From Leucoraja ocellata (Eukaryota): a stretch of 64,000 bases of DNA. Shown here one piece after another: positions 1 through 64,000 of this stretch. The stretch is from NCBI GenBank assembly GCA_036785375.1, contig JAWMAR010000471.1, positions 372,001 to 436,000 on the forward strand, read 5' to 3'. The first letter of the stretch is position 1, and every line of letters begins with the position of its first letter. Both the position numbers and the translations under genes were made by a program. Below the pieces are notes generated by a model. That model made no database searches. It saw only the letters and a list, made by a program, of their open reading frames with translations, and was not told the origin of the DNA.

Positions 1-1113
1 TTACTGCGCCAGAGACACGGGTATCCTGACTACGGGTACTTGTATGTACAGTTTGTAGGCTCTCGCCGTGACTTGCGAGTGCTTTCTCCGAGATCTTGGG
101 GTTTCGCCCACAATCCAAAGACGTACATGTTTGTAGGTTAAGTGGTTTGTTATAAACACCAACACAATGGAACAGCATCCCTCTACCCATCAGAACAGCC
201 CCCTCCATCAACTCTTTTAAGTCTAGACTGAAAACTTATTTCTACTCTCAAGACTTTCTTGAGGTCCCCTGAGGGAGCGCACCATGTGTGTAGCTCTGTA
301 TGTATTGTTGATCTATGTACAACTATGTGTACCACGTTTAGTACCTGCACTAATGTAAAGCACTTTGCACAACGAGAGTTGTTATTAAATGTGCTATGGA
401 AATAAAATTGACTTGACTTGACTTGATCAATGTAGAATTGTCCCTAGTGTGTGTAGCGTATATTTGATGTGCGGGGATCACTGATAGGTGCGGCCACGGT
501 GGGCCGAAGGGCCAGTTCCCGCGCTGTATCTCTGAACTACACGAATCAAACTCAGTCCCTTGGGTGCTGGCAACATCATCGCAAGTTTTCTCTACACCCT
601 TCCCGCTGGACAACATCTTTCATATGACAAGTGCCCAAAACGGAACGCAATACTCTAAAGGTGGCCTCGCATCCTAACTTGCATCTATCTCGCATCGAAT
701 CCGTTCCTTGTGGTTCGATGTGGGAATGTGGGTCATTTCTAACTCGGAACTAAATTTAAACAGAAAGTACATTTCGCCAGGCCATCCACGTAACCTATAA
801 ATCCCGCATTGACCCGCTCCTCATAGTTCCTTTACATTATGATACCTTAGAGTTCCTCACAAAACCCGAGCCGAGTTTCCCCTGTTACAGCGATGAAGAC
901 GTTTCCATCCGCCACCCAGTCACTACATGCCTAACCTGAAAGAACGCTGACCGAGTCCCAACTGGGGAGGAAGTTGAGGTAGGCGGAAGTCTGCCGCTTC
1001 CCGCCCACCGTTACCCCAGCGCCACCAGCACCAACAGGAGAGGCGAGAACATCCGAAAGCCGCACAGCACCAGGTCGAGGAGAGAATTTCACAAAGGGTT
1101 TTTCACAGGGAAA

Positions 1114-2045
1114 ATGCGCGTACTTGCCATTTGGATTGTGTGGGGAGCATGCCTGATAGGTAAAGTCGCAATAGTTAATCCGGCTACTTACTCCGATGAA
1201 AGGTCGACCATCATTGTGAATGCGAACTGGTCTAATATTTCCCTAAATGTAAATGGAAAGCCGGGTACTATCTAACCGGCATCCATATGCCATGGAGAAA
1301 ATGAATTGGTATAGGTAATGTTTCGTGTCGAGACCCCTCTTCAGGTCACCAATTCCTTTTGCCAAGAGAGGCTGGCAGACCCGCTGTGTTACTCCAGCTT
1401 TTTGTGTCTAACTTCGGTTTACGTCAGCATCTGCAGTTCCTTCCTACCTCTCAGCCGCGGCCATGTTCGATTCACCTCGATATGCAAGGGAACTATGTGA
1501 TGCATATCCACCCCAGTGTCGACATTGGCCTTTGTCTCTGGAACTGATTCGCTACAAGATTAATTATTTTATTCTGCACTAGCTATCTTCCATTTAACTA
1601 TCTATTGCACGTGCGTTTGATCCGGTTGTATTTAAGTATATTGTCAGTTGATGTGTTTGGGTGACATACAATACAAAGGTCCTCCGCGTATTTCGGTGCA
1701 CGCATGAGAAACCTAAACCTAATCCATATATTTTTCAGATCCCAATCATGGAGATACCGTCACACAATCGCTGCCGTCAGCACAGAAGGTGGAAGGAGAG
1801 TCGATAACTTTCAGCTGCACCTATGACACCACAGCAACGAGCTACGAGTTATTTTGGTACCGGCATCATCAGGATTCAAGTCCCGAGTTCATATTGAAGA
1901 AATATTCAAGTGGAGGCGAGAGGAAAGCCGATTTTGCAGGCGATCGCTTCGCTGCCCAGCTCCAGACCGATAGAAAATTAGTCAGTTTAACCCTATCGGG
2001 GCTGGAGCTGAGCGACTCTGCAGTTTATTACTGCGCCTTTCGCCG
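1114..2045 (+). CDS. TCR alpha/delta V gene segment V1 (leader 1114-1159, V exon 1739-2045), intact
   Basis: 46-nt leader MRVLAIWIVWGACLI+G|gtaaag splices in phase 1 to tttttcag|AT, giving DPNHGDTVTQ...ITFSCTYDT...LFWYRH...DSAVYYCAFRR (canonical Cys/Trp/Cys), followed directly by an RSS. Confidence 0.95.
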
Positions 2046-2084
2046 CACAGTGATGAAAACCAGTGAAACCTTCATACAAAAACA
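2046..2084 (+). other. 23-bp-spacer recombination signal sequence of V1
   Basis: CACAGTG + 23 nt + ACAAAAACA. Confidence 0.97.
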
Positions 2085-2897
2085 TCAGCTTCTGCTTTGC
2101 CAGCTGCAGTGAGATACGTCTGCACCGCGCTTGCTGGTTGTAGTTTCCCGCGGTCTGAGAATTCTTCCCAACTCACTCAGTTTCTCTCGAGGGCGGCTTG
2201 CGGTGTGATCGGCGCAGCTGACACCCACCGACTCCCTTTCTGTGCTCCGAGAGATTAAAGAGAGATTAAAACGGACGCTGGTCCGGGAAATGTCTAATAT
2301 CATCGTTAGCTGGGGGGGGGGGGGGGGGGGGGGGGGAACTTGGCATTCCAACAGAAACATTAGTGCGATTATGAATGATAACGAAATTGAAAATGTATCG
2401 CTTATTGGCGACGCCGATCAACATCAGCTTCGTCGTATGTGTGTTCCCTACATTGGCGATATTCGGCTCGATTGGGGAACGCAATGTAGCTCATTGCAGC
2501 TGAGAGCAGTACATCGAGTCAGCAGGATCTCGGAGAAGACCCACGAGGTCACAGCGCGAACCTACACACTCCGCACAAGGAGCACCCGTAGACGGGATCG
2601 ATCCCGTGTCTCCGGCGCTGCAAGTGCTGTAAGGCAGCAACTCTACTGCTGCGCCACCGTGGCCGCCCGGAATTTAATTTGGTTGGGTTGGAATGGTGGG
2701 CAGGATAACTAATTCACGCGAATGCTTTGCAGTTTGGGAGCGCACCGTGAATGTTGGTAAATGAACACAACGCATTTTCGCGGAGAATAATAAAGATAGG
2801 CACCAAGTCAAGAAAGATTTCCACACGCTAAAAAAACCCTTCAAACTAACAAAATGGCCTTCTCCTCCTTGAATAAACTGTGATCTGGTAAATGTTT

Positions 2898-4868
2898 CAG
2901 ATTCAGATTCAGATTCAGATTCAATTTTAATTGTCATTGTCAGTGTACAGTACAGAGACAACGAAATGCATTTAGCATCTCCCTTGAAGAGCGACGTAGC
3001 AAACGATTTGAATAAAAAATAAATAATAAGTGTCCGGGGGGGGGGGGTGATTGGCAGTCACCGAGGTACGTTGTTTAGTAGAGTGACAGCCGCCGGAAAG
3101 ATGCTATTCCTCGACCTGCTGGTTCGGCAACGGAGAGACCTGTAGCGCCTCCCGGATGGTAGGAGGGTAAACAGTCCATGGTTGGGGTGAGAGCAGTCCT
3201 TGGCGATGCTGAGCGCCCTCCGCAGACAGCGCTTGCTTTGGACAGACTCAATGGAGGGGAGCGTGGAACCGGTGATGCGTTGGGCAATTTTCACCACCCT
3301 CTGCAGTGCCTTCCGGTCGGAGACAGAGCAGTTGCCATACCATACTGTGATGCAGTTGGTAAGGATGCTCTCGATTGTGCAGCGGTAGAAGTTCACCAGG
3401 ATCTGAGGAGACAGATGGACCTTCTTCAGTCTCCTCAGGAAGAAGAGACGCTGATGAGCCTTCTTGATCAGAGTAGAGGTATTGTGGGTCCAAGAGAGGT
3501 CATCGGAGATGTTGACTCCCAGGAACCTGAAGCTAGAAACACGTTCCACCTCCGTCCCGTTAATGTGGATGGGGGTGTGCGTGCCACCTCTGGACTTCCT
3601 GAAGTCTACAATGAGCTCCTTGGTCTTCTTGGAGTTAAGGGCCAGGTTGTTGTCAGCGCACCATGCTGCTAAGTGCTGGACCTCCTCCCTGTAGGCCAGC
3701 TCATCGTTGTTGCTGATGAGGCCAATCACCGTTGTATCATCTGCATACTTGATGATGGTGTTAATACCATGTACAGGTGTGCAGTCATAGGTGAAGAGGG
3801 AGTAGAGGAGGGGGCTCAGCACACAGCCCTGAGGAACGCCGGTGTTCAGGGTGAGGGTTGAAGAGGTGTGCTTGTCTAACCTCACAGACTGGGGTATGTT
3901 GGTTAGAAAGTCCAGTATCCAGTTGCAGAGCGAGGGGTCGATGCCCAGGTTACCGAGTTTGGTGATCAGTTTTGATGGAATAATGGTGTTGAATGCTGAG
4001 CTGTAATCGATGAACAGCATTCTTACATAAGTGTCTCTGTTGTCAAGGTGGGAGAGGGCGGAGTGAAGTGCCGTTGAGATGGCATCCTCCGTACTCCTGT
4101 TCTTGCGGTAGGCAAACTGATAGGGATCCAGTGTGGGGGGTAGGCAGCTTTTGAGGTGTGCCAGGACCAGCCTCTCGAAGCACTTGGTGATGATGGGGGT
4201 AAGTGCAACTGGGCGGAAGTCGTTGAGGCTTGCCGCAGTGGAGTGTTTTGGCACTGGCACGATGGAGGTGGCTTTAAGACAAGTGGGGACAACTGCTTGG
4301 GCAAGTGACAGGTTGAAGATGTCAGTCCAGACGTCTGTCAGCTGCGCAGCACAGGCACTGAGCACGCGCCCGGGGATGCCCTCAGGGCCAGCAGCCTTAC
4401 GTGCATTAGTCCTACTCAGTGCCACGTACACGTCGTAGGGGGTGAGTGTGAGGGGTTGGTGATCGGCAGGTAGCACAGCCTTGATGGCTGTCTCTAGATT
4501 GTCCCTGTCGAAGCGGCCATAGAAGTGGTTAAGCTCCTCAAGGAAGGAGGCGTCGCTGGATGTGGGGGTGATGTTGGAGGGTCTGTAGTCCGTGATGGCC
4601 TGGATGCCTTGCCACATGCGTCGGGGGTCGGAGTTGTTGTTGAAGTGCTCCTCAATCCTGAGCTTATGGCAGTGCTTGGCCTTCCTGATGCCCCTCTTCA
4701 GGTTAGCCCTGGATGAACTGTAGGCTCGAGCATCGCCTGACCTGAAAGCGGTGTCCCGTGCTTTCAGCAGTAGTCTGACCTCGCTGTTCATCCATGGCTT
4801 CTGATTCGGGTATATGGTCACCTGTTTGAGGGAGGTGACACTATTGATGGTGGAGTTTATAAAGTTAC
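2898..4868 (-). mobile_element. Rex1/Babar-clade LINE, 5'-truncated, with an uninterrupted 587-aa RT-region ORF (3058-4821)
   Basis: RT motifs GVPQGCVLSPLLYSLFT and YADD; (TCTGAA)n tail; 8-bp target-site duplication AAATGTTT at 2890-2897 and 4869-4876; empty site seen in the paralogous unit near 25300. Confidence 0.92.
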
Positions 4869-6101
4869 AAATGTTTGATGAAGCGAGGGGTGGATCTCAT
4901 CATTGAAACTGGAGATGAACAACCAATGAAATAATTTGCAACAGTTTGAAGTGTGACATATGGTTGTTAAAGTAGAGGAGCGTCTTTGCGTTCAAACCTT
5001 CATCTCAATCTCGGATTTCATGCCTTTCTCTTAGCATCTCCTCTGTGCCATTTTACAAAGGCCTTGCCCACATATCGCCCCTACTCGTGCCTTGACCCTT
5101 ATCCCCTTTCAGCCCCTGACAAAGCTCGATTGCTACAATATTATTATCAGTGGCATTAGTTGTATGTATGTTGTAAGACAATTCATTGAATTAATTGAGA
5201 CATTCTTGTCACTGTTATTTTGAAGAGCGAGCGCCNNNNNNNNNNNNNNNNNNNNNNNNNNNNNNNNNNNNNNNNNNNNNNNNNNNNNNNNNNNNNNNNN
5301 NNNNNNNNNNNNNNNNNNNNNNNNNNNNNNNNNNNNNNNNNNNNNNNNNNNNNNNNNNNNNNNNNNNNNNNNNNNNNNNNNNNNNNNNNNNNNNNNNNNN
5401 NNNNNNNNNNNNNNNNNNNNNNNNNNNNNNNNNNNCACCCGACGTGTTTCACCCCAAGGTCTGCCTCACTGATTATTGTATTCAGATAAAATATACCGTA
5501 GGTCCAACAGTAGCAGTGCCCCCCAAGTTCGTCTCTGTAGATCTGTTATTAGTCGGAGTATTTGGGAAAGAAGCTTGCAGTGTAGTTACCCGATTGACCA
5601 ACTAACCGGGATACACGCCTGTGTACACTTCGATGACCATCCATTCCCTCTATAACAATTAAATACAAGGTTATTCTGCGGATCACTTATTTTCGCAGCT
5701 GAGTCCAGGCAGATCAATAACATTTGGACATTTTAAGACACGACAACATTATCCGGAAAGATATCCACTTTAACGAAGCAATTTTATTTAGGAATGTGAC
5801 TTTATTTGAAATATAGATTATTTCATCGTGCTTATTTCGCTTCCTGATGCAGTAATTAGGGTTCGTGCTAAGCGTTTATTCTGTATATCTGACCCATTCT
5901 ACCAGAACAGCCTTCCAGTCCATTCTTGAAAACAAGTCACGTATGACTAGAGATGCTGGAATGTGCAGCAAATCTAAAATTATGTGTTGGAGGATCTCAG
6001 CGGCGTCTGCCAGACATTGTACCCGATATGGAATGCAAAGCATAGTTCATCACTATATTACTGACCATTATAAATCTAAACCCAATCCATGTGTTTTCCA
6101 G

Positions 6102-6200
6102 ATACCGGACAAGGCGATTCTGTTCACACAAATGCCGCTCTCAGCACGGAGCACAGAAAGTGAGTCGGTGAGTTTCAGCTGCGCCAGTGACACCGCAAGC
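6102..6200 (+). pseudogene. Truncated V relic (FR1 only) opposite V2
   Basis: ttttccag acceptor, then sequence reading GDSV/TQMPLSARSTESESVSFSCASDTAS, homologous to GDTVTQSLPSAQKVEGESVTFSCTYDTA. Confidence 0.7.
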
Positions 6201-6311
6201 CGCCCTCGAGAGAAACTGAGTAAGTTGGGAAGAATTCTCAGGCGGCAGGAAACCACAAACAGCAAGCGCGGTGCAGACGTATCAAGCTGCAGCAGGCAAA
6301 GCAGAAGCTAA

Positions 6312-6350
6312 TGTTTTTGTATGAAGGTTTAACTGGTTTCCATCACTGTG
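6312..6350 (-). other. 23-RSS of V2
   Basis: reverse complement CACAGTG-23-ACAAAAACA. Confidence 0.95.
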
Positions 6351-7408
6351 AGGCTAAAGGCGCAGTAATAAACTGCAGAGTCGCTCAGCCTCCAGCCCCG
6401 AAAGGGTTAACTGACTAATTTTCTATCGGTCTGGAGCTGGGAAGAGAAGCGATCGTCTGCAAAATTCGGCTTTCTTCTCGCTTCCACTTGAATATTTATA
6501 CAGTATGAACTCGGGCCTTGAGTCCTGATGATGCCGGTACCAAAATAAGAAGTAGTACGTTTCTGCGGTATCATAGGTGCCAGCTGAAAGTCATCGACTC
6601 TCCTTCTACCTTCTGTGCTGACGGCAGCGATTGTGTGACGGTGTCTCCATGATTGGGATCTGAAAAATATATGGATTAGGTTTAGGTTTGTCATGCGTGC
6701 ACCGAAATACGCGGAAGATCTTTGTATTACATGTCACCCAAACACATCAACTGATAATATACTTAAATATAATCAGATCAAACGCACGTGCAATAGATAG
6801 TTAAAGGGAAGATGGCGAGTGCAGAATAAAATAATTATTATTGTAGCGAATCAGTTCCAGAGACAAAGGCCAATGTCGACACTATGGGTAGATATGTATC
6901 GCATTTTCCTCTACATATACGAGGTGAATCGAGCATTGCCGCGTCTTATAAGTAGGAATGCACTACAGATGCTGAATTAAACCGAAGTTAGACAATGTCG
7001 ACACTATGGGTAGATATGCACCGCATAGTTCCCTTGCATATCGAGGTGAATCGAATATGGCCGCGGCTGAGAGGTAGTAAGCAACTGTGCAGATGCTGAC
7101 TTAAACCGAAGTTAGACACAAAAAGCTGGAGTAACTCAGCGGGCCATCCTGCCTCTCTTGACAAAAGGAATAGGTGACCTGAAGAAGGATCTCGACCCAG
7201 AAACATTACCTGTACCAATTCATTTTCTCTATGGTATATGGGATGGCGATTAGATAGTACCCGGCTTTCCATTTACATGTAGGGAAAGATTAGACCGGTT
7301 TCGCATTCACAATGATGGTCGACCTTTCATCGGAGTAAGTAGCCGATTAACTTGCGACTTTACCTATCAGGCATGCTCCCACACAATCCAAATGGCAAAT
7401 ACGCGCAT
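6351..7408 (-). pseudogene. TCR V gene segment V2, inverted (leader 7408-7364, V exon 6659-6351); frameshifted as assembled
   Basis: Same family as V1; four single-base indels in the V exon and one in the leader, all lengthening or shortening base runs, so it may be an intact gene with sequencing errors. Confidence 0.85.
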
Positions 7409-8237
7409 TTTCCTGTGAAAAACTCTCTGTGAAATTCTCTCCTCGATCTGGTGCTGTGCGGCTTCGGATGTTCTCGCCTCTCCTGCTGGTGCTGGTGGCG
7501 CTGTGGTAACGGTGGCGGGAAGTGACTGCCTTCCGCCTACCTCAACTTCCTCCCCAGTTGGGACTCGGTCAGCGTTCTTTCAGGCTAAGCAAGTAGTGAC
7601 TGGGTGGGGGGAGGAAACGTCGTCATCGCTGTAACAGGGGAAACTCGGCTCGGCTTTTGTGAGGAACTCTAAGGTATCATAATGTAAAGGAACTGTGAGG
7701 GTGCGGGTCAATGATGGGTTGATATGTTACGTTGATGGCCTGGCGAAATGTACCTTCCGTTTAAATTTATCTCCGAGTTAGAAATTTTCCCCATTCCAAC
7801 ATCGAACCGCATGGAACGGATTCGATGCGAGACAGATGCAAGTTAGGATGCGAGGCCACCTTTAGAGTATTGCGTTCCGTTTTGGGCACTTGTAATATGA
7901 AACATGTTGTCAAGCAGGAAAGGGTGCAGAGAATACTTGGGATGATCCACTCTGTACTCACAGTCACTTGATTCTGCGGCTGGCACGGACACTTTAACAA
8001 CTGGCACTGGCCACTCAAATCAGCTGCCCCGGACATTTTTATGATTGGTTTATTGTATTTTAACGTTGTGTTTTACCTGCTTTTAACTATTTATACTGTT
8101 CCATCAGGGACTGGATTGTTTTTCGTGTTACTGTGTGTGAAATGTTTTAAATTTCATGTGCGATGCGCCGCTATTCCCTGGGAAACGTCTTTTCATTTTG
8201 CACTGTACAACTGTTCCTTGCAAGATGACAATAAAGG

Positions 8238-8283
<46 letters not shown>

Positions 8284-8714
8284 TGCCAGCACCCAAGGGA
8301 ATGAGTTTTGTTTAGTGTAGTTCAGAGATAGAGCGCGGAAACGGGCCCTTCGGCCTACCGAGTCCGCACCTACCAGTGATCCCCGCACATTAACAATAAC
8401 CAAACTAGGGACAATTTTACATTGATAATAAGTCAATTAACCTACAAACATGGACGCCTTTGGAGTGTGGGCGGAAAACCGAGATCTCGGAGAAAACCCA
8501 CGCAAACTGTGTACAGACAATGGTTCATATAAAAGCCCCACCACACACGCAGACACCTTCAAACTGTTTCCTCTGGTTCTCTATTCCCCTATACGGGGCA
8601 AGTGACTCTGTGCATTTACCAGATCTACTGCTCTCACGATTTTGGACACCCTTCACCCCCCTGCGCATCATGGAATAGTCCTAGCCACCTCATCCTCACC
8701 ATGTAGCTCAGTGG

Positions 8715-8900
8715 CACGGCGGCACGGTGACGTAACGGTATAGCTACTTCCTTACTGCGCCAGAGACACGGGTACCCTGACTACGGGTGCTTGTATGTAC
8801 AATTTGTAGACTCTCGTCGTGACTTGCAAAGGCTTTCTCCGAGATCTTGGGGTTTCGCCCACAATCCAAAGACGTACATGTTTGTAGGTTAAGTGGCTTG
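8715..8900 (+). mobile_element. tRNA-derived SINE (HE1/V-SINE-like); further copies near 1-140, 2520-2670(-), 16325, 21950, 24930-25080(-), 46490-46795
   Basis: GGCGGCACGGTGnCGyArCGGTA...GCCAGAGAC.CGGG...CTGACTACGGGTGC head recurring through the window. Confidence 0.7.
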
Positions 8901-9809
8901 TTATAAATACCAACACAATGGAACAGCATCCCTCTTCCCACCAGAACAGCCCCCTCCATCAACTCTTTTAAGTCTAGACTGAAAACCTATTTCTACTCTC
9001 AAGCCTTTCTTGAGGTCCCCTGAGGGAGCGCTGCATGTGTGTACTTCTGTATGTATTGTTAAACTCTGTACAACTGTTTGTATCGCGTTTAGTACCTGCA
9101 CTAATATAAAGCTCTTTGCATAACGAGAGTTGTTATTAAATGTGCTATAGAAATAAAATTGACTTGACTTGATCAATGTAAAATTGTCCCTGGGGTGTGT
9201 AGGGTATTGTTGATGTGCGGGGATCACTGATAGGTGCGGACACGGTGGGCCGAAGGGCCAGTTTCCGCGCTGTATCTCTGAACTACACGAATCAAACTCA
9301 GTCCCTTGGGTGCTGGCAACATCATCGCACGTTTTCTCCTCACCCTTCCCTGCTGGACAACATATTTCATATGACACGTGCCCAAAACGGAACGCAATAC
9401 TCTAAAGGTGGCCTCGCATCCTAACTTGCATCTATCTCGCAGCGAATCCGTTCCTTGCGGTTCGACATTTCGCCAGGCCATCAACGTAACCTATAAATCC
9501 CGCATTGACCCGCTCCTCATAGTTCCTTTACATTATGATACCTTGGAGTTCTTCACAAAAGCCGAGCCGAGTTTCCCCTGTTACAGCGATGAAGACGTTT
9601 CCTTCCCCCACCCAGTCACTACATGCCGAACCTGAAAGAACGCTGACCGAGTCCCAACTGGGGAGGAAGTTGAGGCAGGCGGAAGTCAGTCGCTTCCCGC
9701 CCACCGTTGCCCCAGCGCTACCAGCACCAGCAGGAGAGGCGAGAACATCCGAAAGCCGCACAGCACCAGGTCGAGGAAGGAAGTTCACAAATAAATTTTC
9801 ACAGGGAAA

Positions 9810-10707
9810 ATGCGCGTATTTGCCATTTGGATTATGTGGGGAGCATGCCTGATAGGTAAAGTCGCAGCAGTTAATCCGGCTACTTACTCCGAAGAAAGGT
9901 CGACCATCATTGTGAATGCGAACCGGTCTAATCTTTCCCTACATGTAAATGGAACGCCGGGTACTATCTAACCGCCAATGTTTCGGGTCGAGATTCTTCT
10001 TCAGGTCACCAATTCTTTTTGTCAAGAGAGGCTGGCTGACCCGCTGAGTTACTCCAGCTTTTCGTGTCTAACTTCGGTTTAAGTCAGCATCTGCAGTTAC
10101 TTCCCACCTCACAGCCGCGGCCATGTTCGATTCACGTCGATATGCAAGGGAACTATGCGATGCATATCCACCCCAGTGTCGACATTGGCCTTTATCTCTG
10201 GAACTGATGCGCTACAATAATAATAACTTTATTCTGCACTCGCTATCTTCCCTATGTCTATCTATTGAGCGTGCGTTTGATATGATTGTATTTATGTATA
10301 TTATCAGTTGATGTGTTTGGGTGACATGTAATACAAAGCACTTCCGCGTATTTCGGTGCACGCATGACAAACCTAAACCTAATCCATATATTGTTTTCAG
10401 ATCCCAATCATGGAGATACCGTCACACAATCGCTGCCGTCAGCACAAAAGGTAGAAGGAGAGTCGGTGACTTTCAGCTGCACCTATGATACCGCAGCAAC
10501 GAGCTACTTCTTATTTTGGTACCGGCATCATCAGGACTCAAGGCCCGAGTTCATACTGTGGAAACATTCAGGAGGAAACGAGAAGAAAAACGATTTTGCA
10601 GGCGCTCGCTTCTCTTACCAGCTCCAGACCAATAGAAAATCAGTCAGTTTAACCCTTTCGGGGCTGGAGCTGAGCGACTCTGCAGTTTATTACTGCGCCT
10701 TTAGCCG
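9810..10707 (+). CDS. TCR alpha/delta V gene segment V3 (leader 9810-9855, V exon 10401-10707), intact
   Basis: Leader MRVFAIWIMWGACLI; open V exon ending DSAVYYCAFSR; RSS follows. Confidence 0.95.
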
Positions 10708-10746
10708 CACAGTGATGGAAACTAGTGAAACCTTCCTACAAAAACA
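10708..10746 (+). other. 23-RSS of V3
   Basis: CACAGTG-23-ACAAAAACA. Confidence 0.97.
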
Positions 10747-10834
10747 TCAGCTTCTGCTTCTGCACCGCGCTTGCTGGTTGTGGTTTCTCGCCGCCTGAGA
10801 ATTATTCCCAACTTACTCAGTTTCTCTCGAGGGC

Positions 10835-10934
10835 GGCTTGCGGTGTCATCGGCGCAGCTGAAACCCACCGACTCCCTTTCTGTGCTCCGTGCTGAGGGCG
10901 GCATCTATGGTAACAGAATCGTCATGTCTGGTGT
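10835..10934 (-). pseudogene. Truncated inverted V relic behind V3
   Basis: Minus strand reads MPPSARSTERESVGFSCADDTAS (FR1 homolog); acceptor mutated. Confidence 0.7.
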
Positions 10935-11002
10935 CCGGAAAACACATGGATTGGGTTTAGATTTATAATGGTCAGAGATATAGTGATGAACTATGCTTTA
11001 CA

Positions 11003-13450
11003 CCTCTTCCCTTCTCCGACACCTCGCCCCCGCTTCCTCCGAGAAATCACCTTCCGTAATCTAAAATCCATTGATCCCCACCATCTTTCTGACCTGTTCT
11101 CCACCACTGTCCCCCTGGACTCAACCCATATCTCACCTGATGATCTCACAAACCATCTCAACTCCACCTTGTCTACCTCCCTTAACACTATGGCCCCCCT
11201 CAAAACAAGAACCGTAACTATCAACACATCTTCACCCTGGTACACACCTGCACACAAACTGCAACAGACTGGTCTCCGACTTGAACGACTCACAAATAAA
11301 TCATCACTCACAGTCCACCTTGAAGCTTACAAACTCCACCTCACTGACTACAAAGATGCCCTTATTGCTGTAAAATCTGCCTACCTCTCCTCCATATTCA
11401 CCGATCCCTGCCTAAACCACAGAACCCTCTTCTCCACAGTGGGCAACCTCCTCAAGCCTCGAGCCAACACTCTCCCTCCCTCTATTGCGGATCTCTGCAA
11501 CTCATGCCTCCACTTTTGCGTTGATAAAATCAGCACCATCTATCAATCTTTATCCCCTGTACCCGACTCCCCAGCATCTACTCCACCACCTACCAAGGCC
11601 TCTCCTTACAACATCTCCACTGACCTCCTTACCCCTCCTCCACACTGCTTCCTCTCCCAGTTGGTCCTGGTCTCTGGGATTGAAATCTCCAAACTCATCA
11701 GCTCTTCCAAACCCACTACCTGCTCCCTCGACCTTCTCCCCACTCCCCTGCTGAAGTCCTGCCTCCCCGTTCTCTGCCCCTACCTCACTAATCTCTTCAA
11801 CTCCTCATTGTCCCAAGGAATTGTCTCCTCCGCTTTCAAAACTGCTGCTGTCACACCAATCTTAAAGAAACCTGGTCTTGATCCCTCCTCTCTCATTAAC
11901 TACCGCCCAATCTCAAACCTCCCCTTTCTTTCAAAAACCCTGGAGCGTATCGTTGCGTTGCAACTTAATTCTCACCTCCTTGCGTATAACCTACTTGAAC
12001 CCCTCCAATCTGGCTTTCGCCCCCTCCATAGCACAGAAACTGCTCTACTCAAAGTCCTCAACGACCTCCTTACCTCTTCTGACACTGGTCCCCTCAACAT
12101 CCTCATCCTTCTTGACCTGAGCGCAGCCTTCGATATAGTGAACCATAACATCCTGCTCACCAGACTCAAAGACCTCGGCATTGAAGGCTCTGCACTCAGC
12201 TGGCTCCGTTCCTACCTTTCCAACAGATCCCACTTCATCTCTCTCCACAACCACACATCTGCTACAGCCACAGTCACCCAAGGCGTTCCCCAAGGCTCCG
12301 TACTCGGCCTACTCCTCTTCATCATATACATCCTCCCCCTTGGTCAGATACTTCGCCACTTCAATCTGGACTTCCACTGTGGCGCTGATGACACCCAGAT
12401 CTACCTCGGCACCAAATCCCCCCACAACCCCCCCCCCCCCCCCCCCCCTCTCCCATATCAACTCCTGTTTGTCAGCTATAAAAACCTGGATGCGACGTAA
12501 CTTCCTCAAACTCAACAGCGATAAGACAGAATTCCTCCTCATAGGCTCCAAAGCCACACTCAGCAAAATCAATAACCCCACTCTCACCATCGACGGCACC
12601 ACTGTCTCCCCATCTCCACAGGCCCGGAACCTTGGCGTGATCTTTGATTCCACCCTCTCCCTTGAGCCTCACATCCGCCATGCCATTAAAACCTCCTTCT
12701 TTCATCTCCGCAACATCACCAATCTCAGACCCTCTCTCACACCTCCCGCTGCTGAAAGACTCATCCATGCCTTCATCTCCTCCCGACTGGACTATTGCAA
12801 CTCACGTCTCCTTGGCATCAGCTCCACCTACATCAACCGACTCCAACTGGTCCAGAATGCAGCCGCCCGACTCATCACCCACACCAAATCCTGGCATCAC
12901 ATCACTCCAGTCCTCAAACAACTTCACTGGCTTCCCATCTCCCACCAGATCACCTACAAAATTCTGATCTTCACCTACAGAGCCCTCCACCATCTGCCCC
13001 CCCCCCCCCCATATCTCACTGACCTCCACCCCCCCTACCAACCCTCACGGTCCCTCAGATCCACATCAGCCGGTGTCCTCTACATCCACGTCCAACCTCC
13101 GCAGTTTTGGGGACAGGGCCTTCTCCAGGGCAGCTCCTAGGCTCTGGAACTCCCTCCCCCAACTGATCCGCAATTCCGTGTCCCTCACCATCTTCCAGTC
13201 CCACCTCAAGACCCATCTCTTTACCTCTGCCTATCCTTTGCCTCACGTCCCCCTCCCTTTTCATCTGTGCATTAATTGCCTCATATTGTGTCTTGAATTT
13301 GAATTCTGTCTTTACTTTGTGTACTAGTCATGTCTCTACTATTTATTTCATCCCCTTACATGTTTTTCCTCTACCTGCTAAATTTTGTAAGGTGTCCTTG
13401 AGACTCTTGAAAGGCGCCCATAAATAAAATTTATTATTATTATTATTATT
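11003..13450 (+). mobile_element. L2-clade LINE, 5'-truncated, frameshifted ORF2
   Basis: NYRPISNLPFLSK, QSGFR..HSTETAL, GVPQGSVLG and xADDTQIY motifs; (TTA)n tail at about 13432-13450. Confidence 0.9.
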
Positions 13451-14769
13451 ACATGCTCGCTGACAGACCAGATAACGATCTATAAATACAACCCATTCAA
13501 ACCGAAGTGCAATAGATAGAGCAAAGGGAAAGATAAGGAATTCAGAATAAAGTTCTTCACATTGTAGCGCATCAATTCCAGAATCAAATCCCAATGTCCA
13601 CAATGGGGTCGATGTGCTCCGGTCTGTACTCTACTTTATGGAGTTAAATCCTGTAGTACCCTGCCGAAGATAGACACAAAATGCAGGCGGGACAGGAGGC
13701 ATATCCGGAGAGAACATGGGTGACGTTTCGGGTCGAGACTGAGATTCAGGGGAGAGGGAGACTAGAGATATGGAAGGGTAAGGTGTGAAACCGATAGATT
13801 AAAGCGGACGGTGATCCAGGAAAATTCGAATATCATTGGGGAGGGGAGAGGGGTGGGGAAGGCAACAACGTGGCATTCAAACATACACTTTAGAGCGATA
13901 ATGAATGATACCGAGATTGAAAATGTATCGCTTTTTGGCGACGAGGATAAACATCATGTTCTTCCTCTGTGTGTTCCCTACATTGGCGATATTCGGCTCG
14001 AGTGGGGAATGCAATGTTGCTCATTGCATCTGAGCGCAGTACATCGAGTCCTTTATTGCCAACGTCATCGCAGACGCGGAGGAGAGCGATTCCACACTTG
14101 CTCGTTGCTAGCACCGCTGAAGCCTGGCGCGGCTCCTATTTCTGGTCAACCATGCAACACCAGCCCCAGAATCCATCCGTGGTCGGCAAAAAGAAAGGGC
14201 TCGATGAACGGAAACGATGACGAAGTGAGTCTGCGCAACCTACAGCACATCACGTGATCCTGCGTGCCGTCTCTATGTGTTTGCAAAAACTCATTTTGAC
14301 ACTTCCTCCTTGCAGCAGGAAGCCCCATCTACCGCCCTCGTTGTGCAGTTTGCCAGGATACCGGTCGCAACAGGGTTCAAGTGGACACAGCTCCAGCAAA
14401 TGGCTTTATGTTTTTGCTGTAGATTACATCACCCCTCATCTGTTGAGTCGGTGTAACCATCAGGTCACAGAACCAAAACGATTAGGAAAAAGGAGTGGCC
14501 GAGTGGTTCCAGTCAATTAGAGGCCGGGGCGGACATTAGTGGCGAAGTTAACAATAATAGCCTGTACTGCCGGGTTCCAAGAGGCAGTCCACAAGCCGTA
14601 GCCCGCGCAGGGGAGGCCCAATGGGGAAATTTGCGAGAATGTGTTTGGAACAAAGGATGCTCCATATGGTCAACAAAGAAACAGGCACCGTACCAATCCC
14701 TGCTGTTATCTGCACCAGTCTCGACACTCCAAAGACGTACACGTTTTGTAGGTGAATTGGCTTGTTTTA

Positions 14770-15345
14770 AACATAGAAACATAGAAATTAGGTGCAGGAG
14801 GAGGCAATTCGGCCCTTCGAGCCTGCACCGCCATTCAATATGATCATGGCTGATCATCCAACTCAGTATCCCGTACCTGCCTTCTCTCCATACCCTCTGA
14901 TCCCCTTAGCCACAAGGGCCACATCTAGACCCTGGTCTCACCAAGACCCTGTAGAACTGCAGTAGAACCTCCCTGCTCCTATACTAAAATCGTTTTGCTA
15001 TGAAAGCTAACATACCATTCGCTTTCTTCACTGCCAGCTGCACCTGCATGCCTACCTTCAATGACTGGTGTACCATGACACCCAGGTCTCGCTGCATCTC
15101 CCCTTTTCCTAATCGGCCACCATTTTGATAATAGTCTGCTTTCCTGTTTTTGCCACCAAAATGGATAACCTCACATGTATCCACATTATACTGCATCTGC
15201 CAAACATTTGCCCACTCACCCAGCCTATCCAAGTCACCTTCCAATCTCCTAGCATCCTCCTCACAGCTAACACTGCCCCCCAGCTTAGTGTCATCCGTAA
15301 ACTTGGAGATGTTGCATTCAATTCCCTCATCCAGTTCATTAATAT
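14770..15345 (-). mobile_element. CR1-clade LINE fragments
   Basis: DLDRLGEWANVWQMQYNV...QRDLGVMVH ORF2 piece and 3' end with (TTTCTATG)n tail. Confidence 0.85.
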
Positions 15346-15973
15346 AAATGTAAAATTGTCCCCTCTGTGTGACGGATATTATTGATGTCCGGGTATTACT
15401 GGTAGGTGCGGATGGTGGGCCGAAGGGTCAGATTCCGCGCTGTATCCCTGAACAACACGACACAAAACTCAGTCCCTTGGGTACTGGCAACATCATCGCA
15501 AGTTTTTTCTGCACCCTTCCCTGCTTGACAACATCTTTCATATGACAAATGCGTAAAACGGAACGGTGGCCTCGTATCCTAACTTGCATCGAATCCGTTC
15601 CTTGCGATTTTTAATTGCGAATGGGAATAATTTCTAACTCTGAGATAAATTTAAACAGAACGTACATATTGCCAGATATTCAACGTTACCTATAATTCCT
15701 TCATTTATCCCGCTCCTCACAGTTCCTTTATATTATGACATCTTACAGTTCCTCATGAGGCCGAGTCGAGTGTTCCCCGTTACAGCGGTGAGGATGTGAA
15801 AGAACGCTGACCGAGTCCCAACTGGGGAGGAAGTTGAGGTAGGCGGAAGTCAGTGTCTTCCCGCCCACCGTTACCACAGCGCCACCAGCACCAGCAGGAG
15901 AGGCGACAACATCCGAAAGCCGCACAGCACCAGGTCGATGAGGGGAGTTCACAAAGGGTTTTTCACAGGGAAA

Positions 15974-16019
15974 ATGCGCGTACTTGCCATTTGGATTGTG
16001 TGGGGAGCATGCCTGATAG
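15974..16019 (+). pseudogene. Orphan V leader exon with upstream promoter block and truncated intron; no V exon of its own
   Basis: MRVLAIWIVWGACLI+G|gtaaag intact; intron homology stops near 16237. Confidence 0.85.
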
Positions 16020-17469
16020 GTAAAGTCGCAACAGTTAATCCGGCTACTTACTCCGACGGAACGTCGACCATCATTGTGAATGCGAACCGGTCTAATCTCT
16101 CCCTACATGTAAATGGAAAGCCGGGTACTGTCTAATCACCATCCATATGCCATGGGGAAAATGAATTGGTAATGTTTCGTGTCGAAACCCTTCTTCAGGT
16201 CACCTATTCCTTTTCTCAAGAGAGGCTGGCTGTCCCACTATGATTTTGGTATGATTTTGCACACCCTTCATCCCCCTGCGCAACATAGTCCTAGCCACCT
16301 CACCCTCACCATGTAGCGCAGAGGCACGGCGGCACGGTGACGTAACGGTATAGCTACTTCCTTACTGCGCCAGAGACACGGGTATCCCGACTACGGGTGC
16401 ATGTATTTTCAGTTTGTACGCTCTCCCCGTGACTTGCGTGTGTTTTATCCGAAATCTTGGGTTTCCGCCCACAATCCAAAGACGTACATGTCTGTAGGTT
16501 AATTGGCTTGTTATATATACCTAGCCGGTGGAACATCATCCCTCTTCTCATCAGAACAGCCCCCTCCATAAACTCTTTTAAGTCTTGAGTTAAAACTTAT
16601 TTCCACTCACAAGCCTTTCTTGAGGTCCCCTGAGGGAGCGCTGCATGTGTGTACTTATGTATATATTGTTGATTTATGTACAACTGTTTGTAGCACGTTT
16701 AGTACCTGCACTAATGTAAAGCACTTTGCACAACGAGAGTTGTTTTTAAATGTGCCATGGAATTAAAATTGACTTGACTTGATCAATGTAAAATTGTCCC
16801 TAGTATGGGTAGGGTATTGTTGATGTGCGGCGATCACTGGTAGGTGCGGACACAGTGGGCCGAAGGGCCAGTTCCCGCGCTGTATCTCTGAACTACACGA
16901 ATCAAAATCAGTCCCTTGGGTGCTGGCAACATCATCGCACGTTATCTCTGCACCCTTCCCTGCTGGACAACATCTTTCATGTGACAAGTGCGTAAAAGTA
17001 ACGCAATACTCTAAAGGTGGCCTCGCATCCTTACTTGCATCTATCTTGCAACGAATCCGTTCCTTGCGGTTCGATGTGGGAAGGGGGGTCATTTCTAACT
17101 CGGAATTAAATTTAAATAGAAAGTACATTTCGCCCGGCAATCAACGTAACCTATAAATCCCGCATTGACCCGCTCCTCATAGTTCCTTTACATTATGATA
17201 CCTTAGAGTTTCTCACAAAAGCCGAGCCGAGTTCCCCCTGTTACAGCGATGCAGACGTTTCCTTCCCCCACCCAGTCACTACATGCCTAACCTGAGAGAA
17301 CGCTGACAGAGTCCCAAGGGGGGAGGAAGTTGAGATCGGCGGAAGTCAGTCGCTTCCCGCCCACCGTTACCACAGCGCCAACAGCACCAGCAGGAGAGGC
17401 GAGAACATCCGAAAGCCGCACAGCACTAGATCGAGGAGAGAATTTCACAAAGGGTTTTTCACAGGGAAA

Positions 17470-18381
17470 ATGCGCGTATTTGCCATTTGGATTGTGTGGG
17501 GAGCATGCCTGATAGGTAAAGTCGTAACAGTTAATCCGGCTACTTGCTCCGACGGAACGTCGACCATGATTGTGAATGCGAACCGGTCTAATCTTTCCCT
17601 ACATGTAAATGCCGGGTACTGTCTAATCGTCATCCATATGCCGTGGAGAAAATGAATTGGTATAGGTAATGTTTCGTGTCGAGACCCTTCTTCAGGTCAC
17701 CTATTCCTTTTGCCAAGAGATCCGCTGAGTTAGCTTTTTTTGTCTAACTTCGGTTTAAGTCAGCATCTGCAGTTCCTTAATACCTCTCAACCGCGGCAAT
17801 GTTCGATTCACCTCGATATGCAAGGGGACTATGCGATGCATATCTACCCCAGTGTCCGACATTGGCCTTTGTCTCTGGAACTGATTCGCTACAATAATAT
17901 GAACTGTATTCTGCACTCGCCATCTTCCCTTTAACTATCTATTGAACGTGCGTTCGATTTGATTGTATTTAAGTATATTATCAGTTGATGTGTTTGGGTG
18001 ACATGTAATACAAAGTCTTCCGCGTATTTCGGTGCACGCATGGCAAACCTAAACTTTATCCATATATTTTTCAGATCCCAATCATGGAGATACCGTCACA
18101 CAATCGCTGCCGTCAGCACAGAAGGTGGAAGGAGAGTCGGTGACTTTCAGCTGCACCTATGATACCGCAGCAAAGTACTACGACTTATTTTGGTACCGGC
18201 ATCATCAGGACTCAAGGCCCGAGTTCATATTGTGGAAATCTGCACATGGAAACGAGAAGAAAGCCGATTTTGCAGGCGCTCGCTTCTCTTCCCAGCTCCA
18301 GACCGATAGAAAATCAGTCAGTTTAACACTTTCGGGGCTGGAGCTGAGCGACTCTGCAGTTTATTACTGCACCTTTAGCCG
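17470..18381 (+). CDS. TCR alpha/delta V gene segment V4 (leader 17470-17515, V exon 18075-18381), intact
   Basis: Leader MRVFAIWIVWGACLI; open V exon ending DSAVYYCTFSR; RSS follows. Confidence 0.95.
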
Positions 18382-18420
18382 CACAGTGATGGAAACCAGT
18401 GAAACCTTCATACAAAAACA
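18382..18420 (+). other. 23-RSS of V4
   Basis: CACAGTG-23-ACAAAAACA. Confidence 0.97.
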
Positions 18421-18519
18421 TCAGCTTCTGCTTTGCCTGCTGCAGCTTGATACGTCTGCACCGCGCTTGCTGGTTGTGGTTTCCCCCCGCCTGAGAATTC
18501 CCAACTTACTCTCGAGGGC

Positions 18520-18619
18520 GGCTTGCGGTGTCATCGGCGCAGCTGAAACCGACCAACTCCCTTTCTGTGTTCCGTGCTGAGGGCGGCATCTGTGGTAACA
18601 GAATCGTCATGTCTGGTGT
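18520..18619 (-). pseudogene. Truncated inverted V relic behind V4
   Basis: ttttccag acceptor and frameshifted FR1 homology on the minus strand. Confidence 0.7.
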
Positions 18620-18687
18620 CTGGAAAACACATGGATTGTGTTTAGATTTATAATGGTCAGAGATATAGTGATGAACTATGCTTTACA

Positions 18688-20818
18688 TCCCTTCCCTTCT
18701 CCGACACCTCGCCCCCGCTTCCTCCGAGAAATCACTTTCCGTAATCTAAAATTCATTGATCCCCACCATCTCCCTGACCTGCTCTGCACCACTGTTCCCT
18801 GGACTCAACCCATATATCACCTGATGATCTCACAAACCATCTCAACTCCACCTTGTCTACCTCCCTTAACACTATGGCCCCCCTCAAAACAAGAACCGTA
18901 ACTTTCAACACATCTTCACCCTGGTACGCACCTGCACTTCGTAAACTGAAACAGACTGGTCGCCGACTTGAACGACTCACAAATAACTCATCTCTCACAG
19001 TCCACCTTGAAGCTTACAAACTCCACCTCACTGACCACAACGATGCCCTCATTGCTGCAAAATCTGCCTACCTCTCCTCCATATTCACCGATCCCTGCCT
19101 AAACCACAGAACCCTCTTCTCCACAGTGGGCAACCTCCTCAAGCCTCGAGCCAACACTCTCCCTCCCTCCCCTCCGGATCCCTGCAACTCATTCCAACAC
19201 TTTTTCGGCGATAAAATCAGCACCATCTATCAATCTTTTTCCCCTGTACCCGACTCCCCAGCATCTACTCCACCACCTACCAAGGCCCCTCCTTTCAACA
19301 TCTCCACTGACCTCCATACCCCTCCTGCACACTGCTTCCTCTCCCAGTTTGACCTGGTCACCCCTATTGAAATCTCCAAACTCATCATCTTTTCCAAACC
19401 CACTACCTGCTCCCTCGACCCTCTCCCCACTCCCCTGCTGAAGTCCTGCCTCCCCGTTCGCTGCCCCTACCTCACTAATCTCTTCAACTCCTCATTGTCC
19501 CAAGGAATTGTCCCCTCCGCTTTCAAAACTGCTGCTGGCACAACAATCTTAAAGAAACCTGGTCTTGACCCCTCTTCTCTCAATAACTACCGCCCAATCT
19601 CAAACCTCCCCTTTCTTTCAAAAACCCTGCAGCGTATCGTTGCGTCGCAACTTCATTCCCACCTCCTTGCGTATAACCTACTTGAACCCCTCCAATCTGG
19701 CTTTCGCCCCCTCCATAGCGCATAAACTGCTCTCCTCAAAGCCCTCAACGACCTCCTTACCTCTGCTGACACTGGTTCCATCAACATCCTCATCCTCCTC
19801 GACCTGAGCGCAGCCTTCGATACATCCTGCTCACCAGACTCAAAGACCTCGGCATTGAAGGCTCTGCACTCAGCTGGTTTCGTTTCTACCTTTCCAACAG
19901 ATCCCACTTCATCTCTCTCCACCACCACATCTCTGCTACAGCCACGGTCACTCAAGGCGTTCCCCAAGGCTCCGTACTCGGCCCCCTCCTCTTCATCATC
20001 TACATCCTCCCCCTTGGTCAGATACTCCGCCACTTCAATCTGGACTTCCACTGTTACGCCGATGACACCCAGATCTACCTCGGCACCAATTCCCCCCACA
20101 ACCCCTCCCCCCCCCCTCCCATATCAACTCATGTTTGTCAGCTATAAAAACATGTATGCAACATAACTTCCTCAAACTCAACAGCGATAAGACAGAATTC
20201 CTCCTCATAGGCCAAAGCCACACGCAGCAAAATCAATAACCCCACTCTCACCATCGACGGCACCACTGTCTCCCCATCTCCACAGGCCCGCAACCTTGGC
20301 GTGATCTTTGATTCCACCCTCTCCCTTGTGCCTCACATCCGCCATGTCATTAAAACCTCCTTATTTCTTCTCCGCAACATCGCCAAACTCAGACCCTCTC
20401 TCACACCTCCCGCTGCTGAAAGACTCATCCATGCCTTCATCTCCTTCCGACTGGACTATTGCAACTCACTTCTCCTTGGCATCAGCTCCACCTACATCAA
20501 CCGAATCCAACTGGTTCAGACCGCATCCGCCCGACTCATCACCCACACCAAATCCTGGCATCACATCACTCCAGTCCTCAAACAACTTCAGTGGCTTCCC
20601 ATCTCCCACCGCATCACCTACAAAATCCTGATCTTCACCTACAAAGCCCTCCACCATCTGGCACCCCATATCTCACTGACCTCCTCTCCCCCTACCAACC
20701 CTCACGGTCCCTCAGATCTACGTCAGCCGGTCTCCTCTCCATCCACAAGTCCAACCTCCGCAGTTTTGGGGACAGAGCCTTCTCCAGGGCAGCTCCCAGG
20801 CTCTGGATCTCCCTCCCC
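18688..20818 (+). mobile_element. L2-clade LINE, paralogous copy of 11003-13450 with its 3' end deleted
   Basis: Same 5' truncation point and insertion site as the first copy; fused to a CR1 fragment near 20818. Confidence 0.9.
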
Positions 20819-21588
20819 ATTTTCCCACTCACCCAGGCTATCCAAGTCACCTTGCAGTCTCCTAGCATCCTCCTCACAGCTAACACTGTCCCCCAGCTTA
20901 ATGTCATCCGTAAACTTGGAGATATTGCCTTCAATTCCCTCATGCAGATCATTAATATAAATGTAAAATTGTCCCCTCTGTTTGACGGATATTATTGATG
21001 TGCGGGGATTACTGGTAGGTGCGGACGGTGGGCCGAAGGGTCAGATTCCGCGCTGTATCTCTGAACTACACGATACAAAACTCAGTCCCTTGGGTACTGG
21101 CAACATCATCGCAAGTTTTTTTCTGCACTCTTCCCTGCTTGACAACATCTTTCATATGACAAATGCGTAAAACGGAACGATGGCCTCGTATCCTAACTTG
21201 CATCGAATCCGTTCCTTGCGATTTTTAATTGCGAATGGGGATAATTTCTAACTCGGAGATAAATTTAAACAGAACGTACATATTGCCAGATATTCAAAGT
21301 TACCTATAATTCCTTCATTTATCCCGCTCCTCACAGTTCCTTAATATTATGACATCTTACAGTTCCTCGTAAGGCCGAGTCGAGTGTTCCCTGTTACAGC
21401 GGTGAGGATGTGAAAGAACGCTGCCCCGAGTCCCAACTGGGGAGGAAGTTGAGGTAGGCGGAAGTCAGTGTCTTCCCGCCCACCGTTACCACAGCGCCAC
21501 CAGCACCAGCAGGAGAGTCGAGAACATCCGAAAGCCGCACAGCACCAGGTCGATGAGGGAAGTTCACAAAGCGGTTTTCACAGGGAAA

Positions 21589-21634
21589 ATGCGCGTATTT
21601 GCCATTTGGATTGTGTGGGGAGCATGCCTGATAG
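21589..21634 (+). pseudogene. Second orphan V leader exon (no V exon of its own)
   Basis: MRVFAIWIVWGACLI+G|gtaaag; intron homology stops near 21858. Confidence 0.85.
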
Positions 21635-23090
21635 GTAAAGTCGCAGCAGTTAATCCGGCTACTTACTCCAACGGAACGTCGACCATCATTGTGAATGCGA
21701 ACCGGTCTAATCTCTCCCTACATGTAAATGGAAAGCCGGGTACTGTCTAATCGCCATCCATATGCCATGGGGAAAATGAATTGGTATAGGTAATGTTTCG
21801 TGTCGAAACCTTTCTTCAGGTCACCTATTCCTTTTGTCAAGAGAGGCTGGCTGTCCCGCTATGATTTTGGTTCGATTTTGCACACCCTTCATCCCCCTGC
21901 GCATCATGGAATAGTCCTGGCCACCTCACCCTCACCATGTAGCTCAGTGGCACGGCGGCAAGGTGACGTCGCGGTATAGCTTCTTCCTTACTGCGCCAGA
22001 GACACGAGTATCCCGACTACGGGTGCTTGTATTTACAGTTTGTACGCTCTCGCCATGACGTGCGTGTGTTTTATCCGAAATCTTGGGTTTCCGCCCACAA
22101 TCCAAATACGTACATGTTTGTAGGTTAATTGGCTTGTTACCTAGACTGTGGAACAGCACCCCTCTTCCCATCAGAAGAGCCCCCTCCATAAACTCTTTTA
22201 AGTCTTGACTTAAAACTTATTTCCACTCTCAAGCCTTTCTTGAGGTCCTCTGTGAGAGCGCTGTATGCATGTACTTCTGTGTGTATTGTTGATCTATGTA
22301 CAACTGTTTGTAGCACGTTTAGTACCTGCACTAATGTAAAGCACTTTGCACAACGAGAGTTGTTTTTAAATGTGCTATAGAAATAAAATTGACTTGACTT
22401 GATCAATGTAGAATTGTCCCTAGTGTGTGTAGCGTATTTTTGATGGGCGGGGATCACTGATAGGTGCGGACACGGTGGGCCGAAGGGCCAGCTTCCGCAC
22501 GGTATCTCTGAACTACACGAATCAAACTCAGTCCCTTGGGTGCTGGCAACATCATCGCGCGTTTTCTCCTCACCCTTCCCTGCTGGACAACATCTTTCAT
22601 ATGACAAGTGCGCAAAACGAACCGCAACACTCTAAAGGTGGCCTCGCATCCTAACTTGCATATATCTCGCATCGAATCCGTTCCTTGGTGTTCGATGTGG
22701 GAATGGGGGTAATTTCTTACTCGGAATTAAATTTAAACAGAAAGTACATTTCGCCAGGCCATCAACGTAACCTATAAATCCCGCATTGACCCGCTCCTCA
22801 TAGTTCGTTTACATTATGATACGTTAGAGTTCCTCACAAAAGCCGAGCCGAGTTTCCCCTGTTACAGCGATGAAGACGTTTCCTTCCCCCACCCAGTCAC
22901 TACATGCCCAACCTGAAAGAACGCTGACCGAGTCCCAACTGGGGAGGAAGTTGAGGTCGGCGGAAGTCAGTCGCTTCCCGCCCACCTTTACCCCAGCGCT
23001 ACCAGCACCAGCAGGAGTGGCGAGGACATCCGAAAGCCGCACAGCACCAGATCGAGAAGAGAATTTCACAAAGGGTTTTTCACAGGGAAA

Positions 23091-24024
23091 ATGCGCGTAT
23101 TTGCCATTTGGATTGTGTGGGGAGCATGCCTGATAGGTAAAGTCGCAACAGTTAATCCGGCTACTTACTCCGACGGCACGTCGTCCATCATTGTGAATGC
23201 GAACCGGTGTAATCTTTCCCTACATGTAAATGGAAAGCCGGGTACTATCTAACCGCCATCCATATGCCGTGGAGAAAATTAATTGCTATTGGTAATGTTT
23301 CGTGTCGATACCCCTCTTCGGGTCACCTATTACTTTTGCCAAGAGAGGCTGGCAGACCCGCTGAGTTACTCCAGCTTTTTGTGGCTAACTTCGGTTTAAG
23401 TCAGCATCTGCAGTTCCTTCCTGCCTCTCAGCCGCGGCAATGTTCGATTCACCTCGATATGCAAGGGAGCTATGCGATGCATATCCACCCCAGTGTCCGA
23501 CATTGGCCTTTGTCTCTGGAACTGATTCGCTACAAGAATAATTATTTTATTCTGCACTCGCCATCTTCCCTTTAACTATCTATTGCACGTGCGTTTGATC
23601 TAGTTGTATTTAAGTATATTATCAGTTGATGTGTTTGGGTGACATACAATACAAAGGTCTTCCGCGTATTTCGGGGCACGCATGACAAAACTAAACCTAA
23701 TCTATATATTTTTTCAGATCCCAATCATGGAGATACAGTCACACAATCGCTGCCGTCAGCACAGAAGGTGGAAGGAGAGTCGGTGACTTTCAGCTGCACC
23801 TATGACACCGCAGAAACGTACTACTACTTATTTTGGTACCGGCATCATCAGGATTCAAATCCCGAGTTCATACTGTATAAACGTTCAAATGGAAACGAAG
23901 AGAAAGCCGGTTTTGCAGGCGATCGCTTCTCTGCCCAGCTCCAGACCGATAGAAAATCAGTCAGTTTAACCCTATCAGCACTGGAGCTGAGCGACTCTTC
24001 AGTTTATTACTGCGCCTTTAGCCT
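23091..24024 (+). CDS. TCR alpha/delta V gene segment V5 (leader 23091-23136, V exon 23718-24024), intact
   Basis: Leader MRVFAIWIVWGACLI; open V exon ending DSSVYYCAFS; RSS follows. Confidence 0.95.
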
Positions 24025-24063
24025 CACAGTGATGGAAACCAGTGAAACCTTCATACAAAAACA
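24025..24063 (+). other. 23-RSS of V5
   Basis: CACAGTG-23-ACAAAAACA. Confidence 0.97.
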
Positions 24064-24174
24064 TCAGCTTCTGCTTTGTCTGCTGCAGTGAGATACGTCT
24101 GCACCGCGCTTGCTGGTTGTGGTTTCTAGCCTTCTGAGAATTCCTTCCAACTCACTCACTTACTCTCGAGGGCG

Positions 24175-24273
24175 GCTTTAGGTGTCATCGGTTCAGCAGA
24201 AACCCACCGACTCCCTTTCTGTGCTCCGTGCTGAGGGCGGCATCTGTGTGAACAGAATCGCCATGTCTGGTGT
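24175..24273 (-). pseudogene. Truncated inverted V relic behind V5
   Basis: ttttccag|ACACCAGACATGGCGATTCTG... = TRHGDSV/TQMPPSARSTERESVGF; preceded on the minus strand by intron sequence resembling the V introns. Confidence 0.7.
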
Positions 24274-26584
24274 CTGGAAAACACAAGGATTGGGTTTAGA
24301 TTTATAATGGTCAGAGATATAGTGATGAACTATGCTTTACATACTAGCTGGCAGACCAGATCACGATCCATAAATACAACCCATTCAAACCGAAGTGCTA
24401 TAGATAGAGCAAAGGGAAAGATACAGAGTGCAGAATAAAGTTCTCCACATTGTAGCGCATCAATTCCAGAATCAAATCCCAATGTCCACAATGGGGTCGA
24501 TGTGCACCGGCCTGTACTCCACTTTATGGAGTTAAATCCTGTAGTACCCTGCCGAAGATAGGCACAAAATGCAGGAGGGACAGAAGGCATATCCGGAGAG
24601 AAGATGGGTGACGTTTCGGGTCAAGACCGAGATTCATGAGAGAAGGAGACTAGAGATATGGAACGGTAAGGTGTGATAACGAGAGATTAAAGCGGACGCT
24701 GGTCCAGGAAATGTCTAATATCATTGTTAGCTGGGGTGGAAGGCAACAACTTGGCATTCAAACAGAAACATTAGTGCGATTGTGAATGATAACGAAATTG
24801 AAAATGTATCGCTTACTGGCGACGCCGATCAACATCATCTTCTTCATCTATGTGTTACCTACATTGGCGATATTTGGCCCGATTGGGGAACGCAATGTAG
24901 CTCATTGCAGCTGAGAGCAGTACATCGAGTCAGCAGGATCTCGGAGAAAGACCCACGAGGTGACGGCGAGAACCTACAAACTCCGTACAGACAGCACCCA
25001 TAGACGGGATCGATTCCGTGTCTCCGGCGCTGCAAGTGCTGTAAGGCAGCAACTCTACTGCTGCGCCACCGTGGCCGCCCGGAATTTAATTTGGTTGGGT
25101 TGGAATGGTGGGCAGGGTAAATAATTCACGCGAATGATTTGCGGTTTGGGAGAGCACCGTGAATGTTGTTAAATGAACACAACGCATTTTGGCGGAGAAT
25201 AATAAAGATAGGCACCAAGTCAAAAAAGATTTCCACACGCTAAACAAACCCTTCAAAACAACAAAATAGCCTTCTCCTCATTGAATAAACTGTGATCTGG
25301 TAAATGTTTGATGAAGCGAGGGGTGGATCTCATCATTGAAACTGGAGATGAACAACCAACATAATAATTTGCAGCAGTTTGAAGTGTGACATATGGTTGT
25401 TAAAGCAGAGGAGCGTCTTGGCGTTCAAATCTTCATCTCAATCTCGGATTCAATGCCTTTCTCTCAATAACTCGTCTGTCCCATTTAACAAAGGCCTTGC
25501 CCACATATCGCCCCTACTCGTGCCTTGACCCTTATCCCCTTTCATCCCCTGAAAAAGCTCGATTGTTTTAATATTATTATCAGTGGCATTAATTTTTTGT
25601 ATGCTGTAAGATAATTCATTGAATTAATTGAGAAATTCTTGTCACTGTTATTTTGAAGAGCGGGCGCCGGTGTGGAAATCTTTGGCGACTTGAAACCTAT
25701 ATTTATCATTCTCTTAGAAAATTATTGTTACCGATATTCACCCCGACGTGGTTCACCCAAGCTTTGCCTCATTGATTATTGTATTCAGATAAAATATACC
25801 GTAGGTCCAACAATAGCAGTGCCCCCAGGTTCGACTCTGTAGATCTGTGATTAGTCGGAGTATTTGGCAAAGAAGCTTGCAGTGTAGTTACCCGATTGAC
25901 CAACTAACCGGGATACACGCCTGTGTACACTGCGATGACGATACATTCCCTCTATAACAATTAAATACAAGGTTATTCTGCCGATCATTTATTTTCGCAA
26001 GCAGATCAATAACATTCGAACATGTTAAGACACGCCAACATTTTGCAGAATGATATCCAATTTGATGAACATTTTATGCAGCAACGTGTTTTTATTTGAA
26101 ATAAAGATAATTTTCATCGTGCTTGTTTCGCTTCCTATGGTAGGAATTAAGTTCGTGCTAAGCGTTGATTCCGTATATCTGACCCTTTCTACCAGAACAG
26201 CCTTCCAGTCCATTCTTGAAAGCAATCAGAAATTGATCCAATTCCGTGTAAATCAGGCCAAACTTTATTTATTCCTGGAAGAGAACACGGTTGAGAATTT
26301 CGCAATGCGTTGTTCATTTTCTGGTTTGCTTATGATGCAGCAGATATTACAATTACCTTGTGCTGTGGAGCTTCAAGCAACTTAGTAATTTAATCAGACA
26401 GCACGAAAGTGGTCCGTCTATCCCGCCCAGCCTCTTTTGATCATCAACCTCTCATGCACACCGTTCTATTTCCGCCTCAGTACATTCCCATCCTCTGTAT
26501 GCCTTCGCGTATTCCACACACACACACTCCGTTTCTGCCACTCACCCGCACACGTGGAGCAAGTTACATTGGCCAATAGACTAA

Positions 26585-26810
26585 TGCTCTTGTCCCACTT
26601 AGGAAACCTGAACGGAAACCACTGGAGACCTTGCGCCCCACCCAAGGTTTCCGTGCGGTTCCCGGAGGTTGCAGGTGGTTGCCGGAGGTTGTAGGTAGTG
26701 GACGCAGGTAGGAAGACCGACAAAAACTTCCGGGAACCGCGCGGAAACCTTGGGTGGGGCGCAAATTCTCCAGATGTTTCTGTATAGGTTTCCTAAGTGG
26801 GACAGGGGCA
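26585..26810. mobile_element. MITE with long terminal inverted repeats (PIF/Harbinger-like); second copy at 49161-49395
   Basis: TGCyCyTGTCCCACTTAGGAAACCT...AGGTTTCCTAAGTGGGACAGGGGCA, arms about 85-95 bp, flanked by TAA on both sides. Confidence 0.75.
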
Positions 26811-28144
26811 TAACTGCCACACGGCTCCCTGACGTGGGTGGACACCGGAGTCTCCGAATGAAACGCACGCGGTCCCACATGAAGTGCAAGGTCCATACAG
26901 TTGACAATGGAGGCCACGAGTGAATTTAACAACTAAATTTAAAGTAGCTCTTTCTTCCCAATAACCCGTTCTGGCTTAAGTCCTCCCTCCACCACATTCA
27001 GTTTAAATTATATTTGGAATATGTTGGAGGACCAAAACACCAAGAACCAAGTGAACACGGGTTGTTGGCTCTCTTATGAAACTGATCGATTGCTGCGCTG
27101 GCCAGTGTCACTGGACAATAATCAGTTACGTTTAATAATCTGATACGTACAACGAGTTTCTCGCCGCGGGGCTCACTCTGCAACATACAGCAGGACGTAA
27201 CACGTTTGGTCCTGCATATTGTGTTAAACAAATACCGTGCATATCGTGTTAAACATACACCTACATCATATCCCAAAATATCATGTCAGCCCGATCCCTC
27301 AATAAACGGTGCATCCAAGTTCATAAGTTACAAGAGCAGAGGTAGACTGATCGGCCGATTCAATCAAGTTTGATCTACCTGCCTCTCTTAACCACATTCC
27401 CTTGCTTTCTCCCCATAACCCCTGACACACGTACTATTCAATAATCTGTCTATGTCCACATTAGAAAAAAGCCATTGACCGCCTCCACAGACATTTGTGA
27501 CAATGCATTCCATAGATTCATCACCCTCCGACGAAATAAATCCCCCCTCATCTCATTTCTAAAGGAAAGTCTCTTTAATGTGAGGCTATGGCTATGGGTA
27601 TAAATTTTACAAGCGACATAATGATAATGTTTTCAATAATTATGGATCACTCTGAGATATATTATGACTGGACCAAAGTCCAGATTAGCTCCAAAATCAG
27701 TATCAATCGGGATGCAATGATACCACGACAAGATATGTGAGCGGGGTTTTGACACCGTCGTGCCCATATCTTAAAGAGAGGAGCAGTCATCAGGCTTCAG
27801 GAAGTGTCACCCCACCGTGGCAATGCCACAATCGCCACTCACTCCTCCTGCAGGGAAGTGGGAGTGTCAGTGTCCGTGGGCAAGGCCACATCTCGAATGC
27901 CCCACGCACCACTGCGCTTGAGAATTACGGAGGCGGGACCCCGACCAACCGGCGTACAATGCAGCGGAAACGAAAGAGAATGACTCCGAATTAGACACAC
28001 AAGCTTAGCCGCGCAACGCACAGGGACCCATCCACAAATTATCAACTCAACACCAGACCATCTTAATTATCGCCATGTCCTGAGTTGTCTCAGACCAGAT
28101 TTGAGCGATAATCCCGGTTTTATCTGCAGCAAAAGTTGCCAAAC

Positions 28145-28678
28145 ATGTTGCCAAATCAACAATCGGTTCCGGGCAACCGAGCGAAGGATATCCTTTTTGC
28201 TTTGTCGCTGTATCTCTCCTTGTCTGGTGAGTTTCAGTTGAAAGACACTGGCGCCCTTTACATTTGTTATCATTCCACTCGAATCTCTTCCGGAATAATC
28301 AGCGGTTTCAGGGTTTAAGCATCGTTCTGCACCTCCCTCTGACGACGCAATGAACTATCCCGTCTCTCCGTTTAATTTGCAGGTACGTTCAGTCAGCAAG
28401 TTCTACAGAGCCCGCCTGCGGTAAGTCGGATGGAGTGCCAATCTGTTAGTATCACCTGTCGCTTCACTAATGACGCTGCCGCCGGGTACAAATTGGAGCG
28501 CTGGCTTGTCTTCAGGAAAGCCGAATCCGACGCAAACCGGGAGTTGGTGTTACCCGGCGGGCGATTTGTCGCGGCCACAAGTGCGACGGAAAACCCATTT
28601 ACTCTCAAAATTCTGCTTTTGAGAATTGAAGACAGCGCCAACTATTACTGCAAGGCCCAGTACAGGGACTGGAGCACA
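28145..28678 (+). CDS. NAR-TCR V gene segment, IgNAR-like V domain (leader 28145-28226, V exon 28383-28678)
   Basis: 82-nt leader ...ILFALSLYLSLS+G|gtgagt splices to ttgcag|GT; QQVLQSPPAVSRMECQSVSITC...FRKAESDANRELVLPGGRFV...FTLKILLLRIEDSANYYCKA follows the VNAR pattern RKxxxxxNxExxxxGGRY/F with the short C'/C'' region; extra Cys in FR1. Confidence 0.9.
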
Positions 28679-28716
28679 CACTGTGGCGAATCTGCCGCGT
28701 TTGGTTCACAAAAACC
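28679..28716 (+). other. Long-spacer RSS of the NAR-TCR V
   Basis: CACTGTG-22-ACAAAAACC (alternatively CACACTG at 28677 with a 24-nt spacer); perfect nonamer. Confidence 0.88.
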
Positions 28717-29036
28717 CCAACTGCTTGAGAGGAAATGAATGGACTTGACTTGGAAATTAATTCACCGCAAAAGTCCATGCCTCGCGTTTATCCCTCCAAT
28801 TGTTTCTTCGTATAGCGCTTCCTATAAAGGCCGCTGCAGTTCAAATGTTGCGTTTGCCAAGGAGGATTGCTTTGCGCGGGATTCGACATCGAAGGGGATT
28901 CAACACCGAACAACAGCTGTTGAACAGGAACTAAGCATATCATTTCCCTACTTCCGACAAGAGCAGGACGTTGCTCTTGAGAATGGGACCGGGATTCCTG
29001 GTCTACGCCGTTCAACCCATGTCGGCCGAGCTGCAA

Positions 29037-29064
29037 GGATTTTGTGCTGATTGCAAGCAGTGTG
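29037..29064 (-). other. 12-RSS of the NAR-TCR J
   Basis: + strand GGATTTTGT-12-CAGTGTG immediately 5' of J. Confidence 0.9.
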
Positions 29065-29130
29065 TGTCTGCCTGGGGAGAGAAAGCCGAGTATGTGGATG
29101 GAACCGGGACGGAGGTGACTGTGACATCTG
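29065..29130 (+). CDS. NAR-TCR J segment (66 nt)
   Basis: SAWGEKAEYVDGTGTEVTVTS+G|gtaagt: xGxGT-x-V-T-V J motif, phase-1 donor, 12-RSS. Confidence 0.9.
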
Positions 29131-29631
29131 GTAAGTCCGGCCGAAAATCGCCCATTCGCAGTTAATCACACGTTCACAGAAACCATTGCATTTGGTAAGT
29201 TTGACAAAGAGTCTGCAATGGAAACCGCTGACAGGAGGTTCGCCTTGTTTCACTGTCCGAAAATGAACGCATTCAGGATACTGTAAAATACGCAAATATG
29301 GATGAATGAAGAGGCATTCTAGAGGTTGGCATTTTGCAAGAATTGCATGTTTATTTGTTTAAATTGGACCACAAATTGCTCAAATATTTATGAATCCCTA
29401 CGATGAAAAGTTGTGATTATGCACTCGACAAATCATTTGGGCAGCTTACAACCCAGCGGTATGAACGTTGATTTTATTTTTCTACTTTCAAGTAACTCCT
29501 GAATCTCTTCCCCCACCCTCTCATTGTCCAACCCCCACCCTAGTCGTTCTACTAGTTCCATTATTCATATCGTTGTATCCCTGTTGTTAGCACACCCCCA
29601 GCCAACAATGGGCCAATATGTATTCTATTCT

Positions 29632-29852
29632 GTTCAAGAAGGAACTGCAGATGCTGGAAGATCGAAGGTACGCAAAATTGCTGGAGAAACTCAGCGGGTG
29701 CAGCAGCATCTATGGAGCGAAGAAAATAGGCGACGTTTCGGGCCGAAACCCTTGGTCCGGGCCCGAAACGTCGGCCCGAAACGTCGCCTATTTTCTTCGC
29801 TCCATAGATGCTGTTGCACCCGCTGAGTTTCTCCAGAAATTTTGTGTACCTT
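29632..29852. mobile_element. Fold-back non-autonomous element (Penelope-end-like) in the J-to-supporting-V intron
   Basis: 82-bp inverted arms 29665-29746 and 29771-29852; 13-bp direct repeat TGTATTCTATTCT at 29619-29631 and 29853-29865. Confidence 0.75.
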
Positions 29853-30839
29853 TGTATTCTATTCTTCCTGAGGTCATCTGTTGTCTGTACCTCTTGTCTG
29901 ATGGGAAAGGGGAGAAACATAGAAAATAGGTGCAGAAGGAGGGCATTCGGCCCTTCGAGCCAGCACCGCCATTCATTGTAATCATGGCTGATCGTCCCCA
30001 ATCAATAACCCGTGCCTGCCTTCTCCCCATATCCCTTGATTCCTCTAGCCCCTAGAGCTCTATCTAGCTCTCTCTTAATTCCATCCGGTGACTTGGCCTC
30101 CACTGCCCTCTATGGACAAAAACTGCAAATACTGGAAATCTGAAAGGGAATTGCAGGACAATCTTCGCAGGTCATCTGTGGAAAGAGGAAACAGTCAGCG
30201 TTTCTAGTCATCAAACCTTCTTCAGAATTGGGAAATGAGGAAGATACAAGTGACTGTTCCGCAACAGTTTCTGTTTGTTACAAAGATAATGACTGCAATT
30301 TAGAAGTTAACTAAAACTACCTAAAATGTCAAATTAACATGCAATGCAGTAATAGAATCAGTCAGATTCACGCCAACAGGCGCTTCGGCCCATATTGTCC
30401 CTGCAGACTAAATTTCCCGTTGTCCTTAAATTGTAGAAGAACTGTGCGGTTTCCAAGTCAGGTTCAACTTCCAACATCCAACATTGAATGGCGTGCAGGC
30501 TCGAAGGGCCGAATGGCCTACTCCTGCAGCTATTTTCTATGTTTAAGCTCCTAATGTCCAAGCGGACAACGGTTGAGAACTCGATGCACTGCTACCCTAA
30601 AAATAGGCCTGTCGTCAGATCGTTCCCGCTGCTAACTTGTACAATTGATTTATATTGTCTCTCGTCAGGGAGGCAAAGCACGCGCTCAAATATTTGTTTA
30701 ACGCTGAAAACATAGACAGGTTAGTGCAGGAGTAGCCATTCGGCCCTTCGAGCCTGCACCGTTGTTCCTGTTTGTTGAAGCAGAAATAATCCCAAGCGAC
30801 GTTTTTCTTCGAAGGTATTTAAGTGATGTATGACCTGGA

Positions 30840-31410
30840 GTGACCTGGAGTATTGCGTACAGTTTTGGTCTCCAAATCAGAGGAAGGACATTATTGCCAT
30901 AGAGGGAGTGCAGAGAAGGTTCACCAGACCGATTCCTGGGATGTCAGGACTGTCTTATGAAGAAAGACTGGATAGACTTGGTTTATACTCTCTAGAATTT
31001 AGGAGATTGAGAGGGGATCTTATAGAAACTTACAAAATTCTTAATGGGTTGGACAGGCTGGATGCAGAAAGATTGCTCCCGATGTTGGGGAAGTCCAGGA
31101 CAAGGGGTCACAGCTTAAAGATAAGGGGGAAATCCTTTAAAACCGAGATGAGAAGAACTTTTTTCACACAGAGAGTGGTGAATCTCTGGAACTCTCTGCC
31201 GGAGAGGGTAGTCGAGGCCAGTTCATTGGCTATATTTAAGAGGGAGTTAGATGTGGCCCTTGTGGCTAAGGGGATCAGGGGTTATGGAGAGAAGGCAGGT
31301 ACGGGATACTGAGTTGGATGATCAGCCATGATCATATTGAATGGCGGTGCAGGCTCGAAGAGCCGAATGGCCTACTTCTGCACCCAATTTCTATGTTTCT
31401 ATGTTTCTAT
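30840..31410 (+). mobile_element. CR1 LINE 3' fragment
   Basis: LEYCVQFWSP...RRLRGDLIETYKI...FFTQRVVNLWNSLP ORF2 C-terminus with TTTCTATG tail. Confidence 0.9.
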
Positions 31411-31470
31411 GTGACCGAGAAATGTCTCCTCTGTACAAGAAAATGATTTCCTTGCACTCCCTTTCTGCAG

Positions 31471-31782
31471 CTCTGGAAAGGAAATCCAGCGTGCATCAGA
31501 ACCCGCGTGTGCAGTTCGCCGATGCCGGACGCCGCGTTACCTTAAAGTGTGTATATTCAGGTTATTGTCACTTTGCTGTATCCTGGTACCGACACTCACC
31601 AGGGCAAGCACCGATGTATCTGCTCAGCACACTCACATCGGGTGCGGAAGGTGAAGACGAGGATCCCGGGGACCGGTTTGTTGCTTTGCACGAACCGTCT
31701 GAGAACATGGTTTTGCTCGAGATCCCCAAACCACAAATCAGCGACACTGCTGTATATCACTGCGCACTACAGCCTCGCCTCA
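31471..31782 (+). CDS. Leaderless supporting TCR-delta V segment of the NAR-TCR cassette, intact
   Basis: tttctgcag|CT acceptor in phase with the NAR J donor; ALERKSSVHQNP...VTLKCVYSGYCHFAVSWYRHSPG...SDTAVYHCALQPRL; extra CDR1 Cys; no leader exon found between J and this exon. Confidence 0.9.
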
Positions 31783-31821
31783 CACAGTCGTACACAGCAG
31801 AGGCGCAGCCGTACAAAAACA
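31783..31821 (+). other. 23-RSS of the supporting V
   Basis: CACAGTC-23-ACAAAAACA. Confidence 0.92.
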
Positions 31822-31874
31822 TCAGTTTCTCTTTTGTAAACACACGAAATGCCAATGAAAGAAGGCGTAGAGTT

Positions 31875-32440
31875 CCACAGTCAGAAGATGGTGATTGATT
31901 TCAGGAGGGCTGGCAAACACCAACACACACCGATGCACATTGATGGTGCTGCTGTGGAGAGGGCCAGCAGCGTGACATTCTGGGGAGTTCACCTAGCGGC
32001 CGACCTGACCTCAACGACCAATACCACAGCAGTCATCAAAAGAGCACAGCAGCGGCTCCAACCCCTCCGGAGACTCAGAAAAGCAGGTCTCCCCACTGTT
32101 CACCTACTACTCACTGTTCTACGGGGGCACCATTCAGAGTATAGTGACCCCACGGCAACACTTCCTAGTTTGGGAGCTGCAAGGCTTACGAACAAAGACA
32201 GCTAAACAGGATAGTGAAGACAGCCAGTAGGATCATTGGTGCCCCACTCCCTTTCCTGTTGGAGATCTGTCAGAAGCACTGCATCCACAGAGCCATCTCC
32301 ATCATTAAGGACCCTTACCACCCATCACACCACATCTTCTCCATTCCGCCATCTGGGAAGAGGTACAGGGGCTGCAGAACAAGTAGGATGCTACACAGCT
32401 TCTTCCCACAGGCAATGAAAATGGTTAACCGGACTGTGTC
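31875..32440 (+). mobile_element. Rex1-like LINE 3' fragment, decayed
   Basis: KMVIDFRR...VERASSVTFWGVHL...IKRAQQRL..LRRLRK; KDPYHPSH. Confidence 0.8.
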
Positions 32441-34959
32441 CCTCCCCATATACATACACCCCCACATCTAACCTCGTCCATACTTTGACAGGTAGACACC
32501 TGTCAAAGTAAAGTCACTTTTCGGTTTGAATGTCTGTTTTTAGTTCAATTTTAGGTCTATTTTAGATATGAAATTTTTTTATTATTTTTTTAATTTTAAT
32601 GTTATTTTTATTAGAAGTACGGTAAATTACAATACTACACAACACATATATCTTAATACATTTTTTGTACCGCTTCATTTTTTTGAGCTTTAAGAAAAAG
32701 ATAGAAGTAAAGAATGTAAAGAAAGTGCACAAGAGTCGTGAAGTGCAAGAGTGTTGGGAAAAGAAAGCCCCTTAGAAAAGAAGTTAGAGAAGGAAGTAAA
32801 GTGAGAAAGTAGACCCTAGAAAAGAAAGAAAAGGAAAATAGGAACAATCGCTCTATTATAACATTAAATTTCGCAGAAAGGGGACTATCAACCAAGTCTG
32901 TTTTTGTTGTTTTACCTCCCGTTACCAGGTCCTGATACCATTTATTTATTTATTTATTTAAAAAAATTACTATTGCACCTCACACTTGTATTAGGTCCAG
33001 AAACATAGACCACGTCTTTTGTAATTGGTCTGCTTTACCTGCTAAGAGGAATCTCATCTCTTCCAGATGTAATGTTTCAGATATGATAATTTTTAAGTTG
33101 TATGTATTTATTCTGTTTTTATTAATTGCACTGACAAAAACTGATGAGAAACAATTGTTCGTTTCTTCTGTGCATGTAAGTACTCGGTGAAATGCCAATA
33201 CAGTTAATACTGAATACTGAATACTGAATAGCTACAAGATACGGCACGTCGGCCCATCGAGCCCGACCTGGCCATAAACCACCCAGTTATAATAATTCCC
33301 AGGTTAATCCCATTTTGTTGTTCCCATATTCCCATCGACTTGGATTATTCAACATACGCACTTGGAGCAATTAACCAACGGCCAATCTGCCTACAAACAT
33401 GCCCGTCTTTAGCACGAGGGAGGAAACCAGAACACCCGGAGGAAACCCACACGGTCACAGTGGGCTGCATTCAAAGCCAGAACCGAGATTAGGATGGAGC
33501 CTGTTCCATTTATTTTCATTATGAGGAACAAACGTGGTATGACGATATTAAATATACAACATTATGAGAGACATAGATAGTGTAGCGAGTCGGAAACCTT
33601 TTCCCCAGGGCGGAATTAGAAAGTGGAGCGGACATACTTTTGAGGTGAGGGGGGCAGAGTTTAAAGCAGTTATCGAGGCTACCTCTTAAAACAATGAGTG
33701 GTGGGTGCCTTGAATGTACTGCTAGTGATGGTGGTGGAGGCAGATAGGCCAAGTGGATATGGAAGAAAGTGGGGTGGGGGTGGGGAGGGGGGGGGGGGGG
33801 GGGGGTAGTGGTGGAGGGGGGGGGGGGTTAATGGTGGAAGTACACAGCGATGTTCGGTGCGGACATTATTGGCCGAAGGGTCTGTTTCAGGTGCCCACTG
33901 AATCTGACGTTGGTTCAAAGGTATCGAAGGTATTTCATTAGTCACATTCACATACACCGAGGTGTAGTGAACTGAAATGCTTTTTGCCATTTTGCAGCAC
34001 ACAAAAATGGTTCCCCTTCACGCTGTTAGTTATTCGATAACGGAGAACAGGGGGGGGGGGGGGGGTTCCCCGATAGAAGCAGAGGGAATTCCCCATCTGC
34101 TTGTACCAAAGGGGACCTGCCTGTCAAAGATGATGCTTTTTCTCACGACCTGACCCACAACTCTATTATAACCCTCAGCATTACTAATATAGACTTCAAC
34201 ATTGTAATTGATTTGGCGTTGCTCTATCCAAACCGCCCGTGTTACTTTCTACTTTACACCTACAACCATACTGTTTATAACTCTAGGAGCCTGTGCGAGG
34301 CTGAACGGCATGTTTCATTGAGGTCCTTATTAAAGCACCTGTTAGCACATTATAACTGGCGCTTCACTAACTCTTACGGGTGGGTGTGTTCAGTTGTTTG
34401 AAAGCGTCACCCGCTTTCACAACTCGGTGCACCAGATTGATAGCAGTCCTCAGCGCCTACCAAAAACCGCGCATGAAATCCTTCCCTCTTTACGAACCGT
34501 CCAATAGCTTGAACAGAGGACACCTCTCGTTCCTCCTAAAGTTATTTCTGTGCACAAAGCAGCCTCCATACTGACTTGCCGTACACTCACACCCCCAACT
34601 GAACATTTGATGAACTAATTCCAATGCATAAGGAAACATGACCGCAGGATGACAGTTGAATCGAAACAAAAAGAAAACCAGAATTTAATATGTGAGCTCT
34701 TGTGGTGAGCAGCTGAAGCAACGGTTCCCTCTCGTTGGGTGTACAGTTGTGATTGGATGTCGTAGTCGTATCAGTTAAAACATAGAAAAGTACAGAACAG
34801 AAACAGGCCCCTGGATCCGTATTGTCTTTGCTGAACCTGAACCAAGATATACCAACCGTGTCTGCCTAAGCATGGTACAGTCCACCTCCGTCTCTGCCAA
34901 TCTAACCCCCCCCCCCCCTCCCCCTTAAATGTCACGTTCAACCCTGGCAGCGCGTTTAG

Positions 34960-35327
34960 CGGTTGGACAGGCTAGATGCAGGAAGATTATTCCCGATGTC
35001 GGGGAAATCCAGAACTAGGGGGTCACAGTTTAAGGATAAGAGGGAAGTCTTTTAGGATCGAGATGAGAAAATCATTTTTTACACAGAGAGTGGTGAATCT
35101 GTGAAATTCTCTGCCACAGAAGGTAGTTGAGGCCAGTTCATTGGCGATATTTAAGAGGGAGTTAGATGTAGCCCTTGTGGCGAAAGGGATGAGGGGGTAT
35201 GGAGAAAGGGCAGGGATGGGATACTGAGTTGGATGATCAGCCATGATCATATCGAATGGCGGTGCAGGCTCGAAGGGCCGAATGGCCTACTCATGCACCT
35301 ATTTTCTATGTTTCTATGTTTCTATGT
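34960..35327 (+). mobile_element. CR1 LINE 3' fragment (other short copies at about 35640-35870, 37626-37895, 40065-40480, 42305-42815, 51170-51490, 51807-52050, 54563-54805, 60135-60385, 63340-63530, 63670-64000)
   Basis: Recurrent CR1 ORF2 C-terminus and 3' UTR with TTTCTATG or TATGGTTA tails. Confidence 0.8.
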
Positions 35328-36169
35328 CATGCACCTACCACCCTCGGCCTGAATTACCTGCCCCGTGCATCCCCTTTTAGCATTGTGCCTTTAAACTTAA
35401 TGGCCTCTTGTCATTCACATTTCAACCTTGGCAAAAATATATGTATGACTCGTAATGTTATAAACTTCCATCAGCACGAGAGGTTATCTTATAGACGTGT
35501 ATACACTAATGAGAGGAATAGTTCCGGTAGACGCACACAGTCTCCTGCACAGAGTAGGGGTATCGAGAACCAGAGGACTAAGGTTTAAGGTGAATTGGGA
35601 AAATTAATAGGAATCTGAGGGGTATCATTTTAGAAGCAGAAACATAGAAAATAGGCGCAGGAGTAGGCCATTCGGCCCTTCGAGCCTGCACCGCCATTCA
35701 ATGTGATCACGGCCGATCATCCAACTCAGTATCCTGTACCTGCCTCCTCTCCATACCCCCGATCCCTTTAGCCACAAGGGCCACATCTAACTCCCTCTTA
35801 AATATAGCCAATGAACTGGCCTCAACTACCTTCTGTGGCAGAGAATTCCACAGATTCACCACTCTCTGTATGGACTTTTTTCCTCATCATCTAGCGAGTA
35901 CAAGACGATTCTATCCAGTCGTTCTTCTTATGAAAGTATTGACATCCCAGGAATCAGTCTGGTGAACCTTCTCTGTATGGCCAGAATGTATTTTCACACA
36001 AAGGGTGGTGGGTGTATAGAACGAAATGCCGGAGGTAGTTGAGGCAGGGACTATCGCGATTAAGAAACAATTAGACAGGTACATGGATAGGACAGGTGTA
36101 AAGCGATGTGGGAGGAAAGCAGGCAGGTGAGACTGACATGGATGGGACATGTTTCTCGGCCTAGCAAGT

Positions 36170-36345
36170 TGTCAGAGTAAGGCTAAACCCAAATTGGAGG
36201 AACGGCATCTCATATTTCGCTTGGGCAGCTTACAGCCCAGTGGTATGAATATTGATTTCTCTCACTTCAGGTAGCCACGGCATCCCCTCTCTCTCTATAC
36301 CTCCACCACCCAAGTCGCACTAGCTTCTCATTTGATCCCTACAAA
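36170..36345 (+). mobile_element. Penelope-like element 3' fragment, interrupted by a CR1 and resuming at about 36966-37165
   Basis: KLEERHLIFRLGSLQPSGMNIDFS (GIY-YIG C-terminus-like); CTGAAGAAGGG...CCCGAAACGTC terminal motif at 37077-37104. Confidence 0.65.
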
Positions 36346-36349
36346 GAGC

Positions 36350-36965
36350 CATATAACCATATAACCATATAACAATTTACAGCACGGAAACAGGCCATCT
36401 CGACCCTTCTAGTCCGTGCCGAACACATATTCTCCCCTAGTCCCATATACCTGCGCTCAGACCATAACCTTCCATTCCCTTCCCGTCCATATAACTATCC
36501 AATTTTTTTTTAAATGATAAAAACGAACCTGCCTCCACCACCTTCACTGGAAGCTCATTCCACACAGCCACCACTCTCTGAGTAAAGAAGTTCTCCCTCA
36601 TGTTACCCCTAAACGTCAGTTCCTTAATTCTCAAGTCATGTCCCCTTGTTTGAATCTTCCCTACTCTCAGTGAGAAAAGCTTTTCCACGTCAACTCTGTC
36701 TATCCCTCTCATCATTTTAAAAACCTCTATCAAGTCCCCCCTTAACCTTCTGCGCTCCAAAGAATAAAGCCCTAACTTGTTCAACCTTTCTCTGTAACTT
36801 AGTTGCTGAAACCCAGGCAACATTCTAGTAAATCTCCTCTGTACTCTCTCTATTTTGTTGACATCCTTCCTATAATTAGGCGACCAAAATTGTACACCAT
36901 ACTCCAGAATTGGCCTCACCAATGCCTTGTACAATTTTAACATTACATCCCAACTTCTATACTCA
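36350..36965 (-). mobile_element. CR1 LINE 3' fragment
   Basis: 168-aa ORF2 C-terminus MLKLYKALVRPILEYGVQFWSP...; (TATGGTTA)n tail. Confidence 0.9.
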
Positions 36966-39067
36966 CTGATAGCCTGTTTCCTTAATCATCGCTACTTTGC
37001 ATATCTTTCATTCATTGTTCTTTATCTCTGCACATCACCCTCTATATATCTCTCGTTTCCCTTATCCCTAACCAGTCTGAAGAAGGGCCTCGACCCGAAA
37101 CGTCACCCAGTTTTTGCTCTCCAGAGATGCTGTCTGTCTCGCTGAGTTACTCCAGTTTTTTGTCACTACATTCCGTATTTGCATTGCCCTCTGTCCGTAC
37201 TGTACATTTATACAGTATGTGGCGAGCGGAGGGTCACGAGTAATAAAGACGGGCCATCAAAACACTGCGGCATTAACTATAAAAAAAGTCACAAAGAATG
37301 CATAAAGATCAACCATAGATGGATTTACAGACCGGCTGATACAGATTAACAGACACATAGGATGACAGACAAAGGAACAGACAGAGAGACAGACAGAAAG
37401 GCAGATCGAGAGACAGATAGATAGATAGATATACAGACAGACNNNNNNNNNNNNNNNNNNNNNNNNNNNNNNNNNNNNNNNNNNNNNNNNNNNNNNNNNN
37501 NNNNNNNNNNNNNNNNNNNNNNNNNNNNNNNNNNNNNNNNNNNNNNNNNNNNNNNNNNNNNNNNNNNNNNNNNNNNNNNNNNNNNNNNNNNNNNNNNNNN
37601 NNNNNNNNNNNNNNNNNNNNNNNNNTTTAGGGGTAACATGAGGGGGAACTTCTTTACTCAGAGAGTGGTAGCGGTGTGGAATGAGCTTCCAATGGAAGTG
37701 GTGGAGGCAGGTTCGTTGGTATCATTTAAAAATAAATTGGATAGGCATATGGATGAGAAGGGAGTGGAGGGTTATGGTATGAGTGCAGGCAGGTGGGACT
37801 AAGGGAAAAATAAGTTGTTCGGCACGGACTTGTAGGGCCGAGATGGCCTGTTTCCGTGCTGTAATTGTTATATGGTTATATGGTTATATGGTTATANNNN
37901 NNNNNNNNNNNNNNNNNNNNNNNNNNNNNNNNNNNNNNNNNNNNNNNNNNNNNNNNNNNNNNNNNNNNNNNNNNNNNNNNNNNNNNNNNNNNNNNNNNNN
38001 NNNNNNNNNNNNNNNNNNNNNNNNNNNNNNNNNNNNNNNNNNNNNNNNNNNNNNNNNNNNNNNNNNNNNNNNNNNNNNNNNNNNNNNNNNNNNNNNNNNN
38101 NNNNNNNNNNNNNNNNNNNNNNNNNNNNNNNNNNNNNNNNNNNNNNNNNNNNNNNNNNNNNNNNNNNNNNNNNNNNNNNNNNNNNNNNNNNNNNNNNNNN
38201 NNNNNNNNNNNNNNNNNNNNNNNNNNNNNNNNNNNNNNNNNNNNNNNNNNNNNNNNNNNNNNNNNNNNNNNNNNNNNNNNNNNNNNNNNNNNNNNNNNNN
38301 NNNNNNNNNNNNNNNNNNNNNNNNNNNNNNNNNNNNNNNNNNNNNNNNNNNNNNNNNNNNNNNNNNNNNNNNNNNNNNNNNNNNNNNNNNNNNNNNNNNN
38401 NNNNNNNNNNNNNNNNNNNNNNNNNNNNNNNNNNNNNATAGATGGNNNNNNNNNNNNNNNNNNNNNNNNNNNNNNNNNNNNNNNNNNNNNNNNNNNNNNN
38501 NNNNNNNNNNNNNNNNNNNNNNNNNNNNNNNNNNNNNNNNNNNNNNNNNNNNNNNNNNNNNNNNNNNNNNNNNNNNNNNNNNNNNNNNNNNNNNNNNNNN
38601 NNNNNNNNNNNNNNNNNNNNNNNNNNNNNNNNNNNNCCGTGAGAACCGGCGAACTAAACTTACGCAGCTTTATTGTGGATTGGGAAATAAGGAACTGCAA
38701 ATGCTGGAATCTTGTGAAGAATATAACATGGTGAAGTAACTCAGTAGATGACGAGGCATCTCATGAGGACATGGGTAAGGCAACGTTTCAAGTCATTCTT
38801 TAGATTGATTGATGAATTGATTTGTGTTTCGCACGGATGTGGTGAAGACGGAATATTCTAGTCTGAACGTGTCTCTAGAAAGGGGGCAGCATGAGAAGTG
38901 CAAACAGCGCTATCGGGTCATTCAGCATGGAGTTGAACCGACATTAGAAGGAAGTTAGTTAGAAGCCATGGAGAAGGGACTGAGAGGACCATTTGGGCCT
39001 CGGTTTTCAGTTACAATTCTCTGAAGCCGTGCACCTAATCTGTGCAGCAGTTATCTTTTTAAAAATA

Positions 39068-42000
39068 TCAATGAAAACACAGACGGAGAGGAAGTTTGAC
39101 CAGATTCTTCAGCTGCTGTCTAAATTTGGTCTGGGTCACGGCATAAATGCAGGTGTTGGAGCAGGAACTCAGGAGCTGCAACATGTTGCCCACTTCCCGG
39201 AAAACAAACTTGGGGTCTCTGAAGTTGAAGCCAGCGGAATAGTTGTCTTTGGAGATTTCAACGTAGAGGAAGTTCGCAACGTACGTTATCCACAGGAGGA
39301 TGAAACTCCCGGAGATGGCGAAGAGTAAGATGATCGACTTCTTCCGGCTCTCAGTTTCCGGGTCGCTCCGGTTGTCTACCGGCCCGCCCGCCCGAAGCCT
39401 CATGCGGGCTCTGCTGGCGAACAGGATGTGCCTGACCGTCAGGGCGTTGAGCAGCAGGATCAGGACGAATGGGAGCCAAGGGGTGAGAATGCAATCGACC
39501 CAGTCAAAGGCCTTCCATATTGGAAAATTGTAAAAGGTTGACTTCACGTTACAATACCAGGGGACGCCATTAATTACGTAGGATGGCTTGTAGATAAAAT
39601 AAAATGGGATGTTCTTCAAACAGCTCAGAGCGCAGACCAGGCCAATAACCACGGCGGCTGACCTATGTGTACAGTAAGTTGTTTTAAGTTTCTGGTCGGC
39701 AATGGCGACAAATCGGTCGAAAGTGAAAGCCACCGTCAGCCAGACGGAACTGTCCCTGGCCGCATAAATCAGGACACTGCTCAGGCTGCACACCGGGGTA
39801 ATGGACAGGAAACTGCCCGCCGCGTAGGTGACGCTGATCCGGCTGAGTATCACCGCGGTGATGATGACCAGCAGATCCGTCACCGCCATGGACACGAGGT
39901 AACGGCTGACGCAGCTGGAGAGACCACACCTTCCCTGGGAAAGGATTCCCACCGTCACCACGTTTGCTGCAAGAAAACAAAAGCGGAATACAATTTCAGA
40001 GAAAGAACCGTAAAATAAGTGATAGGGATGAGACGGTCATTCGGAGACTTTTAACCAGAAATAACCATATAACAATTACTGCACGGAAACAGGCCATCTC
40101 GGCCCTTCAAGTCCGTGCCGAACACTTGTTTTAATTTTTTTATCCCCCCCACCCCCCCCCCCCCCCCCCAGCACTCAGACCATAACCCTCCATTCCTTTC
40201 CCGTCCATGTACCTATCCAATTTAGTTTTAAATTATTAAATCGAACCTGCCTCCACCACTTCCACTGGAAGCTCATTCCACATAGCTACCACTCTCTGAG
40301 TAAAGAAGTTCCCCTAATCTTATCCCAAAACTTCTGTCCCTTAATTCTCAAGTCATGTCCGCTTGTTTGAATCTTCCCTACTCTCAATAGGAAAAGCTTA
40401 TCCACGTCAACTCTGTCTATCCCTCTCATCATTTTAAAGACCTCTATCAATTCCCCCCTTAACCTTCTGCGCTCCAAAGACGATTAAGGGGGGACTTTTA
40501 ATCTGCTCCACGTTTTCCTTTCCTTAACTATATCTATTTATGTTGTATGTAATAGTAAAAAACATCAAATCCCAACATTGTTATAAGCATCCACCACATA
40601 TTCGAGCTTCAACGGCGCCTACCGGCGGAATGGTGCAATTTGGCACCGCCGTTTCGGCTGCGCTGTTTCTGCGTCTCCGTTAGATGAAATATATGAATTA
40701 GCAAAAGATCGGCGCCTCCAAAACGGAGGCTCCTCACAATTCATCAAAAATAGACAACTATCTTTTCCTCCACCCACCCATTCTACAGCTAAACGCTTCT
40801 GCTAAGTAAAATTACTCAGGTTTCACTGAAGCGTTTAAGTAACTGATGTTTCTGGCCCAATGGCTCGGAGCAGTGTTTATTTGACATTATTTGTCATAAT
40901 TGTTAATTGGCTGACCTCAACTGTTTTGTGAGAAGTGACAAAGCAGTGGCGCCGAAACGGCAGCGCCGAAAAGTACCCGACCCCCGTACCGGTACCTACT
41001 CCACCATTGAATAGGTAGAACGTACCAACTCCGTGCAGCCAACGCCAACGGTCAGAATCGAACCCGGGTATCCGGCGCTGTATTAATTATCGAATGTGCT
41101 TTTGATAATTATTCTTTTTTTTCGGATTTAGAGACACAGCGCGGAAACAGGCCCGACAGCACACCGAGTCTGGACCGACCAGTGATCCCCGCATGTTAAC
41201 ACATGTCCCACACACACGAGGGACAATGTACATTTTATACCAAGTCAATTAAAATACAAACAATTCAATTCAATTCAATTAAATATTTTTTCCATGTCAT
41301 TTGAACCTCAGTGAAGCTCAAACGAAACCTGTACGCATTTGGAATGTGAGTTGAAATCGAAGACCTGGGAGAAAACCTACACAGATCACGGGGAGATCGT
41401 ACAAACTCCATCCAGACAAGCACCCGTAGTCAGTATCGAACCCGGGTTTCTGGCGCTGGAAGGCAGTATCTCCACCGCAACGCCATCACAGCTTTATATT
41501 TGTCCTTTTTTCCATCCGCCAACAATATTTAATATGTAAAAGAATATGTGATTTTGTTCCATTCTGTTTGTAGTTTGTTTGGTTGTTTGTTTGTTTGTCT
41601 TTTTGTACAAAGTCCGCGGGCATTGCCACTTTTCATTTCACTGCACATCTCGTATGTGTATTTGTCGAATAGACTAGACTCGACTTGACTTGACTTCATC
41701 CGTGCCAGGGATGGCAGCGTGAAACCGTGCGGATTCCGGGATGTAGCACCGATGCACCAGTGGCAACGACAGAAATGCGAAATATTGTAAATGGCCGTTA
41801 CTCAAAGTCATCTCACAAGGAAAAGTCCTGAAGGCGGCAATGCGGTAGTTTCTGAGGTGTGGGCATTAGTACAGGCTAAACTGGGGGTAGGAGGCTCCCA
41901 AACATAATTCCGATTTCATTACGTTAATAGCGACATGTTGGCAATAATAACCATAGATCGATACAGCGTGGAAACAGGACCTCGGGCCCAACTTGCCCTC

Positions 42001-42913
42001 ACCGGCAAACATGTCGCAGCTGCACGAGTCCCATCTGCCCGCGGTTGGTCCATATCCCTCCATATCTGTCCTATCCTTATACCTGTCTAACTGCTTCTTA
42101 AACGATGGGATAGTCCCAGTCTCAACTATCTCCTCTGAGAGATTGTTCCTCACACCCACCACCTTCTGTATGAAAACGTTACCCCTCAAATTCCTATTAA
42201 TTTTTTCGCCTTCACCTTAAACATATGTTCTATGGTCCTTGATTCGCCAATTCTGGGCGATGCTGTGCGGATTTACTCCTTTCATGATTTTATACACCTC
42301 TATAAACATAGAAACATAGAAAATAGGTGCAAGAGTAGGCCATTCGGCCCTTCGAGCCTGCACCGCCATTTGATATGATCATGGCTGATCATCCAACTCA
42401 GTATCCCATCCCTGCCTTCTCCCCATACCCCCTGATCCCTTTAGCCACAAGGGCCACATCTAACTCTCTCTTAAATATATCCCATGAACTGGCCTCAACT
42501 ACCTTCTGTGGCAGATAATTCCACAGATTCACCATTCTCTGTGTAAAAAATGATTTCCTCATCTCGGTCCTAAAAGTCTTCCCTCTTATCCTTAAACTGT
42601 GACCCCTGGTTCTGGACTTCCCCAACATCGGGAATAATCTTCCTGCATCTAGCCTGTCCAACCCCTTAAGAATTTTTAAAGTAATAATAATAAGATCACC
42701 CATTGTCCTCCTGTGCTCCAAGCAATAGAGTCGCAGCTTGCTTAACCTCTCCCGAACGGCCAGACCCTTTAGTTCTGGCACCATCCCCGTAAATCTTCTC
42801 TGTACCCTTTCCAGCTTGAAGTTAATCTGGTAGTAAATCTTACCAGGGACGCCGACTGCTGCGAGGATCAGATAGTAGATTGTATAAAGCAGACCTTTTG
42901 GTGGAGCGTGCAT
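39068..42913 (-). CDS. Class A orphan GPCR, GPR139/GPR142-like; exon 1 42913-42844, exon 2 39966-39068; 322 aa
   Basis: MHAPPKGLLYTIYYLILAAVGVP+G|gtaag splices to ttgcag|CA, giving GVPANVVTVGILSQGRCGLS; MAVTDLLV, SVWLTVAFTFDRFVAI, LILLLNALTVRHI and SCSNTCIYAVTQTKFR motifs; seven hydrophobic segments; open to the stop codon. Confidence 0.9.
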
Positions 42914-43810
42914 TGTCGTTGAACTGAGACAGCTCTCTGGCTCTAACTGATCCTTTGTACTCTGAATAAGCGTTCCTTTTATGTAGGCGATGTCCCCCTC
43001 CGGGGAAATGAATGTTAATGTGAACTAGTTCCAGCGTTTTTAATTAAACGAACTAACCCATCACTTTCGCGTGGGTTATTTTCAAAACAATTTCACTACC
43101 ATTTATGGGACAGCTAGAGTTCAAGTCATTTCTGCTCCCTAATATAATGCTATATTCTAGGTGTATATCGGACTCGATCTCGGAAGTTAGGGTCAGTCGA
43201 ATGTGATATCAGTGTGTGCCTTACAGATCAAAATGTTGGAGTAACACATCGGGGCAGGCTGACTAATACATCATTAAATTATTCATGCAGTATTCAACGA
43301 TATAAAAGTCAGAGACAAAGTGTTGGGAATTATTCAGGGGAATCAACGTCAAGATTTTGGACTAATATCAACAAGCTGGGCTATGAAAAAAGATCGGGTC
43401 CCTCAGAATGAGAGATGTGGTGACGATAGATTCGGAGAGAACGCGTGCACAAAAGTAGCCACAGCATCTTGCACAATGCCAGTTTTGTTTTCATTTCAGA
43501 TGTCCAGCACATGCACGTTTTTGTTTATTTCCAAATATAATATGCTGGAGTAATTCGACGGTCAGGAAGCATCTCTGGAGAAAGTGGATAGATGCAGTTT
43601 CGCGCCAGGACCTTCATACAGATTCAGTCTAAAGTCAGACCCGATATGTCACCAATCCATGTGAAATGTGCACCATTCCATTTACAATTCTGGGCAAAAT
43701 TTTCTATGTGTCCCTCCCCCCCCCCCTTTCACTCCTTCTTGAACAGAGGGACAACCTTTGCGACCCGGAAGTCTTACGGCACCTTACCGATGTCTAACAA
43801 TGACTCCTCG

Positions 43811-45380
43811 TTCAGATTCAGATTCAGATTATTTAATGACCACACAGTCAAGTTGGTGGAATTCATATGCATTACAGGATGTTACACAATAGGCTGATTC
43901 CCGTCAAACATAACATAAAACACAAACAACATACAGTATACAGTACATGCACGAGGTGGCTTTGTGATATTATCATATAGTGTTCAGAGTTCGAATTGCA
44001 TATGGATAGAAACTGTTTTTAAATCGTGATGTTTTGGCAGTGAGCTGTAGCGCCTCCCTGAGGGCAGCAGGTGGAAGATGTGGTCAGCTGGGTGGGAGGG
44101 ATCAGAAATGATTTTCTTCACCCTTGACACGGACCGTTTGAGATTGAGCGATTCTATTGATGGGAGGGGAGTGCTGATGATGTTGGATGCTTTGTTGACA
44201 ATGCGCTGTAGTTTATTACGGGAGTGAGTGTCTAAACTGCTGTACCAACCTGTTATTGATGAAGTGAGCATGCTTTGGATGATGGCTGTGTAAAATCGGA
44301 TTAGGAGATGTTTCCTCACTCTGAACTTCTTGAGCTGACGGAGAAAGAAGAGTCTTTGGTTGGCTTTTTTTTATAAATGTGATCTGAATTGATTTTCCAT
44401 TTAAGGTTATTACTTATGTGAGTGCCAAAAAAATTGAATGAGTCAGTGGTGGATATGGGTTCGCCGGAGATGAGTACGGGGTGGGGGGGGGGGGGGGGGG
44501 GGGGGGGGGGTGGGTTTGGGTTGTGCCTTACGTCTGAGGTCGATGATAAGTTCATGGGTTTTTAATGTGTTGAGTAGGAGGCTATTGTCTGTGCACCAAG
44601 TGACTGCTTTGTGTGTTTGAGTGCGATATTCTATTTCGTTGTTGTTAGAGATGAGGCCTATGATGGTTGTGCCATCTGCGTATTTGTATATTTTGACTGA
44701 ACTATACTGGGATGTGAGTTGATTTGTATAGAGTGAGAATAACCAGGGTGACAAGACGCAGCCCTGAGGTGCTCCTGTACTGAGGTGCAAGTGAGATGTG
44801 GTGTTGTGTATCTCACCCTTTGTTTCCTGTTCCAAAGGAAGTTATGGATCCAGTGACAGATGCAGGGGTCAATGTTCATGTCCGTTAATTTATGGAAGAG
44901 TTTGACCGGGTTGATGGAGTTGAATGCAGAACTGAAGTCCATGAACAGGATGCGGGCGTACGTGTTGGCGGTTTCCAGGTGTTGCAGAGTGTGATGGATG
45001 GCCAGGTTGACTGTGTCTTCTACTGACCTGTTGGCTCTATATGCGAATTGATATGGGCCCATGTTGGAGGAAGTGCTGATTTTGAGGTAAGCGAGAATAA
45101 TGCGCTCAAATGACTTCATGGCCACGGATGTAAGGGCAATCGGTCTGTAGTCATTGAGGCAGGATTTTGTGTTAGACTTGGCACAGGAATGATGCTGGAT
45201 TGTTTGAAGCACCGCGGCACTGAACATTGGCAGAGCGAGGTAATGAAGATGTTGGTGAACACAGGGGCCCGTTCTGCTGCACAATGATGGAGCACTGCTG
45301 GGCTGATGTTGTCTGGGCCTGCTGATTTATTTTTCTTCTGCCTCCTGAAGGTAGTCCTCACCTCGGCCTCCTGGATGTGG
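43811..45380 (-). mobile_element. Rex1/Babar-clade LINE, decayed
   Basis: CLNDYRPIALTSVAMKSFER, GAPQGCVLSPWLFSLYT; several frameshifts; (TCTGAA)n tail. Confidence 0.88.
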
Positions 45381-45872
45381 AATGGAGGGGGAGGAAGAGG
45401 AGAGGGGGACGATGGTGGAGGGACTGGAGACTGTTCAAACCTGCCATAGAAAATGGCAGTACTCGTGTGGTTTCTTTTGTAGCTTACCCACTGTGTACAT
45501 GGTTAAAACTGACTACGCATGAGATGCATCCGCCTTCTATACGTTCACTGCGTTCAGCACCCAATTGACTGAAACATAGAAAGTCCCCAAGACATCTTCA
45601 TTCACGAGTTCCCGTCCTCCATGTCTTTCTCCGCAATAAAACAGAGGAGAAATATTAATCGTTGTGAAATCACCGAGAAACATTGAGCAGAAACCACGTG
45701 GGATTAATGTTCGGCGATTTCAGTGATGATTTTCAGAAATGTCAATATGCAGCGACGTGAAAGCGTGGGGGGTGATGAGGGAGTTTCTGTTGATTGTGGC
45801 GAACCGCAATCTGTATCCTGCCTTTCCAAGCCTGTCTTTGTCGCTCGAAATCGGAAATCTACACAATGGTGA

Positions 45873-45911
45873 GGTTTTTGTATAACGATTGAACTGGGCA
45901 CAGCGACTGTG
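45873..45911 (-). other. 23-RSS of V6
   Basis: reverse complement CACAGTC-23-ACAAAAACC. Confidence 0.92.
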
Positions 45912-48900
45912 CTACTTAGAGCACAGAAGGTAAACGGCGGAGTCGGATAGTTGCAGCTCAGAGATTGTTAACTTGGTGACTTTAGCACCTGTCAGGAGGT
46001 CCGCTGAGAACCTCGGTTTAGCAAAATCAGCGTTTTCCTCACCACCGTTTGAGGATTTCGCTAGGATTAACTGAAGCTGTTTGATCGGGTTTGCCGGTAC
46101 CAGGACAAGGCATAATAGTCCAATGCAGTATCATACGTGCAACTTAGAGTGACCGGTTCCCCTTCTGTCTTCCAGCTCGCTGGCGGGCTTGTGTGACAGA
46201 ATCTCCATAACCTCGTTCTGCAAAACAAAAAATAAAACTGAAAAACAGATAATATTGAACACATAGGGGCCGCGAAGGCAAAAAGCCATACCGCTGAGGT
46301 CCTCTGGGGGGCGCTCGGCCGCAGTAGGCTCCCTGATCGCTGGACGTGGTTCGGGGTGGGGGGGGGGGGGGGGGGGGGGGGGGGGGGCGGGGGGTCGTGT
46401 GATGCGGGTCGAATTGTTCTGCTCAAGGTTTCAGTGGATTTGGGCACTGTAGGACCCAAGCTGGGGCTCAGTTGGGTTAGGCGATGCAACAAAGGCGGTA
46501 CAGTGGCGCAGCGGTAGAGCTGTTCCCGTCTGCGCCGCAGATCCAGCTTCGACCTTGACAACGGACGCCGCCTGCGTGGGGTTTTCACCCCCTGTGACCG
46601 CGTGGGTTTCTCCTGGTGCTCCAGTTTCCTCGCACATCCCATAGGCGTGCGAATGTGGAGGTTACTTGGCTTCTCCAAGTCGTCCCCAGCCTGTAGAATG
46701 GAGCTAGTATGGGCGGTCGCTGGTCGGCGCGGACTAGGTGGGCCTAAGTGCCAATATCTACGTTGTATATCTAATCTAAATTAATCTAAACTAAACAAAA
46801 ATGGTCATGCGCTCTGAGAGGACGCGGCCTGCAGACAAAGAGAACCAGATCAACATAATTGACTGGCCAGGTCGAATCCTGAAACACAAAACCAGTGTCG
46901 CCGTCACGGCAACTGGCCTTTATGCAAAAAGAGTTAAGGAATAACATTTATAATAACTGTGAACATGGAGGATGCAAGATGTCGCCGGAAACCTGGCAAG
47001 TCTTATGTACTGCCTCAAGGTAATCTGCTATTCTTGACATGTTCATAATAGCTCATCAGTTCTAGTAGTAGAATTAGGCCATGCGGCCCATCAGCTCTAC
47101 TCCTCCATTCAATCAAGGCTGATCTATCTTTCCCACTTAAATCCATTCTCCTGCCTTCTTAGATTAGATTAGATTAGATTTTATTTGTTGTCATTTGAAC
47201 ACAGAGATTCAGACGAAATTTAGTGTCTGCAGTCACACAAACAAGAAGAAGTACCAAGACACAACACAATTACACAAACATCCATCACAGCGAATCTCCT
47301 CCTCACTGTGATGGAAAGCAAAGTCTTATTCTCTCCCTGCACTCCCCATTCTCCTCAAAGTCAAAGCCCCCGGCGGGCGATGGGTAATAAGTCTCGCGGC
47401 CATAAAAGCCGCGCCGGGCGATGCAAGGCCGCGCTCCGGGTCTTGATGTTGTAGCCCCCGGAGGGCTCCCCCGTAACCCCTGACAACCGTACTAATCAAG
47501 AATGTGTCCATCTCCGCCTTAAGAATGTCACTTGACTTGTCCCCCATGGACGCATGTGGTAATGAATACCCCACATTCACCACCATCTAATGAAATAAAT
47601 TCCTTCTAATCTCCTTTTCAAAGGTACGCCCTTTTATTCTGACGCTAAGGTCTCTGATCCTCGACTCTCCCATTCATGGAAACATCTTCTGTACATTCAC
47701 TCCATCCAGCCCTTTCAGTATTCCGTCAGTTTCAAAGAGCCCCCCCCCCCCCCCTTCATCCTTCTAAACTCCAGCGAGTACCAGACCAGTGCCTTCAAAC
47801 GCTCATCACACGTTAACCTAATTATTCGTGGGTGGAGTTGTGTAAGAAAGAACTGCAGATGCTGGAAAAAAATCGAAGGTAGACAAAAATGTTGGAGGAA
47901 CACCGCAAAATTATTCGTGGGATAATTCTGGTAAAACCGCCTCTGGACCCTCCCAAGGCCAGCACACACTTCCTCAGATATAGGGCCCCAAAACTGCCCA
48001 TTGGTATATGAGATAATTGTTCAAATGTCAAGTCAAGTCAAGTCAAGTCAAGTCAAGTCAAGTCAAGTCAAGTCTATTTGTCACATACACATACGAGATG
48101 TGCAGTGAAATGAAAGTGGCAATGCTCGCGGACTTTTGTGCAAAAGACAAACAACAAAACAACCAAACAAATTATAAATACAATCATAACACACATATTC
48201 TTTTACATAATAAATAATGGAAGGAAAAACGTTCAGTAGAGTTAGTCCCTGGTGAGATAGGCATTTACAATCCGAATTGCCTCTGGAAGAAACTCCTTCT
48301 CAACCTGTCCGTTCTCACCGCATGGCAACGGAGGCGTTTGCCTGACCGTAGCAGCTGGAACAGTCCGTTGCAGGGGTGGAAGGGTCCCCCATGATTTAAT
48401 TTGCTCTGGAGTTGCACCTCCTGTTGTATAGTTCATGCAGGGGGGCGAGTGAAGTTCCCATAATGCGTTCGGCCGAACGCACTACTCTCTGCAGAGCCTT
48501 CTTGTCCTTGGCAGAGCAATTCCCAAACCAGATGGTAATGTTCCCGGACCAAGTTGCTTTCCACCGCCGCTGCGTAGAAGCACTGGAGGATCCTCGGAGA
48601 CCACTCTGAATTTCCTCAATTGCCTGAGGTGGTAAAGGCGCTGCCTTGCCTTACTCACGAGTGCTGAGGTCGACTGAATAGTATGATTGTTAAGATATAG
48701 ACTGAATTTGATTGTACCGCTGCTGGAATATTTATTTCACTGCACTTATATGTGTATGTGATTAATAAAACTGATCGATTGATTGATTGATGAAATAATT
48801 TCATGGTACCCGAATACCTTTGACAATAAAATACCATTGAATCATTGAACCTCAAAGTGATCCAGCAGCCAGAGAGATTAAATTATGTTTGATTCCACAC

Positions 48901-48956
48901 TTACCTGACAGAAGCGCTGTCAAAAAGCAGAAATACAAGAATCGCATTGCATCCAT
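45912..48956 (-). pseudogene. TCR V gene segment V6 (probable leader 48956-48905, V exon 46217-45912); three single-base frameshifts as assembled
   Basis: Leader MDAMRFLYFCFLTALLS+G|gtaag; exon pieces GYGDSVTQ / PASWKTEGEPVTLSCTYDTALDYYALSWYRQ / QLILAKSSNGGEENADFAKPRFSADL...LQLSDSAVY / FCALS; RSS intact. Confidence 0.85.
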
Positions 48957-49861
48957 TCGGACTGTAGAGTGTGAATGTATCAAACAGGGTCACGAAAAAG
49001 TAACTACGAAGAGAGATTAAAGGGTGGATCTCAGCATTTGAAGGTATATCTGGCGCACTCTCACAGGAACCTGCTTGCGATCAACATGACCCTCTCTGCG
49101 TCACTACCTGTTGTCTCTGATGGTGCAGTGGGGTCGGTGGGCGGGAGTTGAACAGTATAATGCCCCTGCCCCACTTATGAAACCTGAACGGAAACCTCTG
49201 GAGACTTTGCGTCCCACCCGCGTTTTCCGTGCGGTTCCCGAAGGTTGCAGGTGGTTGCCGGAGGTTGCAGGTAGTGGAAGCAGGTAGGGGAGACTGACAA
49301 AAACCCCGGGGAACCTCCGGGAACCGCACGGGAATCTTGGGTGGGCGCAAATTCTTCAGAGGTTTCCTTTCAGGTTGCCTAAGTGGACAGGGGCTGAGCA
49401 TCAGTTCGTTTTATTACCGGACGCACTTTCGATTGAGGATTCAACTGGGGTAGCTGATGCCTTTGTCTGAATTTCGCAACGGTGGGAATCTGCGCATAAT
49501 TAATGGGAATAGATAATCCTCATCATTCAGAAAAGTCCTGAGTGATCCTAAAAAGAATTCACCAAATTTCTCTTAGGACATACATCAGATAGAACATCAA
49601 TATATTTGGTTTGCCAGACACGATGAGATTCATCGCGAATTCAAAGCGCTAATTCAACCATGTGGGTTATGTCTGCAATTTGCTTTTCTTGAACATCAAG
49701 GCTCTCGTTACCGTTAGGTGAATTCTCTTCATCGTGAAACCGGAAAAGCCATCCTTGCCAGTGTCATCGATGACACTTGTTATTAAGACAAGGCCTATCT
49801 TCCTTTGTCCATCGGTTTTGGGGCAAACATCTGTTTCACTTGGCAGATAAAGGAAGATATA

Positions 49862-50452
49862 AGTCCACCAACACCGCTGCGCTGGTCAAGAAGGCACAGC
49901 AACGACTGTTCTTCCTGAGGACATTAAACAATACTGGTCTGCCCCAACAGCTGCTGACAACGTCCTACCGCTGCATCACAGAGACCATATTAACGTATGG
50001 CATCTCTGTGTGGTATCTCAGCTGCACGGAGGCGGAGAGGAGAGCTCTTCAGCGCGTCGTCCACAGAGCGCAGAGGATCATTGGGACAGAGCTACCAGCC
50101 TTGGCGGGCATCCACCACACACGGTGCCTCAGGAAGGCCGCCAGCATCCATAAAGACTCATCACACCCCTGTAACGGACTGTTTGAACGACTTCCCTCCG
50201 GCAGACGTTACAAGGCCTTCCACGCCCGAACCTCCCGACTCAGAAACAGCTTTATTCCAAGAACTATAGCGGCTCTGAACCGGCCCTGCTGAGTGCCCCC
50301 CATCCCCCATGCACTGTCCCCCTCGGATGGTCACGACACACAGCTTATTTATTTATTTTACTTTTCTTTTTCATCGGTTGGAGCTGCATACTAAATCTCG
50401 GTGCACTGACGTGCAATGACAATCAAATATATTATTATTATTATTATTATTA
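49862..50452 (+). mobile_element. Rex1-like LINE 3' fragment
   Basis: STNTAALVKKAQQRLFFLRTL...LPSGRRY; (ATT)n tail. Confidence 0.85.
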
Positions 50453-50641
50453 AAATGAATAGTGAACGCAGAATAGTACAGCAACTGTTCCGTGGTAGTT
50501 TTGGCCGCCCTGCCATCACCTGTTAGTCCTTTCACCCTGTCCCCATATTTGTTTTCGAATACGATTCTAAGATAAACGAACATTATCCGCCTACACATGA
50601 TCTATATCCCTATTTACACATCCACGTGCCTAAATGACAGT

Positions 50642-50725
50642 TACCAGGAGTGGGGTTCGAACTCAAGTGAACACTCGCTCCATTGCATCTTAAGTCCAAC
50701 GCCTTAACCACTCGGCCACCCTGGT
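50642..50725 (-). tRNA. tRNA-Leu(TAA), degenerate and probably a pseudogene; partial second copy at 53811-53834 cut by a gap
   Basis: ACCAGGGTGGCCGAGTGGTTAAGGCGTTGGACTTAAGATGCAATGG...GTTCGAACCCCACTCCTGGTA; acceptor stem, A and B boxes and TAA anticodon present; mismatches in the anticodon and T stems. Confidence 0.85.
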
Positions 50726-50866
50726 ATTCGGAAGTAAAGGCATTTATGTGCATAAATGCTGATTTTCAACTCGTTATTATTCGCGATTGGCCTGTGAGGA
50801 ACGCAATATAAAGCAGGTAAGGCGCGTCCCCCCCCCCCCCCCCCCCCCTCCCAGACGAATGCACTA

Positions 50867-50880
50867 CTGCCATCTGCTGG
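50867..50880 (-). promoter_or_regulatory. CTCF consensus core motif (second copy at 53971-53984)
   Basis: CCAGCAGATGGCAG matches CCASYAGRKGGCRS at all 14 positions. Confidence 0.6.
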
Positions 50881-53336
50881 AAAGCGCCAATATTTCACCG
50901 GGCGTCCATATATTCTGTTCTGTGCAATTTACAATAATTCGTCCTTGAGGTCGATCAAAACATTAGGCTATCCGAACACAGATAAAAACATAACGGAGAC
51001 ATTGGGAATTATTTTATTGTGAGAATAATTTAACTTAACATGTTTGGCCATCATGTTTGGCGCCGTCATTGTATACGTGTGCGTGTGTGTGCGTGTGTGT
51101 GTGGGGGGGGGGGGGGGAGGGGGGGGGGGGGTCTATTCCCGATGATGCTGTTAAATGTTAAATGTAAATCCAGGACAAGGGGTCACAGCTTAAGGATAAA
51201 GGGGAAATCCTTTAAAACCGAGATGAGAAGAACTTTTTTCACACAGAGAGTGGTGAATCTCTGGAACGCTCTGCCACAGAGGGTAGTTGAGGCCAGTTCA
51301 TTGGCTATATTTTAAGAGGGAGTTAGATGTGGCCCTTGTGGCTAAGGGGATCAGGGGGTATGGAGAGAAGGCAGGTACGGGATACTGAGTTGGATGATCA
51401 GCCCATGATCATATTTAATGGCGGTGCAGGCTCGAAGGGCCGAATGGCCTACTCCTGCACCTAATTTCTATGTTTCTATGTTTCTATGTTACCGTGTTTC
51501 AAATGTTCATTATTAATCTTATAGAGGTGTATAAATTCATGAGATGAATAGATCGGGGGAGGTACACAGTCTCTTGCCCAGAGTAGCTGAATAGAGGACC
51601 AGAGGACGTAAGTTTAAGATGAAAGGGAAAATATTTAATAGGAATCTGAGGGACCTTTTCGCACAGAGGGATTGGGTTGGCCCGATAAGCTGGTATAACA
51701 TCATATCTCGTGGAACACCAATCGGAAGGCGCGAGTAATTCTGTCTGGAGCTTGTGTGACCTACCAAGCTGCCCCGGATGTACGTGCATGCTGATTTCAG
51801 AAGTTTCATAGAAACATAGAACATAGAAAATAGGTGCAGGAGTAGGCCCATTCGGCCCTTGGAGCCTGCACCGCCATTCGATATGATCATGGCTGATCAT
51901 CCAACTCAGTATCCCATCCCTGCCTTCTCTCCATACCCCCTGATTCCTTTAGCCACAAGGGCCACATCTAACTCCCTCTTAAATGTAGCCAATGAACTGG
52001 CCTGAACTACCTTCTGTGGCAGAGAATTCCACAGATTCACCACTTTCTGTTCATCTCATGACTGTATACACCTCTGTAAGATTAATAATGAACATTTGAA
52101 ACACATAACATCTGACATTTTCAGAAATTAAAATCGGTGGTGAATAGCAATCTTAAGAAAAATAGATAGACAGCTTATTTTTCAGATAGTAGGATCTCCA
52201 GCAAAAGGAAGGGAACCAGTATCGCCAGTTGACCCCCTTCGGGAATAATTGCTCTCTGTCTCCATTCTCATAAAGTGTCTGGTGACTGCTAAGCTGACTG
52301 TTTTTCTCATCACCATTGCAGGCTGAACTGCTGAGTTATTTTTTCTACTATTAGTTCATTTTTGTTTCGGAGCTCCAGCATTGTTGTATCGTTTGTATTC
52401 ATATTTACTGTGATGAATGGGTACATCCGGTCTCATTGCTGATTGGCTCACCGCAGAATGAACAAGAAGGAACCTATCAGAATCGAGCCACGTTGTTTTC
52501 CGATTCATCCTATCAGTTCTTCTTCGATTTGCCCAATCAAGTCCTTCGTACTTTGCTTACGCTGTGTATCTGATTCGTGACGTTCGAATGGGGGCGGCGC
52601 GCAGCTCATCGTGAGCGGTTCTTCCAAAAAACAACAGGACGGAGATGAAACCCATGGCACAGCTTCTGATATATTTATTTTCTAAGATGGAACCGGGAGA
52701 TAATTAACATAGAAAGGCAAACAATATAAATACTGGAAAACCTAAGTCAAATCAGAAATTGGTGCTAAAACAATGCAGAGTTGTATCGAGCTCAGGCTGT
52801 GGATCGATTAATTCATCCACTGAAAGATACAGAATGGAAACAGGCCCTTCGGCTCACCGAGTCCACGCTATGGATCTCCCGTTCACACTACGTCTATGTT
52901 ATTCCACTTTCGCATCCACTTTGTACATAGACGGGGCAATTTACAATAGTCAATTCATCTACAAACCTGCAGTGTGCGAGGTCACCGGGCAGCCGCAAGA
53001 AACGCAGACGGTCGCTGGGAGAACGTGCAAACTCCACATAGACAGCACCCGAGATCAGATTCTAACCTGGGACTCTGAGGGCCGAAGTGCCTATGTCCAT
53101 ACTGTAACTTAACTAAACTAAACTAAAACTAAACTACACTAAACTAAACTGAACTAAACTGAACTAAACTGAAACTAAACTAAACTAAACTAAACTAAAC
53201 TAAACTAAACTAAACTGAACTAAACAAAGACATTATTTTAAAACGAAAAGTACACAATTGATCCATAATTCTCAGATTTTGGTTCACGTTACATCCTATC
53301 GCAATCCAATTAAGTGAAATGGGGGCGGAATTCTTA

Positions 53337-53610
53337 AGTATTTGTAAGGGCGAACAAGGCATCAGACACACTGTGGGGCTCAGAGCACAGTGATACATCG
53401 CGGCGGTCGGAGTAAACCACTCCGGAGATTGCCAAGGAAATGGTTTTCCGATCCAGGTCCAAATCAGCAGAGAATCTGGGCGGGAAATCTGAAGACCGAC
53501 TTGCCCGTCCCTGCTGAATCTTTTCAGGTAAATATCGAGGCGCTTCCCCCGGTCGCTGGATGTACCAGAAGAGCGTGAAACCTGACGTGTAGGTTGAGGA
53601 GTAACTGCAG
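53337..53610 (-). pseudogene. TCR V gene segment V7, 5' part lost in the gap (V 53610-53376; 23-RSS 53375-53337); one frameshift
   Basis: CSYSSTYTSGFTLFWYIQRPGEAPRYL...RFSADLDLDRKTISLAISGVVYSD / AAMYHCALS; CACAGTG-23-ACAAATACT. Confidence 0.85.
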
Positions 53611-56047
53611 NNNNNNNNNNNNNNNNNNNNNNNNNNNNNNNNNNNNNNNNNNNNNNNNNNNNNNNNNNNNNNNNNNNNNNNNNNNNNNNNNNNNNNNNNN
53701 NNNNNNNNNNNNNNNNNNNNNNNNNNNNNNNNNNNNNNNNNNNNNNNNNNNNNNNNNNNNNNNNNNNNNNNNNNNNNNNNNNNNNNNNNNNNNNNNNNNN
53801 NNNNNNNNNNCCTTAACCACTCGGCCACCCTGGTATTCGGAAGTAAAGGCATTTATGTGCATAAATGCTGATTTTCAACTCGTTATTATTCGCGATTGGC
53901 CTGTGAGGAACGCAATATAAAACAGGTAAGGCGCGTCCCCCCCCCCCCCCCCCCCCAGACGAATGCACTACTGCCATCTGCTGGAAAGCGCCAATATTTC
54001 ACCGGGCGTCCATATATTCTGTTCTGTGCAATTTTACAATCAATCGTCCTTGAGGTCGATGAAAACATTCGGCTATCCGAACACAGAAAAAAACATAACG
54101 GAGACATTGGGAATTATTTTATTGTGAGAACAATTTAACTTAACATGTTTGGCGCCGTCATTGTATACGCGTGCGTGTGTGTGTGTGTGTTGGGGGGGGG
54201 GGGGGGGGGGGGGGGGGGTCTATTCCCGATGATGCTGTTAAATGTTATGTGTTTCAAATGTTCATTATTAATCTTATAGAGGTGTAGAAAGTCATGAGAT
54301 GAATAGATCGGGGAGGTACACAGTCTCATGCCCAGAGTAGGTGAATAGAGGACCAGAGGTCGTACATTTAAGATGAAGGGGAAATATTTAATAGGAATCT
54401 GAGGGGTAACCTTTTCGCACGGAGGGATTGGGTTGGCCTGATAAGCTGGTATAACATCATATCCCGTGGAACACCAATCGGAAGGCGCGAGTAATTCTGT
54501 CTGGAGTTTGTGTGACCTACCGAGCTGCCCCGGATGTACGTGCATGCTGATTTCCGAAGTTTCATAGAAACATAGAAACATAGAAAATAGGTGCAGGAGT
54601 AGGCCATTCGGCCCTTGGAGCCTGCACCGCCATTCGATATGATCATGGCTGATCATCCAACTCAGTATCCCATCCCTGCCTTCTCTCCATACCCCCTGAT
54701 TCCTTTAGCCACAAGGGCCACATCTAACTCCCTCTTAAATGTAGCCAATGAACTGGCCTCAACTACCTTCTGTGGCAGATAATTCCACAGATTCACCACT
54801 CTCTGTTCATCTCATGACTGTATACACCTCTGTAAGATTAATAATGAACATTTGAAACACATAACATCTGACATTTTCAGAAATTAAAATCGGTGGTGAA
54901 TAGCAATCTTAAGAAAAATAGACAGACAGCTTATTTTTCAGATAATAGGATCTCCAGCAAAAGGAAGGGAACCAGTACCGCCAGTTGACCCCCTTCGGGA
55001 ATAATTGCTCTCTGTCTCCGTTCTCATAAAGTGTCCGGTGACTGCTAAGCTGACTGTTTTTCTCATCATCATTGCCGGCTGAACTGCTGAGTTATTTTTC
55101 TACTATTAGTTCATTTTTGTTTCGGAGCTCCAGCATTGTGGTATCGTTTGTATTCATATTTAATGTGAGATGGGGTACATCCGGTCTCATTGCTGATTGG
55201 CTCACCGCAGAATGAACAAGAAGGAACCTATCAGAATCGAGCACGTTGTTTTCAGATTCATCCTATCAGTTCTTCTTCGATTTGCCCAATCATGTCCTTC
55301 GTACTTTGCTTACGCTGTGTATCTGATTCGTGACGTTCGAATGGGGGCGGCGCGCAGCTCATCGTGAGCGGTTCTTCCAAAAAACAACAGGACGGAGATG
55401 AAACCCATGGCACAGCTTCTGATATATTTAGTTTCTAAGATGGAACCGGGATATAATTAACATAGAAAGGCAAACAATATAAACACTGGAAAACCTAAGT
55501 TAAATCAGAAATTGGTGCAAAAACAATGCAGAGTTGTATCGAGCTCAGGCTGTGGATCGATTAATTCATCCACTGAAAGATACAGAATGGAAACAGGCCT
55601 TCGGCTCACCGAGTCCACGCTGGCTATGGATCTCCCGTTCACACTACGTCTATGTTATTCCACTTTCGCATCCACTTTGTACATAGTCGGGGCAATTTAC
55701 AATAGTCAATTCATCTACAAACCTGCAGTGTGCGAGGTCACCGGGCAGCCGCAAGAAACGCAGACGGTCGCTGGGAGAACGTGCAAACTCCACATAGACA
55801 GCACCCGAGATCAGATTCTAACCTGGGACTCTGAGGGCCGAAGTGCCTATGTCCATACTGTAACTTAACTAACTAAACTAAACTACACTAAACTAAATTG
55901 AACTAAACTGAACTAAACTAAACTAAACTGAACTAAACGAAGACATTATTTAAAACGAAAAGTACCCAATTGATCCATAATTCTCAGAGTTTGGTTCACG
56001 TTACATCCTATCGCAATCCAATTAAGTGAAATGGGGGCGGAGTTCTT

Positions 56048-56543
56048 AGTATTTGCAAGGGCGAACAAGGCATCAGACACACCGTGGGGCTCAGAGCACA
56101 GTGATACACCGCGGCGTCGGAGTAAACCACTCCGGAGATTGCCAAAGGAATGGTTTTCCGATCCAGGTCCAAATCAGCAGAGAATCTGGGCGGGAAATCT
56201 GAAGACCGACTTGCCCGTCCCTGCTGAATCTTTTCGGTAAATATCGAGGCGCTTCCCCCGGTCGCTGGATGTACCAGAAAAGCGTGAAACCTGACGTGTA
56301 GGTTGAGGAGTAACTGCAGCTGAGCGTTATTGTTTGCCCTTCCTGCGCCGTTAATTCAGATGGAAGCTGTGACACGGAATCTTCGCCAGCAGCCCCTGTA
56401 ATGAAAGGTAGAGTATTCGAAATGAAGTGAAATGAGCATATCGGACTTCTATTTCATTTCACGTTGACAATTCAAACAGAGACACACCAGGAAGCACAAT
56501 CATTATCAGCAGAAAAGGAACACGAGGAAGAACAGGAGCACAT
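56048..56543 (-). pseudogene. TCR V gene segment V8 (leader 56543-56488, V exon 56395-56087, 23-RSS 56086-56048); frameshifted as assembled
   Basis: GAAGEDSVSQLPSELTAQEGQTITLSCSYSSTYTSGFTLFWYIQRPG; one-base shifts in the leader and around CDR2; CACGGTG-23-GCAAATACT. Confidence 0.85.
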
Positions 56544-57218
56544 GATGTCTGCTTTACAGTTAGAATACAAATCGTAGGTTACTTCACTTCTTGGAAATGT
56601 TACACTTGCTTTCTTGCATTGCAGAATAAACTCAAAACTGAGGGAGAAGAAGGGCAGGGATTGGCTGGGTATTAACCACCGTCATACGGGGACCAATAGG
56701 AATAAATATTGTCAAATGATTGGGTGGTTGAATCCAATGTCAGTTCATTTCACGTCTCACTGAATATATTTGAGAAAATAACTAACGAATGAGCAAGGAG
56801 GGCCTAGTAAGCGCATACTATTTTGATTACTATATACGCATCACTGAGTTGGATGATCAGCCATGGTCATATTGAATGGCGGTGCAGGCTCGAAGGGCCG
56901 AATGGCCTACTCCTGCACCTATTTTCTATGTTTCTATGTTTCTATTTCGTTTGCAGGTGCGTGTAGTAATCATAACGAAACATACTTTTACGCTAGAATC
57001 GCAAGCGTTCTTATCGAGCAAGGCATTTTGTTTGTACGTGAAGGTGGTCTTTTTATGCTGAACGGGCAGAAATTTCATTCCCATGAGACTAATTGATTTC
57101 CCCATGAGAGCCCGTAAATGTTGGCTTGCGGATAAGAAGGTTGGTTCCTAGCGTAAAAGTATGTTCCGTTATGATTATAGCCGCTCAGCAGGGACGCGTA
57201 CCTTAGTCAGGCAGCAAT

Positions 57219-59376
57219 AGAAACATAGAAACATGGAAAATAGGTGCAGGAGGAGGCCATTCGGCCTTCGAGCCAGCACCGCCATTCATATGACCATGGC
57301 TGATCATCCCCTATCAATAACCCGCGCCTGCCTTCTCCCCGTATCCCTTGACTGCACTAGCCCTAGACCTCTATCTAACTCTCTGTTAAATCCATCCAGT
57401 GGCCTGGCCTCCACTGCCCTCTGTTGCAGGGAATTCCACAAATTCACAACTCTCTGGGTGAAAAAGTTTTTTTCTCACCGCAGTCTTAAATGACCTACCT
57501 TTATTCTAAGACTGTGGCCCCTGGTTCTGGACACGCCCAACAATGGGAACATTTTTCCTGCATCTAGCTTGGCCAGTCTTTTTATAATTGCATATGTTTC
57601 TATATGACCCCCCCCCCCCCCTCATCGTTCTAAACTCTATACAAGCTTAGACTTTTCAATCTTTCCTCATATGACAGTCCCGCCATCCCATGGATCAATC
57701 TCGCGAACCTCCGCTGCACTGCCTCAATCACAAGGATGCCTTCCTCAAATTAGGAGACCAAAACTGTACACAATACTCCAGATGTGGCCTTACTAGCACC
57801 CTATACAACTGCAGAAGAACCTCTTTACACCTATACTGAAATCCGCTTGATATGAAGGCCAACATTCCATTAGCTTTCTTCACTGCCTGCTGCACCTGCA
57901 CGCCATCTTTCAGTGATCGGTGTACAAGGACGCCCAGGTCTCACTGCACCTCCCCCTAACCCCATCTGCCCTCTTGTTTTTGCCGCCAAGTGGATAACCA
58001 CAGTTTTATCTATATTATTCTGAACCTGTCCAGGTCACCCTGCAACCTCCTAACATCCTCTTCACAGTTCATACTTCTACCCAGCTTTGTGTCATCCGCA
58101 AACTTGCTAGTGTTGCTCCTAATTCCCTCTTCCAAATCATTAATGTATATGGTAAACAGTTGCAGCCCCAAACCGAGCTTTGTGGCACTCCACTCGCCAC
58201 TGCCTGCCATTCCGAAAAAGACCCGTTCACTGCTACTCTTTGCTTCTGGTCTGCCAACCAATTTTCTATCCATGTCAACACCCTACCCCCAATACCATGT
58301 GCTCTAAGTCACCAGTCTCCCGTGCGGGACCTTATCAAAGGCGTTCTGAAAGTCTAGATACACTACATCCACTGGCACCCCTTCATCCATTTTGCTTGTC
58401 GCATCCTCAAAAAATTCCAGAAGGTTTGTCAAGCATGATTTCCCTTTCATAAATCCATGTTGACTTGGACTAATCCTTTTACTGCTATCCAAATGCCCCA
58501 TTATTACCTCTTTAATAATTGACTCCGACATCTTTCCCACCACCGCAGGCAGGCTAACTGGTCTGTAATTCTCCGTTTCTCTCTCGCTCCTTTCTTAAAA
58601 AGTGGGATAACATCAGCTATCCTCCAGTCCACAGGAACAGACCCTGAATCTATTGAACATCGGAAAATGATCACCAATGCACCACTATTTCTAGAGCCAC
58701 CTCCCTGAGGACCCTTGGATGCAGACCATCAGGCCCAGGGATTTATCATCCTTCAGTCCCATTAGCCTACCCAATACTATTTCTCGTCTAATGAAAATGT
58801 ATTTCAGTTCCTCTACCCCCTTAGATCCTCTGTCCTCCAGTACACATGGCAGGTTGTTTGTGTCTTCCTTAGCGAAGACAGATCCGAAGTACTTCTTCAA
58901 CTCTTCTGCCATTTCCTTGTTGCCCATGACAATTTCACCAGTGTCTGCTGTCAAGGGACCCACATTTGACTTTGCTACTCTTTTTCCCTTACTATATCTA
59001 AATAAGCTTTTACTGTCCTTATTTATATTCCTGGCCAGCTTCCATTCGTGCTTCATCTTTTCAGCCCGTATTGCCCGCTTTGTTTTTTTTTTCTGTTCTC
59101 CTATGAGTTTCCCAATCCTCTGGCTTCCGGCTGCTCTTTGCTGTGTTATACATCTTTTCTTTTAGTTTTATTCTACCCCTAACTTCTCTTGTCAGCCACG
59201 GTTGCCTCCTACTCCCTTAGAATCTTTCTTCCTTTTTGGAGTGAAATGATCCTGTGCCTTCCGGATTATGCCCAGAAATTCCTGCCATTGCTGTTCCACT
59301 GTCATTCCTGCTAGGATCCCTTTGCAGTCTACCTTGGCCAGCTCTCCTCTCATGCCTTCATGGTCACCTTTGTTCA
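57219..59376 (-). mobile_element. CR1 LINE, long decayed ORF2 fragment
   Basis: SQHGFMKGKSCLTNLLEFFE, VDVVYLDFQNAFDKVPH, SGVPQ, KFADDTKLG; TTTCTATG tail. Confidence 0.9.
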
Positions 59377-61456
59377 AATGACAAAACGTGAAAGACTTTA
59401 AACGGTGGAATCGGGCAGTGCGTACCTCTATATGGAAACATCTAAAAGGTGGGTGTTTTGCAGATGTAATACAAAATGTCAAAAGTTGCGATATGACGTG
59501 ACTCAGTAATTCCATGCGCGGGAAACGGCAAGACAATTGTTGCAAATTCTTCTCGATGGAGTTTCAGAGCGAGGTGGACTCCTCGAATATTCGGAACATT
59601 TTTCACGTGTCTAGGATGTCGAATCTCGGAGGAATTTTATATGTTTCTATAAGATCCCTTCTCATCCTTCTAAATTCCAGTGAATACAAGCTCGGTCGAC
59701 CCATCCTTTCCTCATATGCCAGGCCGTGCAGCTTCGGTCTGGTCTCTCCATCGCTTGATTCTATCGGGTTATCGCGGATATTTCACTAAGGTTTGAAACG
59801 TTCATCCTGTGCACATGTCGCTCGCGGAATGAAATAGGACACGTTATGTCTTCAACGTCAATGAATCAGTGTTTGTTAAAGAAGAATCCGGAAACTAACG
59901 ACCAGGAAGAAAAATAAGAACGCCAGTAAGTCAGACCAGACATGTTGTGCATGCAAATAAACAGTTCAGACGTTGCTAAGATAAAACAGAATATAAAATG
60001 TTGGGAATAGTTGAAAGTGCAGTTAATATTGCTTGAGAGAGAAACACTGTGTTGCGGATCCGAGGCCTCTAGACAGGAGGGAACATTAATTACAAAATCT
60101 ATAACAGAGTATCTTCTGTTTTTTTAAATTATTTTTTACACAGGGAGTGGTGAATCTGTGGAATTCTCCGCCACAAAACGTAGTTGAGGCCAGTTCATTG
60201 GCTATATTTTAAAAGGGAGTTAGATGTGGCCTTCGTGGCTAAAGGGATCAGGGGGTATGGAGAGAAGGCAGGTACAGGATACTGAGTTGGATGAACAGCC
60301 ATGATCATATTGAATGGCGGTGCAGGCTCGAAGAGCTGAATGGCCTACTCCTGCAACTATTTTCTATGTCTCTATGTTTCTATGGTAGCTAATAAGGTCT
60401 GGGCAACAGCAAGGGTTGTATGTCTTTTCCGCTTAGCTCAATTGAGGATTGCTCGGGATTGAAGCGGAAGTGACCTCACCCATCATGAAATGACACCAGA
60501 TTAAACCAGAGATTAAACCAGATCATTGTCCAATTAATTCCATTGGAATTATTCAGGGTCATGATTTACTGAGGTACATCTTCAGAGTCGCCTTATTTTT
60601 TTGCGTTGACCTTCTCCTCCGGCACATTGCTGCTCGCACAGACGTTCAAGTTCAAGTTCAAGTGAGTTTATTGCCATGTGTCCCTGATAGGACAATGAAA
60701 TTATTGCTTTACTTCAGCATAACAGAATATAGTAGGCATTTATTACAAAACAGATCAACGTGTCCATATCTATATTACTAAAACTCTGTTCTTGACCGGT
60801 TTTGGCCATCTGTGCTGCGATTTCCGAGAGTACGCCGCCACCTACGGCCATCATTTCTGGCCACCTTGCTCAGAGCTCCCCTCCCGCCGTATGTGTGCTG
60901 AGGATTTTTCCGTCGATGAAAATTAACAGAGACATTAATGTTTTTACAAAATTCACCATTCTCTCTGCTGCCCCCGCGGAGGCAAGGGAAGGCACTATAA
61001 AACCAAGACTTGGTGTGCCTCAATTAGTCTCTTCAAGCTGGAGATCTGTCAATTAGTCTCTGTCACTCTGAGCTCTGAATGACTGAACAAATGTCTACAG
61101 CACTGTGAGTACCCTTAATTTGGTTTGAAAATGAAAATATAGTTAGTTTGAAGTAAAAAAGCGCAGCCTGCAAATGTTATTTGGGTTGAATTTAAAAGNN
61201 NNNNNNNNNNNNNNNNNNNNNNNNNNNNNNNNNNNNNNNNNNNNNNNNNNNNNNNNNNNNNNNNNNNNNNNNNNNNNNNNNNNNNNNNNNNNNNNNNNNN
61301 NNNNNNNNNNNNNNNNNNNNNNNNNNNNNNNNNNNNNNNNNNNNNNNNNNNNNNNNNNNNNNNNNNNNNNNNNNNNNNNNNNNNNNNNNNNNNNNNNNNN
61401 NNNNNNNNNNNNNNNNNNNNNNNNNNNNNNNNNNNNNNNNNNNNNNNNNNNNNNNN

Positions 61457-62520
61457 CTCCCCTCTCCTCCCTCCCCCTCTCCTCTCTCCCTTCTCCTCTC
61501 CCCCCCTCTCCTCTCACCACCCTCTCCTATCTCCTCTCCTCTCTCCCAACTCTCCTCTCTTCTCCTCCCCCTCTCTCCTCTCCCCCCTCCTCCTCCTCTC
61601 TCCCGCCCCCCTCTCCTCTCTCCCCCCTCTCTCCTCTCCCCCTCTCTCCACTGCCCCCTCTCCTCTCCCCCCTCTCCCCCGCTCTCCCCCCTCTCCACCC
61701 CCCTCTTCTCTCCCCCCCTTCCCTCCCCCTCTCTCCCCCTCTCCTCTACCCCTCCCTCTCTCCCCCCCTCTCCTCTCCCCCACTCTCCACTCCCCCACTA
61801 TCCTCTCCCCCTCTCATCTCCCTCCTCTCCTCTCCCCCTTTCTCCTCTCCTCCCTCTCCCTCTACCCCCTCTCCTCTCCCCCCTCTCCTCCCCCCACTCT
61901 CCTCTCCCCCTCTCTCTCTCCCCTCTTTTTCCTCCCTCCATCCCCTCCCCCACCGTCCATCCCCTAAACCTCCCTCCCCTCCACACACCCCTACCCCCTT
62001 CCCTCCACCCTCCCTCCCCTCCCTGCTCCCCACCTATCTCCCTCCCCTCATCTCACCCCCTCTCAGCACACCCTCTGTCTCCCCCTCCCCCTCCCCCCAT
62101 CCACCCTCTCTCCACCCCTCCCTCCTCCCCCATCCCTACCCCCTCACCCCTCTCTCCCCCCGTCTCCCTCCCTCTCTCTCTCCCTCCTCCCCTCAATACC
62201 GTCCACCACCCCCTCCCTCCCCTAAACCCCCTCCCCTCGACACCCCTACCCTCGTCCCTCCATCCTCCCCCCTCCCTCCCCCTCCCTGCTCACCACCTCT
62301 CCCCCTCACCCCCTCTCGGCACCCCCTCTCTCTCCCCCTCACTCTCACCCTCTCTCTCTCCTCCCCTCCTCCCCCACCTTTCCCCCTCACCCACCCTCCT
62401 TCGTATCCTCCTCCCCACCCCCCCTATCCCTCTTGCCCCTCTCTCTGTGTCTCTGACTCTCCCCCTGTCTCTGCCCCTTCTCTTTCTGCACTCACTCTCT
62501 ATCCCCGCCCTCCCCTCTCT
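61457..62520. repeat. CT-rich low-complexity tract next to an assembly gap
   Basis: About 1 kb almost entirely C/T with irregular units. Confidence 0.9.
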
Positions 62521-64000
62521 AGATGTGACTGGCAAGTTGGGGGCTATGCGTCAGTAGATAGGGTGGTTATGGGGTAAAGGAGCAAATAAATAATATTAAT
62601 ATAATATCAATGGGGGTAATTAGCGTGAGTGCGGGCGGGGGGGGGGGCGGGGGATAGTTAGTGTGTGACGCTGTATGCCGCCTCCCAACGGGTTTGCACT
62701 TGGTCTAGTACCATTATATAAATATATATGTACAGACGTTCTTGAGTCCGTGGGCCTTTCCACGCATGCGGTTGCCGGCCACAAATGCAATAGGTTGCTT
62801 GGGGGGGGAAGTATCCAGTTGCATTCGCGTACTACGAGGTGAAGAACCATGGTGATAATAATTCACTTGCTGTTACTGTCGATGCACTGTGAGTATTGCT
62901 ATCTATACTCCAATACCCGTGCCTCATAACTAACATTCCGACGCGGTGAACGAAGGAATGGCATTACGTTTCGAAATAGGGATGGCGTGTGACTTGGAGG
63001 GCAACGCCCAGCAGATGGTATTCGCAATACTTTTGCTGCCATTGTCCTGTGAGCTCTGGTGGTGGATTTTTAAGATGCTGTTTGAGTAGTCAAACCGAGG
63101 ATAGAGAGCAGGCCGCCTTTGCCTAAGCACTCAATTGCCATACATTCAACCTCCCTTCCCATTCACTTACTGATCTTTCTGTCATGAGCCTCCTCTACTG
63201 TGAGAATGTGGCCTCTAATTCGAGTAACAGCAACGCCTTTATTCGCTCGGGCAGCTTACCACCCTGTGGTATGAATATCGATGTGTCTAATTTCAAGTAA
63301 CCATTGCATTCCCTCTCTCTCCCTCCCTCCACCATTCTCATAGAAAATAGGTGCAGGAGTAGGCCATTCAGCCCTTCGAACCTGCACCGCCATTCAATAT
63401 GATCATGGCTGATCATCCAACTCAGTATCCTCTACCTGCCTTCTCTCCATACCCCCCTGATCCCTTTAGTCACAAGGGCCACATCTAACTATCTCTTAAA
63501 TATAGCCAATGAACTGGCTTCAACTACCTCTGGTCGTCTTGCTAGCTTCACTATTTGTATCACCTTTATTATGACCTCCGACCACAGCTAACAATGGATC
63601 ATTGTGAGGTCTACGATTCGAATACATCCTTCGGACCATTGAACACTTGTGATTTTTTTGTCACGAATTCAGCAGTATAGAAGTTGGGATGTAATGTTAA
63701 ATTTGTACAAGGCCATGGTGAGGTCAATTCTGGAGTATGGTGTACAATTTTGGTCGCCCAATTATAGGAAGGATGTCAACAAAATAGAGAGAGTACAAAG
63801 GAGATTTACTAGAATTTTGCCTGGGTTTCAGCAACTAAGTTACAGAGAAAGGTTGAGTAAGTTAGGTCTTTATTCTTTGGAGCACAGAAGGTTAATGGGG
63901 GTCTTGATAGAGATCTTTAAAATAATGAGAAGGATAGACAGAGCTGACGTGGATAAGCGTTTCCCATTGAGAGTAGGGAAGATTCAAACACGAGGACATG

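Follow-up and report, generated by a model that had tools for sequence, protein, structure and literature searches.

A NAR-TCR cassette without a free D segment in Leucoraja ocellata, best read as an old germline D-J join

The NAR-TCR cassette described here is real and inherited, and it is best read as an old germline D-J join, one of several in its locus. It lies in a window (the whole stretch of 64,000 nucleotides that was analysed: assembly GCA_036785375.1, contig JAWMAR010000471.1, positions 372,001 to 436,000 of the forward strand). The D and J of this cassette were probably fused by a RAG-type join in the ancestral germ line. In a germ cell, RAG would have paired the 3' 12-bp signal of the D with the 23-bp signal of the J. 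Both paired signals would then have been deleted together with the roughly 310-330 bp between them, about 7-9 nt would have been trimmed and the D sealed to the J, leaving the 5' 12-bp signal of the D in front. In a thymocyte, V(22) would join DJ(12) by deletion, with one join instead of two for the outer domain, and the joined exon would splice to the supporting V-delta after that V had undergone its own V-D-J join.

NAR-TCR was reportedly described by Criscitiello in 2006 as a doubly rearranging TCR-delta of cartilaginous fish. Germline joining is textbook knowledge for shark immunoglobulins, and pre-joining has barely been reported for T-cell receptors. A literature search returned no paper reporting a germline-joined NAR-TCR; how new the finding is, and how shark signals are laid out, may also depend on three further studies (Criscitiello 2006, Ott 2021 and Deiss 2019). 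The mechanism is not new; the setting, a NAR-TCR cassette, is.

Anatomy of the focal cassette

The features of the cassette, in window coordinates, are as follows.

28145..28226, + strand: leader exon, 27 codons plus 1 nt, GT donor at 28227
28383..28678, + strand: NAR-TCR-type V exon, open, V-set match, 27-nt tail after the second Cys
28679..28716, + strand: V recombination signal, heptamer 28679-28685, 22-nt spacer, perfect nonamer 28708-28716
28717..29036, + strand: D-free interval, 320 nt, with the length of the V-to-D interval of the paralogues and weak sequence homology to it
29037..29064, - strand: 12-bp-spacer signal facing the V, 1+1 mismatches to consensus, putative former 5' signal of a D
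29065..29130, + strand: J-like segment, 66 nt, J frame reading SAWGEKAEYVDGTGTEVTVTS, donor GTAAGT at 29131
31471..31782, + strand: supporting V-delta exon with an open frame, a CDR1 Cys and an acceptor whose phase fits the J donor
31783..31821, + strand: supporting V signal, 23-bp spacer

A V tail running nine codons past the second Cys and a J of 66 nt had both been given in a preliminary description of this DNA, and both measurements hold. The same description had the V joining the J directly under the 12/23 rule, and this stands: the 22-bp signal of the V and the 12-bp signal of the segment are compatible and in deletional orientation, with open frames and splice sites in phase. An alternative 24-nt spacer reading of the V signal, starting at 28677, is possible; the 22-nt spacer is the norm among the V signals of the family. 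The G-rich, D-like start ascribed to the J is present as a G-rich stretch that begins 5 nt in, not at the first base. The interior of the segment contains no heptamer, and thus no signal remnant.

The marks of NAR-TCR set out in part of PMC1845163 are a Cys in the a-b loop, the absence of the WYRK Trp and a supporting V-delta with a CDR1 Cys. The focal cassette has a NAR-type V with its own leader, in which the WYRK position reads VFRK and so is without Trp, and the extra a-b loop Cys (C18) is invariant in 9/9 aligned Vs; VNARs are among the best single-domain matches of this V. The supporting V exon, about 2.3 kb downstream of the 66-nt segment, is equipped with the CDR1 Cys, the in-phase acceptor and a signal of its own. 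Like canonical NAR-TCR, the cassette combines a leader, a NAR-type V, its own J and a downstream supporting V-delta, a two-V build that batoid gene models share. Unlike canonical NAR-TCR, it has no free D between V and J, carries a 12-bp signal on the J-bearing segment and would need one join for its outer domain. Because the free D is missing, it is a variant of the NAR-TCR cassette and not a canonical one.

At the family's start-codon position the focal leader reads AAG (28184-28186) and an upstream ATG, kept in organisms C, D and E, is used instead, giving a leader of 27 residues versus about 15.

Absence of a free D segment

That no GTG trinucleotide lies between the V and J nonamers, as had been claimed, was confirmed for all 320 nt of 28717-29036, where the two CACs (28763 and 28904) are both without a nonamer. 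GTG is also absent from 47 of 3000 dinucleotide shuffles and, when the window is cut into overlapping 320-mers free of N, from 165 of the 3028, and the six paralogous V-D intervals checked have two to six GTGs each, yet no D inside. The absence of GTG is mildly unusual, and it is the layout of the paralogues that provides the real evidence for a missing D. Since the signal scan of 28717-29036 gave no usable D signals and the paralogue layout agrees, the earlier claim that the cassette has no free D is confirmed. A cryptic D, GGGGATT at 28894, was rejected: it has no flanking signals and is not conserved, with deletions directly after it, at 28902 and 28906, in organism E.

Inheritance across samples and organisms

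The focal layout is germline-inherited. A second sample of organism A spans the focal stretch with one substitution and a 5-nt deletion in the interval, and organisms B and D each span it on one contig (12 substitutions and 0 gap letters for B; 59 substitutions and 20 gap letters for D). Organism C spans 28744-29237 collinearly; in organism E the part covered is 29008-29207, gap-free and with 13 substitutions. Neither a joint nor a large insert was found among the stretches spanned in the second sample and the four other organisms, and recurrence of the same layout in all of them rules out a somatic join or an assembly error. Among the 12 indels listed of 14, one is coding (2 nt at the V 3' end, organism D), and the 19 leader and V substitutions, among 40 entries listed of 170, create no stop.

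Subsamples of three RNA raw-read runs of organism B, amounting to about 1, 3 and 5 reads in every 100, contained 0 focal reads, which speaks neither for nor against transcription. No C-delta was found on the focal contig among the best 150 of 618 C1-set candidates; the PF09291 profile, used in the search for C-delta, had no match anywhere, and nor did the one strict D pattern that was run, results that do not amount to evidence of absence.

The NAR-TCR family in this genome

A protein search of the animal's own genome returned 28 matches, comprising 21 cassette Vs and seven dispersed pseudogenes; copy counts for the family are upper bounds, as contigs C1182 and C2754 may be haplotigs. Ten of the 21 cassettes have the split layout V(22)-(12)D(12)-(23)J, with a V-D interval of 315-326 bp and a D-J interval of 311-329 bp. 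All of the free Js (14/14) bear 22/23-bp spacers and none a 12-bp spacer. The preliminary description had started from a 12-D-23 arrangement, a premise that fails here, where the D is 12-D-12 and the J is 23. Nineteen cassettes could be scored (L020 has lost its D and J, and L014 runs into N), and nine of these are half-joined: the focal cassette and eight paralogues, four of them D-J and four V-D. On contig C471 alone, six of 15 scorable cassettes are joined.

These comparisons remove two arguments that had been made from length. V tails measure 24-25 nt in split cassettes already, 27 nt in the focal one and 37-41 nt in V-D joined ones, so that a long V tail does not point to fusion. The long J falls in the same way, because free Js range from 43 to 66 nt. 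The preliminary description had itself named equally long V tails and Js in cassettes retaining a D as evidence against its reading, and on these lengths the split paralogues provide it.

The focal cassette exists in one copy, has no close relative and is separated from its nearest neighbour among the cassettes by 430 kb; its V shares 54-66% nucleotide identity with the four paralogous Vs compared. A tree of V nucleotide sequences places the young D-J joins in one clade and the young V-D joins in another, each surrounded by split copies, whereas L023 and the focal copy branch outside on long branches. None of the 21 Vs diverges more than the focal one, on which the midpoint root falls, a position that carries a long-branch warning, and rooting with conventional and supporting Vs did not fix the root. 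If the split layout is ancestral, the family would have undergone at least four joining events.

Among named proteins, two-V gene models of Amblyraja, Leucoraja and Pristis come closest (13/28 matches). The protein searches gave no cDNA or orthologue of the focal V lineage, the matches being gene models of other lineages. In one Pristis gene model, P0010, the V runs directly into a J-like stretch, which could reflect either a cassette that is fully joined or an error of gene prediction.

Several minor features of the family were also noted. The D 5' signals of the paralogues, with 5-6 mismatches, are much weaker than the focal 12-bp signal. D cores and J 5' ends diverge strongly between cassettes whose intervals are more than 90% identical (L005-L024; J 43-66 nt), and several of these J 5' ends include a D-like TTGGGAC; such divergent coding ends could reflect diversifying selection or older germline joins. 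L006 and L011 have repeat-like sequence upstream of the V where other cassettes have the leader. The seven dispersed NAR-TCR-like V pseudogenes (L025-L031, on contigs C7, C10, C2063 and C2073) contain two stops each; in the three of seven tested, a search reaching 120 nt from the Cys turned up no signal heptamer, and J-likeness was not above shuffles.

Young germline joins in paralogues

The young D-J joins are the best place to read the joining mechanism. They are found in L017 and L019 (C471) and in L021 and L022 (C2754, whose copies may be haplotigs), about 415-491 nt after the V Cys, and were read in this one genome assembly. In all four the joint consists of an intact 16-nt D, 2 nt and an intact 58-nt J with an open J frame, with no signal remnant. 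Their flanks and V-D intervals are 92-94% identical to split copies, and the J-flank partner L005 is 83-84% identical. The 2-nt insert of L022 is a palindrome of the D end, which fits P nucleotides (such a 2-nt match has a chance of 1 in 16). The insert of L017, L019 and L021 reads GT, one base off the palindrome, for which we infer a CpG change.

Germline V-D joins are present in L008, L009, L012 and L023, where V tails of 37 and 41 nt end in D letters and a 12-bp signal on the V, weak in L023, faces a 22/23-bp J. In L008, L009 and L012, a trimmed V is joined to a D that matches the D of L013 at most positions.

An extract of PMC2193156 gives criteria for a germline RAG-joined gene: presence in the germline of several individuals, removal of the inner signals without remnant, split relatives nearby, P nucleotides or trimming, and early-life expression. 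The focal cassette is in the germline of the second sample and of four organisms, and its 66-nt segment is as clean of inner signals as L017, L019, L021 and L022. Nesting among close split genes is seen for the young D-J and V-D clades; the focal copy has no such relatives, and its joint is too diverged to show P nucleotides or trimming directly.

Origin of the 12-bp signal and the J-bearing segment

A 12-bp signal on a J is anomalous in a family whose free Js all have 22/23-bp spacers, and a lost D-J interval is therefore needed. From position, nonamer and layout, it is very probable that the 12-bp signal is that of the D and that RAG acted. The signal lies 320 bp behind the V nonamer, and in all 14 paralogues that keep it the 5' signal of the D is found at 315-326 bp; D-J intervals, at 309-329 bp, have much the same length. 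Its nonamer has an off-consensus A at position 3 (a GGAT start), shared with 14/14 D 5' signals and with 0/14 J signals. The segment behind it opens with TG, as do 8/10 free Ds, and 13/14 free Js open with G. Comparison with the paralogous cassettes, which the preliminary description had called for, speaks against a D fused to the V end; the start of the segment matches the D of L010 at 11/16 letters, a left-anchored score that 23/300 shuffles reach, and a model of D plus trimmed J is equalled by 29/300 shuffles. The putative D remnant would take up roughly the initial 16-18 nt of the segment, and the rest would be a trimmed J. The young D-J joints exceed this 66-nt segment by 10 nt.

The interval itself resembles V-D intervals only slightly more than D-J intervals. 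Pairwise z values across six paralogues are 1.6-2.5 against V-D intervals and 0.1-1.5 against D-J intervals, and a V-D profile scores 1.8 bits on the focal interval (5/400 shuffles), with the 5' end alone matched; the 3' end of the interval matches neither the V-D nor the D-J profile. The germline D-J fusion that keeps the 12-bp signal of the D, one of the options first put forward, is the best reading given the layout of the 20 paralogues.

Position, spacer and nonamer of the D's 5' signal would be kept equally well by a germline hybrid joint, in which that 12-bp signal paired with the 23-bp signal of the J and was sealed directly to the J, so that the D is gone and the cassette has the V-J build of a light chain. 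In part of PMC2193153, hybrid joints are put forward as a way in which signals are swapped in the germ line, and no trimming is needed, as 66 nt is also the length of the longest free J (L023). However, the first 26 nt of the segment match intact J heads poorly (74/300 shuffles; 267/300 when left-anchored) and a D slightly better, and D letters are kept in all eight other joined paralogues, which makes a hybrid joint unlikely. Judged by these alignments, the first 26 nt appear to lean to D over J, without significance.

The age of the focal joint, too great for RAG marks, would also suit a deletion in which RAG had no part, removing about 380 bp from within the coding end of the D to within that of the J and kept for its usable 12/23 pair. 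Comparable damage is seen in L020, where D and J were lost by an unrelated break just behind the D spacer and the supporting V was kept. Such a deletion is nonetheless improbable: both of its ends must land in windows of about 15 nt, and the young joined paralogues end at or near signals, with no signal remnant.

There is very little probability that the D was deleted and the 23-bp spacer of the J then shrank to 12 bp. In raw identity the focal signal reaches 14-17/28 with D signals and 17-19/28 with J signals when an 11-nt spacer deletion is freely placed, and by eye the spacer of the L006 J is in part similar to that of the focal signal. However, this route takes two independent events via a non-rearranging 22/23 state, and the GGAT nonamer start is D-type. 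We consider it just as implausible that the cassette is a relic of an ancestral D-less V-J arrangement, with Ds arising later in other lineages. The divergence of the focal V and its place at the midpoint root would fit such a relic, and several origins are assumed for D segments (PMC2193153, in part); yet the root is unsettled, NAR-TCR is V-D-J in the nurse shark according to part of PMC1845163, and the other two old lineages (L006, L023) contain a D. A V-D fusion, also raised at the outset, would account for a V tail 2-3 nt longer than in split paralogues, but genuine V-D joins pair their 37-41-nt tails with a 12-bp signal whereas the focal V keeps its 22-bp signal and a normal tail, and this option, like a somatic or assembly origin, has next to no probability.

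Comparison with known systems

Germ-cell RAG joins with P nucleotides are described for shark immunoglobulin genes in part of PMC2193156, as are VD-J and VD-DJ clusters (extract of PMC5192425), the joined VJ of NS4 and pre-joined Ds in IgNAR (extracts of PMC2193156, PMC5192425, PMC4279169 and PMC8692893) and 22-bp spacers in IgNAR (extract of PMC8692893). Like these partly joined shark and skate clusters, the NAR-TCR locus has joined and split copies together, clean removal of signals, short P-like inserts and fixation in the population. It differs in being a TCR locus with D-J joined and the V free, and in that the focal copy is an old single-copy lineage without a close split sister.

Among T-cell receptors, the marsupial TCR-mu V-mu-j is germline-joined, with retrotransposition proposed (extract of PMC7615758), and the newt TRD V-J is germline-joined as well (extract of PMC12698447). 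These too are inherited pre-joined segments in a TCR-delta-derived chain. Unlike the focal cassette, however, they are fully joined, and V-mu-j is the supporting domain of TCR-mu, whereas the focal cassette has a half-joined antigen-facing domain and retains its introns and one pair of signals, and the joining recurs in one locus. One supplementary file of the elephant-shark report (PMC3964593) gave 0 matches. Further background is provided by parts of PMC12227049, PMC6795676, PMC3457774 and PMC5931798.

Receptor diversity and significance

Joining of D to J in the germ line, or loss of the D there, is the likely history of the focal cassette as judged from its sequence. With the D-J join, the product is predicted to have a single N region, a D read in one frame only and a CDR3 of around 19 residues. 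An untrimmed join of the focal V and segment is out of frame, and a loss of 2 nt gives 19 CDR3 residues. The CDR3 of about 20 residues put forward earlier would not be unusually long, as the untrimmed template is 59 nt versus 63-70 nt in the split cassettes L007, L006 and L010. The diversity of the focal receptor is predicted to be lowered, not abolished. Because N nucleotides are added in large numbers at shark junctions, a semi-invariant product does not necessarily follow; diversity could still come from the one junction, with its added N nucleotides, and from the entire second V-D-J join.

The presence of half-joined cassettes at nine of 19, of at least four events of different ages and of split sisters beside the young joins would extend germ-cell RAG activity from immunoglobulin clusters to a TCR locus. 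A more ambitious and rather doubtful proposal is that RAG repeatedly recombined the TCR genes of skate germ cells and that selection kept the oldest product, single-copy, open and with a near-perfect 12-bp signal, in at least five species, where it may seed a low-diversity, early-life or innate-like subset. The locus also offers a natural experiment, in which a single animal allows split, V-D-joined and D-J-joined cassettes to be set side by side as to their use, their timing and the diversity of their CDR3s. We know of no ligand for NAR-TCR, and a cassette that is conserved and inherits most of its CDR3 offers a practical starting point.

Four conventional Vs lie upstream in the same orientation, with near-perfect 23-bp signals at 2046, 10708, 18382 and 24025. 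The strong focal 12-bp signal might also accept these, which would place a conventional V atop the supporting V.
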